Origin: Desulfomonilia bacterium
GTDB lineage: Bacteria; Desulfobacterota; Desulfomonilia; UBA1062
Assembly (NCBI GenBank): GCA_050014195.1
Contig: JBEKDT010000003.1
Location: forward strand, 160,001 to 224,000
Reading direction: 5' to 3'
Length of the DNA: 64,000 bases
Positions 1 to 64,000 of the stretch are shown in pieces. The number at the start of each line of letters is the position of its first letter. Positions within the stretch are counted from its first letter, which is position 1. Made by a program: the position numbers and the translations under genes. Below the pieces are notes generated by a model. That model worked only from the letters and a program-made list of their open reading frames with translations, was not told the DNA's origin and did not search any database.

Positions 1-5
1 TAAAG

Positions 6-578
6 ATGGACCTGTCCTATCTCTCTCGCAAACTGCCCCGTGAACAGGGCGCCCTGCAGGTAAAGGCCGGCAGCATGATAAAATCCATCGATGCCAGTAT
101 AGAATCGGTGCGGAGGATCATCATGGACTTGCGACCCGGCCTGCTCGATCATCTGGGACTCGTGCCCGCCATTGAATGGCAGGCCGAGGAGTTCAGCAAA
201 CGAACAGGCATCGAGTGCAGCATGGACATCTCCCCCCAGGAAATATCTCTGGATCGCGTGAACTCCACTACAATATTCCGCATCTTCCAGGAAGCACTCA
301 CCAACATTGCACGCCATGCCCAAGCCGCCATGGTAGAGATCTCACTCAGTGTCCAAGACGCACACCTTACGCTCCGCATCCACGATGACGGGATCGGCAT
401 CACAAAAAATCAGATTGATAACCCCAGATCATTTGGGCTAATGGGAATGAGGGAACGATCGCTGTTTTGTAATGGAACCTTTTACGTATTCACAGAAGAA
501 ACAGGCGGGACAACCGTCATCGTAGATATCCCGCTGTCGGAAGCGAGAAAGATTGATGATACGGGTACTGGTAACTGA
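6..578 (+). CDS. Sensor histidine kinase, NarX/UhpB (HisKA_3) type; C-terminal part, 5'-truncated by the window edge
   Basis: DLRPGLLDHLGL, FRIFQEALTNIARHA (N box), DDGIG and FGLMGMRER motifs. Confidence 0.9.
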   Translation: MDLSYLSRKLPREQGALQVKAGSMIKSIDASIESVRRIIMDLRPGLLDHLGLVPAIEWQAEEFSKRTGIECSMDISPQEISLDRVNSTTIFRIFQEALTNIARHAQAAMVEISLSVQDAHLTLRIHDDGIGITKNQIDNPRSFGLMGMRERSLFCNGTFYVFTEETGGTTVIVDIPLSEARKIDDTGTGN

Positions 579-1236
579 TGATCATCCTATAGTTCGGGAG
601 GGCGTCAAGCAGATACTCTCAGAGACAACCGACATTGTCGTGGCTCAAGAGGCATCCACAGGCCAAGAGGCCATAGCGTATTTATGGAAAAACGATTTTG
701 ACGTAGTCCTTCTTGACATATCCATGCCCGGCCGTGACGGGCTCGAGACCTTGAGAGAACTGAAGACCATCCGTCCCAAAACACCTGTCCTCATCCTGAG
801 CATCTACCCTGAGGAGTATTATGCAGTAAGGGTATTGCGCGGCGGCGCATCAGGATATGTAACCAAGTCGAGCGCACCCGATGAGCTCATTTCAGCCATA
901 CGGAAGGTTGCCTCCGGGGGTAAATACATCAGCCCGACCCTGGCCGAGCGCCTGACCTATGAACTCGACAAGGACTTGAGTCGCCCGTTGCATGAGTCAC
1001 TGTCAGATCGTGAATACCAGGTAATGCGGATGATCGCCTCGGGAAAGGCCATCAAAGAGATTGCAAGCGAGCTCTGCCTGTCCATCAAGACAGTAAGCAC
1101 TTATAGGGCCCGCATTTTTGAAAAGCTGGGCATCAAGAACAATGCAACGCTGGTCTTGTATGCACTTCAGAACAATCTTATTGACGGCCGGCACTTGCCG
1201 GTAAGGCCCGAACAGGAAGGACCCGCCGAGGAATAA
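556..1236 (+). CDS. NarL/UvrY(GacA)-family response regulator (REC + LuxR HTH)
   Basis: DDHPIVREG, LLDISMPG, LSDREYQV...LCLSIKTVSTYRARIFEKL; overlaps the kinase stop. Confidence 0.93.
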   Translation: MIRVLVTDDHPIVREGVKQILSETTDIVVAQEASTGQEAIAYLWKNDFDVVLLDISMPGRDGLETLRELKTIRPKTPVLILSIYPEEYYAVRVLRGGASGYVTKSSAPDELISAIRKVASGGKYISPTLAERLTYELDKDLSRPLHESLSDREYQVMRMIASGKAIKEIASELCLSIKTVSTYRARIFEKLGIKNNATLVLYALQNNLIDGRHLPVRPEQEGPAEE

Positions 1237-1309
1237 CCCGCCCAGGATCAGCAGTACATCAATCCTCACTGGGTATCCACCGGATTTATAGAAGAAGGAC
1301 TTCTCTTTG

Positions 1310-1329
1310 CTGTAAGATATGTCTTACAG
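1310..1329. promoter_or_regulatory. GacA/UvrY-box-like palindrome CTGTAAGA-TATG-TCTTACAG
   Basis: Matches the TGTAAG-N6-CTTACA consensus; lies just downstream of a GacA-like regulator. Confidence 0.7.
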
Positions 1330-1413
1330 TCAGACAAGAAAACGTATGACATAATTATCAGGAAATTTCGTATTCCCAAACATTGATTTCTGTGTCATTA
1401 CTACAATTACAAC

Positions 1414-1505
1414 AAGTGTTGTTCTGACCTCCTTTACGCCAGAAGAGGGGACAAGTCCTCTCGTGCTTTGTCCTAAGACCTAAACTTCTTCTGGCTATTT
1501 TTTTG
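1414..1505 (+). ncRNA. Candidate small RNA with an anti-SD CCUCCU motif and intrinsic terminator
   Basis: TACAAT -10 at 1402-1407; GACCTCCTTT; stem GCCAGAAGA/TCTTCTGGC followed by a T-run. The 5' end is estimated. Confidence 0.5.
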
Positions 1506-1758
1506 TTTAAAATCAGGCATCAGATGAAATTACATATCCAACAAAGATACGTCCACATTGCATGGGCTGTGTATGGGGCAGCCCATGCGTGACTTTGAGT
1601 ACCTGCCTTCGATCTAACAATATCATTTTCCTAGATGGGCTATTTTAAAATAGAACCTCACAGTTAATATAAAGCAAAGAAGTTATTTAACCTGTGGAGA
1701 CTTAATACTTGGATGGAATACACCTGCGTGCTACAATGATTGTGCAAAGGAGTTATCA

Positions 1759-2508
1759 ATGCCTGATCCGGATCTGAATGGTATTCCCCTCGAAGCTGCT
1801 TCTGACTTTCGGCCTTTTACGGAAGCACTTATTGCAAAATTCTCCACCAGCCTCCTGTCGATCTCTGTCGTTGGCAGCTGCCTGACAGGCGACTACATTC
1901 ACGGAATATCAGACATCAATTCCGTGCTTGTGCTCACCAAAACCGACGTTCCCGAACTCGAAATCCTCGCATCTCTGTCGTACTATAAAAAGAAGCATAT
2001 CAGGAGCCCTCTCATTCTGACCGAAGATTACATCACCTGCTCACTCGATGTCTTTCCCATTGAATTTCTAGACATCAAGCTTTTTCACAAGACGGTTCAT
2101 GGTCGTGACCACTTTGCCGACCTCACAATAGACAAGGCTCAACTACGCCTTCAGTGCGAGCGCGATCTCAAGGGCAAGCTCATTCATCTGCAGCGAGGCT
2201 ACGTGGCCTGCAAGGGTAAGCCAAAAATGCTCAAGGTCCTGCTCTTTGAGGCATTGCCCGGATTTTTCCCTTTGCTGAGGGCCATGCTGTACCTCGTCCA
2301 GAGCCAGGAACCTCCGGTACGGAAGGCGGACGTATTAACACAGGCGGAAGAGGCCTTCCATGTAGCCTTATCAGTCCTTCGCGAGATTATCACCTTGAAG
2401 ACGAGCAGGGGATTTTTTCTCGATCGCGACCATATATCGAGCCTCTTTAAAGAAATCTACAGGATCACCTATGATCTCTCTGTGGCAACAGATGAACTGG
2501 CTGTTTAA
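1759..2508 (+). CDS. Nucleotidyltransferase-fold protein associated with TPM/LemA genes
   Basis: VVGSCLTGDY...SDIN motif and DVFPIEFLDIK; RBS AAGGAG. Confidence 0.7.
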   Translation: MPDPDLNGIPLEAASDFRPFTEALIAKFSTSLLSISVVGSCLTGDYIHGISDINSVLVLTKTDVPELEILASLSYYKKKHIRSPLILTEDYITCSLDVFPIEFLDIKLFHKTVHGRDHFADLTIDKAQLRLQCERDLKGKLIHLQRGYVACKGKPKMLKVLLFEALPGFFPLLRAMLYLVQSQEPPVRKADVLTQAEEAFHVALSVLREIITLKTSRGFFLDRDHISSLFKEIYRITYDLSVATDELAV

Positions 2509-3247
2509 GTTCTTCCTCCTTGCATGCATACTCTTTCCCCTCGTTGCCGATGCGGCGATTGAGCAGCCTGCATCATACGTGGTCGATAATGCCGGTATTA
2601 TTGAAGAGGGCGCCAGGACAAGGCTGGCCGGGTTACTTCAGGAGTTGGAGCAGAAGACGACTGTCCAGATGATTGTCCTTACGGTCCCCAGCACGGAAGG
2701 CATCCCCATAGAGCAATTCACCATCCAACAGGCTCAGCTGTGGGGTTTGGGTCAGAAAGGAAAGGACAATGGCCTGCTCATGGTCATTGCCGTGAATGAC
2801 AGGAAATACCGATTCGAAACAGGGTACGGTTTGGAGCAAATTTTGCCCGACAGCCTGCTGGGGAGCATCGGAAGAACGTATCTCGTCCCGGCATTCAAGG
2901 CGAGTGATTATTCAAAAGGGGTCATAGATACTACATCCGTTATCGCACGCACCATTGCCGATGCCCAAGGCGTGAAACTCAGCGGACTGCCTGAGGTGAA
3001 GCAGCCGGCAAGGAGCGCTAGAGGCCTGCCTGGAGGGGCGTTGCTCGGATTTATCATCTTCGTTACCATACTCTCATTATTATCTCGTTCCCGTTCCGGG
3101 GGCCTCATGCAGGCGATTCTCATCGGGACACTCTTAGGTGGCGGCCGCGGGGGATCAGGCGGCGGCTTCGGCGGGGGAGGGTTCGGCTCTTTCGGCGGCG
3201 GGGGAGGCGGTGGGTTCGGCGGAGGAGGGGCATCAGGCGGGTGGTGA
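2492..3247 (+). CDS. TPM-domain (YgcG-like) membrane protein with Gly-rich tail
   Basis: Signal peptide, YVVDNAG, WGLGQKGKDNG, ETGYGLE, a TM helix and GGGFGGGGASGGW tail. Confidence 0.92.
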   Translation: MNWLFKFFLLACILFPLVADAAIEQPASYVVDNAGIIEEGARTRLAGLLQELEQKTTVQMIVLTVPSTEGIPIEQFTIQQAQLWGLGQKGKDNGLLMVIAVNDRKYRFETGYGLEQILPDSLLGSIGRTYLVPAFKASDYSKGVIDTTSVIARTIADAQGVKLSGLPEVKQPARSARGLPGGALLGFIIFVTILSLLSRSRSGGLMQAILIGTLLGGGRGGSGGGFGGGGFGSFGGGGGGGFGGGGASGGW

Positions 3248-3350
3248 ATCATCGTATTCCAATCAGCAGGGAAGATTCCATGTGGCTGCTACTCTTTATC
3301 AACCGTTTCGTGTATAAACGCATCAAGCGCGTGAACAAATAGGAGGTTAT

Positions 3351-3914
3351 ATGGGCAAGACCGCTCAGGTGATCATCGGGATCGTTGTCATTCTTATCCT
3401 TATCGCAGGTTTTTCCATATCAGGGTTTAACAAGGCCCGCCGCATGAATGAGGCGGTAACTGCGCAGTGGGCACAGGTGGAAAACCAGCTTAAGCGCCGT
3501 TTTGATCTCATCCCAAACCTGGTGGAGACGGTCAAGGGTTTTGCCACTCAGGAAAAAACTATATTCTTAGGGATCGCTGAGGCCAGGAAGGCCTATTTTT
3601 CCGCCCAGGATGTGGCAGGAAAGGCCAAGGCTGCAGGTGATGTAGAGCAGGCCCTCTCCAGGCTGCTGCTGCTTCAGGAGCGTTACCCGGAGCTCAAATC
3701 CAATGAGAACTTCATGAAGCTCCAAGACTCTCTCGAGGGGACAGAGAACCGCATCTCCGTAGAACGCAAACGCTACAATGACCTGGTCCGTGAGCTCAAT
3801 TCCTATGTAAAGACCTTCCCCGGAATATTCTTCGCTTCATTGGCCGGTGTGAAAGAGGCCCAGTACTTCAACGTGCCGGAAAAGGAGAAGCAAACCCCTC
3901 AAGTGAAGTTCTAA
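3351..3914 (+). CDS. lemA: LemA family protein
   Basis: N-terminal TM; RRFDLIPNLVETVKG, ERYPELKSN, EGTENRISVERKRYN. Confidence 0.95.
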   Translation: MGKTAQVIIGIVVILILIAGFSISGFNKARRMNEAVTAQWAQVENQLKRRFDLIPNLVETVKGFATQEKTIFLGIAEARKAYFSAQDVAGKAKAAGDVEQALSRLLLLQERYPELKSNENFMKLQDSLEGTENRISVERKRYNDLVRELNSYVKTFPGIFFASLAGVKEAQYFNVPEKEKQTPQVKF

Positions 3915-5776
3915 GGACTTGAGATCTCACGTAAAAACCCCGACGGCATCTGATATGTTTCCCTACCGTACAGCGCCCTCACGCGTGACCATGATAGGAC
4001 AACATGCCTGCGAGCCCTGGTGATGCCTACATACAGGAGACGCCTCTCTTCCTCGATATTCTCTGCAGTGTCAAAAGACCTTGAATGGGGCAGCAGCCCC
4101 TCTTCACACCCGACGATGAAGACATAGTCAAACTCAAGACCCTTGGACATATGCAATGTCATGACACTGACCGTTTCACCTCCTGATGCGTCCATGGTTG
4201 TCATCAGGGCCTTTTCCTGGAGATAGGAGCTCAAGTCTTTTGAATCTGCAGCGCTTGCAATGAGCTCCCGGACGTTCATGAGCCTGTCCTGGCCATCCAT
4301 TTCCTGAGAAAGGTACTCCTTATAACCTGTATCCTCCACGATCCTATGCAGCAACTCCGCCACATCAACATCAGTATTCAGGCGTTTGAAATCTTCTATC
4401 ATAGTAAGGAAAGCCTGGGCACCCCTGGTTGCAGTACCTTTAAGCACCTTCCCTGATACGGCCTGCTCCAGGGCATTATAGGCCGGTATTCCCCTCTTTC
4501 GGGAAAGGCCGAATACAGACTCTAGACTCTTGTCTCCCATTCCCCTTGCCGGGATGTTGATGATCCTTGCAAAGGCCTCCCCATCAGCCGGGTTTGCGAT
4601 GAGGCGCAAATAGGCAAGCAGGTCTTTGATCTCTCTGCGTTCGTAGAACCTTATTCCTCCATAGACGGCATAGGGGATTGCGTGCCTTACAAAGGCCTCT
4701 TCCAGCACCCTGGAGAGGGCATTGACCCGATAGAACACCCCGATCTCGGAAGGATTAATCCCTTGATCGATAAGGCGTGAGATGTTGTATGCCGTGTGGA
4801 GTGCCTCCTCGGTATCATCACTATACTCCATTATGCTCACATCACTGCCGGGTCCGCATGCAGACCGTAATGTCTTGGGTGCCCGGTAGCGGTTGTTGGC
4901 AATAAGTGAAGAAGCCGCTTTCAGGATATCTTCAGTGGAGCGGTAGTTCTGCTCAAGCGTCACGACATCAGTATCCGGGAAGTCGTCCTTGAAGCGCAGG
5001 ATGTTCCCGACATCCGCGCCCCTCCAGCCGTAAATTGACTGGTCGTCATCACCCACTACGCATATGTTCCTGCCCGGGCCTACCAGATGCATGAGGAGCT
5101 TATATTGGGCCATGTTGGTGTCCTGGTACTCATCTACCAGGATATGGGTGAAGCGCTTATGATAGCGCTCCTTAAGGTCCGGCATGGAGGAAAGCATCCG
5201 ACCCGGGAGAAAGATGAGGTCGGCGAAATCGAAGGCGCCGGAGGCCTGTTTTTTCTGCTCATAGAGGGTTATCACCTCTCCAGGGTCCAGATGAAGATCA
5301 AAGGGGATCTCATCGATGCGCCGCAGTGTGTCCTTGCTCATATTGATGAGCCAGGCAATGCGTGCATCCCATCCCCTTTCTCTCTCGATGTTCAATTCCT
5401 TGAGGCACCTACTGATGAGCGAGCGCTGGTCAGCCTCATCGTATATAACAAACGTGGCCGGATACCCTATGCGGTGTGCTTCGCGGCGCAACATCCATGC
5501 GCCGAAGGCATGGAATGTCCCTGCCCAGACCGCGATGTCATGCTTACCCAGAAGGAACCGCAGCCGTTCCTTCATCTCGCCTGCAGCCTTGTTGGTAAAG
5601 GTGAGACAGAGGATCTGGTTTGCATCCACACCTTGTGAGATAAGGTGTGCAACCCGGTGGACAATGACCCTTGTCTTGCCGGAACCGGCGCCTGCAAAGA
5701 TGAGCAGCGGCCCGTCCTCATGCCGGACGGCACGTGCCTGCTCAGGGTTCAGGCCGTCGAGAAGGCGCGCCGGCAT
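3911..5776 (-). CDS. UvrD/PcrA superfamily 1 DNA helicase
   Basis: AGAGSGKT, TFTNKAA, VDEYQDTN, GDDDQSIYGWRGA, KGLEF, EERRLLYVGITRA. Confidence 0.95.
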   Translation of the reverse strand: MPARLLDGLNPEQARAVRHEDGPLLIFAGAGSGKTRVIVHRVAHLISQGVDANQILCLTFTNKAAGEMKERLRFLLGKHDIAVWAGTFHAFGAWMLRREAHRIGYPATFVIYDEADQRSLISRCLKELNIERERGWDARIAWLINMSKDTLRRIDEIPFDLHLDPGEVITLYEQKKQASGAFDFADLIFLPGRMLSSMPDLKERYHKRFTHILVDEYQDTNMAQYKLLMHLVGPGRNICVVGDDDQSIYGWRGADVGNILRFKDDFPDTDVVTLEQNYRSTEDILKAASSLIANNRYRAPKTLRSACGPGSDVSIMEYSDDTEEALHTAYNISRLIDQGINPSEIGVFYRVNALSRVLEEAFVRHAIPYAVYGGIRFYERREIKDLLAYLRLIANPADGEAFARIINIPARGMGDKSLESVFGLSRKRGIPAYNALEQAVSGKVLKGTATRGAQAFLTMIEDFKRLNTDVDVAELLHRIVEDTGYKEYLSQEMDGQDRLMNVRELIASAADSKDLSSYLQEKALMTTMDASGGETVSVMTLHMSKGLEFDYVFIVGCEEGLLPHSRSFDTAENIEEERRLLYVGITRARRHVVLSWSRVRALYGRETYQMPSGFLREISSP

Positions 5777-7020
5777 CAGGTCCCCTCGAAGGTTATCTTG
5801 TCACCCTCGCTGAAGGGTTTGCGGATGAGTTCCCCCGTGAGCGGGACGAAGGAGGTTTTCAGGGAAAATACCTGGTTCGGCCTGATGCGATCCACTGGGA
5901 GTCCCTCGCATAAGGCACCCTTCAGCGTGAAAGTCTGCCTATCACCGGACGCTGCAAGCCATTCGAGCTCCATCCCTGCAATCAGCGGATTGCGGGCCTC
6001 CATGAGGGTCATATCGCCCTGTATGCCGATCACTTTTGCTGCAAGATGGTGAGTCTGATCGTAACCCTTAAAGTCATACTTGATGCCGTTATGGTCCGGG
6101 ACGTCTGTAAAGAACCCGGTAAAGTACTCCCGGTTGCTGACCCTGCCTATCTCCTCGATCCATTCTTGTTTTACAGAGTAACCATGGGGGTCCATCAGGT
6201 ATTCATCCCTGGCTATTTTATAAACGGACACTATTGTTGCAACATACAAGGGCGCCTTGTTCCTGCCCTCGATCTTGAGTCCGTCCAGACCCAGGGCCAT
6301 CACCCTATCGAATACGGGTAACAGGCAAAGGTCTTTGGAGTTGTAGAGAGAGGTGAACCCGTCATCTTCTCTGACCCGCATGTATTGGTCTTTTCGAGTT
6401 CGCTCCAAAAGGGCATAGTCCCATCTGCATGGCTGGGTACACTGGCCTTGGTTAGCGCCGCGACCGCACAGATAGTCGCTGATAAGGCATCTTCCGGAGA
6501 TGGATATGCACACACTGCCATGGATGAAGATCTCGAGTTCAATGTTTGACTTTGCCCTGATGAATGCAATCTCTTTCATAGAAAGCTCTCGGGCCAGGAT
6601 TACCCTGCTCACCCCGAGGGCCGCCCAGGCATTGACAGTCCGCGAGCTCACGGTATTGGCCTGGGTGCTCAGATGGATGGGCAGTAAGGGGGCCGTTCGT
6701 TTAACCAACGACAACACCCCGATATCCGAGACGATAACTGCATCGATATTGGCCTCTTGCGCCGCAAAGCGGACCAGGCCGGGGAGCCCCTCATACTGCT
6801 GATCATGGGGATATGTGTTCAGCGTCAGGTAGACCTTCACCCCTTTTGTATGGGCAAAGTTCACAGCGTCTCTGAGCTCTTCTGGCGAGAAGTTCTTGGC
6901 AAAGGCCCTCAGACTTGTATCTCCACGCAGGCCCATATACACGGCATCGGCCCCGTAGAGGCAAGCGGTCTGCAGGGTCTCCATACTGCCTGCAGGGGCA
7001 AGGATCTCGGGTCTATTCAT
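5776..7020 (-). CDS. U32 family peptidase (TrhP/YegQ-like tRNA hydroxylation protein)
   Basis: PEILAPAG, GADAVY, HLSTQAN, HGSVCISISGRC, GQCTQPCRW, KIEGR. Confidence 0.9.
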   Translation of the reverse strand: MNRPEILAPAGSMETLQTACLYGADAVYMGLRGDTSLRAFAKNFSPEELRDAVNFAHTKGVKVYLTLNTYPHDQQYEGLPGLVRFAAQEANIDAVIVSDIGVLSLVKRTAPLLPIHLSTQANTVSSRTVNAWAALGVSRVILARELSMKEIAFIRAKSNIELEIFIHGSVCISISGRCLISDYLCGRGANQGQCTQPCRWDYALLERTRKDQYMRVREDDGFTSLYNSKDLCLLPVFDRVMALGLDGLKIEGRNKAPLYVATIVSVYKIARDEYLMDPHGYSVKQEWIEEIGRVSNREYFTGFFTDVPDHNGIKYDFKGYDQTHHLAAKVIGIQGDMTLMEARNPLIAGMELEWLAASGDRQTFTLKGALCEGLPVDRIRPNQVFSLKTSFVPLTGELIRKPFSEGDKITFEGT

Positions 7021-7153
7021 GGCATAAAAGGCTATAGCGCAACAGGGCATCTTATACAAGGCTTCAAACACCTCCGGAGGCCTGCCGAGGCTGATTTTAC
7101 CTTGCCATTTTCTCCTTGACTAGAGATGGCCGGGCGGTTAATTAAGGCCCAAT

Positions 7154-7226
7154 GCCCCCGTAGCTCAGTGGATAGAGCACAGGATTCCTAATCCTGGTGT
7201 CGCAAGTTCGATCCTTGCCGGGGGCA
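7154..7226 (+). tRNA. tRNA-Arg(CCT)
   Basis: Cloverleaf GCCCCCG...CGGGGGCA; anticodon arm CAGGA-TTCCTAA-TCCTG; TTCGATC T-loop. Confidence 0.95.
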
Positions 7227-7330
7227 TGCTTCGTGTTGATGTAATATAGCAAATGGAATGGTGCGAATGAAAGAAGGGTGCCCTTTTAAAAAGACCTATG
7301 CCCCTGTGTCGGCGAGGGTATGACAAGTCT

Positions 7331-8179
7331 TCATTTAAGGAGGATCTTGGATTCCAAACGCTCAATGAAGCCGTCTTTCTCGAGGCTTGAAAAGATCTTT
7401 CCAGCGCGCCCAGGCTCGATGCCCATAATGGAAATGAGATCCTGTTCTTCCATGGTCCCTTGTGCAAGGAGCTGTTTGATGATGGCTCCCCTGACCTGCC
7501 GGTCCGAGCCCGCAAACGGTGCCTGCTTTGTATAGTGTGCACTCTTCTGGTTGGGGTTTGCCCCCTGTTTCTTGAGCATGGCGCCATAATCCATGAGGGC
7601 ATAGTACCAGTGCCTGGGGTTGCCATGATCTAATGTTGCCTCAACAAGAGGCAGTATCTCGCTATCCTTGATATCAATTCTGTCTTTGAAGAAATAGTAG
7701 ATGTAGGCCCGTCTGATGTTGGTCTCGATGAATACAACAGGTTTGTTAAAGGCAAAGGCCAGTATGGCCCCGGCCGTGGCTTTGCCGATGCCGGGTAAGC
7801 GGATTAGCTCGCAGAATGTTTCGGGGAGCCTGTCATGGTGACGGGCCATGACCTCTTCTGCAGTCTTTTTCAGATGCATGACCCTCCGGTTGTAGCCAAG
7901 CCCCTGCCAGGCAGCGAGCACATCCTTCAGGCCTGCATGGGAGAGTGTTTGAAAATCCGGGAATCTTGCAATGAAAGGACCATACTTAAGCAGGACACGT
8001 TTCGTCTGCGTCTGCTGGAGCATGAATTCCGAGACGAGTATGCAATAAGGATCAACCGTATCCCGCCACGGCATACCCCTTTTGTTCTCATTATAATAGC
8101 ACGTTATCTGTTGTTGAAAGGTATTGATACGCTTGCGGGATAGTCTTTTATCAGGAATTGCGTTGTAAGGTGCAGTCAT
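7331..8179 (-). CDS. mutY: A/G-specific adenine glycosylase (HhH-GPD), short form without the Fe-S motif
   Basis: MPWR, ILVSEFMLQQTQ, WQGLGYNRR, LPGIGKATAGAI, ETNIRR. Confidence 0.85.
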   Translation of the reverse strand: MTAPYNAIPDKRLSRKRINTFQQQITCYYNENKRGMPWRDTVDPYCILVSEFMLQQTQTKRVLLKYGPFIARFPDFQTLSHAGLKDVLAAWQGLGYNRRVMHLKKTAEEVMARHHDRLPETFCELIRLPGIGKATAGAILAFAFNKPVVFIETNIRRAYIYYFFKDRIDIKDSEILPLVEATLDHGNPRHWYYALMDYGAMLKKQGANPNQKSAHYTKQAPFAGSDRQVRGAIIKQLLAQGTMEEQDLISIMGIEPGRAGKIFSSLEKDGFIERLESKILLK

Positions 8180-8372
8180 AGTCGTGAGAGAATTATATTA
8201 TACATACCACAGTCTTCCATATCAAGTCACGGTTCTCTCCAAGAACTGCCAGCCTTAAAAAGAATTTCATCCTTCTTACTCTCGTGGGTAAATATCCCTC
8301 TCGCGTGCTCCTCAATGATCCGAGTTTGCTTTACTGGGATGAACGGAAAATAGGCTCTGTCCCTACTTCCCC

Positions 8373-8409
8373 AACAAAAAAAGCCCAGCATTACGCTGGG
8401 CTTTTTGTT
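8373..8409. terminator. Intrinsic terminator downstream of the pilin gene (bidirectional shape)
   Basis: AAAAAAAGCCCAGC-ATTAC-GCTGGGCTTTTT. Confidence 0.8.
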
Positions 8410-8427
8410 CATGATCAAATGAACTTG

Positions 8428-8895
8428 TTACTGTTTTGGAATAAACCCCGGAGGAAGCGTATCTGTTCCAGCCGGATTCCATAAACCACGTACCCCCTGT
8501 TCCACCCTTAAAGTGAGTACTTTTCCGACCCAAGTAGCGTCTATTACGTTTTTAAATGTAACTTTAATATCTACTCCAGGATTACCATCGGCACAGACAA
8601 CCGGTGTTATTGTACATGGATCTTGAACATAGGTCGCGGGGAGAGTTATACCAAGGGATGTCTGGATCATCGCTAAGGTCGTGGCTGTTGGATATACAGC
8701 CTGCGAATTGTATAACTCTATACAAGAATTACCTATGGCTCCCATAGAATGCGTCACCTCTGTCAGCCTTGCCTTTTTCGTGTAGTTGGAATACGCAGGG
8801 ATTGCGATGGCCGCCAGGATACCGATGATCGCCACGACGATCATCAACTCGATCAAGGTAAAACCTTTTTTGTCTGTCCTGAACATTTTTAACAT
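8428..8895 (-). CDS. pilA: Type IVa major pilin
   Basis: Prepilin cleavage site KKG|[24 protein letters not shown]; AGGAGG RBS before ATG at 8895. Confidence 0.9.
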
Positions 8896-9251
8896 TGCCT
8901 CATTCCTCCTTGGTTTGTGGAATTGCTTAAATGTATAAAATAAGCCTTGGCGCCCTGTGGCCTGATCGATAAAATCACATAATTCATCAATATTCATTGT
9001 CACAATATATATACGGATATTTTTTAAAATACTTTAAGGGTATTTTTTCATGTGAATTTGTAATCATCCGGGGTTCAGGCGGGTTCGTGATGAAAGAGGA
9101 GAACCACCATGGATACCTCCTTCCTAGAGCAATATCATTACATAATTATCAATTATAAGAGTGAAAATTTATGCTGCCTATATACTCTCTACTTCGGTTG
9201 TACACAATACTCATTTGCGGCTTGTAGCTCTTTAAGACACCAACATACTGC

Positions 9252-9971
9252 TTAGTCCTGCTCCTCCTGGACCTTCACATAGAGGATCCTCTGGCATGCG
9301 GGGCAGGTAATCAATCTGTCGCCGCGGATGAGCTCGTTGAAGAGCTGAGGCTGGATGTGCATATGGCAGCCCCTGCAAACCCCTTCAAAACACTCCACCA
9401 CGGCAAGGCCCTTCTTGCTCTGCTTGATGCGGTCGTACTTTATGAGCAGCGATTTGTCAACGATCTTGCGTAGGCGGCCGTCCTTTCCCTTATATTCGGC
9501 CAGTATGGCCTCAAGCTCTTTCATCTGGGCAGTAATCTTGTTCTTCTTCACATCAAGGATCACCTTGTCGGTCTCAAATGAGTTCCTTATCCTCTCCCGG
9601 TCGGCTGCCTTCTTTTCTATCTTTTCCATGATGGCAAGGACCTGCTCCTCAATATCGGCCTTCCTCTTCTTTGCAAGGTCTATTTCCCGCTGCAGGGCAA
9701 GATATTCTTTGTTGGTCTTGATCCTCTTAATCCTGGCATCCGCCGCATCAAGGAGGGCCTGGTTTTCCTTCAGTTCCGCTTCAAGCGGTGTCTTTCTCTC
9801 CTCATAGGATGCAATCTCATCATCCACTGCATCCAAGGATTTCTTCCGGGCGCTTATAATGCTCTCGATCTCGGAGACCTCCTTGGGGAGTTCCCGTAAA
9901 CCTTCGTCAGCCTTGAATATCTCAAGTTCCACATTCTGTAGTGCGATCAGATCTTCCAGTAAATCCTTCAA
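9252..9971 (-). CDS. Coiled-coil protein with C4 zinc ribbon (DUF164/HP0958-like)
   Basis: Long heptad helix, TNKEYLAL, CRGC...CPACQRILY. Confidence 0.9.
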   Translation of the reverse strand: MKDLLEDLIALQNVELEIFKADEGLRELPKEVSEIESIISARKKSLDAVDDEIASYEERKTPLEAELKENQALLDAADARIKRIKTNKEYLALQREIDLAKKRKADIEEQVLAIMEKIEKKAADRERIRNSFETDKVILDVKKNKITAQMKELEAILAEYKGKDGRLRKIVDKSLLIKYDRIKQSKKGLAVVECFEGVCRGCHMHIQPQLFNELIRGDRLITCPACQRILYVKVQEEQD

Positions 9972-9983
9972 CCTTTACTCTCC

Positions 9984-10733
9984 TTAGTTGTTATAGAGGG
10001 AAAAAATATCCCTGCCCTGGTAGGCATGGACTGCTATTCCCTTCAGCTCGTGTTTGAGCCTTTCTGTAAGGGGCTTAATAATAATCTCCTCTGATCCGAA
10101 GTGACCGAGGTCCAGCACATTCATGCTCGACTCTCTTGCATCGAGCCCAGCATGGTAGCGAACATCCCCGGTTACAAACGTGTCGCACCCCATTTCCCGG
10201 GCCTGTTGCCAGTAATCCATGCCGCTCCCCGGGCAAACGCCGACCATAAGCACATCCCTACCCGCATCGATGAGACGTGCACTCTTAACAGGCAATGTAT
10301 GAACCCAACCACCAAGGGGTGTCGGCATCTTAATGGACCCTACGCGCAAAGCCCCATAGTTACTTATGTCATGCAGCCCAAGCATTTTAGCAAGCTCATC
10401 AGCAACACCCCCTGGTGCTTTATCAAGATTGGTGTGCATGCTGACCAGGTTGATCCGTGCCTCAAGAAGCATCGCGATCTTCTTTGCGATCATATCCTTA
10501 AGATCTATGCGGGAGATGGGCTTAAAAATGAGGGGATGGTGTGTGAGGATGAGATCCATACCCGTTTCCCTGGCAGCCTCGATAACCTCTAGGGTCGGGT
10601 CCAGGGCTACAAGTACTGATTTGATCTCGCTGCATGGGTCCCCGACCATAAGGCCCACATTGTCCCACTCCTCCGCGGCCTCGAAGGGTGCTATCGTATC
10701 AAGCACTATCATCACCTCTTTGAGCATCATCAT
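9984..10733 (-). CDS. Nif3-like dinuclear metal-centre protein
   Basis: WDNVGL, THHPLIF, HTNLD, CPGSG, TGDVRYH, GHFGSE. Confidence 0.93.
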   Translation of the reverse strand: MMMLKEVMIVLDTIAPFEAAEEWDNVGLMVGDPCSEIKSVLVALDPTLEVIEAARETGMDLILTHHPLIFKPISRIDLKDMIAKKIAMLLEARINLVSMHTNLDKAPGGVADELAKMLGLHDISNYGALRVGSIKMPTPLGGWVHTLPVKSARLIDAGRDVLMVGVCPGSGMDYWQQAREMGCDTFVTGDVRYHAGLDARESSMNVLDLGHFGSEEIIIKPLTERLKHELKGIAVHAYQGRDIFSLYNN

Positions 10734-10741
10734 GAATGAAT

Positions 10742-10772
10742 AAAAAAGGGATGCTTTGATAGCACCCCTTTT
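10742..10772 (-). terminator. Hairpin with U-tract between the tRNA-Ile2 and Nif3 genes
   Basis: Minus strand AAGGGGTGCT-ATCA-AAGCATCCCTTTTTT. Confidence 0.5.
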
Positions 10773-10853
10773 GTATGGCCTTTGCCGCATATCGTTTTCA
10801 AACAGTGATCATGTATAAAACCCGTTCTCACCCTTACTTCCTTAGCCCGATAA

Positions 10854-10926
10854 TGGGCCCACCTGGAATCGAACCAGGGACCTACCGGTTATGAGCCGGT
10901 GGCTCTACCAATTGAGCTATGGGCCC
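10854..10926 (-). tRNA. tRNA with CAT anticodon, most likely tRNA-Ile2 (lysidine)
   Basis: GGGCCCATAGCTCAATTGGTAGAGCCACCGGCTCATAACCGG...GGGCCCA; Ile2-type acceptor and anticodon stems. Confidence 0.9.
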
Positions 10927-10969
10927 TTCTGAGGGTTCATAGTCCAAACGAATTTGGGGTGTCAAGCAC

Positions 10970-12736
10970 CTATTTGCCCTCTACGTGTTCAAGTATGGAT
11001 ACGATGTTAATACTTTCATTAATGGTTTTAATGCTTGATTCGATCTTTTCCAGCTGCTCGGCCAGTCCTGCCTTTTCCTGCTCGTCCTTTTCGATTGCAA
11101 GCTGATCGGCCAGCATGGCCTTGAGTCCTTTGAGATAATCCAGCTCCCGGCTTGGCAGAGAAAGCAGCTTGGGGACCTCGGTCTGGGAACCGGAAGATGT
11201 CTCTCTCAGGTACTCCAGGTCCTCAGGGGATTCTGCTCGGGTAAGCCCGTGCTGCATATCGGTATTGATGAAGGAGACCTGGTCGTAGTAGAAGTTGAAG
11301 ATTGTTTTGATCATACGGGCCCTATGAGAGAGTAGTCCTTCGAGGTAACCCTTAAATTCGGAGAACTTCTTTTCGATCTTCTCCTCGATCTTACTCCTTT
11401 TCCCCGTATCGGTGCACGTATAGTAATCTTTTGTAGTATCAGCGAAGAAGTCAAAATAGCTGTGCAGGGCCAGAAACATGCTAATGTCTCCCACAATATT
11501 GCCATTTGTGGTGCAGGAGCTCGTGGACATGGCGCCTCCCCTTTTAATGATCTCCTGGGGTGCCTTCACGATCCAGTCGGTCCCGAAGAGTCCGGGGACA
11601 TTGGTGACGGCTTCATACTTCAGACTATCCGCCCTGACCTTCTCGACCAGGGCACTGTCACGATAAATCATGCCCAGTGCCTTGAGATTGGGGATGAGTG
11701 ACGCGCAGATGAAGCCATATTCATTGTCTTCATAGAAGCTGAAAATGATGTAGTCAGGCGATGTCACGGTAAGGAAGTTGGGAGGGTAGTTCACCAGGAT
11801 CTCCTCACCATCGATCTCCCGGATTGTGGTGGGCTGTTTCTTAAGGATCTGTGCATAATTCTTGAAGACATCGTTTTGTATAATCTGCGCTATGATCCTG
11901 CCGAATACCTTTTTAAACCTTTGTGCTGCCCTGCCGAACTCAAAGTTATTATACGTGAACAAGGGCTGCTTCAGCGCGATCCCTGTCCTGAAGAGCGTCC
12001 CTGTGGGGCTGTTGTTCCTTGAACAGAGCACGCTGATCTCATCCTGACGGGAGAGCATCCTTTTCTCCCAGCCCTTGGCCGGCGCAGACTCTAAAAACCC
12101 CATCGGGTATTTCTTCTCGTGGATCTTGTCGAGCCACTTCTGCATCCTGTCCGCCTTTTTTGCCGTGTCGCCGACGCATGACAGCAAGACGTTCGCGCCC
12201 AGGTCATTCGCAGTGTCCAACACCCGGTCCATGATGGCCTCTGAAGAGAGTTCTCCGAGACGGACATTGGCGTGGCGGATAACCGAGAGCACCTCCTGCT
12301 TGTCGTGGGACAGAATCTTGATGGCCGGCAGGCCCTCCGGCGAGTCTATGAGCTCCTGGCGGTCAAAGGGGATGACATGATCGCGCTGTGGCTCTTCATC
12401 AAGGGTCTGCTCCAGATACTTGGTCCTCAGCTCGTGTTTTCCGTCAGCCTTCAGGCGGAAGATGGGACTCCCCATCTTGTCATAACCTTCCAGGATTTTT
12501 GATTTTTCCGAACGCATGATCCCGGCAAGAATCTGCTGCACTGTGGGGATGTCTGCGGTAAAGGCACCGAAGACGACATCGATCCAGACATCTTTATCGG
12601 TAAGTTCCTTGGTTTTTGCCCTGGCAAGGATATCTTCATTGTTCTCCATCGATGCATAAATGGCCTGAAGACCCATCCTTCCATTGGCACCCCTGATGGC
12701 AACCCTTATCACCGGAATCTTATCCCTGATATCCAT
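10970..12736 (-). CDS. Permuted, insertion-rich glyceraldehyde-3-phosphate dehydrogenase-like protein (588 aa)
   Basis: GANGRMG, LSCVG, ESAPAKG, SRNNSPTGTL, FYEDNEYGF, STSSCTTN, MQHGLT and TSSGSQ motifs; RBS GGAGG before ATG at 12736. Confidence 0.75.
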   Translation of the reverse strand: MDIRDKIPVIRVAIRGANGRMGLQAIYASMENNEDILARAKTKELTDKDVWIDVVFGAFTADIPTVQQILAGIMRSEKSKILEGYDKMGSPIFRLKADGKHELRTKYLEQTLDEEPQRDHVIPFDRQELIDSPEGLPAIKILSHDKQEVLSVIRHANVRLGELSSEAIMDRVLDTANDLGANVLLSCVGDTAKKADRMQKWLDKIHEKKYPMGFLESAPAKGWEKRMLSRQDEISVLCSRNNSPTGTLFRTGIALKQPLFTYNNFEFGRAAQRFKKVFGRIIAQIIQNDVFKNYAQILKKQPTTIREIDGEEILVNYPPNFLTVTSPDYIIFSFYEDNEYGFICASLIPNLKALGMIYRDSALVEKVRADSLKYEAVTNVPGLFGTDWIVKAPQEIIKRGGAMSTSSCTTNGNIVGDISMFLALHSYFDFFADTTKDYYTCTDTGKRSKIEEKIEKKFSEFKGYLEGLLSHRARMIKTIFNFYYDQVSFINTDMQHGLTRAESPEDLEYLRETSSGSQTEVPKLLSLPSRELDYLKGLKAMLADQLAIEKDEQEKAGLAEQLEKIESSIKTINESINIVSILEHVEGK

Positions 12737-12787
12737 GGCCTCCTCCAAGAAGTGTGTTGTTGTGCTGGCGTAGAGTGAACCATAAAA

Positions 12788-12816
12788 TGTATACCAGATC
12801 ACAGGGAAACAGGCAA
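12788..12816 (-). promoter_or_regulatory. Sigma70-type promoter for the GAPDH-like gene
   Basis: TTGCCT-17 nt-TATACA with an extended TG. Confidence 0.45.
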
Positions 12817-12947
12817 GGTAGTTGGCTGGATTACAACAAGAAAATAACAAAAACCTCCATCACCAAATCAACATAGGCTGCGGCAAGAGTACCCATACAT
12901 TCCCGTTTTGCTTTTTCTTAGTTCTCATTACTGATATATGACTTTTT

Positions 12948-14081
12948 ATGCATCACGCGGACATCACCATAATCGGTGCAGGGGTCGTGGGTCTGGCAGC
13001 GGCCTGTGTACTCTCGGAAAAAGGCAAATCCATTGTAGTTCTCGAAGAAGAATCCGGACCCGGCAAAGGGACGAGCTCCCGCAACTCCGAGGTGATCCAT
13101 GCAGGGATCTACTATCCCACGGGATCTCTAAAGGCCAGGCTCTGTGTCGAGGGATCCCGGCTGCTCTATACCTTTTGCGAGAAGCATGCTATCCCTTCCC
13201 GTCCATTGGGAAAGGTTATTGTGGCGGCTTCAGTTGGGGAAGAGCCTGCCATCGAAGGTCTTTGGAGACAGGGGACAGAAAATGGTGCAGAGGGGCTCAC
13301 CATGCTCACGAGGACCGAGCTGAACAAGAAGGAGCCTCATGTCAGCGGTGTGAGCGCCCTTTATTCTCCCCGCACCGGGATCCTCGATTCGCACCGGCTC
13401 GTTAAAATACTCGAGGCCCTTGCTTTAAGCAAAGGGTGTATCATCTTGTACAACTCACCTCTGTCTTCCATCCATACATTATCTGACGGGTTTATGTGCT
13501 CTGTGGAGACAAGGCCTACAGATAGCTATACCTTTAATTCAACGGCCCTCATCAACTCAGCAGGTCTCAATTCCGATACCATAGCCTCCATGGCCGGCAT
13601 CGATGTTGAGAGTGCAGGGTATCGCATCTATCCGGTCAAAGGCCAGTATTTCCGCGTGCGCGGAAAGAAACAGGGGCTGGTAAACGGGCTTGTATACCCA
13701 AGCCCGGAAAAGAGCCTTACCGGCCTTGGTATCCACGTGACCAAGGACCTCTCAGGTTCGGTCAGGCTTGGGCCCGATGCCCGGTATGTGGATGAGATCA
13801 ACTATGATGTGAACCCTGACCATGCCGGTGAATTCCTTCAGAGTGCCCGCAGGCTGTTGCCCTTCTTGGATGAGGACGATATCATGCCCGATATGGCCGG
13901 CATACGGCCTAAGTTACAGCCACCTGATGGTGCGGTGCGGGACTTCGTGATCCGCCATGAAGCGGATCGGGGCCTTTTCGGTCTCATCAATCTGATCGGG
14001 ATTGAGTCGCCGGGGCTGACCGGCTGCCTTGCCATCGGCGAAATGGTGAGAGGAATGCTGGAAGAAGCGGGCCTGCTCTAA
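12948..14081 (+). CDS. FAD-dependent oxidoreductase, L-2-hydroxyglutarate oxidase (LhgO) family
   Basis: IIGAGVVG, TSSRNSEVIHAGIYYP, GIRPKL, GIESPGLT. Confidence 0.9.
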   Translation: MHHADITIIGAGVVGLAAACVLSEKGKSIVVLEEESGPGKGTSSRNSEVIHAGIYYPTGSLKARLCVEGSRLLYTFCEKHAIPSRPLGKVIVAASVGEEPAIEGLWRQGTENGAEGLTMLTRTELNKKEPHVSGVSALYSPRTGILDSHRLVKILEALALSKGCIILYNSPLSSIHTLSDGFMCSVETRPTDSYTFNSTALINSAGLNSDTIASMAGIDVESAGYRIYPVKGQYFRVRGKKQGLVNGLVYPSPEKSLTGLGIHVTKDLSGSVRLGPDARYVDEINYDVNPDHAGEFLQSARRLLPFLDEDDIMPDMAGIRPKLQPPDGAVRDFVIRHEADRGLFGLINLIGIESPGLTGCLAIGEMVRGMLEEAGLL

Positions 14082-15358
14082 TCCGTGCTATAGACTGTTC
14101 GACCCTCGACGAGGGTACGTACCACTTTCCCGGTAAAGGTCCATCCGATAAAAGGTGTGTTTCGCGACTTGGAGAAGATCATCTCCTCGGTAAGGGTCCA
14201 GACGGCATCCGGATCAAAGATAGTGACATCAGCACGTGAACCCGGACTCAGCTTGCCTCCCTCAATGCCTAAGACCTTGGCAGGATTTTTGGTCACACAG
14301 GCCAGGAGCTGGGAAAAATCTATATCAAAGTCGAGGTGAAGCTTCATGAGTGCGGGCAGCAATGTCTGAAACCCAATGATGCCGAAGGGGGCCAGGTCAA
14401 AGTCCAGGTCTTTCTCATCCCTCGCATGCGGCGCATGGTCGGTGGCAATGCAGTCGATCAGGTTCATCCTGACCCCTTCAATCAATGCATGCCTGTCTGC
14501 TTCATTCCTTAGGGGCGGATTCATCTTGTAATTCGCATTGTATGTCCGCACACCCTCCTCGGTAAGCAGGAGATGGTGTGGTGTGGTATCACAAGTTACC
14601 TTTGCCCCCTGCAGCTTGGCTGCCCTGATGATCTCCAGACTCCCTTTGGTGGATATATGGGTGATATGGACAGGGACTCCGGTGTACTGTGACAGCAGCA
14701 CATCTCGGGATACCATGATCTCCTCTGTCAGAGAAGGGATCCCTGCAAGACCGAGTTGAGACGACAGCGCACCTTCGTTCATCACGCCTGAGCCGGCGAG
14801 GTTTTTATCCTCACAATGAGAGATCACCGGAAGCGAAAAGGTGGAAGCATACTCAAGCGCCCTTCTCATTATGGATGCACTCTCTACGGGCCTGCCGTCA
14901 TCCGAAACGGCTATGATGCCCGCCTCCTTCATAAGGCCCATCTCTGCGAGCTCTTTGCCTTGCTGCCCCTTGGTGATGGCCCCCACCGGGAGCACCCTCA
15001 CCATACCTGCGCTTGATGCCTTCTTTAAAATATATTGGGTCACGGATGGGTTATCGTTGACCGGCTCTGTATTGGCCATGCAGACCACGGTGGTGATGCC
15101 CCCTGCCGCAGCCGCCTGACTCCCGCTTGCGATATCTTCCTTGTATTCATACCCGGGCTCTCTCAGGTGGGCGTGCATGTCGATGAGCCCTGGAAGCACC
15201 CACAACCCCTTAGCATCGATGATCTCTTCCCCGGATGGTGTTAGTCCCCCTGTCGGCCGGATATCCTCGATTCTCCCATCTGATATGAGAATATCCGCCT
15301 GCTCGTCACGGTTATTCGCTGGGTCTATAAGGCGGCCACCCTTAATCCACATTGACAT
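14078..15358 (-). CDS. pyrC: Dihydroorotase
   Basis: DMHAHLREPG, KMNPPLR, ATDHAPH; next to pyrB. Confidence 0.95.
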   Translation of the reverse strand: MSMWIKGGRLIDPANNRDEQADILISDGRIEDIRPTGGLTPSGEEIIDAKGLWVLPGLIDMHAHLREPGYEYKEDIASGSQAAAAGGITTVVCMANTEPVNDNPSVTQYILKKASSAGMVRVLPVGAITKGQQGKELAEMGLMKEAGIIAVSDDGRPVESASIMRRALEYASTFSLPVISHCEDKNLAGSGVMNEGALSSQLGLAGIPSLTEEIMVSRDVLLSQYTGVPVHITHISTKGSLEIIRAAKLQGAKVTCDTTPHHLLLTEEGVRTYNANYKMNPPLRNEADRHALIEGVRMNLIDCIATDHAPHARDEKDLDFDLAPFGIIGFQTLLPALMKLHLDFDIDFSQLLACVTKNPAKVLGIEGGKLSPGSRADVTIFDPDAVWTLTEEMIFSKSRNTPFIGWTFTGKVVRTLVEGRTVYSTD

Positions 15359-16274
15359 TTCCTCCTAGCGACAGGTACAGGAGGGTCATCCTGACGGCAA
15401 CCCCGTTTTCCACCTGATTGAGGATAATCGAGCGGCTCCCGTCTGCGGCGTCATGGGTGATCTCCACCCCCCTATTCATGGGCCCCGGGTGCATAATGAT
15501 TGCATCTGGTTTCATCTTATCCACCCGCTTCTTGTTGAGGCCATAGAAGTACGCATATTCCCGTTCGCCTGAGAAGTATTGTTCGTGGATCCGCTCTTTT
15601 TGCACCCTGAGCATCATGATTACATCCGCTTCGCTCACGACGGGATCAAATGCCGTCGCAATATTCACACCCCAGGTTTCCACACCTACAGGAAGAAATG
15701 TCTTCGGCGCTACGACGGTGACATGGGCGCCGACCTTTTTGAGTCCATAGATATTTGACCGGGCGACCCTGGAATGCAGAATATCTCCAACAATAGCTAC
15801 ATGCAGACCATCGAGCTTGCCGAAGTGTTCCTGCATGGAATACATGTCCAGGAGGGCCTGTGATGGATGTTCATGTGTTCCGTCTCCTGCGTTGATAATG
15901 GAGCAGGGCAGTTCCTGGGCAAGTTTCTTGGGCAGCCCTGCATAGGGGTAACGGATCACGATGCAGTCGGGCGACATGGCCATGATATTGAGAGCGGCAT
16001 CCATTATGGTCTCGCCTTTTGCAAAAGAGGACCCTGATGCTGACAAGGCCATAGTATCCGCACTCAGGCGTTTTGCTGCAAGTTCGAAGGACAGTCGTGT
16101 CCTGGTTGATGCCTCATAGAAGAGCAGCACAACGGTTTTGCCCCTCAGTGCCGGGACTTTTTTGATGTCCCGCTTGCTGATCTCCTTGAAAGACTTGCTC
16201 ATGTCTAAAATGGTGTGGATTTCCTCACTCGTCAGGTCCTGTATGGCAATAAGGTCCTTGTGAGGCCAGTTCAT
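15342..16274 (-). CDS. pyrB: Aspartate carbamoyltransferase catalytic subunit
   Basis: FYEASTRTRLSFE, HEHPSQ, MHPGPMNRGVEI. Confidence 0.97.
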   Translation of the reverse strand: MNWPHKDLIAIQDLTSEEIHTILDMSKSFKEISKRDIKKVPALRGKTVVLLFYEASTRTRLSFELAAKRLSADTMALSASGSSFAKGETIMDAALNIMAMSPDCIVIRYPYAGLPKKLAQELPCSIINAGDGTHEHPSQALLDMYSMQEHFGKLDGLHVAIVGDILHSRVARSNIYGLKKVGAHVTVVAPKTFLPVGVETWGVNIATAFDPVVSEADVIMMLRVQKERIHEQYFSGEREYAYFYGLNKKRVDKMKPDAIIMHPGPMNRGVEITHDAADGSRSIILNQVENGVAVRMTLLYLSLGGNVNVD

Positions 16275-16810
16275 CTTTTCACCTCGCTGATGATAACCCC
16301 GGGTATGTTCTCCTTATCAGCGGAAGCCTCGAGTTTGATGACCTGTTCATCAGGCAGGTTTATCTTCATGCCAACAAAATCAGCCTGGATGGGCAGTTCC
16401 CTTCCACCCCTGTCAAACAGCACCAGCAAGTAAATCCTGCCCGGTCGGCCCAAGTCTACTATGTGATCTATGGCAGCCCGCACAGACCGTCCTGTATAGA
16501 GGACATCATCCACAAGTATGATATCTTTGTGGTCAATGACAAAGGGGATGTCCGTGCTCCTGACCTCAGGATAGAACTTTCTCCTCGTAAGGTCATCCCG
16601 GTACAGGGCGATATCCAAAACTCCCAAAGGGATCTGTTTTGCAATCTTTTCCTCAAGAAGTTTCACCAATCCTCTCGCAATCAGCTCGCCCCCGTTTCTT
16701 ACCCCGATAAAGGCCACATTGTCCCATGCGCTGATGGATTTCATGAGCTCCTCGGTGAGCCTGACGAGCATTGAGTGTATCTCTTTGGGGCCTCTTGGTA
16801 TCTCTGCCAT
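16271..16810 (-). CDS. pyrR: Pyrimidine regulatory protein / uracil phosphoribosyltransferase
   Basis: LDIALYRDD, LVDDVLYTGRSVRAA, RELPIQADFVG. Confidence 0.95.
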   Translation of the reverse strand: MAEIPRGPKEIHSMLVRLTEELMKSISAWDNVAFIGVRNGGELIARGLVKLLEEKIAKQIPLGVLDIALYRDDLTRRKFYPEVRSTDIPFVIDHKDIILVDDVLYTGRSVRAAIDHIVDLGRPGRIYLLVLFDRGGRELPIQADFVGMKINLPDEQVIKLEASADKENIPGVIISEVKR

Positions 16811-16819
16811 ATCCGACTC

Positions 16820-17443
16820 CTAGTGCACGAGATGACCTATGCGCCAGTAACGTATCCAAGGATTTTCACTCATCCATGAAAAATAGATGATGAATGCCTT
16901 GCCTTTGATGTTCTCTATGGGGACTTGTCCCCAAAACCGGCTGTCATAGCTTTGATCTCTGTTGTCTCCCATCACAAAGACATGCCCTGGACTTACCGTT
17001 ATCGGACCAAAGAAATCCCTTACCTTGTTCGTTCCGATATTGATGGAAAAGGGGTCTGTGTATTTTTCATTCGGGATCTCAAAGCGCTTTCCATTGAGGA
17101 ACACCTTTTTATCTTTGATCTCAATCACATCCCCCGGCAGGCCGATCACCCTTTTTACAAAATCCATCTCATGGTTCACCGGGAAGGTAAAGATGATGAC
17201 ATCTCCTCTGGCCGGAATCTTGTCGGATCCCCATATCTTATTGGTTGTGAACGGCATAGTGAGGCCATAGGTGAACTTGGTGGCAAGGATATGATCGCCT
17301 TTCAGCAGGGTATCTTCCATGGAGGAGGAGGGTATCCTGTAGGCCTGGAGAATGAAGGCCCGGATAAACATAGCTATCACAAAGGCGACTACGAGGGCCT
17401 CTGCCCAATCCCTTGCAGCACTCTTATTCTTGTCCTTACTCAA
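16820..17443 (-). CDS. lepB: Signal peptidase I
   Basis: IPSSSMEDTL, FVKRVIGLPGD, MGDNRDQSYDSRFWG. Confidence 0.96.
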   Translation of the reverse strand: MSKDKNKSAARDWAEALVVAFVIAMFIRAFILQAYRIPSSSMEDTLLKGDHILATKFTYGLTMPFTTNKIWGSDKIPARGDVIIFTFPVNHEMDFVKRVIGLPGDVIEIKDKKVFLNGKRFEIPNEKYTDPFSINIGTNKVRDFFGPITVSPGHVFVMGDNRDQSYDSRFWGQVPIENIKGKAFIIYFSWMSENPWIRYWRIGHLVH

Positions 17444-17656
17444 AATTCTCCTCCTTTATGATACTATAGTTGCTGTTTCTCAGGACCCTTAAAAGTTTTC
17501 TTAATTAAGTGGCTCATGCACTGTTTAACAGAATTGCACGTTTTCCTAAAGATGATTCTCATCACCTTTGAACACCATGGATGCCTGGAGGAGTAGTACC
17601 TCTATACCGCATCCCTTAAGCCCTTCGTCAAAAAAGAGAAGAATACGCTTAAACCC

Positions 17657-18532
17657 TTATGCCGTTCCTTTTGCATGCTGCAGATACTCATGCACAAAGT
17701 TTTCTAAGGATGTCTGCCATATGGGCATGAGCTTGCCGGTTTTTGTAGTGAACTTTTTCGTTGAAAGGATCGAGTAGGCAGGCCTTATTGCCGGCAGGGG
17801 ATATTCTTTCGTGCTTATCGGTATCACCTTTGTGCCCAAACCTATAAACTCTATTGTCCTGCTTGCCAGATCATACCATGTGGCCTTGCCTCTATTGCAC
17901 ACATGGAATATTCCCCGCGCATCGATTTCCATAAGCTGGGTTATCGCCTTCGCCAAGTCGAAGGCAAACGTTGGTGAGCCCCATTGATCGTTCACGACAC
18001 GGAGACTTTCATTGATCTGCGCTGCAGAAATAATCGTCGATACGAAGTTCCTCCCATAAAGTCCTATGAGCCATTGTGTCCTGATGATGACGTAATCATC
18101 CATCTGATGCCTGATGGCATTCTCGCCTGCGAGCTTGCTCACGCCATAGATATTTATAGGGTTTGGAAGGTCCTCCTCGATATACGGTGATCCCTTGGTC
18201 CCATCGAAGACATAGTCGGTGCTGATATGAAGGAGTTTTACTTTAAGCTTCCTGCAAGCAAGCGCCAGAAGCTCCGGCCCTTTTGCATTGAGCGTAAGCG
18301 CTTCTTCCTCGTGTTTCTCAGCGCCATCGACATTCGTATACGCTGAACAATTGATTACCCATGCGGGACGGAAGGAGGTAATGGCATACCTGATCTGATC
18401 CTGCCGGGTGATGTCAAGCCGGTTGTCATTTGATGTGATATCCGTTCCCCAGACCTCATGTCCGTGTATCTCCAAGTCCTTCATGACCTCTCTTCCCAGC
18501 ATGCCCCTGGCTCCGGTCACAAGCACTTTCAT
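17657..18532 (-). CDS. rfbD: dTDP-4-dehydrorhamnose reductase
   Basis: GARGMLG, AYTNVD, STDYVFDG, YGVSK, DQWGSPT. Confidence 0.95.
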   Translation of the reverse strand: MKVLVTGARGMLGREVMKDLEIHGHEVWGTDITSNDNRLDITRQDQIRYAITSFRPAWVINCSAYTNVDGAEKHEEEALTLNAKGPELLALACRKLKVKLLHISTDYVFDGTKGSPYIEEDLPNPINIYGVSKLAGENAIRHQMDDYVIIRTQWLIGLYGRNFVSTIISAAQINESLRVVNDQWGSPTFAFDLAKAITQLMEIDARGIFHVCNRGKATWYDLASRTIEFIGLGTKVIPISTKEYPLPAIRPAYSILSTKKFTTKTGKLMPIWQTSLENFVHEYLQHAKGTA

Positions 18533-19548
18533 CGGTTGCCGTACATCCTTTCATAATAGCTTATGTAGTCACCGGACATGATCCTTTCCCACCAAGGCTT
18601 ATTGGCGAGGTACCAGTCTATCGTGGAGGAAAGCCCGTGGGCAAAATCTATGGAAGGCCCCCACCCGAGCTCGCGGGCGATCTTCGAATAATCCATGGAA
18701 TACCGAAAGTCATGCCCCGGCCTGTCCTTCACGAAGCGGATCAATGTTTCGGGCTTGTCCAGATGCTCCAAGATGGTTTGCACAATCTCGATGTTCTCCT
18801 TCTCCGATCCGCCTCCAAGATTATATACCTCTCCCTTCACACCCTTTTCTGCCACGGTGACGATACCTCTGCAGTGATCCTCCACATAGATCCAATCCCT
18901 CACGTTTTTACCTTTCCCGTAAACAGGCAGCTCTTTATTATTCAGTGCATTCACCACCATCAACGGGATAAGCTTTTCAGGAAACTGATAAGGACCGTAG
19001 TTATTAGAACACCGTGTGATCACAGCATCCATGCCGTGGGTCTTGATATAGGCCCTCACCAAGAGGTCGGCAGCCGCCTTGGAAGCGGAGTAGGGGCTGT
19101 TGGGTGCCATGGACAGATCTTCTCTAAAACTGCCCTGACTTCCAAGGCTCCCATAAACCTCATCGGTGGAGACCTGTAAAAATCGCTTTACCCCATGCTT
19201 GAGGGCGGCATCCAGCAAAACCTGGACACCGACTACGTTGGTCCGAACGAATACCCCGGCCCCTTCGATACTTCTATCCACATGGCTCTCAGCCGCGAGA
19301 TTCAGCACCAGGTCAAATTTGTTTTGCTTGAAAAGATCCTCCACAAACCCGGGCTCGGCAATGTCTCCTCTGATAAATGAATACCTGGTTGGATAGTCCT
19401 TCTCTAGGCCGGCCGTATTTTCCAGGTTTCCCGCATAGGTCAACAGATCAAGATTGAACACCTTCCACTGGGGTCTATCATTCAAGATATACTTAATGAG
19501 GTTGGTTCCTATAAAGCCACAACCACCAGTAATGAGGACCTTTGTCAT
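18529..19548 (-). CDS. rfbB: dTDP-glucose 4,6-dehydratase
   Basis: GGCGFIG, AAESHVDRSI, STDEVYG, YSASK, DRPGHD. Confidence 0.97.
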   Translation of the reverse strand: MTKVLITGGCGFIGTNLIKYILNDRPQWKVFNLDLLTYAGNLENTAGLEKDYPTRYSFIRGDIAEPGFVEDLFKQNKFDLVLNLAAESHVDRSIEGAGVFVRTNVVGVQVLLDAALKHGVKRFLQVSTDEVYGSLGSQGSFREDLSMAPNSPYSASKAAADLLVRAYIKTHGMDAVITRCSNNYGPYQFPEKLIPLMVVNALNNKELPVYGKGKNVRDWIYVEDHCRGIVTVAEKGVKGEVYNLGGGSEKENIEIVQTILEHLDKPETLIRFVKDRPGHDFRYSMDYSKIARELGWGPSIDFAHGLSSTIDWYLANKPWWERIMSGDYISYYERMYGNR

Positions 19549-19647
19549 GAATCTCCTCCCTATGATGCCTATTACTTATCCTGTTTGTTCATCACCTTTG
19601 TGAGCCTGAACATGCTATCGGTCTAGACCTCTGACCGAAACAACCTT

Positions 19648-20397
19648 TTATGAACCGGCTTTTTCATATTCCACGCTCACGAGATACAGGCCCTGGGGTG
19701 GGGCTGTGGGTCCGGCAAAGGCCCTATCTTTGAGGGCCATGATCCGTTGTAAGTCTTCCGGTACAAGCTTTCCCTTGCCCACCAGCAGCAATGTGCCAAC
19801 AATGTTTCTTACCATATGCCGTAAAAATCCGCTACCTTGCATCCAGAAAAACACCTTGTTCCCCTTTTTTATAACCTCGGATGTAGTGATGATACGGGTG
19901 GTGGTCTTTACAGGAGAGCCTGCAGCCTTGAAGGATGCAAAATCATGCTCGCCTAGCAAGAAACCGGCCGCTTCCTGCATGGAGACACTGTCAAGCAGTC
20001 CCTCCACGTGCAAGGCATATCGCTCAAAGAAAGGGTTCCTCACAGGTGAGGTATCCATGACATAGACATATGTCTTGGATTTGGCCATGTGTCGCGCATG
20101 AAACTCCGGGGCGGCATACTCGGCAGAAAGGATTGCAATATCGCCGGGTAATATCGAGTTCAGCCCGCGGACAAGTCCATCTGTCGGTATGGTGGAGTGG
20201 GTCGGGAAATTGATCACCTGTGCAAAGGCATGAACGCCCGTATCGGTACGGCCGGAGGCTACAACACGGACAGGATGGCCTAAGATCACGTGGAGCGCCC
20301 CTTCTATGGTCTCCTGAACGGTCCTGGCCCCGTCCTGAATCTGCCAGCCAAAGAAGCCTGATCCATCATACGCGATTACACATTTGATATTCCTCAT
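19648..20397 (-). CDS. truA: tRNA pseudouridine(38-40) synthase
   Basis: YDGSGFFGWQ, SGRTDTGVHA, FLRHMVR, TAPPQGL. Confidence 0.96.
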   Translation of the reverse strand: MRNIKCVIAYDGSGFFGWQIQDGARTVQETIEGALHVILGHPVRVVASGRTDTGVHAFAQVINFPTHSTIPTDGLVRGLNSILPGDIAILSAEYAAPEFHARHMAKSKTYVYVMDTSPVRNPFFERYALHVEGLLDSVSMQEAAGFLLGEHDFASFKAAGSPVKTTTRIITTSEVIKKGNKVFFWMQGSGFLRHMVRNIVGTLLLVGKGKLVPEDLQRIMALKDRAFAGPTAPPQGLYLVSVEYEKAGS

Positions 20398-20456
20398 GAC
20401 AGGCACCATTCCTGCCGAAAGATATATAAAAACACACCAGCGAGGCAAGGATTAAC

Positions 20457-20813
20457 ATGAATCTCTTCGGATGGGGTCCCAGACACTTTCAAGTTGAATC
20501 CATGACGGCAGGCTGCAAGATAGGCGAGGGCTATATCCAGTGCTCTGTGGGTGAGGTGTCAGGCAGCGGCTTGATATGTGCTTTCCCGACGAGCCGCATA
20601 CAGGTAAGCCTGATGGATATGCTCGATAAAGCCATATCGATCAGCATCGACAATAAGCTCATGGAAGGGACCCTCACTTGGTATACAATAGAAGAGTCGA
20701 CTTACCGGATCGGGATCACCATTGACCATAAAGATCGAACTGCATGGCGAAAGATTATTGATTGCAGGTGCAGGGGGGTGATGCACACCTCCACCAGGCC
20801 GGCCTCTGTATAA
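20457..20813 (+). CDS. Small hypothetical protein, possibly PilZ-like beta-barrel
   Basis: Fills the gap between truA and the M16 peptidase gene; PRH and EVSGSG resemble PilZ motifs. Confidence 0.45.
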   Translation: MNLFGWGPRHFQVESMTAGCKIGEGYIQCSVGEVSGSGLICAFPTSRIQVSLMDMLDKAISISIDNKLMEGTLTWYTIEESTYRIGITIDHKDRTAWRKIIDCRCRGVMHTSTRPASV

Positions 20814-20816
20814 GCC

Positions 20817-22076
20817 TTATGAAGAGACCGGGGTCCACTGGATCGTCTTCTGGTCGATTCTACCCAAAGAGACAAACGTGAGCTTGTCCTCAATGAAAAT
20901 ATCGTTGGCCAAGGCCACGATATCATCGAGACTGACTGCCTGGAGCTTTTCCATGACCTCTTCCACGGTTATCTCGCGTCCGTAGTAAACCTCATTCTTT
21001 GCCATTGACGACATCCTGTTCACCGAGCTTTCTCTGGCAAGGAGCAGATTTCCTTTGATCTGCGCCTTGATGTCCTCAAGCTTCATGTCTTTAAGATCTC
21101 CGGATTTGATCCTCTTCATCTGGGTACTGATCACTTCCAGGGTCTTGTTTACGTTCTCTGGTGTGCATGCTGCATAGATGGCCAATACCCCACAGTCTCG
21201 GTATGCATTGAGAAATGAGTAAATGGAATATACAAGACCCAGCTCTTCCCTGGCCTCCTGAAAGAGCATTGAGCTCATGCTCCCGCCGAGCATGGTGTTG
21301 AGTACAATGTAGGCCCAGCGCTTCTCGTCGTTCATGGCGGAGCCGGTAGTCCCCAAAGTGAAGTGGACCTGCTCGATATCTTTAGAGTACATCTTCCTCA
21401 CTCCACTTAAGGAGTCCGGGATCTGTTCGTCATAGCGGCCTTGCCTTTGATCCATTCCTTCAAACAGGGGCGTGGTGAAATTCACCAATTCCTGGTGATC
21501 GAGGTTGCCGGCCCCGGCAACAATGATGGAATTCGGTGCATATGAGGTGTTTAAGAATTCGATGATGCTCTGCCTCCCGAAAGATCCCACATGCTCAATG
21601 GTTCCAAGGATTGAGATCCCCAGCGTCGTGTCATGGAAAAAGGCCTCGGCAAAGAGATCTGTGATGTAATCGTCCGGCGTGTCTTCGGTCATCCTGATCT
21701 CCTGGAGCACGACCTTCTTTTCCTTTTCCAGTTCATCAGGGTTGATCTCTGCATTGAGAAAAAGATCATAGAGGATGTCTGCAGCCTTGAAGAGATGTTC
21801 ATCAAGCACCTTGGTGTAGTATACGGTATACTCTTTCGCTGTCTGTGCGTTCAAGTGTCCGCCCAGGGCATCTATCTCTTTAGCTATCTGCATGGCAGAG
21901 CGACGCTTTGTCCCCTTGAATAACATATGCTCGGTGAAATGGGCGATCCCGCGATCCTTCGGAGGATCATTGCGAGAGCCCACATTCACCCATACGCCTA
22001 AGGAGACCGAGCGGATACCCGGCATATACTCGGTCAGAATTCTGACACCGTTGGGAAGGAGCGTGGAGTTGATCAT
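20817..22076 (-). CDS. M16 (pitrilysin) family zinc peptidase
   Basis: HFTEHMLFKGT (HxxEH), GGSMSSMLFQE; usual position after pnp. Confidence 0.93.
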   Translation of the reverse strand: MINSTLLPNGVRILTEYMPGIRSVSLGVWVNVGSRNDPPKDRGIAHFTEHMLFKGTKRRSAMQIAKEIDALGGHLNAQTAKEYTVYYTKVLDEHLFKAADILYDLFLNAEINPDELEKEKKVVLQEIRMTEDTPDDYITDLFAEAFFHDTTLGISILGTIEHVGSFGRQSIIEFLNTSYAPNSIIVAGAGNLDHQELVNFTTPLFEGMDQRQGRYDEQIPDSLSGVRKMYSKDIEQVHFTLGTTGSAMNDEKRWAYIVLNTMLGGSMSSMLFQEAREELGLVYSIYSFLNAYRDCGVLAIYAACTPENVNKTLEVISTQMKRIKSGDLKDMKLEDIKAQIKGNLLLARESSVNRMSSMAKNEVYYGREITVEEVMEKLQAVSLDDIVALANDIFIEDKLTFVSLGRIDQKTIQWTPVSS

Positions 22077-22083
22077 TTAAGCG

Positions 22084-24171
22084 TCAGTGGCTGGTTTCGC
22101 TCAGGGCTTCCTTGCGTGATAAACGAATCTTCCCTGTCTTAGAATCAATTCCGATGACCTTGACAAGGATTTCATCCCCCTCCTTGACCACGTCCCGAAC
22201 ATTCTTGACACGCTCATTGGAGAGCTGAGAGATATGAACGAGGCCTGACTCTCCGGAGGGGAAATCAACAAATGCCCCGAAATCCATGATCTTCACTACC
22301 TTGCCACTGTATACACGGCCGATCTCAAGTTCCTTAGTGAGTGTTTGGATCATGTCGACAGCCATCTTAGCGTGATCCTCGTCCGGAGAGAAGATGTCCA
22401 CCCTGCCGGAATCATCGATCTCGATCTTGGTGTCCGTCTTGGCGGTGATGTCTTTGATTACTTTGCCGCCTGGGCCGATGATATCGCGAATCTTCTCCGG
22501 ATTGATGTGCAAGGTATAGATCCTGGGGGCATAAGGAGATATTACCGATTTAGGTTCGGTAATGGCCCTGCCCATCTTCTCTAAGATAGAGATTCTTCCT
22601 ATGCGGGCCTTTTCAAGGGCATCGCGTAACACTGCCTCCGGGATGCCGGATATCTTGATGTCCATCTGCAGTGCGGTTATACCGTCAGTAGTGCCGGCGA
22701 CTTTAAAATCCATGTCACCGATATGATCTTCATCACCCAAGATATCGGAGAGAACCATATATTCGTCGCCCTCCTTCAGAAGCCCCATAGCGATGCCGGC
22801 AACAGGCTTTTTCACCGGTACGCCGGCATCCATTAAAGACATGGACCCGCCGCAAACCGTAGCCATTGAGGATGAGCCATTGGATTCGAGGATCTCCGAG
22901 ACAAGGCGGATAGTATAGGGGAAAGCGCCTTCCTCTGGAAGGACCTTGCTCAGTGCCCTCTCCGCAAGGTTTCCGTGCCCGATCTCTCGCCTGCTGGGTC
23001 CTCTGAGCATCCTCACCTCTCCCACGGAAAAGGGAGGGAAGGAGTAATGGAGCATGAAGGATTTCGTTGTCTCACCGAGTAATGTTTCCACCCTCTGTTC
23101 ATCCCTTGGTGTGCCAAGCGTCGTGGTGGCGAGTGCCTGAGTTTCGCCCCGGGTAAAAAGCGCCGAGCCGTGGGTACGAGGAAGGATCCCTACCATGCAA
23201 TCGATAGTGCGGATATCGTCAAATCCCCTGCCGTCGATGCGACTGCGCTTGGCCTTCATCAAAGAACGTATGGTTTTCTTTTCCACCTCGGAAAAGGCCT
23301 CTTTCACAAAAGACTGCCGGTCTTCGGTGTCATCGGCAAAGGCCTTCAGCACATCCTCTTTCAGTTGTTCAATAAGGGCCTGCCGGGCCTGTTTTGAGTT
23401 GGCCCCCGCGATGATCTGCTCGAAACGGGGAGATGCCATCTTCATGATCTCCTCGAAGAGCACCGGGTTCTCTTGCGGGGAGGCAATCTTCATCTTTTCC
23501 TTGCCGACGGCCCTTCCGAGCTCCTCAATTGCCTCCACTACCTCTATGATCCTCTTGTGGGCAAATGAAATCGCATCAATTATTGTGCTTTCGGAGAGTT
23601 CATTCGCCTCGCCCTCCACCATTACAATGGCGTTCCTTGTGCCTACTACCAGCAGATCCAAGGAACTGCTTTCCAGCTGTGCCACTGAGGGGTCGATGAT
23701 GAATTCACCATTGATCAGGCCGACACGAGCACCTCCCACAGGCTCTAAAAATGGTATGCTTGATATATGCAGCGCAGCAGAAGCCCCGTTGACCGCCATG
23801 ACATCCGGCGTACATGCCGGGTCGGCGGAGAGCACCATGGCGATGATCTGTAATTCATTATGGAAGTTGGATGGGAAGAGGGGGCGGATAGGCCTGTCAA
23901 TACACCGTGCCGTTAATATCTCCTGGGCACCCGGCCTGCCGTCCCGCTTGATAAATCCGCCCTTGATCCTGCCCGCTGCATAGCTCATCTCCTGGTACTC
24001 GACCACGAGCGGCAGAAAATCCACGCCCTTACGTTCTTCCTTAGCTACAGTAGCTGTGACGAGAACCACACTGTCTCCTTGATGTACAAGGACTGCGCCA
24101 TCTGCCTGTCTGGCTACCGTTCCGACTTCAAATATGAGAGGGAGCCCTGTCCCTTTTGCCTGTATTTTCAT
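22084..24171 (-). CDS. pnp: Polyribonucleotide nucleotidyltransferase
   Basis: ARQADG, FTRGETQ, RREIGHG, ESNGSSSMA; KH and S1 domains. Confidence 0.98.
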   Translation of the reverse strand: MKIQAKGTGLPLIFEVGTVARQADGAVLVHQGDSVVLVTATVAKEERKGVDFLPLVVEYQEMSYAAGRIKGGFIKRDGRPGAQEILTARCIDRPIRPLFPSNFHNELQIIAMVLSADPACTPDVMAVNGASAALHISSIPFLEPVGGARVGLINGEFIIDPSVAQLESSSLDLLVVGTRNAIVMVEGEANELSESTIIDAISFAHKRIIEVVEAIEELGRAVGKEKMKIASPQENPVLFEEIMKMASPRFEQIIAGANSKQARQALIEQLKEDVLKAFADDTEDRQSFVKEAFSEVEKKTIRSLMKAKRSRIDGRGFDDIRTIDCMVGILPRTHGSALFTRGETQALATTTLGTPRDEQRVETLLGETTKSFMLHYSFPPFSVGEVRMLRGPSRREIGHGNLAERALSKVLPEEGAFPYTIRLVSEILESNGSSSMATVCGGSMSLMDAGVPVKKPVAGIAMGLLKEGDEYMVLSDILGDEDHIGDMDFKVAGTTDGITALQMDIKISGIPEAVLRDALEKARIGRISILEKMGRAITEPKSVISPYAPRIYTLHINPEKIRDIIGPGGKVIKDITAKTDTKIEIDDSGRVDIFSPDEDHAKMAVDMIQTLTKELEIGRVYSGKVVKIMDFGAFVDFPSGESGLVHISQLSNERVKNVRDVVKEGDEILVKVIGIDSKTGKIRLSRKEALSETSH

Positions 24172-24194
24172 GTTCTCTCTGGCTTCCTATGTCA

Positions 24195-24464
24195 TTATTT
24201 CCGCAGGTTCAATGTCTGAACCAGCTCGCGGTAACGTTTGATATCATGATCACGAAGGTAATTTAAAAGCCTTCTCCTCTGCCCGACGAGCATGAGAAGG
24301 CCGCGGCGGGAGTGATGGTCCTTCTTGTGAACCTTAAAATGCTCGGTGAGATCATTGATCCTCTTGGTAAGGATCGCCACTTGGACATCGGGGGAGCCGG
24401 TATCATTCTCATTTCTCTTGTGCTGATCGATAATCTGCTTTTTTTCCTCTGCATGTAAAGCCAC
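24195..24464 (-). CDS. rpsO: 30S ribosomal protein S15
   Basis: [22 protein letters not shown]. Confidence 0.98.
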
Positions 24465-24583
24465 TTCGTAATCCTCCTGAGTATATATGCGTCCTATTTT
24501 TTCTGTTTCACTGTCTCTTCACACACGTTTCCCGTCAAAATTAGATCAGGAGCTTACCACACCTTAATTTCTGCTGTAAATAG

Positions 24584-25477
24584 CTAATAAGGCTTGAAAC
24601 CCCTGGTGATATGTCCCCAGATGCCTCCCTCTCGGTTCACCCTTGCTATACAGAGGAGGATCCCGTGCATGTTAAGAACCGCCACGTATGTGCCCTCGGG
24701 CGCCGCCACATCATCGATGACCCAAGACAACTGGATGGACTGTCCATCCCTGACCCCCTGCTCGCCCATTTTCGTCACACGTGCCTTGGGGATGTTAAGC
24801 GCGTCTATAAGAGGGATAACGGTCTGCTCCCCGAGCCTTGCCAGCTCATCGAGACTGGTTGCATGCTCAATGCTGAACCCCTCACTTCGTATCCTCTTGA
24901 GTTCCCGCAGGTATCCTCCGCATCCAAGATGCAAGCCGAGGTCCCTGGCTATTGACCTGATGTAGGTGCCCCTTGAGCAAACGATACGGACACCGGCCCA
25001 GTCAGGACCCGTTTGGAGAATCTCGGCATCTTCGAGGTAGACCTGTTTGGGTCTGGGATTCACTTCCTTGTTGGCCCTTTTAAGCTTATAGAGGGGTTTA
25101 CCGTTGAGCTTCTGTGCACAATAGTCCGGCGGGAGCTGATTGATCCACCCCCTATTTTCATCGAACCATGCCTTCAACTTGCCCGGATCAATAGATACAG
25201 AGTCAAACCGCTTTGTAACCTTGCCGGTTACATCATCCGTATCCGTGGACATCTCAAATCCGATCAGTGCGATATATTCCTTCTGATGGGTCTGCATGAA
25301 AGGCAGGAGCTTCGTGCCTTGACCAATACCGAGACAGAGCAGACCTGTGGCGAAGGGATCAAGAGAACCGAAATGGCCCGCCCTCTTCACCTTCAGGATG
25401 TCCATTACCTTATCCACGGCCTTGCGAGAGGTGATGTCCTTGGGCTTGTCAATGAGCACGATGCCGTCTAAAGCCAC
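24584..25477 (-). CDS. truB: tRNA pseudouridine(55) synthase
   Basis: GHFGSLDPFATG, CSRGTYIRSIARDLG. Confidence 0.95.
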   Translation of the reverse strand: MALDGIVLIDKPKDITSRKAVDKVMDILKVKRAGHFGSLDPFATGLLCLGIGQGTKLLPFMQTHQKEYIALIGFEMSTDTDDVTGKVTKRFDSVSIDPGKLKAWFDENRGWINQLPPDYCAQKLNGKPLYKLKRANKEVNPRPKQVYLEDAEILQTGPDWAGVRIVCSRGTYIRSIARDLGLHLGCGGYLRELKRIRSEGFSIEHATSLDELARLGEQTVIPLIDALNIPKARVTKMGEQGVRDGQSIQLSWVIDDVAAPEGTYVAVLNMHGILLCIARVNREGGIWGHITRGFKPY

Positions 25478-26388
25478 TTGAGACCTTCCTTGATGACTTC
25501 ATGAATGAGGTCTGCCGGTTTGCCTTTCATGGTGAAGCCTGCCGCCAGGCCATGCCCTCCTCCTCCGAAGGCGCTGGCTGTCTTCAGGGCGGCGTCTGCG
25601 ACCTTGCTCCTGATGGAGCAGTGGACAGAGCCTTCTTGCAGCTCTTTAAGAAAAATAATGAGGTTGGAGCCTGCTATGGACGCCATCTCCTCTACGATCC
25701 CGGATGCATCCTCAGACCGGGCGTTAAACTCCTTGACCTCTTCGAAAGATATATAGCTGGCAAAGAGGCCGCCACGAATGATCATGCGATTCATCACCGT
25801 GCAGAGGATGCGATAGAAGGCAATGGCCTTGGTCTTTTTAAGCCGGTAGGCAATTTTGTGCGGATCTGCTCCTGCAACGGTCAGCTCGTGTGCTATTTGA
25901 AAGATGTATGCGTTTGTGTTTGCATGGATGAAACCCCCCGTGTCTCCGAAGAGTCCCATATAGAGGTTCGAGGCAATTGAAGGTGTGATCGATACCTTCA
26001 GCTCGCCCAGAAGACCATACACCATCTCACAGGTCGAGGATCTCTCGGGATCGATCCAGGAGGCATATCCCATATCTCCTGTTGTCCTGTGATGATCGAT
26101 CACCACGAGCTTGCCCCTGGGCTTAACCTTCTTGATCATGACCATATCCGAGACATCCACCAGGATGGAGATCTCAGGCGCATCAATGTCTTGTCCTACC
26201 GGTGTATCGGTAAAGGTGAGTGCATCGGGGATGGGGGTAGGATAGATAAGGCAGACGGATTTCCCCAAGGCAACAAGCGCGAGGCCCAAAGCCTTTGATG
26301 CACCAACGGCGTCCTCGTCCGGGCTCTCATGCGTGATGATCTCGAAGGAGAGGTGCTCCTGTATGATCTCAGCTATCCTGGTCTTCAT
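25468..26388 (-). CDS. nrnA: DHH-family oligoribonuclease/pAp phosphatase
   Basis: HESPDEDA, IDHH, DTGGF, GGGGH. Confidence 0.88.
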   Translation of the reverse strand: MKTRIAEIIQEHLSFEIITHESPDEDAVGASKALGLALVALGKSVCLIYPTPIPDALTFTDTPVGQDIDAPEISILVDVSDMVMIKKVKPRGKLVVIDHHRTTGDMGYASWIDPERSSTCEMVYGLLGELKVSITPSIASNLYMGLFGDTGGFIHANTNAYIFQIAHELTVAGADPHKIAYRLKKTKAIAFYRILCTVMNRMIIRGGLFASYISFEEVKEFNARSEDASGIVEEMASIAGSNLIIFLKELQEGSVHCSIRSKVADAALKTASAFGGGGHGLAAGFTMKGKPADLIHEVIKEGLKWL

Positions 26389-26731
26389 GTTTGCCAATGG
26401 TCTCAAGGATACCATCTATCTTGGCGCCGTAATCGAAGGATTCATCAAAGGAAAAAAACAGGCTCGGCACGGCCCTCAGGCTCAGTTCCTTCTTGAGCTC
26501 ATGTCGTAAGAACCCTGCTGCGCTCTTGAGCCCATCCAAGGCCTCGTCTTTCCTCGACGTGTCCATCAAACAAAAAAAGATGCGAGCGTTCTTCAGATCT
26601 ACACTCACATCAACTCCCGTGATGGTGATCCCTTCCACCCGTGGATCCTTGACTTTGCGGTGGATCATTTCTGCGATGGTCTGCTTGAGGAGATCGCCCA
26701 CCCGGGCTTGCCGTACACTTAAGATCTTCAT
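26369..26731 (-). CDS. rbfA: Ribosome-binding factor A
   Basis: VKDPRV, SVDLKNA, AAGFLR, LRAVPSL; operon context. Confidence 0.95.
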   Translation of the reverse strand: MKILSVRQARVGDLLKQTIAEMIHRKVKDPRVEGITITGVDVSVDLKNARIFFCLMDTSRKDEALDGLKSAAGFLRHELKKELSLRAVPSLFFSFDESFDYGAKIDGILETIGKHEDQDS

Positions 26732-27012
26732 ATGTGTATAATCTCTATCCTGCTGGAGAGCATCTCTACTTCGCCGTTATCTTCAATGCCTTGAATGATT
26801 TTGTCGAGCACTGAATTGACGAATCCTGCATCATTGCTCACGAGCGTTATGCCTAAGGTTGCGGCCTGCCATTTGTCGTTGTCGTCCACTTCCGCTACGG
26901 ACACGTTCATCCTCGACAGGCGGTCTTTGAGAGATTTCAAGACTTTTCGCTTCTCTTTTAATGACCGTGCCCCGAGGATCATGAGCCGGGCCTCGCAGGC
27001 GCCTATCACCAC
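26728..27012 (-). CDS. DUF503 (YlxP) protein
   Basis: SLKEKR, NVSVAEV; between infB and rbfA. Confidence 0.9.
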   Translation of the reverse strand: MVIGACEARLMILGARSLKEKRKVLKSLKDRLSRMNVSVAEVDDNDKWQAATLGITLVSNDAGFVNSVLDKIIQGIEDNGEVEMLSSRIEIIHI

Positions 27013-29666
27013 GTAGCAGTATTCTCCACTTTCTCCTGGGTGAACGCCTCTATGATGTCGCCGACCTTGATATCGTTATAGTTTCCAAGGCTGATGCCGC
27101 ACTCAAAGCCCGTTGCCACTTCTTTGGCATCGTCCTTAAACCTCCTCAGCGACTCGACCCTGCCCTCATGGATGACCACACTATCACGCAGAAGACGTGC
27201 TTGGGCACCTCTGACCAGAGTGCCCTCGGTGACCATGCATCCTGCGATAATTCCTATCTTGGGGACCTTGAAGATATCCCGCACCTCGGCCCGGCCTTGT
27301 ATGACCTCCTGGTAGACAGGCTCGAGCATGCCGCGTAATGCCTGTTTGATGTCCTCGATGAGATCATAGATGATGGTGTACAGCTTGATCTCGATATTAC
27401 TCTTCTTGGCCAGGTCCCTCACCTTCGGTTCGGGCCTTACATTGAATCCGACAATGATCGCCATGGAGGTTGAGGCAAGAAGCACGTCGTTCTCCGTGAT
27501 GCCGCCTACTGCAGAATGGATCACATTGATACGCATGTCTTCACCGGTATCGATGCCCTTGACCGCATTGACAATGGCCTCTACGGTTCCGTGCACGTCG
27601 CCCTTGATGATCAGGCTGAGCTCCTTGAGCTTACCCTCCTTCACCTGGTTGTAAAGGTCCTCCAGCGTTACTTGGGCCTTCTGCTCGGGCGCCTGGAGAC
27701 GGGTTATGCTCACCTTCTCCTGGAGGTATTCGATGATCTCCTTTGCCTTCTTCTCGTTGGGAACTACAAACATGCTGTCTCCCGCAGACGGCGGCTCTGT
27801 GAGCCCGGTGATCTCCACGGGCGTGCCCGGGGTTGCTTGATCGATGGGCACCCCCCTGAAGTCATACATGGCCCTTGCCTTGCCCCATCTGGACCCGATA
27901 ATGAAGATGTCCCCCTTCTTTAACTCGCCCTGCTGGATGAGCATGGTGCACATGGGGCCCTTGTTTTTGTCGAGTTTGGATTCCAGCACCACACCTTTCG
28001 CCGGGCCGTCTGCCTGGACTTTGATATCCATGATCTCTGCCTGGAGCAGAATCATCTCCAGAAGATCTTCTATGCCGATGTGCTTCTTTGCCGACACATC
28101 CACATAAATGGTATCTCCGCCCCAATCTTCCGGCACAAGCCCGAGTTCGGAGAGCTGCTCGCGGACCCGCATGGGATTGGCATTGGGTTTGTCGATCTTG
28201 TTCACCGCAACAAGGATGGGGATCTTTGCAGCCCGGGCATGATTTATGGCCTCTTTTGTCTGGTCCATAACACCATCGTCTGCGGCAACGACAAGCACCA
28301 CGAAGTCCGTGGCCTGAGCCCCGCGGGATCTCATGGAGGTGAATGCCTCATGGCCGGGTGTGTCGATGAAGGTGATAAGCCTGTCCTTGCACTGCGCCTG
28401 ATATGCACCAATATGTTGAGTTATCCCGCCGAATTCACTGTCAATAACGTTTTCGGACCTGATGGCATCGAGCAGGGATGTTTTCCCGTGGTCGACATGC
28501 CCCATAACCGTCACAACAGGAGGTCTCGGGACCAGATTTCCAGGCATTTGGACCGTCTCGGTGAAGTACTCCTCGCGGATCTCATCACGGGTCTCCTCGG
28601 TCTCGAAGCCGAGCTCAGTAGCAACAAACGTGGCCTCTTCCGGAGATATGTACTGGTTCTGGGTGGCCATGATCCCAAGTTCCATGAGAACCTTGATGAC
28701 CTCTGACACCTTTACGCCCATCTCCTTGGCGAGGTTGGCCACGGTTATGGTGGCTCCTATCTTGAGTTTCTTTTTCTTGAGCATCTGAACCTGCTGGAGC
28801 CCTCTCCTATCCTTTTTCTTCTTGAGTTTCTTCCCCTGGGTTGTCCTGCCTGCACCATAGAGGTCGGTCTGGGTGTAGACCTCCGTCTCCGGGACAGGCT
28901 CGGGCTTCGGCTTCAGTATAGCGACGCGAGCCCCGGTCTTATCAACACCCGCTTCTTCCTCTTCTGCAAGGACTTCAGTGGCCTTTGGCGGCTTCTTGCC
29001 TTTCTTTTTATCCTTCTTCTTTATCTCTTTTTCTTCTTCCTTCTCGATCTCCTGGGGTTTGACGATTACTCCGGGAACCGGGGAAACGGCTGCCGTGGTC
29101 TGTGCCGGCTCAGCCTTGGAAATGTCTGAGCCAGGGGCTACAGGAGTCTTTGCCGGTTCAATAAAGGGTTCTTCGAGAGCAGGTGTAGCTTTCATCTCTT
29201 TTTGTGTTTCTTCAAACGCAACACCCGGTGTAGCCGGAGATACCGCAACGGACGCTTCCTCTTTCAGGACAGCCTCTTTTCCCGGTGTCTCCTTCTTTTT
29301 AGGAGGCTTCTTCTTTTCGGCTTTTTCCTGCGCAACTACCTCAAACTCGTCTCCCTCGGGTTTTGGTTGTGCCTCTTGTGCAGAGGAGACCTCCGGTGCA
29401 GGGGCTTCCGATAAGGGGACGGCCTTGGCCCTGCGGCGAATGATGTTCGTACTTACCCTCTGTTCTTCATAAACATCCTGAAGCGGCAGATCATCCTTTT
29501 TCTGGGTGTCTTTCTCGAGCCGCTTCCTGATCCTCTCGATATCATGGATGTCGAGGATGCTCATGGTGTTTTCCACAGAAATGGCCAAGTCCTTGGCAAC
29601 GCGGAGCAGCTCTTTTGCCTCGATGGAAAGGTCTTTTGCCAGTTCGAAAACCCTCATTTTTTTCAT
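27006..29666 (-). CDS. infB: Translation initiation factor IF-2
   Basis: [20 protein letters not shown]; long charged N-terminal region. Confidence 0.98.
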
Positions 29667-30226
29667 AATGCTCGCCCCTTGGAAGACAACCTCTCATAAA
29701 ACCGAAGATTTCTCAATATCGGCGAGATCTTCGGAGTGTTCTTCATGATGACCCGGCACTCGGTGCCTTTGATCACTTCAGCGGGAACGAGGAAGATCAT
29801 TGCCCCTTGCTCTTTTGCAGCAGCGAATAGAGCCTGTCTGACCGGCGCCTTCATATCTTCTCTCACCAAGATGACAGCGCCTGAAGGAAAGTCTCCTTGC
29901 CCGGATCTTTCGTCAAAGGCTGTATCAACGCTCATAGGAAGGCCATCTATTCGTTCAAGAGATCCTAAAAGCGTATCGCTGACAGAGTGAAGCAAGTGCC
30001 TCATCGCCGATTCATCCCGAAAGAGAGCTTTTACCCTCTTGTTCTTCCATGCACGCAAGAAACAGCCTTGCTCGGGGCACAGATAGTAGCCCCTTCCCGG
30101 GCGGCACTGCCGTTCATCAAAAAAGGCGGGTTCTTCCGTCTGTTGTACGAAACGCAAGAGCTCCTCCTTGCGGCATACCCTTCTGCAGCTTAGACATTGC
30201 CTGTATGGGCCTCCTTTATGCCTCAC
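29663..30226 (-). CDS. YlxR/DUF448 domain with a degenerate L7Ae-like C-terminus
   Basis: PYRQCLSC, GRGYYLC; GTG start overlapping the nusA stop. Confidence 0.8.
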   Translation of the reverse strand: MRHKGGPYRQCLSCRRVCRKEELLRFVQQTEEPAFFDERQCRPGRGYYLCPEQGCFLRAWKNKRVKALFRDESAMRHLLHSVSDTLLGSLERIDGLPMSVDTAFDERSGQGDFPSGAVILVREDMKAPVRQALFAAAKEQGAMIFLVPAEVIKGTECRVIMKNTPKISPILRNLRFYERLSSKGRAL

Positions 30227-31454
30227 TGCCCCCCACCGTTGCCTTCTGAATGATCTTTTTTGCCAGTGTCTCGTCGATCCCTTCGAATTCAAGAAGGTCT
30301 TCTTCTTTTGCCTTGGCAAGGTCGTCAAGTGTCTTATATCCGGCCTCAATCAAGACTTCTATGAGCGCCGGATCAATATCTGCCAAACTCTCCAAAGACC
30401 GCTTGTCTTCAGAGGATACTACCACCTCGGTGCCCTCCGCCCTCACGTCAATCTTCCATCCCGTGAGTTTTGCAACGAGCCTCACGTTCTGACCCTTTCT
30501 CCCGATGGCAAGGCTCAGCTGGTCGTCGGAAACCACCACATCCATGCTCCGGGCGGACTTGTCCACGATTACCTTGGATACCCTTGCGGGTGATAATGCA
30601 TTACAGACAAACCGGACCGGGTCCTCGGACCATACCACGATGTCCTGCCTCTCTCCTTTTAGCTCCTGGATCACGTTTTGGACCCGGGCCCCCTTGACGC
30701 CGACACAGGTCCCCACCGGGTCTACCTTTGAGTCATGTGAACGGACCGCTATCTTGGCCCTGATGCCCGGTTCCCTGGCCACGGCCACGATCTCTACAAT
30801 CCCTTCAGCCACCTCGGGGACCTCCATCTCGTAAAGCTTTACCAGGAACCGCGGATGAGTCCTGCTCAGTTCCACCTGCGGCATCTTGAGCGATTTGGTG
30901 ACATCTAGGACCAAAGCCTGCGCCCGGTCTCCCCGCCTGAGGATCTCGCCCGGGATCTGTTCCTTCTCACGCAGAATGGCCTCTGCCTTGCCGAGGTTAA
31001 CGATAACATCCTTACGATCAAAACGATGGATAAACCCTGAGACTATCTCTCCTTTGACGTCGATGAAATCGCTGTAGATCGCATCGCGCTCCACTTCCTT
31101 TACCTTCTGGACGATCACCTGTTTTGCGCTCTGGGCCGCTATCCTGCCAAGCTTACTGGAATCGAGCTTTTCACCAAGTTCATCACCTATCTGGCAGTTG
31201 GGATCGAGATTGCGAGCCAGTTTACTGGAAATCTGGATATTCGGATCCTCCACTTCTTCGGTGACAACCTTAAATTGGAAGACCTCCACCTCATCCAGCT
31301 CGGAATTGTAGTGAGCTTCGATATTATCATAATCTCCATAGACCTTCTTTGCTGCGCTCTGGACAGCCGCTTCGACGACCTGAACCAGATCTTCCTGTCG
31401 TAGGCCCTTCTCCTTTACGATAAGCTCGATCACTTTTGAAAGATTCAGAACCAT
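30216..31454 (-). CDS. nusA: Transcription termination/antitermination factor NusA
   Basis: GRIAAQSAKQVI, LSRTHP, AREPG, DQLSLAIGRKGQN. Confidence 0.98.
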   Translation of the reverse strand: MVLNLSKVIELIVKEKGLRQEDLVQVVEAAVQSAAKKVYGDYDNIEAHYNSELDEVEVFQFKVVTEEVEDPNIQISSKLARNLDPNCQIGDELGEKLDSSKLGRIAAQSAKQVIVQKVKEVERDAIYSDFIDVKGEIVSGFIHRFDRKDVIVNLGKAEAILREKEQIPGEILRRGDRAQALVLDVTKSLKMPQVELSRTHPRFLVKLYEMEVPEVAEGIVEIVAVAREPGIRAKIAVRSHDSKVDPVGTCVGVKGARVQNVIQELKGERQDIVVWSEDPVRFVCNALSPARVSKVIVDKSARSMDVVVSDDQLSLAIGRKGQNVRLVAKLTGWKIDVRAEGTEVVVSSEDKRSLESLADIDPALIEVLIEAGYKTLDDLAKAKEEDLLEFEGIDETLAKKIIQKATVGGSEA

Positions 31455-31463
31455 ACCATCTCC

Positions 31464-31892
31464 CTAGAAATCAAGATTGGCCTTGATGATATCGCTAAAC
31501 TGCACAAATACCTCTGATCCATCCACATTGAGGATCACCTTTTCCCCTGTGAGGCCCTTGATTGTCCCCCGCAATATCCCCTCGGCTAGTTGAATTTTCG
31601 CCTTTCTCCCGGAAAAATGCTCAAAATCCCGTGCGGTCTTGAGCTTTCTGTTCAGCCCGGGGGAGGATACCTCCAGCCGGTAGGATCCATCTATGGGATC
31701 TTCGGTATCAAGGAGGAGACTCACCCTTCTGTTGACAGAGACACAATCGTCGAGCGTCACCCCGCCCGGCTTGTCGATGGTAAGCCGTAAGCTTTTCCCG
31801 GAAAACTCCAGCTCAATGAGCTCAAAGCCCATCATCGCGAGCTCCGGGTTTACCAGAGTGAAAAGCTTATCCATCAGTTCTCTTTCAATCAT
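31464..31892 (-). CDS. rimP: Ribosome maturation factor RimP
   Basis: GVTLDDC, YRLEVSSPG. Confidence 0.95.
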   Translation of the reverse strand: MIERELMDKLFTLVNPELAMMGFELIELEFSGKSLRLTIDKPGGVTLDDCVSVNRRVSLLLDTEDPIDGSYRLEVSSPGLNRKLKTARDFEHFSGRKAKIQLAEGILRGTIKGLTGEKVILNVDGSEVFVQFSDIIKANLDF

Positions 31893-31899
31893 ACGAAAT

Positions 31900-31925
31900 A
31901 AAAAAGTGGGCAAGTGCCCACTTCA
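31900..31925 (-). promoter_or_regulatory. rimP leader hairpin / attenuator-like terminator
   Basis: AAGTGGGCAC-TT-GCCCACTTTTTT directly before rimP; a GTGGG/CCCAC hairpin is widely seen at this position. Confidence 0.6.
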
Positions 31926-31970
31926 TCGCCTCCCTCGTTCTCGCAGTTCTGCTTCCCAAAAACGCTTCAG

Positions 31971-32043
31971 AGCGGGCAACGGGATTCGAACCCGCGACAT
32001 TCAGCTTGGGAAGCTGACACTCTACCAACTGAGCTATGCCCGC
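31971..32043 (-). tRNA. tRNA-Gly(CCC)
   Basis: GCGGGCATAGCTCAGTTGGTAGAG...CAGCT-TCCCA-AGCTG...GTTCGAATCCCGTTGCCCGCT. Confidence 0.95.
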
Positions 32044-32191
32044 ATTGCCCTCTCTAATAGAATATGACTCTATTGCTTGTCAAGGTAGTCTTTGGATAGG
32101 CGCACCTAGAGCCGCCTTCACCTCTTAGGCTCGGTGAGTATCTCTGCTCAGATACAGACTCGGACGAGCGCGTCGCCTGAGAAGACTTTAT

Positions 32192-32590
32192 CTAGCCGGG
32201 AATGAACTTTATCAGGACCGACCTCTTCCTGGGACCGTCGAACTCGGCCAAAAAGATCCCTTGCCAGGTACCCAAGATCGGGGATCCGCTCTCGATGATC
32301 ACCGTGACACTCGAACCAAGCAAACTGGCCTTGATGTGGGCATCCGAGTTCCCCTCGGCATGGCGGTATGCCTCATCGCGAGGCACGATTTTTCCAAGGA
32401 ACGCAGTGATATCTTCCTTAACCGAGGGATCGGCATTTTCGTTGATGGTTATGCCGCATGTGGTATGCGGCACATAGATGACAAGGATGCCGGAAGATAT
32501 ATCCTCACTTCTCAGCAAGGTCTTCACCTGGGTAGTGATGTCGATGAGCTGGATACGCGCGCTCGTTTGTACTTCAAGCCTCTTCATCAT
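32192..32590 (-). CDS. yjbQ: YjbQ/UPF0047 family protein
   Basis: PHTTCG, NENADP, HAEGNSDAHIK, LGTWQGIF, EFDGPR. Confidence 0.92.
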   Translation of the reverse strand: MMKRLEVQTSARIQLIDITTQVKTLLRSEDISSGILVIYVPHTTCGITINENADPSVKEDITAFLGKIVPRDEAYRHAEGNSDAHIKASLLGSSVTVIIESGSPILGTWQGIFLAEFDGPRKRSVLIKFIPG

Positions 32591-32630
32591 CTGATTCCTT
32601 TGGTTCCTTTCCTCCTCGCTTATCAAGCCC

Positions 32631-33419
32631 TTATTCCTTCATAAAGTGCATGCCGCGCAGAAAGAGTTTTGTAAAGTTATCGGTGGTGAAGCGTGCCACC
32701 TCTTCAGGAAAAACCCCTTTTATCCTTGCAATTTCTTCTATAACCTTTACTACATTAAGCGGTTCATTGCGTCTACCCCTCAACGGCTCGGGCGTAAGAT
32801 ACGGCGCATCGGTTTCTGCCAGGATATATTCCAGAGATGTCTGTCTCGCCACTTCCTTTAACATGGCAGCGTTCTTGAAGGTGACCACGCCAGGGATGGA
32901 GATAATGAATCCTTTGCTTAGAACAATTCGTGCAAGGTCGGCGTCTCCTGAAAAACAATGAAAAACCCCACCTGTTGACCATGCATCCGTTTCGTCCATG
33001 ACCTTTAATGTCTGGTCATGGGCGGCACGATCATGGATCACGAGCGGGAGGCGGAGTTGTTTTGCAAGCGCGATATGGGCTCTGAAGAGATCCTCTTGCT
33101 TTTGCTGGCTTTCGGGTGTGCGGTAAAGATCAAACCCTGTCTCTCCTATGGCAACAACCTTGGCCTCCTTACAGAGATCAGCGAGCTTGAATACATCTTC
33201 GGGTCCGAATTTATCGGCGTTTTGCGGGTGGATCCCCACAGACACAAAAATTCCTTTGTGGGATAGGGCAACCTCCAAGGCCTTTCTGCAGTCTTTGGGA
33301 TCGATCCCCACAGCGAGCATGGATGTAACACCTCCGTCAACCGATCGAGAGATGACCTCTTCCCTATCATGACGAAACGCCTTGAAATGGATGTGATTAT
33401 GTGAATCGACGATATTCAT
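32631..33419 (-). CDS. TatD family nuclease/hydrolase
   Basis: DSHNH, GIHP, IGETGFD, HCFSG, ETDAPYL. Confidence 0.93.
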   Translation of the reverse strand: MNIVDSHNHIHFKAFRHDREEVISRSVDGGVTSMLAVGIDPKDCRKALEVALSHKGIFVSVGIHPQNADKFGPEDVFKLADLCKEAKVVAIGETGFDLYRTPESQQKQEDLFRAHIALAKQLRLPLVIHDRAAHDQTLKVMDETDAWSTGGVFHCFSGDADLARIVLSKGFIISIPGVVTFKNAAMLKEVARQTSLEYILAETDAPYLTPEPLRGRRNEPLNVVKVIEEIARIKGVFPEEVARFTTDNFTKLFLRGMHFMKE

Positions 33420-34173
33420 CCCACATACAACCTAAGAGCTCCTGATGCACTCTGGCATTGCTCGCCAGGATATCTCCCCTGTACAGGTCAAAGGGCCCCC
33501 CGTCAATGGAAGTGACCAAGCCGCCCGCTTCCTTGAGGATCGTCACACCTGCCGCCATATCCCACGGCTTCAACCCCTCCTCCCAAAAGGCATCGAACGC
33601 ACCCGATGCGACATAGCACAGATCGAGTTCCGCAGACCCAAACCTCCTGATCCCGAGAGCCTTACCCAAGACTCGCGAAAACCGCGATACGATCACCTCT
33701 AAGCTATCTTGTTTATAAGGAAAGCCCGTAGCAACGAGAGAATCGATTAAACATTCTGTTCGCGAAACAAAAATTCTCTGCCCGTTTCGATATGCCCCCC
33801 GTCCTTCCTGTGCGTGGAAGAGTTCTCCGCTGAGAGGATTGTAGCACACCCCGATAAAAGGCACGCCTGCCTTCATCACGGCAATGGAGACACAGAAAAA
33901 TGGTATGTGATGGATGAAATTTGTTGTCCCATCGATGGGGTCAATGATCCAGGTGTACAAGGAAGAACTCTTCTTATCAAAACCCTCTTCTGCAACGATG
34001 TTGTGGTCGCCATAGGCGCGCTCGATCTCGTCCACTATTACAGCCTGCACCTTGCGGTCCATATTGGTCACAAGATCGATCCGCCCCTTGTGTTCTATCT
34101 TTACCTCATCCCGGAGATGGGCATTAAGAAAGTCTCCCGCCTTTTTTGCAAGTCGCACGGCAAATTCCAGCAT
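33397..34173 (-). CDS. suhB: Inositol monophosphatase family (SuhB-like)
   Basis: WIIDPIDGTTNF, RRFGSA, WDMAAG. Confidence 0.88.
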   Translation of the reverse strand: MLEFAVRLAKKAGDFLNAHLRDEVKIEHKGRIDLVTNMDRKVQAVIVDEIERAYGDHNIVAEEGFDKKSSSLYTWIIDPIDGTTNFIHHIPFFCVSIAVMKAGVPFIGVCYNPLSGELFHAQEGRGAYRNGQRIFVSRTECLIDSLVATGFPYKQDSLEVIVSRFSRVLGKALGIRRFGSAELDLCYVASGAFDAFWEEGLKPWDMAAGVTILKEAGGLVTSIDGGPFDLYRGDILASNARVHQELLGCMWDEYRRFT

Positions 34174-34216
34174 GGCTCCACTTGTCAAACAAAAGATTTT
34201 ATGCAACATAAAAGAC

Positions 34217-34741
34217 ATGCAGCGGGTTTACAAGATAAAAAAAGCCCTCAAAGCGCCTATGTCGCTTGCCGTCATTATCTCCATCCCTGTTTTTATGGAT
34301 GTCATCCACCGAGGTTATGAAACAAAGATCCTTGTCATGGCCTGTTTGCTCATTGTTCTGTTTTATCTCTTCACCTTGAATAACCTCCTTAAACAAATAA
34401 AGGTGGGTGATGGTGAAATCATTATCAGGAGCCTGTTCGGATCAAACAGAATTCACGTCGCAGATATCAAACTCGTGGACGGCGTAATTATCGGCTCCCG
34501 CCAATTCATAACCATTTCGGCAAAAAAGAACTCCCTTATCCCGAATACCTTTGATGACTTCACCGGAATCATCGACTCCATCCGGGAGGTTGTGAAGGAA
34601 GAAGCCATAGGCAAGGGGCTGACAGACCTCAGAGGGAATGTTGTCAACCGCAAGAGCGATATCACCATGGCGTGGATCACGGTGATCCTCTTGATTATTA
34701 TTGTTGTTATCCGTTTCTTTCCACAGTTTCTTACATTGTGA
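34217..34741 (+). CDS. Hypothetical membrane protein (three TM segments)
   Basis: Two N-terminal hydrophobic helices, a soluble beta region and a C-terminal TM. Confidence 0.65.
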   Translation: MQRVYKIKKALKAPMSLAVIISIPVFMDVIHRGYETKILVMACLLIVLFYLFTLNNLLKQIKVGDGEIIIRSLFGSNRIHVADIKLVDGVIIGSRQFITISAKKNSLIPNTFDDFTGIIDSIREVVKEEAIGKGLTDLRGNVVNRKSDITMAWITVILLIIIVVIRFFPQFLTL

Positions 34742-34816
34742 TGCGCATTGGAAATATCAAACTTTTCAGTCAGTTATAAATCGATATTCCCCGGGAAACG
34801 CCCTTGGTTGCGGGTT

Positions 34817-34832
34817 TGTTTCACGTGAAACT
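34817..34832. promoter_or_regulatory. parS centromere site
   Basis: TGTTTCACGTGAAACT, 15/16 match to consensus TGTTTCACGTGAAACA, 42 bp upstream of parA. Confidence 0.9.
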
Positions 34833-34874
34833 TTTTCAATTCATCTTTCATAATTTTTATGGTACTGCTCCATT

Positions 34875-35669
34875 GTGCCTCATAAAATAATCAGCATCTC
34901 CAATCAAAAAGGCGGCGTTGGGAAGACAACCACTGCCATTAACCTTGGCTCGTCCCTTGCCCTTTTGGGGAAACGGACTCTCATTATTGACCTCGATCCC
35001 CAGGCTAACGCAACCACCGGCCTTGGGGTCGACCCCACAAAACTTTCTTCCCATATCTACCACGTCCTGCTTGGTGAACAGCCCATGGATTCCATCATCG
35101 TTCCCGCAAAGGTAGGCGGCCTTTTCCTTGCACCAAGCAATACCGACCTTGTTGGTGCTGATGTGGAACTCATGGATGTATCCATGCGCGAGCGGATAGT
35201 TTCCAAGGCGTTAAACACCATGGTTACTCCTTTTGACTTCATCCTCGTCGACTGTCCGCCGTCTCTCGGATTGCTCACCCTGAATGCCCTGACTGCTTCT
35301 GATACGCTCCTCATCCCTGTTCAGTGCGAATATTACGCACTGGAAGGCATCAAGAGCCTTCTGAATACATTCCAGCTTGTGAAAAAAAGGCTCAATCCCT
35401 TACTGTCCATTGAGGGATTTCTTCTCACCATGTTTGATTCCCGCACCCGCCTCAGCCATGAAGTGGCGAGCAACATGAGATCGCATTTCAACAATCAGGT
35501 TTTCAACACGGTTATACCCAGGAACACACGGTTATGTGAGGCCCCGAGTTTTGGGCTCCCCATTTGCCTCTATGATATCTCTTCAAAAGGGGCCCAACAT
35601 TATCTGATGCTTGCGAAAGAGATCCTGAGCAGGGAGGTTGCCGATGAAGGTAAAGCCTCGTCTCGGTAA
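34875..35669 (+). CDS. parA: Chromosome partitioning ATPase ParA/Soj
   Basis: NQKGGVGKTT, DLDPQAN, DCPPSL, QCEYYALEG. Confidence 0.97.
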   Translation: MPHKIISISNQKGGVGKTTTAINLGSSLALLGKRTLIIDLDPQANATTGLGVDPTKLSSHIYHVLLGEQPMDSIIVPAKVGGLFLAPSNTDLVGADVELMDVSMRERIVSKALNTMVTPFDFILVDCPPSLGLLTLNALTASDTLLIPVQCEYYALEGIKSLLNTFQLVKKRLNPLLSIEGFLLTMFDSRTRLSHEVASNMRSHFNNQVFNTVIPRNTRLCEAPSFGLPICLYDISSKGAQHYLMLAKEILSREVADEGKASSR

Positions 35670-36492
35670 GGGGATTGACGCGCTCATCCCTGTTGATGAA
35701 AATGATACAAGTTCACTGGTAATGGAGCTGTCTCTCGACGAGATACGGCCCAATCCCATTCAGCCAAGGAAATCTATTGATAAGGTAAAACTCTCGGAGC
35801 TTGCAGAATCCATCAAAGTCCATGGCCTCATATCCCCTATTCTTGTAAGGAAGTTCAATACCAAATACGAGATTATTGCAGGCGAGAGGAGATTTCATGC
35901 CTGCAGGCTGGCTGGAATGAAAAACGTTCCTGTTATTGTAAAAGAGGTTTCCGATGATAATTCCTTTAAGCTCTCCCTCATAGAGAATCTCCAGCGTGAA
36001 GATTTAAACCCCATGGAAGAGTCCGAGGCCTATTACACATTAAAGGAGCAGTTTGGTCTTACCCATCAGGTGATTGCAGAATCCGTAATGAAGGATCGGT
36101 CAACCATCACCAATGCACTTCGGCTGATAAGTCTTCCTGAGGATATGAAGTCTGCATTGCGTGAAGGATCCATTACCCCGGGGCATGCACGCGCCATCCT
36201 TATGCTGGAGTCGGAAGAAGAGAGACGTTCTCTCTTTAAAAATATCATTGCTAAGGGATTAAGTGTTCGAGATGCCGAGCGGCATGCCTCTCGGAAGCGA
36301 CTTGTTCAAGATAACAAAAAGAACATTGACCCGAGTCTGGACAAACTATCATCCTTCCTCTCCGATCGTTTCTCTACAAAAGTTGTTTGCTCGTGGTCGA
36401 AGAGAAAGGGAAAGATTACCATAGAGGTATCATCTCGAGATGAGCTCAAAAGAATTATCGATGATCTCACCAGGGCGATATCTCCTCTATGA
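35644..36492 (+). CDS. parB: Chromosome partitioning protein ParB/Spo0J
   Basis: LGKGIDAL, AGERR, IENLQREDLNP, HTH. Confidence 0.97.
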   Translation: MKVKPRLGKGIDALIPVDENDTSSLVMELSLDEIRPNPIQPRKSIDKVKLSELAESIKVHGLISPILVRKFNTKYEIIAGERRFHACRLAGMKNVPVIVKEVSDDNSFKLSLIENLQREDLNPMEESEAYYTLKEQFGLTHQVIAESVMKDRSTITNALRLISLPEDMKSALREGSITPGHARAILMLESEEERRSLFKNIIAKGLSVRDAERHASRKRLVQDNKKNIDPSLDKLSSFLSDRFSTKVVCSWSKRKGKITIEVSSRDELKRIIDDLTRAISPL

Positions 36493-36666
36493 TGGCACCA
36501 TTGTGAACATATGGACATTGGATTGTGACATGATCTTTCGATATGAGAGTTATCAACGTACATACGATATGTGTATGTTTAATAAAATTAAAAAGTTATA
36601 TGATTTTTTGACATATTGACAGGATCATTAGTATATATAATCCATACATATGAGGAGTATAAAGAG

Positions 36667-37791
36667 ATGAAGTGTACAATCTCAAAAAGCATTCTGCAGA
36701 ACATGCTCTCGAAGGTGCAGGGTTTCACGGAACGAAAATCCACCTTGCCTATCTTGAGCCATGCCCTCCTAGAGGTATCGAAGGGATCTTTATTCATAAA
36801 GGCAACGGATCTGCATACCTCGATCCAGGTGTCGTCTAACTGCTCTGTGGAATCTCCCGGTTCATGCGCCATTAATGCAAAAGGCTTTTACGATATCATC
36901 CGGGAACTCCCTGAAGATAATCTTCTCATATGGACCGAAGATCATAACCGGGCCAACATTTTGGTGGGGAATAAGAAGATAAAAATGAATATCATGGATG
37001 CAGAGGAATTCCCGAACATCGACCTGCCGGCCAATCCAACCGGATTTTCCATACCAATAGATGTCATGAAGCCGCTGATAGACAGAACCATTTTTTCCAT
37101 ACCTGTCTCTGCGGAGAGCGACACGAAATATTCTTTAGGAGGGGCATTGCTTCTCGCCAGGGAAGAAAAACCTAAAACCACCTATATTGAGATGGTAACC
37201 ACCGACAGCAGAAGGCTCTCGCTGGCCAGATATGTTGTTAATGGAAAGCTTGATATGGGGGAAGGGATCATCGTTCCGAGAAAAGGACTGCAAGAGCTTA
37301 AACGTCTCATGGATGGGAAGGAGGACGAACAACACATCGTCTTGACAAAGGATTCCCTTTACTACACATCCAAGGAAACAACCGCCACGGTGCGGCTCTT
37401 TGACGGCAAATTCCCGGATTTCAGGAGTATTGTAAATATAGACACATATCCAATCGTGACGAGGGTCAATGTGAATGAGCTTGTCAGCGTACTCAAGGTA
37501 TGCGTCGCCATGGTTTCCGAGCTTGCAAGCTGTGTGAAATTCTCGTTTATCAAGGACAAGACCCTAATCTATGCCAATAATCCTGAACAGGGAGAGGTGG
37601 ATACGGCAATCGCATCCGAACATACCGGAGACGAGGTCGAGATAACCTTCAACCCGAGGTATTTCGTCGAGTGCCTTGCCTTCATCGATGGTGAGGCGGA
37701 GATCCACCTGAAAGGGCCCCAAGGTCCCTGCTTGGTTACGGACTGTGCCGAGCGGGAAAGCAAGTGGGTCATCATGCCCATGAGGTTTTAA
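36667..37791 (+). CDS. dnaN: DNA polymerase III beta clamp
   Basis: TLPILS, KATDL, TTDSRRL, GKFPDF, C-terminal IMPMRF. Confidence 0.95.
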   Translation: MKCTISKSILQNMLSKVQGFTERKSTLPILSHALLEVSKGSLFIKATDLHTSIQVSSNCSVESPGSCAINAKGFYDIIRELPEDNLLIWTEDHNRANILVGNKKIKMNIMDAEEFPNIDLPANPTGFSIPIDVMKPLIDRTIFSIPVSAESDTKYSLGGALLLAREEKPKTTYIEMVTTDSRRLSLARYVVNGKLDMGEGIIVPRKGLQELKRLMDGKEDEQHIVLTKDSLYYTSKETTATVRLFDGKFPDFRSIVNIDTYPIVTRVNVNELVSVLKVCVAMVSELASCVKFSFIKDKTLIYANNPEQGEVDTAIASEHTGDEVEITFNPRYFVECLAFIDGEAEIHLKGPQGPCLVTDCAERESKWVIMPMRF

Positions 37792-37813
37792 TTTTTAAAG
37801 AAGAGGAAGCTAA

Positions 37814-40183
<2,370 letters not shown>

Positions 40184-40210
40184 TTTTCCACCTAAGAAAG
40201 AGGAGTTTGC

Positions 40211-42637
40211 ATGAGTACGAACACCGTTGCCATAGACCAGGAGATGAGGCGCTCGTACCTGGACTATTCCATGAGCGTCATCATCGGACGCGCCATCCCT
40301 GATGTGCGCGACGGCCTTAAGCCCGTCCATAGAAGGATCCTGTTTGCCATGCAGGACCTGGGCAACACCCATACGAAGGCCTACAAGAAGTCGGCCCGCA
40401 TCGTGGGTGATGTCATTGGTAAGTACCATCCCCACGGTGACTCCGCAGTCTATGATGCCATTGTCCGCATGGCCCAGCCGTTCTCCTTGCGGTATCCCCT
40501 GGTCGACGGCCAGGGCAACTTCGGTTCCGTGGATGGCGATCCGGCCGCTGCCATGAGGTATACCGAGATCAGGATGTCGCGCATAGCCGAGGAGATGCTC
40601 GCTGATCTTGAAAAGAATACCGTGGATTTCCATCCCAACTACGACGAGTCTCTGCAGGAGCCCGATGTACTGCCCACGAGGATACCGGGGCTGCTGCTGA
40701 ACGGGTCTAGCGGTATCGCGGTGGGCATGGCCACCAGCATCCCGCCGCACAATGCCACCGAGCTGATGACCGCCCTGATCGCCCTAATCGACAAACCTGA
40801 TCTGACACTGCCCGAGATCATGCGGATCATCCCCGGGCCTGATTTCCCCACCGGCGGCATCATCATCTCCGAAGGCGAGATCGAGAAGGCCTACCGCACC
40901 GGCAGGGGCATCATCATTGTCCGCGGCAAGGTGGAAAGGGAGGAAGAGCAGAACCGGGAGAAGATCATCATCTCCGAGATCCCCTTTACCGTGAACAAGG
41001 CCGATCTCGTCACGCGCATCGCTCTCCTGGCCCAGGAAAAGAAGATCGACGGCATTGCCAACATCCGCGACGAGTCGGACAAGGACGGCATGCGCGTGGT
41101 CATCGAGCTGAAGAAGGGGGCTCCCGCCGAGGTCATCGAAAACCAGCTCTACAAGCTCACCACGCTCCAGGCCTCGTTCTCCATGAACCTGCTCGCCATA
41201 CACAACAACAGGCCCGCCACCATGGGTCTTTTACAGCTGCTTCAGGCCTTCCTTGATTTCCGCGAGGAGGTGGTCACCCGCAGGTGCCTCTTCGAACTGG
41301 CCAAGGCAAAGGACCGCATCCATATCTTGGACGGCCTCTTGAAGGCGTTAGAGCACATCGACGAGATCGTGGCGCTCATCAAGGCATCGGCCAACCCGCC
41401 TGAGGCAAAGATAAACCTGATGGAGCGCTTCGGCTTCTCCGAGATCCAGGCCCAGGCCATCTTGGACATGCGTCTCCAGAGGCTCACCGGACTGGAGCGA
41501 GACAAGCTTGCCGACGAGCACGCGGCACTTTCCAAAGAGATCAGGCGACTCGAGCTCATCCTTTCCGACCGCAATGAGCTGCTCAAGGTCATCAGGGCAG
41601 AGCTCCAAGAGGTCAAGGCCGACTACGCGGACGCCAGGCGGACCATGATCCTGAAGGGTGAGATCGGCGAATTCAACGTGGAAGACCTCATCCCCGATGA
41701 GAAGATGGTGGTCACCATCACCCGCAAGGGTTATGTGAAGCGCACCGAGCTCGACAAGTACCGCACCCAGAAGCGCGGCGGTGTGGGCGTCAAGGGGGCG
41801 TTGACCGGTGAGGACGACTTCATCGAGCACATCTTCGTGGCCACCAACCACACCTCCATCCTCTACTTCACCAACAAGGGCAGGGTGTACCACACCAAGG
41901 TATACGAGGTCCCGGAGCGCGACCGCGCGCTCAAGGGCGTGCCCATCGTGAACATTCGCCCCATCCAGAAGGAGGAGCGCATCTGCGCCATCCTGGTCAC
42001 CACCGACATCAACATGGAAGCCGAGGTCGTGATGGTAACCGCCATGGCCAACATCAAACGGGTCGAGCTCAAAAGCTTCAGCAACATCGTGCGCACGGGC
42101 ATCATCGCCTGCACGCTGGAGCCGGGCGACGAGGTCATGTCGGCCCGCATCACCACCGGCAGCACCCGCATCATCGTTGCATCCAGGGCCGGCAAGGCCA
42201 TCATCTTCCCGGCCGACCAGGTCCGAGTCATGGGCCGCCAGGCGCAAGGGGTGCGAGCCATCAAGCTCAATGAGGGCGATTCGGTTATCGGCATGGATGT
42301 CATCACGAGCGACGACGACCTGGTCATCAATCTGACCGAGTACGGCTTCGGCAAGAAGACTATTGTCAGCAAATACCCGGTCCAGAACCGAGCAGGCAAG
42401 GGTGTAAATACGGTCCACATCACCAAGAAGACCGGCGACCTCGTGGGGGTGAGGGTGATCAAGGACACCGACGAGCTCATGATCATATCCACGTCGGGCC
42501 AGATCATCCGCATGCCCGTGTCCCAGATCCGCACCACCCGCACGCGCTCTGCCCAGGGCGTGCGCGCCATACGCATGAAGGAAGACGAGAAGATCGTGGA
42601 CTTCACCAAGTACGTCAGCGAAGAAGACGCCGACTAA
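40211..42637 (+). CDS. gyrA: DNA gyrase subunit A
   Basis: [18 protein letters not shown], GyrA-box QKRGGVG. Confidence 0.98.
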
Positions 42638-42673
42638 ACGGCGCTCATCACGAGAGATAACCTTAAGATAAAT

Positions 42674-42697
42674 CCCGGCCTCCGAAAGGGGGCCGGG
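42674..42697 (+). terminator. GC-rich hairpin after gyrA
   Basis: CCCGGCCTCC-GAAA-GGGGGCCGGG; no U-tract follows. Confidence 0.5.
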
Positions 42698-42726
42698 CAA
42701 GAAATAACCCGCAGATTCATAACTCT

Positions 42727-42753
42727 GTCATTCCCGCGAAAGTGGGAATCCAG
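42727..42753. repeat. REP/dRS3-like palindrome GTCATTCCCGC-GAAA-GTGGGAATCCAG
   Basis: ATTCCC-N8-GGGAAT pattern. Confidence 0.65.
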
Positions 42754-42819
42754 GAAAGTGAAGGTGTTATTTTTGCGCTTGATGGAGAGTCTAAGATTTA
42801 TCTATCTTTTTAATTTTAT

Positions 42820-43152
42820 GTCCTTTCTTTTGGTGCCACAATTCGGCAGGATAGCCGAATTAGACGCACTTTACGTGCGCCCGAAGGGCGAAGGCCAGGG
42901 ATGGCCTGAGTCAAAAGAAAGGACCGAAGAAAAGGCACCCCGTGAACCCGCCCTTCGGGTCCGTTCGCTCGCTTGGAAAATCCGGGCCGCGGATAAATTT
43001 CTTCAGGATAGAAGAAATTGACGCACCGAAGGTGCGCCCAAAGGGTGAGGGACAAGGATGTCCCGAATCAAACTCGCTTCGTTTCACTTCGCTCAAACAA
43101 GAGACGCTTTCCCCTGGATTTTGCTTCACTCGCTCACCGGGGTCAAAGGGGA
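42820..43152 (+). repeat. Dispersed palindromic repeat (MITE-like), copy 1, with two nested hairpin modules
   Basis: Blocks CTTTCTTT..AAAGAAAG, AAGAAAAGGCACCC, CCCTTCGGG, GGAAAATCC, AACTCGCTTCG and TCAAACA are shared with the reverse complement of 45520-45774. Confidence 0.75.
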
Positions 43153-43340
43153 TCAAAAAGGCAAAAACACGATCTGGACAGGATTGGCAGGGAAGGGGAT
43201 ATCCGGAATGGAATATAAAAAGAATAATGCCTTGCACTCAATATCCGGATATACTGCAATTGTGCATCGGATAACTATAGTGATATCCTGCAAAAGTACA
43301 GTATAGTAATTGTTATGTGTTTCAGAAAGGGTAAAGACCC

Positions 43341-44456
43341 ATGAAAGCTGTTATTTTAAAACCTGTTATGTGGAATGAAAACGAGTATATCAGTCCCTCT
43401 GGCTATCCAAGTACGAGCGGTTTCGCAAATGCATTCGGATATGGACATGAGGAATGGAATAATAGCCAAAGGCGCATCTGGCGAAGCTATAAGGTCTTTC
43501 ATACTGAATCAACGGATAAATTATTGCAGTACTCTGCCACAGGAGAGCTCGCTATTGTTACAACTGCCTCCTTAAATAGAGCGCAATACGCCATTAGCAT
43601 TGCCACAAACGTCTTTGACAATAATGCAGATGAGCGTAAAATAATAGCGAAAGAGCTTAATGTATATAATGATTGGGTAGAAGTTTGGTCAATTGACAGG
43701 GTTAAGCAGTGTTTCAATAATAATCAACAGCGTTTTCTTGAGCATTGGCAAAGTAACTACGAGTGGATAAGATGGAAATGCCCAATATCTCAATATCACC
43801 ACTTCAATAGACCTGTACTCCTTAACCCTTCATCAATATCTGGTAAGGCTCGTCTCACTTCAATGCATGGTAGATTCCAGGCTATTTATCCAGAGCAATG
43901 TTTGCAAATTATCGGCAGCTACTTACCTGAAAATCATCCCATTTGCGAGTGGCTCTCGAGCAGGGATTTTGATGAGGAAATTATCTCAAAGACTATAAAG
44001 AACTTCCGTTCAACTCATAATATCAGATTGCCTCGTAGTAGGAGTGGATCAAATGCTCCTGCTATAAGGGCATATCAGTATTGGGTGGAAGGAAATCGGA
44101 GCGTAGAACCTCATCATGCGCTCCTACAGGCGAAGTTTGTAAACTACCTGACCTCGAATGCATTATCATATCAAGAAAACATTGATTACATTGACGTCAA
44201 ATACCAGCTAAACGGAATAGATGTTTTAGTAGAAATCAAACCTACTGATAAGATTCAGACCAAGTACGCTATACGCATTGCGATAGGGCAGCTACTTGAG
44301 TATAGATACATAATGAATAGTCAAGCGATTCTTGAGATAGTCCTTGGAAGTAAACCTAGAGATGAAGAGATAGCTTTCGTTAATTCATTAGGAATTTACT
44401 TAACCTACTTGGATTCAAATAGCGGCGATTTTATACGTGCTGGTACTGTCACATAA
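43341..44456 (+). CDS. Putative restriction-type endonuclease: unknown N-terminal domain plus C-terminal PD-(D/E)XK domain
   Basis: DYIDV...LVEIK...IRIAIGQLLEY; N-terminal WN..Y..PSG and GYGHEEWN; AT-rich. Confidence 0.7.
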   Translation: MKAVILKPVMWNENEYISPSGYPSTSGFANAFGYGHEEWNNSQRRIWRSYKVFHTESTDKLLQYSATGELAIVTTASLNRAQYAISIATNVFDNNADERKIIAKELNVYNDWVEVWSIDRVKQCFNNNQQRFLEHWQSNYEWIRWKCPISQYHHFNRPVLLNPSSISGKARLTSMHGRFQAIYPEQCLQIIGSYLPENHPICEWLSSRDFDEEIISKTIKNFRSTHNIRLPRSRSGSNAPAIRAYQYWVEGNRSVEPHHALLQAKFVNYLTSNALSYQENIDYIDVKYQLNGIDVLVEIKPTDKIQTKYAIRIAIGQLLEYRYIMNSQAILEIVLGSKPRDEEIAFVNSLGIYLTYLDSNSGDFIRAGTVT

Positions 44457-44479
44457 CCATGGCATGCAGGCCGTTGGCA
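44450..44479 (+). mobile_element. Degenerate, internally deleted attC-like site
   Basis: CACATAAC inverse core overlaps the stop codon and is complementary to GTTATGTG at 43312-43319; CATGCA L-box-like motif follows, then GTTGGCA. Confidence 0.55.
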
Positions 44480-44498
44480 ATAAACAAAGAGTATCCAT

Positions 44499-45377
44499 AT
44501 GAATGTATTTATAAGCTGGTCAGGCGAAGAAAGTAAAGCATATGCAGAGGTATTTCGACAATGGTTGCCTAAAATAATACAGGCCTGCGATCCATTTTAT
44601 TCACCTGAAGACATTAAAGCAGGAATGCGATGGAGTGCAGAAATTGCTGGTAAGCTGCAAGAGACAGAGATTGGCATTCTTTGCCTTACAAGGGATAATC
44701 TTAATGCTCCCTGGTTGATGTTTGAAGCAGGTGCTTTGTCTAAACAACTAGAATCAAGAGTGTGTCCCATTTTGTTCGGTTTAAGTCCAGCGGATATTCA
44801 GGGACCGTTGACTCAATTTCAATTAAATAAGTTTTGTCCCGATGGCGTATATAGAGTACTTTCATCAATAAACGATCTGTCAAAGCCAAATCGGTTATCT
44901 TCGGAGGTTTTAAAAGACTCATTTGACAAATGGTGGCCTGATCTTGACTCAAGTATATCAAAAGCCACACCAATAGTTAGTTCTCCAAGCATAGCCTCTT
45001 TACGAAGTGAACGTGACCTAATTGAAGAAATACTAATCCGAATCAGAAACAGTACCGTCGAGTCACCTATTGATCCAGCCATGGTCAGTATGTTGATAAG
45101 TTGTTTTGGTCGTCTCGCAGATACGCCCCGCTATATAGCAGATTCCAAGAAACAGGAAACGGCATCACACGCACTTTATCATTTTCAGCTCCCAATTCAA
45201 CACCTCATTACACGAATTATCGATACGCACAAACGCCATGAAATGGCTCAAGCTTATGCAGAGGCAATTAATGTTTTCTATAATGGCTCTGTTGATAAAG
45301 ATAAACTCATTGAAAATTTAACGAATCCTTCACATGGCCTGATTACAAGTGCTCCAATCATCCATAAGGCAGATTAA
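44499..45377 (+). CDS. TIR-domain protein with a helical C-terminal region
   Basis: MNVFISWSG, DIKAGMRW, GILCLT, PWLMFEAGALSK (catalytic-position Glu). Confidence 0.88.
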   Translation: MNVFISWSGEESKAYAEVFRQWLPKIIQACDPFYSPEDIKAGMRWSAEIAGKLQETEIGILCLTRDNLNAPWLMFEAGALSKQLESRVCPILFGLSPADIQGPLTQFQLNKFCPDGVYRVLSSINDLSKPNRLSSEVLKDSFDKWWPDLDSSISKATPIVSSPSIASLRSERDLIEEILIRIRNSTVESPIDPAMVSMLISCFGRLADTPRYIADSKKQETASHALYHFQLPIQHLITRIIDTHKRHEMAQAYAEAINVFYNGSVDKDKLIENLTNPSHGLITSAPIIHKAD

Positions 45378-45441
45378 AATTACAGACCATATTTTTTAAA
45401 AGCGGGCGGATGGCCTGGAAAAGATATAAATCTATGGGTGG

Positions 45442-45471
45442 CACGGGCGAAGCCCGAAGGGCTTGCCCGTG
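45442..45471. repeat. REP-like palindrome
   Basis: CACGGGC-G-AAGCCC-GAA-GGGCTT-GCCCGTG. Confidence 0.55.
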
Positions 45472-45519
45472 GGACATAGTAATAGTTAACGCCTTGCTTT
45501 TACTGCTCAGGTTTTTTTA

Positions 45520-45774
45520 GCCCCCCTCGAAACAGGCGAGGAGCGCAGGGAAAATCCGTAAAGAAGCAAGCCCATGTTTGATGCGATACATCCATGTATC
45601 GCACCCTGACGGGCGCACGTAAAGTGCGTCCAATTCTGCTATCCCTGCAGAATTGTGAGCGAAGCGAGTTGGCTTGCTTTAAGGATTTTCCCGAGCACCG
45701 CAGCGGACCCCGAAGGGGCTGTTTCGTTGGGTGCCTTTTCTTTGGTGACTTTCTTTGCACAAAAAGAAAGTAAC
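45520..45774 (-). repeat. Dispersed palindromic repeat (MITE-like), copy 2, with one nested hairpin module
   Basis: Reverse complement aligns block by block with 42820-43152. Confidence 0.75.
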
Positions 45775-46242
45775 AATGTAAGCAAATATGAATGCCCAAA
45801 TCTAACCCTCAGTTACTAAAGATTTAATCACGGTAAATCATTTTAAGAATATTAATTATTATCTCCATTAAAACAGCAATACCACTAATAACATTATAGC
45901 TAATTTAACTAGATAAATCAATTAACAAGAGCTTTACCTCTCAAAAAAGGGCATGTCGATAAAGTATTGAAGGTAGACCTAAGACGATTCCTAACTCAAG
46001 AAAATAATTGTTGGATTCATGCACGGTTTAATAACAATAAGTAACATATTGATTATATGATCATAGTTGCTATTATGGAATGCATGCATCTTTGAGGGTA
46101 ATCTATTTAAATAGAAATGTAGTGAAAGTAATTATGCCCTGTTTCATCTGAATAATTAATAAGGTGATATTGCAGGGACAGACTCCTGGACAAACGAAAG
46201 GTATTCTTATATATGTTGGTTAACCCGACACAAGGTGATCTC

Positions 46243-46821
46243 ATGGATAAGCGGAATGCATTTTCATCAAATCATGTTGCCAAGGCGTTGAATATTGAGC
46301 CGGAGAGGCTGCGTCAATGGATAAGGCTTGGGTTTGTCACGCCGAATACCCCGGCGAAAGGCCAGGGCAGCCGGGGGATCTTTACGCGTGGAGATGTCTA
46401 CTCTGTGGAACTTTTCAGGCGGCTTTTGGACTTGGGAATAGCGAGATCGTTCGCGGCATCGCTCTCCCGGGTGTACTCTGTCCCCCGTAGATATTTTAGC
46501 CTCAGCGAGGAGACGGGACGGCCCATTGAAAAATCTAAAGAAGATGATGCTTCTGAAGAGAGTTTGATTGAGGCCGGGGATATCCTCTGCATCGTCTTTC
46601 ACAATGATCCGAAGTTCCCGGAAGTCAAGCTGTTGACCCCGACCGCGATCCTGGCTGTTGTTGGGACCAAGATCCTGAAAAAGGAGCAGAGGGAAAAAAC
46701 AACTTTCGAGGACCTGATTTCCTCGAAGAGGGATCTGCTCGGCAAGGGAGAGTGGACGCGCATGCTCGCTGTGAACTTGAAAAAATTGCGTGATGAGATC
46801 GATGCAGGATTGCCGGACTAA
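46243..46821 (+). CDS. MerR-type HTH DNA-binding protein
   Basis: FSSNHVAKALNIEPERLRQWIRLGFVTP...GQGSRGIFTRGDV. Confidence 0.7.
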   Translation: MDKRNAFSSNHVAKALNIEPERLRQWIRLGFVTPNTPAKGQGSRGIFTRGDVYSVELFRRLLDLGIARSFAASLSRVYSVPRRYFSLSEETGRPIEKSKEDDASEESLIEAGDILCIVFHNDPKFPEVKLLTPTAILAVVGTKILKKEQREKTTFEDLISSKRDLLGKGEWTRMLAVNLKKLRDEIDAGLPD

Positions 46822-47051
46822 GGATTACGGGAGGATATTTTTTGATTATTGCCGTCATCCCGGCATTAGGCATGCAATCTATCCGGACCTTTTAAATATT
46901 TGCAGTGACGGCGAAATGACTGGTGGCAAATTTTTCTTACAAAGCCAGGTATAATCTGCGATTCCGCTCGATTTCTTTGATGAAAAAAAGGCAGATCTTT
47001 TTTCTGTGCATGCAAGTGAATCTCTTTTATATGAAGAATTGCCGTCTGTCT

Positions 47052-47552
47052 TCATCCCTTACCCTCGTTCTCCTGATGGGCAGCCTCACTGCGTATTTCC
47101 TGCTGCCTGAGCTCCCTGCGCGCCTGAGCCTCCTTGCAACGCCTAGCCTGTTCGTTGTTCTCGACGATCAGAGGCGGGACCTTCATGGGCTTTGAGCCGG
47201 AATCCAGGGCAACATAGGTCAGGTAGGCCGATGCCGTATGCCGCACCTCTCCAGTCAGGAGATCTTCGGCCTCCACCCGCACGCCCACCTCCATGGATGT
47301 TTTGCCGACCATGTTTATGCTTGCCTTGAGCGTAATGAGGTTCCCGATGTAGACCGGGTTGTGGAAATGCAGACGGTCGATGGATGCCGTGACGACATTG
47401 CTGCGGGCATGCCTTGCTGCAACCGATCCCCCGGCATTATCGATGAGTTTCATGATTACCCCGCCATGGACATTCCCGGCGGGATTGGCGTCTTCCGGGG
47501 TCATCAGCTGCGCCATCGTAATCATGCTTTCACTTACCGTTTTTCCCTTCAT
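47052..47552 (-). CDS. Acyl-CoA thioesterase (hotdog fold, YciA-like)
   Basis: DANPAGNVHGG, VTASID, VGKTSMEVGV. Confidence 0.92.
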   Translation of the reverse strand: MKGKTVSESMITMAQLMTPEDANPAGNVHGGVIMKLIDNAGGSVAARHARSNVVTASIDRLHFHNPVYIGNLITLKASINMVGKTSMEVGVRVEAEDLLTGEVRHTASAYLTYVALDSGSKPMKVPPLIVENNEQARRCKEAQARRELRQQEIRSEAAHQENEGKG

Positions 47553-47736
47553 AGCATTTACCTCTCTGTCCAATAGGTGCTTAGGTTTATTCCCGCAAAG
47601 CAGCCGGGTCAAGCATTGCTTTTTTTATCGGGAATTTGACTTAAGGCATCTCACGAGGGTATCATTACCCTGGGAGAAATAGAGGCATGTTTGAGATACT
47701 ATCCCCAATGGCGGGGATGAAAGCGTGAGGAGGAAC

Positions 47737-47808
47737 ATGTGTAAAGGCCGATATGGGGGCATTTCGTATGGTGAAACCGCCGGTTCATCTCTGATTGATC
47801 TTCCATGA
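47737..47808 (+). CDS. Candidate 23-aa leader ORF coupled to the glycosyltransferase
   Basis: GAGGAGG-AAC-ATG start; its TGA overlaps the next ATG (ATGA). Confidence 0.35.
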   Translation: MCKGRYGGISYGETAGSSLIDLP

Positions 47809-49181
47809 GCAGGGTCATCTTCCTCACACACCCGACCATGGGACACCTGAACAGTCTTCTGTCAATCGCCCTGAAGCTCAGGGAGAATGGGCATGATGTG
47901 CAGTTCATCGTGCCAGGGTCAAACCTCGCGGACCCAAGGATCAAGATGTTCAAGGTGTTCTATAATGGGAAAGTCGTTCCGGAGAAGATCCGTTCACATG
48001 GCATCCCCATCCGCCTGCTTTTCCCCCCGCTGCCATACATATACTTTGCAGCAAGGCTTCCATCGACCAAGAGATTTGAAGAGACAAAAATGGCGCTGCG
48101 TCTTTTCAGCTCTGGACTGAAAAGCTACACAAGACGCGTAAACAGGCTTGTACAAAAATTCCGGCCCGATATGATAGTGGCCGATTTCTTTTTCTATGCC
48201 GCGCCATTGGTGGCTGAAATGAATGCGTTACCCTATGCTGCCATCTACCACTGCGGGCTCCCCTTTGCAGGGAAAGACGTCCCGCCGTTCGGCAGCGGCC
48301 TCCCGGTATCCGCTCAGGATACACCGCTGATGAGATCATACAAGAAAAAGGAGCAGGAGCTGTGCGGCAGGCTCAATGCGACGATCAACAGGGCGAGACA
48401 AACCTTTTCCCTGAGGCCTGTCGTCAATGACATGCTGAAGTCGCCGCATTCCCCATGGCTCAACCTCATCGTAACCCATGAGTCCATTGACATCCCGCGT
48501 GACGGACTCGATCCCCACACGGTCTACGTAGGGCCCATATTCATGAACATGGGGATGAACAGATCCTCCTTCCCTTATGAAGACTTGAGAAATGACCAGT
48601 ACAAGATCTATGTCTCTTTAGGGACGGTGTTCAATGACAAGCCGAAGACCTATCTCGAAATCATCGAGGCCCTGCAGGGGAATCCGGACTACCAGATCAT
48701 CGTGAGCGCAGGAGGCTCTTACGAAGCGGTTGCCAAGAAGGACCATAACAGGAATGTCATGCTCTTTCGGTCCGTCCCCCAGGCCGAGCTGCTGAGCCGT
48801 GTGGATCTTGTCATCAGTCATGGGGGCAACAACACCCTGAATGAAACGCTCTATCATGGCAAGCCGGTCATTGTTCTCCCGGTGGGTGGTGAGCAGCATG
48901 ACAATGCATCAAGGATCGAGTTTCTCAGGCTGGGATGCCGCCTTGACATGGACTCGCTGAGCGGTGAGGCTCTCCGCAGCACAGTCGAGAATATCAGGAA
49001 CAACACGGAAATGAGCCGGCGTCTCAAGGATGTAAGCGAAGAGCTCATGAAATCGGACGGCACAACATCTTCAGTGCGGTTGATCGAGTGGGTTATGGAG
49101 CACAGGAGGCCCTTTGCAAGAAAACATCATCTGCCCCGAACCATCCCCAAACTCATGCTCGATCAATATCTTGAGGATTGA
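47805..49181 (+). CDS. GT1-family glycosyltransferase (MGT/OleD-like)
   Basis: GHLNS, YVSLGTVFN, VPQAELL, SHGGNNTLNE, GEQHDNA. Confidence 0.88.
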   Translation: MSRVIFLTHPTMGHLNSLLSIALKLRENGHDVQFIVPGSNLADPRIKMFKVFYNGKVVPEKIRSHGIPIRLLFPPLPYIYFAARLPSTKRFEETKMALRLFSSGLKSYTRRVNRLVQKFRPDMIVADFFFYAAPLVAEMNALPYAAIYHCGLPFAGKDVPPFGSGLPVSAQDTPLMRSYKKKEQELCGRLNATINRARQTFSLRPVVNDMLKSPHSPWLNLIVTHESIDIPRDGLDPHTVYVGPIFMNMGMNRSSFPYEDLRNDQYKIYVSLGTVFNDKPKTYLEIIEALQGNPDYQIIVSAGGSYEAVAKKDHNRNVMLFRSVPQAELLSRVDLVISHGGNNTLNETLYHGKPVIVLPVGGEQHDNASRIEFLRLGCRLDMDSLSGEALRSTVENIRNNTEMSRRLKDVSEELMKSDGTTSSVRLIEWVMEHRRPFARKHHLPRTIPKLMLDQYLED

Positions 49182-49267
49182 AAGTTATATTTCCCCTCAT
49201 ACACAAAAAAATACGGTATAATAATTGATGGGCGCCAGGCTTTATAATCAACGCGAAAGGACGTTTT

Positions 49268-49801
49268 ATGCGCACAAACATCGTTCTCACCCTTACCGGT
49301 ACCGACCGGACCGGGATCGTAGAAGAAATCACGAAATTACTGCTCGATCTCGGCGGCAATGTGGAAACCAGTCGCATGGCCCGGCTGGGTGGCGAGTTTG
49401 CCGTTTTGATGCTGGTATCCATGCCTGCAGAGAAACTGGCCGACCTGGACAAACGCATACAGGCCCTTATACGCCAGGGATTCAAGGTGACAACCGTGCG
49501 CACAGAATTTACCTATGCCGAAGCCCATGCCGGCTGGTTGCCTTACCAGATTGAAGTCCTTGGAGCGGATCACGAAGGCATCATCCACGAGATTGCCCAC
49601 ACCCTTTCACAATGCGGCATTAATATTGAGTCCATGGATACGGAGACGACCCGGGCACCGAACAGCGGTGCCCCGTTGTTTTCCATGACCGCTCTTGTCG
49701 TTGCACCGCCAAACCTGACGCGCAAAAACCTGGTGGCTGCCCTCAAAGATGCGGGACATCGTCTCCAGGTGGACATCAAGGTGTCGGCTGCAGCAAGGTA
49801 A
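49268..49801 (+). CDS. Tandem ACT-domain protein (GcvR-like)
   Basis: GTDRTGIV and GADHEGII ACT repeats. Confidence 0.88.
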   Translation: MRTNIVLTLTGTDRTGIVEEITKLLLDLGGNVETSRMARLGGEFAVLMLVSMPAEKLADLDKRIQALIRQGFKVTTVRTEFTYAEAHAGWLPYQIEVLGADHEGIIHEIAHTLSQCGINIESMDTETTRAPNSGAPLFSMTALVVAPPNLTRKNLVAALKDAGHRLQVDIKVSAAAR

Positions 49802-49892
49802 TGATAGTGGGGGGATGAGCCGATTTCCCGGGTGGAATAAAGGGTATCATTTTATCCGGAAATAAGGTGCTGATCGCAGTACGAAAGACACG

Positions 49893-50783
49893 ATGAACAA
49901 AGGAACCTGGTATGCCATTGGGGCATATGCCCTCTGGGGCCTGCTGCCCATATATTGGAAGTGGCTGCATCATGTCCCGGCAACGCAGGTGCTCTGCCAT
50001 CGGATCTTCTGGTCGTTCCTGACCCTGTTCATCATCATCCTTCTCTTGCGCCAGTGGAACGCATTCCGGCTGGCCCTTGCCAACCCGCGCGTGTTGTGCG
50101 CATACACCGGAGCTGCATGCCTGATAAGCATCAACTGGCTCACCTACATCTGGGCAGTGGGGGCCGGGTTCATCATAGAGACCAGCCTGGGGTACTTCAT
50201 CAACCCATTGCTCAGTGTTCTCCTGGGTGTCGTCATCTTCCGTGAACGCCTCAGGACGTGGCAATGGATCTCTATCACCCTGGCGGCTGCAGGCGTTGTG
50301 TATCTGACAATCGTCTATGGATCCCTGCCCTGGATTGCATTAACCCTTGCCGTCACCTTCGGCCTCTATGGCCTGGTCAAGAAGATTTCCCCGCTCGGCT
50401 CGCTCTACGGCCTGACCCTGGAGACAGGCGTCCTACTTCTGCCGGCATTCATATTCCTGCTCTATTCCGACAAGGCCGGGAATGGATCGTTCCTTCATGC
50501 CGGTATTATCTCCGATATCCTGCTTGCAGGAGCAGGGGTCATTACCGTTGTGCCCCTGCTGCTGTTCTCGTCGGCAGCCAGGCGCATCCCGCTCTCGCTC
50601 ATCGGCATATTGCAGTACATTGCCCCTACACTCCAGTTCCTCCTTGGGGTGTTTGTTTATAGTGAACCCTTTACAACCGCAAAGTTCATCGGCTTTGGGA
50701 TTGTATGGATCGCGCTCATCATCTATGGGGTGGAAGGCCTCATGGTCTACAGGGAACAGATGTTTCCCGTAGTGTCGGAATAG
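49893..50783 (+). CDS. rarD: EamA-family transporter RarD
   Basis: SLGYFINPL, ERLRTWQW, LQYIAPT; about 10 TM segments. Confidence 0.93.
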   Translation: MNKGTWYAIGAYALWGLLPIYWKWLHHVPATQVLCHRIFWSFLTLFIIILLLRQWNAFRLALANPRVLCAYTGAACLISINWLTYIWAVGAGFIIETSLGYFINPLLSVLLGVVIFRERLRTWQWISITLAAAGVVYLTIVYGSLPWIALTLAVTFGLYGLVKKISPLGSLYGLTLETGVLLLPAFIFLLYSDKAGNGSFLHAGIISDILLAGAGVITVVPLLLFSSAARRIPLSLIGILQYIAPTLQFLLGVFVYSEPFTTAKFIGFGIVWIALIIYGVEGLMVYREQMFPVVSE

Positions 50784-50880
50784 GCTGGCGTATGTTCCTT
50801 CTCCTTGGGACGGATCTTATTACATGGGTTATTCACCGTGGAGTCGACAACCGCGAACGACAATCCCAATGGGCTTTTTC

Positions 50881-51693
50881 CTATACAATGCCCTTAAGGA
50901 AGCCCACTGCATTGTCGAAGATGGCCATGCCCTCGCCCCTATCCGGCAGGGTTTTCATCCTTGTCCAGCAGGGGTGGTTTGTTGCATGGGTATAGGCCTC
51001 GGGGTGCGGCATGAGTCCGAAGATCCGGCCTGTCTTGTCGCAGATGCCGGCAATGGCGGATATTGCCCCGTTGGGGTTAAAGGGATATTCCATGGTAGGG
51101 GAGAATTGATCATCGGCATACTGAACCGTTATCAGGTTGGCCTTTGTGATCTCTGAGAGCGTTTCCTCGTTGTCACACACAAACTTGCCCTCGCCGTGAC
51201 GGACCGGCACGGGTAGATGGTCAATCCCTTTTGTAAATACACAGGGGCTTAACGGGTTCACCTTCAGGGTTATCCAGCGGTCCTCGAACTTGGCAGAGTC
51301 GTTGAAGGTGAGCGACACCCTCCTCTTTCCGAGCGGGTTGCCGGGCAGGATGCCCGACTTCACCATGGCCTGGAAGCCGTTGCAGACCCCCAGGATGAGC
51401 ATACCCCGGCTTATGAAGGTCTCGATCTCCTCGAACAGGGTCTTTCTGGATGTCTTTACACGCGCATGTTTCAGGCGGACACTTTCCACCTGGGCGGAGC
51501 CGAGGTCATCGCCGTCGAGGAATCCGCCGGGGAGGTTGAGGAAATGATAATCATTGATTTTATAGGTGCCGCTCAAGACCTCGCTGATGTGGGCGATATC
51601 GGTCCGAGCGCCTGCGAGCCTGCAGGCGTAAGCCATCTCCATCTCGCAGTTGGTTCCGTATCCGGTTATGACAAGCGCCTTTATCGTAGCCAT
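50881..51693 (-). CDS. purQ: FGAM synthase glutaminase subunit
   Basis: GTNC, PGGFLDGD, GVCNGFQ, HGEG, MPHPE. Confidence 0.95.
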   Translation of the reverse strand: MATIKALVITGYGTNCEMEMAYACRLAGARTDIAHISEVLSGTYKINDYHFLNLPGGFLDGDDLGSAQVESVRLKHARVKTSRKTLFEEIETFISRGMLILGVCNGFQAMVKSGILPGNPLGKRRVSLTFNDSAKFEDRWITLKVNPLSPCVFTKGIDHLPVPVRHGEGKFVCDNEETLSEITKANLITVQYADDQFSPTMEYPFNPNGAISAIAGICDKTGRIFGLMPHPEAYTHATNHPCWTRMKTLPDRGEGMAIFDNAVGFLKGIV

Positions 51694-51694
51694 A

Positions 51695-54643
51695 TCAGAA
51701 ATCCAGACGAGCCTTCCAGGCGGCCTTCAATGTGCCTAAGTCTTCCCGGATGAGGGCAGCCCCTGCTATCGATCTGACGGAAAGAAGTGTATCTGCTGTT
51801 GATTGCCCGATGCAAGCCGCATCCCTGCCGAAGAGCTTTTCTATTTTTTTAGCGTCTCTCGGGCTCACCTCGATAATGATCCTGCTCTGTGACTCGGAAT
51901 ACAGGATCTCCGTATCGTTCATACCGGTCTCGGAGGGGACCTTGCCCAGGTCGACGGCAAGACCGAATCCGCCGGAAAAGGCCATCTCAGCCAGACACAC
52001 GGCAAGCCCGCCGTCCGAGCAGTCATGGGCCGACAGGATGAGGCCCTCTGTTATGGCCCTGTGGAGCGAGCGGTATCGCTTTAAGGCCTTTTTTGCATCC
52101 ACTTCTGGTACGAAAGCGCCTTTTCTCCCGAAGGAAGCAAGATACTCGCTCCCGCCGAGCTCGTTCTTTGTCTTGCCCAGGATGTAGATGAGGCTGCCTT
52201 CGCGCTTGATGTCCATGGTCACGGCCTTCGTGATGTCAGGGATCTTGCCGATGACCGAGATCAGTATGGTAGGCGGTATGGAGATCTTGACGTCTCCGCC
52301 GATGTAATCGTTCTTCATGCTGTCTTTACCCGAGATCATGGGGCAGGAATAGGCAAGGGCATAGTCATAGAGCGCCCTGTTCGCCCTCACGAGCTGGGCG
52401 AGCTTGAATGAGCCGTCTTTGTTCCTTGCACTGACCACCGGGTCGCACCAGCAGAAGTTGTCGAGAAAGGCCCAGTGATCAGGGTTGCCGCCTACGCAGA
52501 TGTAGTTCCTGAGGGCCTCATCCAGGGCACAGGCAGCCATGTGATAGGCATCCAGGTCCGAATACCTGGGGACAATGCCGTTAGATACTACAACGCCCTC
52601 GTTGGAATCCAGCAGGGGCTGTATAACCCCGGCATCAGAAGGTCCGTCGCAGCATACGCCCACCAGGGGTTTGACGACAGAGCCGCCCTGAACCTCATGA
52701 TCGTATTGCCTTACCACGTATTCCTTGGAGCAGATGTTGAGCCTGCCGAGCATCTCCTTGAGCTTGGCTGCGTGGTCGGAAGGCTCCGGCGTCGGGCTTT
52801 TGTCCGCCGAAGGCGGTGTCCAACGGGCTGTAAGCTTCATGGTAGGAAGACCGTTGTGGAGGAAATCCAGGCTCAAGTACGCCACGGTCTTGCCGGCATA
52901 GGTGCAGTGGAAGAACCCTGAATCCGTGAAGGTGCCGATTACCGTGGATTCAACACCCATTTCCTGCGACAGGCCAAGGAAGGCCTGAATGTTCTCTTGG
53001 GGTACGGCCAGTGTCATACGCTCCTGCGCCTCGGAAAGAAGGATCTCCCACGGGCTCAGTCCGAGATATTTCACGAGCGGCTTTTCCAGCTCGATGTGGC
53101 ACCCGCCGCAGGAAGTAGCCATTTCACCCACGGATGAAGACAAGCCTCCCGCCCCGTCATCGGTGATAGCGTGGTAGAGGCCCTTATCACGGGCGACGAG
53201 CAGGAAGTCGGTGAGCTTCTTTTGGGTGATGGGGTCGCCTATCTGTACTGCGGATGTCGGGGACGATTCATGGAGTTCTTCAGAGGAGAATGTTGCACCG
53301 TGGATGCCGTCCTTGCCGATCCTGCCGCCAGACATAACGATTGAATCGCCGGGGATGATCTTTTTGATGTGGGATGGCTCTCCATTGATGATGGCGGGCA
53401 TGATGCCGGCTGTGCCGCAATAGACAAGGGGTTTCCCGAGATAGCGCTCGTCAAACACGATGCAGCCGTTGACTGTCGGGATTCCGGACTTGTTGCCGCC
53501 GTGCTCGACACCTTCCCTTACGCCCTCAAATATCCTCAAGGGGTGAAGGATTTTGGGCGGCAGCTTGCCCGTGTGGAACGGGCTTGCGAAGCAAAATACA
53601 TCCGTGTTGAAGATGAGCTTGGAGCCCATGCCAGTGCCGAAGGGGTCGCGGTTGACGCCCACGATGCCGGTGAGCGCACCGCCGTACGGGTCAAGGGCAG
53701 AGGGGGAGTTGTGGGTCTCCACCTTGAAGACCAGATTATGATTATCATTGAACCTTATAACGCCTGCATTGTCGGAGAAGACACTCACGCATATGTCATT
53801 TTTCCCGGCGGCCTTGCGGATTTTCGATGTGGCGCCCTTGATATAGGTTGAGAATAATGAAAAGATCTCTTCCGATTTTCCGTCTTCCTCGTAGGTTATA
53901 TGTGCATTGAAGATCTTGTGCTTGCAGTGCTCGGACCAGGTCTGGGCCAGACACTCGAGCTCCACGTCCGTTATCTTTTCGCCGAGTCCAAAAGCAGATC
54001 GCCTTTGCAGTGTCTCAGGGTCTTTCATATACCCTATAATTGTCTTCATCTCATTAAGGTTCAACGCCAGGGTCCGTTCCTGGGACAGCCGCAGCAGGGC
54101 ATCATCAGTAAGGTCCAGGGACAACTCTTCCACCACCGGCTCATGGAGCCCTGTAACCGTGGGGATAGAAGGTTCGATGGTCCCGCACTCGGGGTAACGC
54201 AGGACTTTAAGGGTATGGATGAGCGGGTTGGCCAGGCATTCATCTGCAATTGCCTGCGCGGTGTCTCTCTCAAGGTCGCCCTGAAGGAGGTACCCCCGTG
54301 CGGAATAGACATTTACGGTGCTGCCGGAGATGAGCTCCAGGGCGTACCTCGCACTGTGCCCCACGTTGTCGGTGACCCCCGGCTTGAACCCGACCTCGAT
54401 ATACCAGCCGCTCTCTGTTCGCAACAGAGTGCCTATGGCGATATCTTGGATGACCGGGTCACAGAAGGCCTCTTCAATCCATTCTCTTTTCAGGTCCTCT
54501 GCGGCGATATGATAGATATCAAAACAAAAGATTTGTCCGAGAGTCGTTAATTGTGGAAAGGCATGGAGGATCTGCCTTTTTACCCGTGCTCCCCGGGCAT
54601 CAAAGAGGTGCGGCTTGAGCCCGACCTCAACCCGCAAACCCAT
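51695..54643 (-). CDS. purL: FGAM synthase synthetase subunit with an N-terminal PurS-like extension
   Basis: QTWSEHCKH, ETHNSPS, DDGAGG, SEAQERM. Confidence 0.95.
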   Translation of the reverse strand: MGLRVEVGLKPHLFDARGARVKRQILHAFPQLTTLGQIFCFDIYHIAAEDLKREWIEEAFCDPVIQDIAIGTLLRTESGWYIEVGFKPGVTDNVGHSARYALELISGSTVNVYSARGYLLQGDLERDTAQAIADECLANPLIHTLKVLRYPECGTIEPSIPTVTGLHEPVVEELSLDLTDDALLRLSQERTLALNLNEMKTIIGYMKDPETLQRRSAFGLGEKITDVELECLAQTWSEHCKHKIFNAHITYEEDGKSEEIFSLFSTYIKGATSKIRKAAGKNDICVSVFSDNAGVIRFNDNHNLVFKVETHNSPSALDPYGGALTGIVGVNRDPFGTGMGSKLIFNTDVFCFASPFHTGKLPPKILHPLRIFEGVREGVEHGGNKSGIPTVNGCIVFDERYLGKPLVYCGTAGIMPAIINGEPSHIKKIIPGDSIVMSGGRIGKDGIHGATFSSEELHESSPTSAVQIGDPITQKKLTDFLLVARDKGLYHAITDDGAGGLSSSVGEMATSCGGCHIELEKPLVKYLGLSPWEILLSEAQERMTLAVPQENIQAFLGLSQEMGVESTVIGTFTDSGFFHCTYAGKTVAYLSLDFLHNGLPTMKLTARWTPPSADKSPTPEPSDHAAKLKEMLGRLNICSKEYVVRQYDHEVQGGSVVKPLVGVCCDGPSDAGVIQPLLDSNEGVVVSNGIVPRYSDLDAYHMAACALDEALRNYICVGGNPDHWAFLDNFCWCDPVVSARNKDGSFKLAQLVRANRALYDYALAYSCPMISGKDSMKNDYIGGDVKISIPPTILISVIGKIPDITKAVTMDIKREGSLIYILGKTKNELGGSEYLASFGRKGAFVPEVDAKKALKRYRSLHRAITEGLILSAHDCSDGGLAVCLAEMAFSGGFGLAVDLGKVPSETGMNDTEILYSESQSRIIIEVSPRDAKKIEKLFGRDAACIGQSTADTLLSVRSIAGAALIREDLGTLKAAWKARLDF

Positions 54644-54647
54644 GGAA

Positions 54648-55049
54648 TTAGCCTTTTTCCTCTACATACAGAGGGGCAGCGGGCCCTTCAAGGCTTTCCC
54701 TTTCCGATTTGCATTTCACGCACAGTGTTGCAAAGGGCATGGCCTTGAGTCTTCCGGCAGGGATATTTTCGCCGCAGTCCTCGCAGAACCCATATTCACC
54801 ATGCTCCATCCGGGTAAGGGCGCTCTCTATTTGGTCCAACTTCTGCCGTTCACGGGTGCCGAGCAGGAGGTTGAACTCCCTTGTCTGCTCGAGGTCGGCG
54901 TCGTCAAAGATATCGCCGATCTCACGCTGGGCTGTAATATCATTGGATTTGATTCTCTCAGCAAGGGTCTTTAGGATGTCCTTCTTCATCTGGAGAAGGA
55001 TCTCTTTGATCTCGAGAAGCTCATTTTTTCTTAACATCCTGTCCTCCAC
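54648..55049 (-). CDS. dksA: DksA/TraR C4 zinc-finger protein
   Basis: DIFDDA coiled-coil tip; CEDC...RL.AMP...CVKC. Confidence 0.85.
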   Translation of the reverse strand: MEDRMLRKNELLEIKEILLQMKKDILKTLAERIKSNDITAQREIGDIFDDADLEQTREFNLLLGTRERQKLDQIESALTRMEHGEYGFCEDCGENIPAGRLKAMPFATLCVKCKSERESLEGPAAPLYVEEKG

Positions 55050-55105
55050 TGAAAATTTAAAAGTAGGCTACTTATACTTATTACATCCGCTCTGTCAACC
55101 ATCAA

Positions 55106-56314
55106 TTAAAAGAAATATCCCCCTTGGAAGATCTCGCATTCTACAAATGATCCTTGTTCCAGAGATGCAGCCATTTTGGGCAAGACAATGAAGCAGTTGC
55201 CTCTTGCCATGGAGGTGAGGATGCCCGAGCCCTGGGGGCCTGTGGGGCTGACCACAAGATCATCGCCTATGCGCTCCAGAATACCCCTTAGGTAATGGGG
55301 CCTGTCGCCCTTGTTCTCCAGGGCCTCCTTGATCCGGGCGCGTACCCGGGGTAAGAGGATGTCATGACTGCCTTGCATCTTGAGGATGGCAGGCCTTGCA
55401 AATTGATAGAACGAGGTCATGGCGGACACAGGATTCCCGGGAAGGCCGATGGCGGGGACACCGCACAGGGACCCAAATGCCAATGGCTTACCGGGCTTCA
55501 TGTCTACAGTCCAGAATTCAAGGGCATTGCCTTCTTCGTGCATGATAGTCCTCACCAGGTCAAAATCCCCCATGGAGACCCCGCCGGAGGTAAGGATCAG
55601 ATCAGCCTTATGCGCCGAGGCAAGTTTTGCGTTAAGGTCCGCCTTGTTGTCCTTGGCTATGCCCAGATAGAGAGGTATGGCGCCTACTGCCTTGATGAGG
55701 CCTATCAAGGTATAGGAGTTTGAAGATATGATTGCCTGCGGGAAAGCTTCCTCACCGAGTTCTATAATTTCATCACCGGTGGCCAGTACAGCCACCACAG
55801 GTCTCTGGTAGACCTGCACCATGGGTCGCCTTATGGATGCCAGTACCCCGATCTGTGCGGGTCCAAGGAGCGAGCCTTTGGTAATGACGATCTGGCCCTC
55901 CCCGATGTCCTCCCCTTTGAAGCGGATGTTTTCTCGTTTTTGGGGCACCTTGTTGATCTTGACTCGTTGCCCATCCTCGTCGGTTTCCTCTCGCTTGACC
56001 ACTGCATCTGCGCCCTCAGGGATAATCGCGCCGGTCATGATTTTGACGGCATGACCCTTGATCATGGGTTGGCTGGGCAGTACACCGGCGGGCAGGATGG
56101 AATCGATCACCAGAGTTGTCCCAACCGAGGGCACATCTTCAGTGCGGATCGCATATCCGTCCATAGCGGAATTATCACAAGGGGGGATAGCACGTGTTGA
56201 GGTAATGTCCTCGGCAAGGTATCTTCCCAAAGAGTTTTCCAGTGAGACCCGTTCAGGAGGCAGGACCGGAATCTTTGTGAGGATAGTCTCTCTCGCTTTT
56301 TCAACGCTCAGCAT
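55106..56314 (-). CDS. moeA: Molybdopterin molybdotransferase
   Basis: DNSAMDGYA, IMTGA, ATGDE, SGGVSMGDFD, GLPGNPVS. Confidence 0.96.
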   Translation of the reverse strand: MLSVEKARETILTKIPVLPPERVSLENSLGRYLAEDITSTRAIPPCDNSAMDGYAIRTEDVPSVGTTLVIDSILPAGVLPSQPMIKGHAVKIMTGAIIPEGADAVVKREETDEDGQRVKINKVPQKRENIRFKGEDIGEGQIVITKGSLLGPAQIGVLASIRRPMVQVYQRPVVAVLATGDEIIELGEEAFPQAIISSNSYTLIGLIKAVGAIPLYLGIAKDNKADLNAKLASAHKADLILTSGGVSMGDFDLVRTIMHEEGNALEFWTVDMKPGKPLAFGSLCGVPAIGLPGNPVSAMTSFYQFARPAILKMQGSHDILLPRVRARIKEALENKGDRPHYLRGILERIGDDLVVSPTGPQGSGILTSMARGNCFIVLPKMAASLEQGSFVECEIFQGGYFF

Positions 56315-56445
56315 GAACCCACCATAATACAATCGAAGATTATTTGGAGCGGCTTTAGCCGCAAAACTAAACAGTACCCACGAAAAAAATGTACACACTA
56401 TGCCGCGCCCGGTGTCTTTAAAGAAATGTATCCTAATTTAATGCC

Positions 56446-57924
56446 TTGATCCAAGTCAAGATTCGATTCCGTATTGTCGATAGAGCCGTTATGGAACTCA
56501 GGGATATCCTTGCGCCCCTGGATATTGAGATCAAGAAGGTTTCGATCCTTGGAGGCAGCATGGCAATTGTAGTGATCCCGCGTGAACACGCGGATATGGC
56601 GTTGCGGGCAAAGCGGGAGATGGACACCGCACTCACCTATGGAGATTATCTTATCCTCGGTATTTTTGGCATGGGTGCGGATGAGGCCTCGGCCCAGTTC
56701 CTCTCTATCCCAAAGGGTATTGCCGTATATCCTCATGAAGGCGCTGATATTCAGACCCTGTTCTTCGAGGCGGTAGAACGGTTCAACACAAGCAAAGGGA
56801 ACTCCCCCTGGGTCAAAAGTCTGTGGGAGAGTATCAGAGAGACAGCCGCATTCGAAAAAGATGGAGATGGAGAGGCGAAGTTCCTTGGCAATGCATTCTA
56901 TCAATTCTATGCATTCATGGCATCTAGGCCCCAGGAGGTCGGCCAGGTTCTTGCTCAGATAAGCCAGGCCGACCGGCACTGGATCGAGGACCTCCTCCCC
57001 TTCGGTGTTGTATCGACACTTCAACCAAATGGAATCGCCAAAGATAGTGATATCGAACTGCTCATGCAGCAGTGGGGTTATCAAGAAAGGCTCGAGAAAA
57101 AGCGGGATATCGGAAAATTGACATTGCGGAAATTTCGCCATGTAGAGAACCTCTTTACCCTGCCTTCTATCTCCAGGGAGATCATCGAGCTTGCCGGAGA
57201 TCCGATGGCCGCAGCATCCAGGATGGCAAAGATCATTGAGAAGGACCCGGTGCTCACATCCCGCCTGCTTAAGGTGGTGAATTCGGCCTTTTATGGGTTT
57301 CGGCGGCAGATCGTATCCGTGGAAAACGCAGTAGTGATCCTGGGCAACGACGAGGTCGTCAATCTCGCATTTTCCATTGCCATACACCAGGTCATGGAGC
57401 GGATTGCTCCGAAAAAGGCAAGGCTCCTCTGGGAGCATTCTCTCATGGTGGCCCACCTGGCCCATTGGCTTGGCATTCTGTTGGGCTGTAGTGCGGGTAG
57501 TGCCTTGTATACGCTGGGACTCCTCCATGATTTCGGCAAGATCATTTTTCTTCAGCGGGGATACTGCCTGGGTGACCTGTCGGTCTTGTCTGGTCTTGAT
57601 GACCTGGCAAATGAGGAGATTGAAACAGGCCTTTCCCATGCAGAGATGGGGGCATATGTGGCTGAGAGGTGGAACCTCCCCGAAGACATTGTGGATGGCC
57701 TGTTAAACCACCACCTGCCCGGTAAGGCAAAGGATATCTGCCTGGCCGTGACGGCCCATCTCGCGGATATCATCGCGCATAAGCGAACAATAGCGCTGGA
57801 TGAGGTAAATACCGCTGCTGCACGGATCCTCACGCCTGACAAGCTGGCGCTGCTGAGTGAAGATGTTGTTGCCAAGCGGTATGAGGATATGGAATTGAGG
57901 GTAAAGGCCCTTCTCGATATGTAG
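56446..57924 (+). CDS. HDOD-domain protein with an unknown N-terminal region
   Basis: DPVLTSRLLKVVNSAFYG, HS, GLLHDFGK, HAEMGAYVAERWNLP; start uncertain (TTG 56446 or ATG 56491). Confidence 0.88.
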   Translation: MIQVKIRFRIVDRAVMELRDILAPLDIEIKKVSILGGSMAIVVIPREHADMALRAKREMDTALTYGDYLILGIFGMGADEASAQFLSIPKGIAVYPHEGADIQTLFFEAVERFNTSKGNSPWVKSLWESIRETAAFEKDGDGEAKFLGNAFYQFYAFMASRPQEVGQVLAQISQADRHWIEDLLPFGVVSTLQPNGIAKDSDIELLMQQWGYQERLEKKRDIGKLTLRKFRHVENLFTLPSISREIIELAGDPMAAASRMAKIIEKDPVLTSRLLKVVNSAFYGFRRQIVSVENAVVILGNDEVVNLAFSIAIHQVMERIAPKKARLLWEHSLMVAHLAHWLGILLGCSAGSALYTLGLLHDFGKIIFLQRGYCLGDLSVLSGLDDLANEEIETGLSHAEMGAYVAERWNLPEDIVDGLLNHHLPGKAKDICLAVTAHLADIIAHKRTIALDEVNTAAARILTPDKLALLSEDVVAKRYEDMELRVKALLDM

Positions 57925-57926
57925 CC

Positions 57927-59159
57927 ATGGAACGGGATATCGTATCCATCCTGAAAGAGCGCATTGTATCCCTTGAAGAGGGTTACGAGCAAAAGATTGC
58001 GGAGCTCTCCCTTCTCAAAGAGCTCGGGGAGGCCCTCAAGGGGACAAGCCTCTCCCATTGGAACCAGCTCTTCTTACGGCAGCTCGATATCATCAAACAG
58101 GCCACCGGTATATACAGCATCTCGGTCATGCTCATAGACGAGCAGACCCAGACCCTGCATGTCGTGAGCGCTTCATTGATGAAGAACACACCCAATAGAG
58201 CGCCCATCCTGCTCAAAAGGGGCGAAGGGATTGCCGGCAAGGTAGTGGAGACAGGCAAGACCTTTTATATCCCTGATGTGACAAAGGACACCAACTTCTC
58301 CAACAGGGGAACAAATCAGGAAGGGTCGCTGGCATGTGTTCCCATCATTGCGGAAGGACGCTGTATCGGGGTTATCAATTTCAGAGACAACATGCCCGGG
58401 ATCTTTGGGGCCAATGACCTCAGGTTCTTCGAGCTCATCGCAGATCAGCTTTCCATTACCGCATCGCTTGTGCGGACATACCAGGACCTCCTTACCCTGG
58501 AAAAAAAACGGATGAATCTGAGCAGGTACTTCTCTCGAGGGCTGGCCGAGCACCTTGTAGCCGATGACCGCATGACTGGTCTCGGTGGGCAAAGGAAAAT
58601 CGTGACCGTTGTGTTTGCCGACATCACCTCCTTCACAACACTCCTTGACAGCAACCCGGTGGAGCAGGTGGTTGAGGTGCTTAACAGGTTTTTTGAGACA
58701 GTTGTCCCGGTCATTTTTAAACATGGGGGCATGCTCGACAAGTTTCTGGGTGACGGCGTTATGGCGGTCTTTGGTATCCCGGATGAGACGGACACGGACC
58801 CGGTAAAGGCGATTCAGTGTGCCGTGGATATCCAGAAAGGCGTAATGGAGCTTAAAGATAAGCTTGTGAATGATGGGCTCTTTGCCATTGAGGTGGGTAT
58901 CGGGATTGCCACCGGGTTAGTGGTAGCCGGGAATATCGGGTCGGCCGAGCAGATGAACTTTACGGTCATCGGCGAGCCTGTGAACCTTGCGCAGCGGCTC
59001 GAGACCATCAGCTCTCCGGGAGAGATCATCGTCAGCAGCCTCACCACCGACGTGATGCCCAAGCATGTTGATGAAAAATTCTGCTTCGAGCCCATGGGAT
59101 GTATTCAGGTAAAAGGCATCCAACGTGCAATCAATGCCTTGAAAGTAATATACAAATAA
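57927..59159 (+). CDS. GAF-domain class III adenylate cyclase
   Basis: GEGIAGKV GAF motif; FADI, DKFLGD, FTVIG.PVNLAQRLE. Confidence 0.9.
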   Translation: MERDIVSILKERIVSLEEGYEQKIAELSLLKELGEALKGTSLSHWNQLFLRQLDIIKQATGIYSISVMLIDEQTQTLHVVSASLMKNTPNRAPILLKRGEGIAGKVVETGKTFYIPDVTKDTNFSNRGTNQEGSLACVPIIAEGRCIGVINFRDNMPGIFGANDLRFFELIADQLSITASLVRTYQDLLTLEKKRMNLSRYFSRGLAEHLVADDRMTGLGGQRKIVTVVFADITSFTTLLDSNPVEQVVEVLNRFFETVVPVIFKHGGMLDKFLGDGVMAVFGIPDETDTDPVKAIQCAVDIQKGVMELKDKLVNDGLFAIEVGIGIATGLVVAGNIGSAEQMNFTVIGEPVNLAQRLETISSPGEIIVSSLTTDVMPKHVDEKFCFEPMGCIQVKGIQRAINALKVIYK

Positions 59160-59308
59160 ATTTGTGTGGAGGGAACACAAGACCGGGCCCCTTTTGCGCT
59201 TGACTTTGTAATTTGTTTCATTTAGTCCATGTCATACCGATTAATCAGTTTCGTGGGCCCTCACACAGTAACACCCCACATCAGCTCATAAAGCCGAAAG
59301 GATTTTAT

Positions 59309-60556
59309 ATGCACTTAGAAGATTTAAAAAAAATGGACCCCAAGGATCTTCTCGAGACTGCGAACTCGCTGGAGATCGAGGGTTCAGCCACCATGAACAA
59401 GCAGGAGCTTATCTTTGCTATCCTCCAGGCCCAGGCCGAAAAAGATGTCTCCATCTCAGGCCAAGGGGTATTGGAGATCCTGCCCGACGGGTTCGGCTTC
59501 CTGCGTTCCGCCGACTACAGCTACCTGCCAGGCCCGGATGATATCTACGTCTCGCCTTCCCAGATCAGGAGGTTCAATCTCAAGAACGGCGATGAGGTGA
59601 GGGGCCAGATCAGGCCACCCAAGGACAACGAGCGGTATTTCGCCCTGTTGAAGCTGGAGACCATCAGCAATGAGGACCCGGAGGCAGCCAAGCACCGGGT
59701 GTCCTTTGACAACCTTACCCCGCTGTATCCCCTGAAGAAGTTCAAGCTCGAGACCGGGCCGGATAATCTCACCGGGCGTGTGCTCGATCTGCTTGTTCCT
59801 ATCGGCAAGGGGCAGAGGGGCATGATCGTCTCCCCGCCCAAGGCAGGCAAGACCATGATGCTCCAGAGTGTTGCCAACAGCATAACGAAAAACCATCCCG
59901 ACGTGGCATTGATGGTGCTCCTCATCGATGAGAGGCCTGAAGAGGTTACCGACATGCAGCGTTCCGTCAACGGAGAGGTCGTTGCATCCACCTTTGACGA
60001 GCCGGCTGCAAGGCACGTGCAAGTGGCCCGCATGGTCATGGAGAAGGCCAAGCGTCTTGTTGAATATAAGAAGGATGTAGTGATCCTTCTGGATTCGCTC
60101 ACCAGGCTTGCCAGGGCACACAACACGGTTTGCCCCCCATCGGGCAAGCTGCTCTCGGGCGGTATTGATGCCAATGCCCTGCAAAAGCCGAAGAGGTTTT
60201 TCGGCTCGGCCCGTAACATAGAGGAGGGCGGCAGCATCACCATCATCGCTACAGCCCTGGTCGATACGGGCTCCCGAATGGATGAGGTCATCTACGAAGA
60301 ATTCAAGGGCACAGGCAACCAGGAGATCCACCTTGACCGGTCAATCATGGAGAGAAGGGTCTTCCCGGCCATAGACATATCGAAATCCGGCACACGCAAA
60401 GAGGAGCTCCTGCTGCCCAAGGAGCAGCTGGATCGGATCTGGATCCTGCGGAAGCTCCTGAGCCCGCTCAATCCCATCGACAGCATAGAATTTTTGCTGG
60501 ACAAATTATCTAAGACGCGTGATAATGCCGAATTTATGGATTCCATGAATAAATAG
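59309..60556 (+). CDS. rho: Transcription termination factor Rho
   Basis: [30 protein letters not shown]. Confidence 0.98.
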
Positions 60557-60567
60557 GAGTAGATACG

Positions 60568-60798
60568 ATGAAGAAAGGCATACACCCAGATTACTTCGAG
60601 ACAACGGTCACCTGCGGGTGCGGGAATACCTTCACCACACGCTCTACCAAGAAGGATATCCGCGTTGAAATCTGCAGCGCCTGCCACCCCTTCTATACAG
60701 GCCAGCAGAGGCTCACCTCTACAGCCGGCAAGGCCGAGCTGTTCAAGAGGAAGTACGGCGAGTACCTGAAAAAGGACAAGCAAGGTAAAAGCAAGTAA
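60568..60798 (+). CDS. rpmE: 50S ribosomal protein L31 (zinc-binding type)
   Basis: [21 protein letters not shown]. Confidence 0.97.
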
Positions 60799-60813
60799 CC
60801 TTCGTAAAACGAC

Positions 60814-61881
60814 ATGCTCGACAAACTGAAGGAGATTGAGGAACGCTACCAGAAGCTCTCTGATCTCCTCGCCGATGAGAAAATCCTTGCGGATCACACC
60901 CAGTATACCGCCATTGCCAAGGAACAGGCATCTCTCGAGGAGATCATGGCCCCTTACCGGCGCCTCAAGCATATAGCGGCTGATATCGCCGAACACGAGA
61001 CCATGCTCGAGGACCCTGACCCTGATATCAGGAACCTCGTGAAGGATGAGCTCGAGGCATTGCAGGCCGAAATGGGGCGCCTCGAACAGCAGATTAAGGC
61101 CCTCTTCATACCCAAGGATCCCAATGACGGCAGGGACGTCATCCTCGAGATCAGGGCAGGCACGGGCGGAGAAGAGGCCGCACTTTTTGCTTCTGATCTC
61201 TTCCGGATGTATTCCCGTTATGCCGAAGAAAGGCGGTGGGCCATTGAGGTTCTCTCCATCAATGAGACCGGTATCGGAGGTATCAAGGAGGTCATCGCAG
61301 GCATTAAGGGCAAGGGCGCCTACTCACGGCTCAAGTATGAGAGCGGCGTTCACCGGGTTCAGCGGGTCCCGGCCACTGAGGCGAGCGGGAGGATACACAC
61401 CTCGGCGGTCACGGTTGCCGTGCTGCCGGAGGCCGAGGAGGTGGATGTGGATATTGACCCGAACGACCTGAGGATCGATACATTTCGGGCTTCCGGTGCA
61501 GGCGGCCAGCATGTGAATAAGACCGAGTCCGCGATTCGCATCACCCATATCCCCACCGGGATCGTGGTTTCCTGTCAGGATGAGAAGTCCCAACACAAGA
61601 ACAAGGCGAAGGCTTTAAGGGTGATACGTACCCGTATCCTGCAGAAGAGGCAGGAAGACCAGGATCGCCAGATCGCATCCCAAAGACGCTCTCAGGTGGG
61701 TACCGGTGACAGGAGCGAGCGCATCCGCACCTATAACTTTCCCCAAGGCCGTGTCACGGACCACCGGATCAACCTCACCGTGCATAGGCTGCCCCAGATC
61801 CTCGAGGGGGATATCGACGAGCTTATCGACGAGCTCACCACCCATTATCAGGACGAGGCGCTCAAGAAGACCGGGAGCTGA
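60814..61881 (+). CDS. prfA: Peptide chain release factor 1
   Basis: PAT recognition motif (RVPATE) and GGQ. Confidence 0.97.
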
Positions 61882-61884
61882 GGA

Positions 61885-62736
61885 GTGGACGCCGCCATCT
61901 CCAAAGCGCTCGGGCGTGCCAGAGCCCTTCTCGCAGCGAAGCACATAGACTCTGCCGTTATCGATGCCGACCTGCTCCTTTCACATGTTCTCCACCTCAA
62001 AAGGATCGACCTCATTATCCAGAGGGACCGCATCTTAAGCCCTGAAGAACTTGATTCCTTCAACACCCTGATCGGGCGCAGGCTCAAGCGCGAGCCCGTT
62101 GCCTATATCATAGGAGAAAAGGAGTTCTTCGGCAGGCAGTTCAAGGTGAACCCCCACGTGCTTATCCCCAGACCCGAGACCGAGCTCCTGGTGGAGCAGG
62201 CAATCGCACTGGCTCCCAAAGGATCAACGATCTTCGAGATCGGGGTGGGTTCTGGTGCGGTAAGTATATCGATCCTTTGTGAGAGGGCCGACCTGAAAGG
62301 CTTCGGCAATGACATCAGTATGCCTTCCCTCGCAACTTCGCGAGCCAATGCCGGGGCGCATGGTGTCTCGGACAGACTCCGCCTCTTTGCAGGGAATGTC
62401 ATGGCAGGCTTACGGGTATTATGGCCTTTGATCATTGCTAATCCGCCGTATATCCCCTTGGCCGATGAGACCGACCTTGATGATGATGTCAGACGCTATG
62501 AGCCCAGGGCTGCCCTTTTCGGTGGAAAAGACGGGCTTGATATTGTAAAAGAGATCATCAAAGGGCTAAAAGGACATCTCGCCCCGGGAGGCACTCTCCT
62601 CATGGAGGCGGGCATCGGCCAGAAAGACGCCATCGACACCTTGGTGAGCAGCATTGATGTTTTGCACGTAAAAACCTGGGTGAGCGATCTTGCAGGGATA
62701 GAAAGGGTCGTGATCATAGAGAGGGTTCATGGATAA
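61885..62736 (+). CDS. prmC: Release factor glutamine methyltransferase
   Basis: LIPRPETE, GVGSG, NPPY. Confidence 0.95.
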   Translation: MDAAISKALGRARALLAAKHIDSAVIDADLLLSHVLHLKRIDLIIQRDRILSPEELDSFNTLIGRRLKREPVAYIIGEKEFFGRQFKVNPHVLIPRPETELLVEQAIALAPKGSTIFEIGVGSGAVSISILCERADLKGFGNDISMPSLATSRANAGAHGVSDRLRLFAGNVMAGLRVLWPLIIANPPYIPLADETDLDDDVRRYEPRAALFGGKDGLDIVKEIIKGLKGHLAPGGTLLMEAGIGQKDAIDTLVSSIDVLHVKTWVSDLAGIERVVIIERVHG

Positions 62737-63994
62737 GTTCATCATATACGGCGGTAACGCACTACGCGGGAGCGTTACTATTTCAGGGTCCAAGAATGCT
62801 GCACTGCCAATACTCTGCTCATCTATCCTTGCAGATGGTTTGTGCACCTTCAACAATGTTCCGCGGCTCATGGACATTAAAACCATCTGTGAAGTGCTTG
62901 CTCAACTGGGCATCAAGGCAGACAAACCTGCGCAGAATACGGTCGTTCTAGACCCGACGGGCATCACTTCATATGAGGCCCCGTATGACCTGGTCAAGAG
63001 CATGAGGGCGTCCATCCTGGTGCTGGGTCCATTGCTTGCCAAATATGGAAAGGCCAAGGTGTCGCTGCCCGGAGGGTGCGCCATTGGCATGAGGCCCATA
63101 GACTTGCACCTGAAGGCCTTTGCCAAGATGGGGGCTGAAATTGAGCTTTCCCACGGGTACGTGATAGCCAATACCAAGAAATTGAAGGGCACCAGGATCG
63201 TGTTCGACAGCACCACCGTAGGCGGCACCGAGAACGTCATGATGGCGGCATGTCTGGCTGATGGAACCACCGTTATCGAGGGTGCGGCCAGGGAGCCCGA
63301 GGTTGTGGACCTTGCAGAGGCCTTGAATGCAATGGGCGCCCGCATCGAGGGCGTCGGCGAGAGCACCATGGTTATTGAGGGTGTGAAATCGCTTTCCGGG
63401 CTGAACTATGATATTATACCCGACCGGATTGAGCTGGCGACATTTCTGGTTGCAGCAGCCATCACCAAGGGGAAACTCACCATCAAGGGCGGCAGGGCCG
63501 GTCATGTATCAGCCGTCATTGATAAGCTCATGGAGATGGGCATTCAGATTGAAGAAAGATCCGGCGGCAATATCCAGGTGAATGGTGATTGTGATCTGAA
63601 GCCTGTTGATGTACAGACCGTTCCCTACCCAGGGTTCCCCACTGATATGCAGGCGCAGATAATGTCTTTGGCCTGTATCGCTGATGGGGCCTCCAGTATC
63701 ACGGAGAACATCTTCGAGAATCGTTTCATGCATGTGCCCGAACTCATGCGCATGGGGGCCAAGCTTGAGGAGAAGGGCACAACCGTGATCGTACGCGGTA
63801 TCGATCGATTCCAAGGAGCTTCCGTCATGGCAACCGACCTGAGGGCCTCAGCCAGTCTGGTGCTTGCTGCCTTGAACGCCAGCGGATACACCGAGATCAG
63901 GAGGATCTACCATCTGGACCGGGGTTATGAAGGCCTGGATCAGAAGCTCATCAAGCTCGGTGCGGAAGTATCCCGGGAGAAGGGCGGTCTGTGA
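62729..63994 (+). CDS. murA: UDP-N-acetylglucosamine 1-carboxyvinyltransferase
   Basis: GSKNAALP, LPGGCAIG, PGFPTD, DLRA. Confidence 0.98.
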   Translation: MDKFIIYGGNALRGSVTISGSKNAALPILCSSILADGLCTFNNVPRLMDIKTICEVLAQLGIKADKPAQNTVVLDPTGITSYEAPYDLVKSMRASILVLGPLLAKYGKAKVSLPGGCAIGMRPIDLHLKAFAKMGAEIELSHGYVIANTKKLKGTRIVFDSTTVGGTENVMMAACLADGTTVIEGAAREPEVVDLAEALNAMGARIEGVGESTMVIEGVKSLSGLNYDIIPDRIELATFLVAAAITKGKLTIKGGRAGHVSAVIDKLMEMGIQIEERSGGNIQVNGDCDLKPVDVQTVPYPGFPTDMQAQIMSLACIADGASSITENIFENRFMHVPELMRMGAKLEEKGTTVIVRGIDRFQGASVMATDLRASASLVLAALNASGYTEIRRIYHLDRGYEGLDQKLIKLGAEVSREKGGL

Positions 63995-64000
63995 TGATCA

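Follow-up and report, generated by a model that had tools for sequence, protein, structure and literature searches.

Small hairpin repeats are common in bacterial genomes and, to our knowledge, the mover and the benefit are unknown for most of them. The window analysed here, a stretch of 64,000 nt from a Desulfomonilia bacterium (contig JBEKDT010000003.1, positions 160,001 to 224,000, forward strand), holds three copies of a four-hairpin module, all of them nested in a larger repeat, and the question is what kind of unit this module is, how it came to sit at these places and whether its conserved loops serve the host.

The module and its place in the window

The initial annotation described three copies of a module of about 72 nt, and sequence inspection and a covariance model recovered all three with their stems and loops (Table 1), at scores of 84.8-98.9 bits and E about 1e-21 to 1e-25. 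The four hairpins stand, but not the length: the measured unit spans 75-77 nt, its first base (C or A) forming a pair with column 27 and its last three letters being TCA. On the top strand hairpin 1 reads [C/A]A(A/T)TTC-nn-C(N)AGGAyAG-nn-GAA(A/T)T[G/T] and is followed by a linker, GACG in 17/24 copies of the window's own genome, GATG in 5, GAAG in 1 and GTCG in 1, which precedes the freely varying stem of hairpin 2. Hairpin 3 is CCC-GNA-GGG and hairpin 4 is YGA-stem-CAnGGATG-stem-GAR, after which TCA closes the unit. Hairpin 4 runs on through a tandem G.A/A.G step and a Y-R pair that covaries (C-G 44, U-A 41; 101 distinct rows), and in copy 3 it is longer because G-C/C-G pairs stand where the G.A step was.

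The host repeat, H, is a multi-copy, hairpin-rich repeat, identified by blastn against the own genome and aligned in 15 copies. Each module copy in the window takes a different position in it, as had been claimed. The small repeat just downstream of gyrA is separate from the module and belongs to the same repeat mosaic, and the summed contig depth is very high in the bin 42705-42845. The two genes of the island encode a 371-aa protein without a family match and a 292-aa TIR-domain protein (TIR_2 33.7 bits; PADLOC PDLC03016 221 bits).

Table 1. Features of the repeat mosaic and its surroundings, in window positions.
Feature	Position	Strand	Remarks
gyrA	40211..42637	+	upstream of the repeat mosaic; DNA_topoisoIV 550.9 bits
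small repeat TGTC-ATTCCCGC-GAAA-GTGGGAAT-CCA	42726..42752	+	CGTC-tagged REP build (dRS3 kind)
host repeat H, left copy	42820..43161	+	about 190 nt without its two modules; blastn against the genome, 15-copy alignment
module copy 1 (75 nt)	42839..42913	+	98.9 bits; 5' hairpin loop of H, site B
module copy 2 (75 nt, AAATTTC-type hairpin 1)	42996..43070	+	98.3 bits; H, site C
empty site D of the left H copy (cttcgctCAaaca)	43088..43099	+	alignment of H copies
AT-rich two-gene island	43341..45377	+	flanked by inverted H copies
host repeat H, right copy	45522..45775	-	inverted; site B empty (gttactttctttttgtgCAaagaaagtcacc), site D filled
module copy 3 (77 nt)	45579..45655	-	84.8 bits; inverted H, site D

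Covariation and folding

The four stems are under selection while their letters change. Across the 24 own copies 94.7% of the cells are paired and 11/23 pairs are altered on both sides; on four of five measures none of 500 shuffles came as high, and for further pair types 5/500 did. The compensatory changes that had been read from three copies are thereby backed for all four hairpins once more copies are added: in 105 copies from other genomes 95.6% of the cells are paired, both-side changes occur in 20/24 pairs, and the covariation score is 0.433 against 0.128 when shuffled and at most 0.060 when slid, a value that 0/500 shuffles reach. In Mariprofundus-labelled copies the CCC/GGG of hairpin 3 is even inverted to GGG/CCC.

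On their given strand the window copies fold much more stably than shuffled sequences (z -4.6 to -7.2, none of 200 shuffles as good), and in silico the opposite strand folds equally well. The conserved tandem G.A and an excess of G-T/T-G cells (56, against 28 A-C/C-A, one constant pair left out) point to one strand as the one that matters, apparently the top one.

Ends, insertion sites and arrays

All three sites of H occur both filled and empty across the 15 aligned copies. Site B is empty in nine of them; at site C an empty H copy on C6 runs from gcggATA straight into aactcgc, whereas the filled form is gcggATA[AATTTC...GAATCA]aactcgc; and the empty form of site D, cgctCAaaca, is found at 43088-43099 and in other H copies. 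The initial annotation had paired TTCGCTCAAACA (43088-43099) with copy 2, and an empty site it is, but its filled partner is site D of the right host repeat, which holds the minus-strand copy.

A 5' flank BA and a 3' end TCA are found in the 91 copies whose ends could be placed by regular expression (129 aligned, 38 dropped). The junction overlaps the target by merely 1-3 nt, and beyond this overlap no target duplication was found at the filled and empty sites of H or mnmE. The ends, CAATTC... and ...GAGTCA, form no terminal inverted repeats. That CAAA always comes next is true of the window, but genome-wide the next letters are CA in 24/24 copies, CAAA in 11/24 and CAC in 12/24, and CAAA as a target is reduced to a flanking A plus the terminal TCA.

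Outside H, the mnmE gene of G062 carries an in-frame insert of 84 nt (28 codons) that is lacking in the orthologues of G108, G110 and G109. It has the usual TCA end, followed by AAT, the opening letters of an AAATTTC-type unit. An IMG/VR contig has a second in-frame module, inside a GGACT-family ORF, and these two are the only such cases among about 150 copies with surroundings examined; the large majority are intergenic, as are all 24 own copies, and of 79 further copies 13 have convergent neighbours and one has divergent ones. A 340-nt composite that carries two modules is missing from the matching locus of the congener G003. Neighbouring units run head-to-tail, as in an array of six units and a hairpin-1-only end, which lies in sense orientation with its first unit 30 nt past the stop codon of a gene; further arrays occur elsewhere.

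Distribution

The module is patchily spread inside one family and reaches into other phyla. The own genome has 24 full copies, 16 of 61 relatives have the module, and class-wide it is found in 18/98 genomes, at 0-73 copies per genome. By family the carriers are 17/42 in f1 and 0/55 in f2, and even within genus g1 it is present in only 5/14 genomes. Outside the class the carriers are labelled Zetaproteobacteria, Ectothiorhodospiraceae or Nitrospinota: Mariprofundus sp. EBB-1 has 20 matches, one Ectothiorhodospiraceae-labelled MAG has 18, and four Nitrospinota-labelled genomes have 17-52 each (G062 52, G109 47, G110 17). This patchy distribution, together with the filled and empty sites of H, the composite missing in G003 and the mnmE insert, bear out the initial view of a discrete, nested module selected for its structure.

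A probable small mobile unit

We think that the module is probably a small mobile DNA unit, neither coding nor autonomous, of the kind of REPs, BIMEs and RPEs. A precise unit is copied or inserted directly 3' of an A, mostly of CA, without target duplication or terminal inverted repeats, and a new unit can join the TCA of an earlier one, which gives a head-to-tail array. Landing sites are mostly intergenic hairpin repeats downstream of genes, and now and then positions in frame within genes. We infer a trans-acting enzyme, encoded elsewhere than beside the module copies, that would recognise the top strand in single-stranded form, most simply as ssDNA in a nick-and-join or rolling-circle-type reaction. 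The two GGA loops may be an add-on for a host protein, and CsrA would be the obvious candidate where it is present. A replication-tied ssDNA route is unsupported by strand statistics, since the copies are not consistently oriented relative to GC skew (7 vs 10 loci) or to the flanking genes.

GGA loops and CsrA

The loops could, on the other hand, be what the module is mainly for. It would then be an RNA device with two putative CsrA/RsmA hairpins about 50 nt apart, where single copies place neighbouring transcripts under CsrA, arrays act as CsrB-like sponges and mobility just distributes them, and this is compatible with a mobile unit. The loop and closing pairs of hairpin 4 are CAnGGATG in 22/24 own copies, the loop of hairpin 1 in the own copies is CAGGAyAG, or CA-N-GGA if one base longer, and in one array CANGGANG stands in both loops. 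The two loops conform to CA(N)GGA(N)G, in line with the SELEX consensus of CsrA, RUACARGGAUGU with the GGA within a hairpin loop, as quoted in PMC4347634. There are two such GGA motifs per unit and arrays have up to six units. Weak covariance matches to CsrC (19.7 bits, E 0.012) and RsmY (19.6 bits) might be seen as a further likeness, but they are far under the family thresholds of 61 and 57 bits, and no Rfam model reached its gathering score over the window.

The own genome has CsrA, f1 has matches in 33/36 genomes and f2 in 0/24, the module being present in 15/36 and 0/24 of the same sets, and CsrA is found in 4/5 carriers from other groups. Genus g10 (4 genomes, 93-97% complete), the sole genus of its family without a CsrA match, has no GGA in either loop of the 32 module copies examined (28 aligned and 4 further loci, from four genomes), although this correlation is one evolutionary event. 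These copies retain stems, linkers and ends, and the GGA loops are dispensable for spread, because this lineage without them reaches 12-20 copies per genome. The opposite case is the Nitrospinota-labelled clade, in which 21/21 aligned copies keep GGA in both loops, yet G062, G109 and G110 gave no CsrA match even at E up to 10; the sole CsrA among the four close relatives is on a contig of G108, and orthologues of the FliW and FlgL on that contig are lacking in the remaining three. The sense array described above and a module of G064 that lies on the csrA strand, 380 nt downstream of this gene, speak for an RNA function, but copies among co-directional genes have no sense bias (9 sense vs 6 antisense in the own genome, 5 vs 6 in other CsrA-positive f1 genomes), and an antisense copy presents UCC instead of GGA. 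The CsrA sites suggested at the outset are thus favoured by the loop fit and by g10, and disfavoured by the Nitrospinota-labelled genomes and the absent sense bias, and we hold a mainly regulatory module to be possible, at a rather low probability.

Search for a mover

As a mover, the initial annotation pointed to HUH (Y1) transposases. Strictly as in REPs and PATEs, its ssDNA would be cut and joined by a RAYT or an IS200/IS605 TnpA encoded elsewhere, and the hairpins near both ends, the insertion 3' of a motif without target duplication and the apparent weight of the top strand all agree with this. The own genome does encode one IS200 TnpA and one RAYT-like gene, but the end hairpins of the IS200 copy (L018) are of the ACCCCCGGCTCTGCCGGGGT type and unrelated to the module, and the RAYT-like gene is short (155 aa), scores 63.9 bits against the NCBIfam cut-off of 80 and has its own unrelated inverted repeat on the flanks. 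When 15 Y1 loci were scanned with filters off, no module-like ends were found and the best score was 10.8 bits. Y1 genes (PF01797) are present in 48/61 relatives regardless of the module. In the Nitrospinota-labelled set, where 20/31 genomes have a match, all six module-bearing genomes do, but so do 14/25 module-free ones, and G004, G013 and G033 carry modules without any Y1 match (G004 is 71% and G013 76% complete). The target is also an A alone, a guide would have no space 5' of hairpin 1, and a GTAG tag is lacking. On the bottom strand hairpin 1, CGTC and a 9-bp stem opening with A-T pairs, has the build of CGTC-tagged REPs, but PMC3733652 reports that these lack a dedicated transposase. 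The HUH link proposed earlier is therefore not upheld by the carriers and non-carriers, the scanned loci or the IS200 hairpins, and we find this route unlikely. Genes of IS200/RAYT, IS91 (Y2) and IS110 elements did not follow the module in their distribution and their ends were not module-like; three of the four IS110 loci scanned had no module-like ends, and at the other one a complete module lies downstream of the gene, about 340 nt away.

Other routes of spread

Perhaps the module does not move by itself at all but belongs, as an optional segment, to larger repeats (types A, H, J and K) and was scattered by recombination, gene conversion and deletion among these repeats, with arrays made by slippage. 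A few fixed positions in larger repeats do account for most own copies, and part of the copy number is composite spread, since many copies share their position in repeats of types A, H and K. Composites are gained and lost blockwise, partial units end arrays, and some empty sites are deletions, because one of them retains the first 10 nt of a module. No excision product, circle or same-locus polymorphism within one population was found, and the joints in the metagenome contigs all came from paralogous repeats. But the same 75-nt unit with the same ends recurs in at least five unrelated contexts and at three sites of one host repeat, differing subtypes take one and the same position in type A hosts, the flanks differ in other phyla, and at mnmE the module lies within unique coding sequence whose orthologous sites are empty. 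We therefore look on an immobile segment as quite improbable, and keep to the mobile unit.

RNA-mediated spread, in which reverse transcription and integration of a folded top-strand transcript, perhaps a circular or multimeric one, give unit-length and tandem copies, would suit the conserved one-strand fold with its G-U pairs and tandem G.A, the head-to-tail arrays with precise 5' start and partial last unit, and the AAT after TCA at mnmE, which may be run-on from a tandem or circular template, but it is very improbable, as neither poly-A nor a pattern of 5' truncation is seen, the module matches no ribozyme or other Rfam family, and hairpins 2 and 3 have GNA triloops closed by C-G, which mark stable DNA hairpins.

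Significance

The family is informative in that its four stems covary richly across phyla and its ends can be read to a single base from filled and empty sites, one of them inside a housekeeping gene. Natural versions with and without GGA loops mean that the requirements for spread can be separated from a possible service to the host. If the loops bind CsrA, the module would be a dispersed and mobile supply of CsrA sites, and if they do not, the strict conservation of GGA in CsrA-less hosts suggests a different reader. Mariprofundus sp. EBB-1, one of the carriers, is on record as a pure culture, which opens transcription, binding by CsrA and mobility to direct tests. In annotation work, a covariance model for this family would account for contig breaks and odd small ORFs in many MAGs from peat, marine and iron-oxidiser sources.

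A bolder and in our view unlikely idea is that this is a new class of mobile element specified by structure, a four-hairpin 75-nt unit that travels via a single-stranded or circular intermediate in at least three phyla, moved by an enzyme family unrecognised as transposase. Two protein-binding hairpins on it would plug genes into the CsrA network or soak it up, with the loops gained and lost along with the reader protein of the host.

Comparison with known systems

Elements derived from IS200/IS605, such as PATEs, and IS608 itself have no terminal inverted repeats, make no target duplication, insert 3' of a short motif in a strand-specific way and have hairpins near both ends. The module appears to share the lack of inverted repeats and duplication, the insertion 3' of a short motif, the strand specificity and the hairpins near the ends, but its target is down to one A (4-5 nt in IS200/IS605) and hairpin 1 begins at the first base; no parent IS with module ends turned up among the 15 Y1 loci or at the ends of the own IS200. 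A MITE was rejected, the module having neither terminal inverted repeats nor target-site duplication.

REPs, REPINs and the BIMEs of E. coli are short, extragenic, non-autonomous hairpin repeats that form mosaics and are thought to be moved as single-stranded DNA. The module is likewise short, extragenic, hairpin-forming and non-autonomous, patchy among relatives and found in mosaics. It differs in that no GTAG stands beside any of its hairpins in the 24 own copies, in that it forms no inverted doublets, the inverted pair of the window being that of the host repeat, and in that a RAYT neither flanks it nor follows its distribution, which is one of wide horizontal spread instead of mostly vertical descent. 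Rickettsia palindromic elements are small structured repeats inserted in frame within conserved genes, and the in-frame modules of mnmE and the GGACT-family ORF are alike, although here these two stand against a large majority of intergenic copies. With the CsrB/CsrC/RsmY/RsmZ RNAs the module shares repeated GGA-loop hairpins that match CA(N)GGA(N)G, and a six-unit array would offer 12 putative sites. Those RNAs come from single-copy genes that have a promoter and terminator of their own, which is not true of the module; it occurs in both orientations, scores below the Rfam thresholds and is also present in genomes without detectable CsrA.

Judged by analogy, the closest known systems are the CGTC-tagged REPs and RPEs, which include dRS3 of Neisseria and RPE-4 and RPE-6 of Rickettsia (Di Nocera et al. 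2013, PMC3733652). That paper describes small palindromes with a conserved end tetranucleotide (CGTC, or TGTC/CCTC), stems of 8-9 bp opening with A-T pairs, a loop of 4-5 nt, a CCA tail and head-to-head dimers, which lie between unidirectional and convergent genes, sometimes within genes, and often inside other palindromes or mosaic intergenic regions. As far as this description goes, hairpin 1 of the module is very similar on the bottom strand, CGTC + (C)AATTCnnC + loop + GnnGAATT(G) + TG, with a covarying stem of 9 bp, and the module too lies between co-directional and convergent genes, is set in other repeats, enters genes and has no dedicated transposase that we could find. On the same description, the tagged hairpin of the module is one of four in a fixed 75-nt unit, its loop is 6-7 nt long with a conserved GGA, its tail is TG and not CCA, its tag extends over the first pairs of hairpin 2, and its units stand singly or head-to-tail instead of head-to-head. 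A unit that matches this description in its classical form, TGTC-ATTCCCGC...GGGAAT-CCA, sits 90 nt upstream of the module in the window. We regard the module as a probable new family of small REP-like repeats beside the four published CGTC families.

The module and its insertion sites

The module is a precisely bounded 75-nt unit that behaves as a non-autonomous mobile repeat. The three copies listed in the initial annotation are present in the window with the stems and loops described there. Ten exact-core matches served to build a profile, which retrieved 24 full copies from the 4.2 Mb genome (each E <1e-11); R1, a covariance model of the module, returned the same 24 at 77-104 bits, plus two fragments at 29 bits. 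All 24 are intergenic. Partial matches at C21:19464, C4:154681 and C23:7566 of this genome adjoin ordinary metabolic genes and not transposases; the last (C23:7566-7617, +) is a lone hairpin 1 that caps a long, perfect palindrome made with arms of the CCCCTCACCC-type repeat.

Modules and neighbouring features in the window
Feature	Position	Strand	Remark
TGTC-tagged unit	42726-42752	+	
Host repeat H	42820-43161	+	carries two modules
Module copy	42839-42913	+	site B of H
Module copy	42996-43070	+	site C of H
AT-rich two-gene island	43341-45377	+	
Hairpin repeat gggtggcacgggcgaagcccgaagggcttgcccgtgggac	45408-45470	+	
Host repeat H, inverted	45522-45775	-	carries one module
Module copy	45579-45655	-	site D of H

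The larger repeat H, which carries the modules of the window, is about 190 nt long, multi-copy and without inverted ends; it has a long-range pairing (ggaaaatccggg / cccggattttcc) and a first hairpin with two alternative pairings. When flanks and empty sites were tabulated over 15 aligned copies of H, a discrete unit emerged that occupies three sites, B, C and D, each found both filled and empty, and the proposal that the module is nested at differing positions within another repeat is supported. The junctions are ambiguous by 2-3 nt only, and neither a target duplication nor a terminal inverted repeat is present at the module junctions in H.

Empty and filled forms of the module sites in host repeat H
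Site	Empty	Filled
B	ggtgcCAaaag	ggtgcCA[C...GAGTCA]aaag
C	gcggATAaactcgc	gcggATA[AATTTC...GAATCA]aactcgc
D	cgctCAaaca	cgctCA[C...GCATCA]aaca

In 91 of 129 aligned copies, those whose ends could be placed by a regular expression (the 38 non-fitting copies were left out), an A lies directly 5' of the unit, with C, G or T before that A, and the unit ends with TCA. In arrays the following unit begins immediately 3' of the preceding TCA, and a six-unit array in G015, a genome of the same family, ends in a unit of hairpin 1 only. The module had been said to be always followed by CAAA; this is too narrow, as CAAA is found at only 11 of the 24 own copies and the constant part is CA (24/24).

Other repeats are used as well. 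A CCCCTCACCC / CCCTCTCCC-loop-GGGAGAGGG repeat houses about ten own copies, in the 5' arm of its inner hairpin; 33 repeats of this type match a regular expression, and most are empty. Another context is a repeat that starts ...GAGGAGCC...GACG and finishes ...GCGCTTGATTGAGA; on contig C4 it forms with two modules a 340-nt composite that is absent at the matching locus of the congener G003. In a further repeat the "empty" form in G003 still has 10 nt from the start of the module; a deletion or a run-on copy is the best reading of that site.

The cleanest case of insertion, in unique coding DNA, is mnmE. In the Nitrospinota-labelled genome G062, 28 extra codons of this gene are a module read in frame, and the orthologues of the related genomes G108 and G110 are without them. 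The inserts are nested, in frame and placed after the DTAGIR motif (L228:2290-2570 in G062; also loci L229, L231 and L230): the outer one, about 100 nt long, is common to G062, G108 and G110 and missing in G109, and the module within it occurs in G062 only, where the reading frame stays open (523 aa). A GGACT-family ORF on an IMG/VR contig has a second in-frame module at its start. The module-skipping joints in contigs of four metagenome runs (42992 to 43071, with CTG between), whose sides are only 30 nt, match paralogous empty host repeats and do not represent polymorphism of the window locus.

The AT-rich island lies exactly between the inverted H copies. Its 371-aa protein has no match in Pfam, NCBIfam or PADLOC, and its second protein (292 aa) is a TIR-domain protein (PADLOC PDLC03016, 221 bits); the island resembles a defence cassette, either delivered by the H repeats or enclosed by them. 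The hairpin repeat beside it has matches on 10 contigs of the same genome.

Structure and covariation

The window copies fold with z values of -4.6 to -7.2 against shuffled sequence, and none of 200 shuffles was equally good. The complementary strand folds equally well, so energy alone cannot name the strand. Among the 24 own copies 94.7% of cells are paired and 11 of 23 pairs are altered on both sides; column shuffles matched the observed value in 0/500 cases for four of five measures and in 5/500 for the fifth, further pair types, and pairing falls to 25-45% when the partners are slid. RNAalifold adds a pair between the third base of the unit and column 27 (C-G 16, A-U 7), and lengthens hairpin 4 by a tandem G.A/A.G step and, beyond it, a covarying Y-R pair.

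In 105 aligned copies from other genomes pairing is 95.6% and 20 of 24 pairs are altered on both sides; the covariation score of 0.433 compares with 0.128 after shuffling and at most 0.060 after sliding. This alignment was fitted to R1, and since the collecting pattern demanded both GGA loops the set is uninformative on loop conservation. Hairpin 3 lies outside the model and is nevertheless flipped from CCC/GGG to GGG/CCC in Mariprofundus-labelled copies, so that the four-hairpin picture holds as first drawn. G-T/T-G cells number 56 against 28 A-C/C-A cells, one constant G-T pair excluded. This excess and the conserved G.A step point to the strand as written being the relevant one, which is a hint and not a test because the copies share ancestry.

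At gathering score, Rfam gave tRNAs alone in the window and no module family; at E up to 1, five loci gave weak CsrC, RsmY and mir-337 matches and nothing else. Our full-text literature searches found no account of this module, which does not prove it undescribed; the figures and supplements of PMC3733652 may contain related consensus sequences.

Distribution

Among 61 relatives R1 finds the module in 16: in 15 of 36 genomes of its own family, f1, in 5 of 14 of its own genus and in none of 24 of the sister family, f2. In the class 18 of 98 genomes have it, and the number of copies per genome ranges from 0 to 73. A pattern scan with one genome per species gave 78 loci, labelled as Desulfomonilia, Syntrophaceae, "Deltaproteobacteria", Zetaproteobacteria/Mariprofundus, Nitrospinota and Ectothiorhodospiraceae, together with one Firmicutes match (Saliterribacillus-labelled, L057) that is due to chance and gives no match with the covariance model. 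NCBI labels are unreliable here, a "Bacteriovoracaceae" MAG being the same genome as G015. R1 gives 20 matches in the pure culture Mariprofundus sp. EBB-1, 18 in an Ectothiorhodospiraceae-labelled MAG and, in four Nitrospinota-labelled genomes related to one another, 52, 40, 47 and 17. Plasmid and phage collections gave no module match, and a pattern scan of IMG/VR gave 8 loci with 1 true module. Patchiness, strongly unequal copy numbers among congeners and occurrence in several phyla give the picture expected of a selfish element that moves horizontally. The sequencing runs containing this DNA are 24 peat or wetland DNA runs; none listed is RNA, and they have no bearing on expression.

By crude ORF calls, convergent genes enclose 13 of 79 further copies and divergent genes only 1. 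A preference for convergent over divergent placement is a pattern known for REPs. Module orientation agreed with local GC skew at 7 loci, disagreed at 10 and was ambiguous at 2. Near 200 kb on C3 (about 40000 in the window) the skew changes sign beside gyrB-gyrA, from -0.059 to +0.04 in 20-kb bins, and from this flip we propose that the area is probably the replication origin region.

Candidate transposases and proposed mode of spread

None of the transposase families considered follows the module. IS110 genes occur in 19 of 52 family genomes and are somewhat commoner in high-copy carriers (10/15, against 7/32 without a module match and 2/5 with one match, a tally confounded by kinship), and they do not separate carriers from non-carriers. 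In G034 an IS110 gene is followed by a module about 340 nt downstream; no module was found at three other IS110 loci, and the IS110 genes are without module ends. The initial annotation had pointed to HUH (Y1) transposases, a link that is not supported: PF01797 is present, with or without modules, in 48 relatives out of 61 and in 20 of 31 genomes within the Nitrospinota-labelled set, and a full-model scan found no module-like ends at 15 Y1 loci. The own genome contains a single IS200 TnpA and a RAYT-like gene that is short (155 aa) and scores 63.9 bits where the cut-off is 80. The latter, the only one in the genome (L019:1396-1863, -, on C5), ends after RPEDY and is flanked on both sides by its own inverted repeat, GGGGACACAATAC / GTATTGTGTCCCC. 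The end hairpins of the IS200 copy are unrelated to those of the module, and IS91 (Y2) is found in only 10 of 52 family genomes and in neither the genome of the window nor g10, a genus of f1. The ORFs beside one module in a Nitrospinota-labelled genome seem, judged by eye, to be ordinary genes.

Several features suggest that the module would spread by a strand-specific nick-and-join or rolling-circle reaction: it inserts after A, ends in TCA and has a subterminal hairpin, its arrays start precisely and finish with a partial unit, and in mnmE its TCA end is followed by AAT, possibly a run-on to the beginning of another unit. Alternatively, on the same features, a circular or tandem form could recombine at an overlap of 1-3 nt.

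The GGA loops and CsrA

Hairpin 4 has CAnGGATG in 22 of the 24 own copies, and hairpin 1 has CAGGAyAG, or CA-N-GGA where it is one base longer. The SELEX consensus of CsrA, as quoted in PMC4347634, is RUACARGGAUGU with GGA in a hairpin loop; both module loops fit this motif and are predicted sites. CsrA is found in 33 of 36 f1 genomes and in 0 of 24 of f2. In g10, none of the four genomes (93-97% complete) gives a CsrA match. Its modules (28 aligned and 4 further loci) retain the stems, the GACG linker, CCCGAAGGG, YGA...GAATCA and compensatory changes; GGA is absent from both loops and the loop of hairpin 4 is wholly unconserved. The loops are thus dispensable for the persistence and multiplication of the unit, and their loss coincides, as a single event, with loss of the presumed reader, CsrA.

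The Nitrospinota-labelled clade has GGA in both loops of 21/21 aligned copies, with varying adjacent loop letters, and in G062, G109 and G110 (completeness not given) CsrA has no match even at E up to 10. The single csrA of G108 is on a flagellar contig, where FliW and FlgL also are without orthologues in the other three genomes. In the Ectothiorhodospiraceae-labelled G064 a module (C46:52895-52981, -) is found on the same strand as csrA (53363-53512, -) and about 380 nt downstream, a single case.

Orientation of modules between co-directional genes
Genome set	Sense	Antisense
Own genome	9	6
Other CsrA-positive f1	5	6
Nitrospinota-labelled	8	2
g10 (GGA-less modules)	5	15

Between co-directional genes there is no sense bias across the four genome sets; g10 (15/20 antisense) runs opposite to the Nitrospinota-labelled set, by crude ORF calls and in small numbers. 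The earlier suggestion that the module possibly carries CsrA sites finds mixed support: the fit of the loops and their paired loss in g10 speak for it, the Nitrospinota-labelled clade and the orientations against it. Since GGA is kept where CsrA is not detectable and the sense strand is not favoured, we consider it unlikely, judging from sequence, that CsrA binding would be the primary function of the module.

Relation to known repeats

CGTC-tagged REPs are, in the text of Di Nocera et al. (PMC3733652), a superfamily of four families of related small palindromes that often lie within other palindromes and sometimes within genes, and that have no dedicated transposase. The spread suggested here would agree with such transposase-less, nested repeats as that text describes them. 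The window has one of its own: the TGTC-tagged unit is a classical TGTC-ATTCCCGC-GAAA-GTGGGAAT-CCA unit, built like a CGTC-tagged REP of the dRS3 kind as described in the text of PMC3733652. On C15 and C16, too, H is preceded by this unit. Summed contig depth of the bin 42705-42845 is 340-4700x across four peat metagenomes, which makes the repeat a very common one in the peat habitat.

Of the known repeats, CGTC-tagged REPs and RPEs resemble the module most in kind. On the bottom strand its hairpin 1 is, like theirs, CGTC followed by a 9-bp stem that opens with A-T pairs. Its loop length, its tail and the four-hairpin unit differ, and we therefore file it beside the superfamily and outside its four families. 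What sets it apart from both CGTC-tagged REPs and RPEs is a fixed four-hairpin architecture, head-to-tail arrays, a spread across phyla, and two loops resembling protein sites, of which a module has either both or neither.
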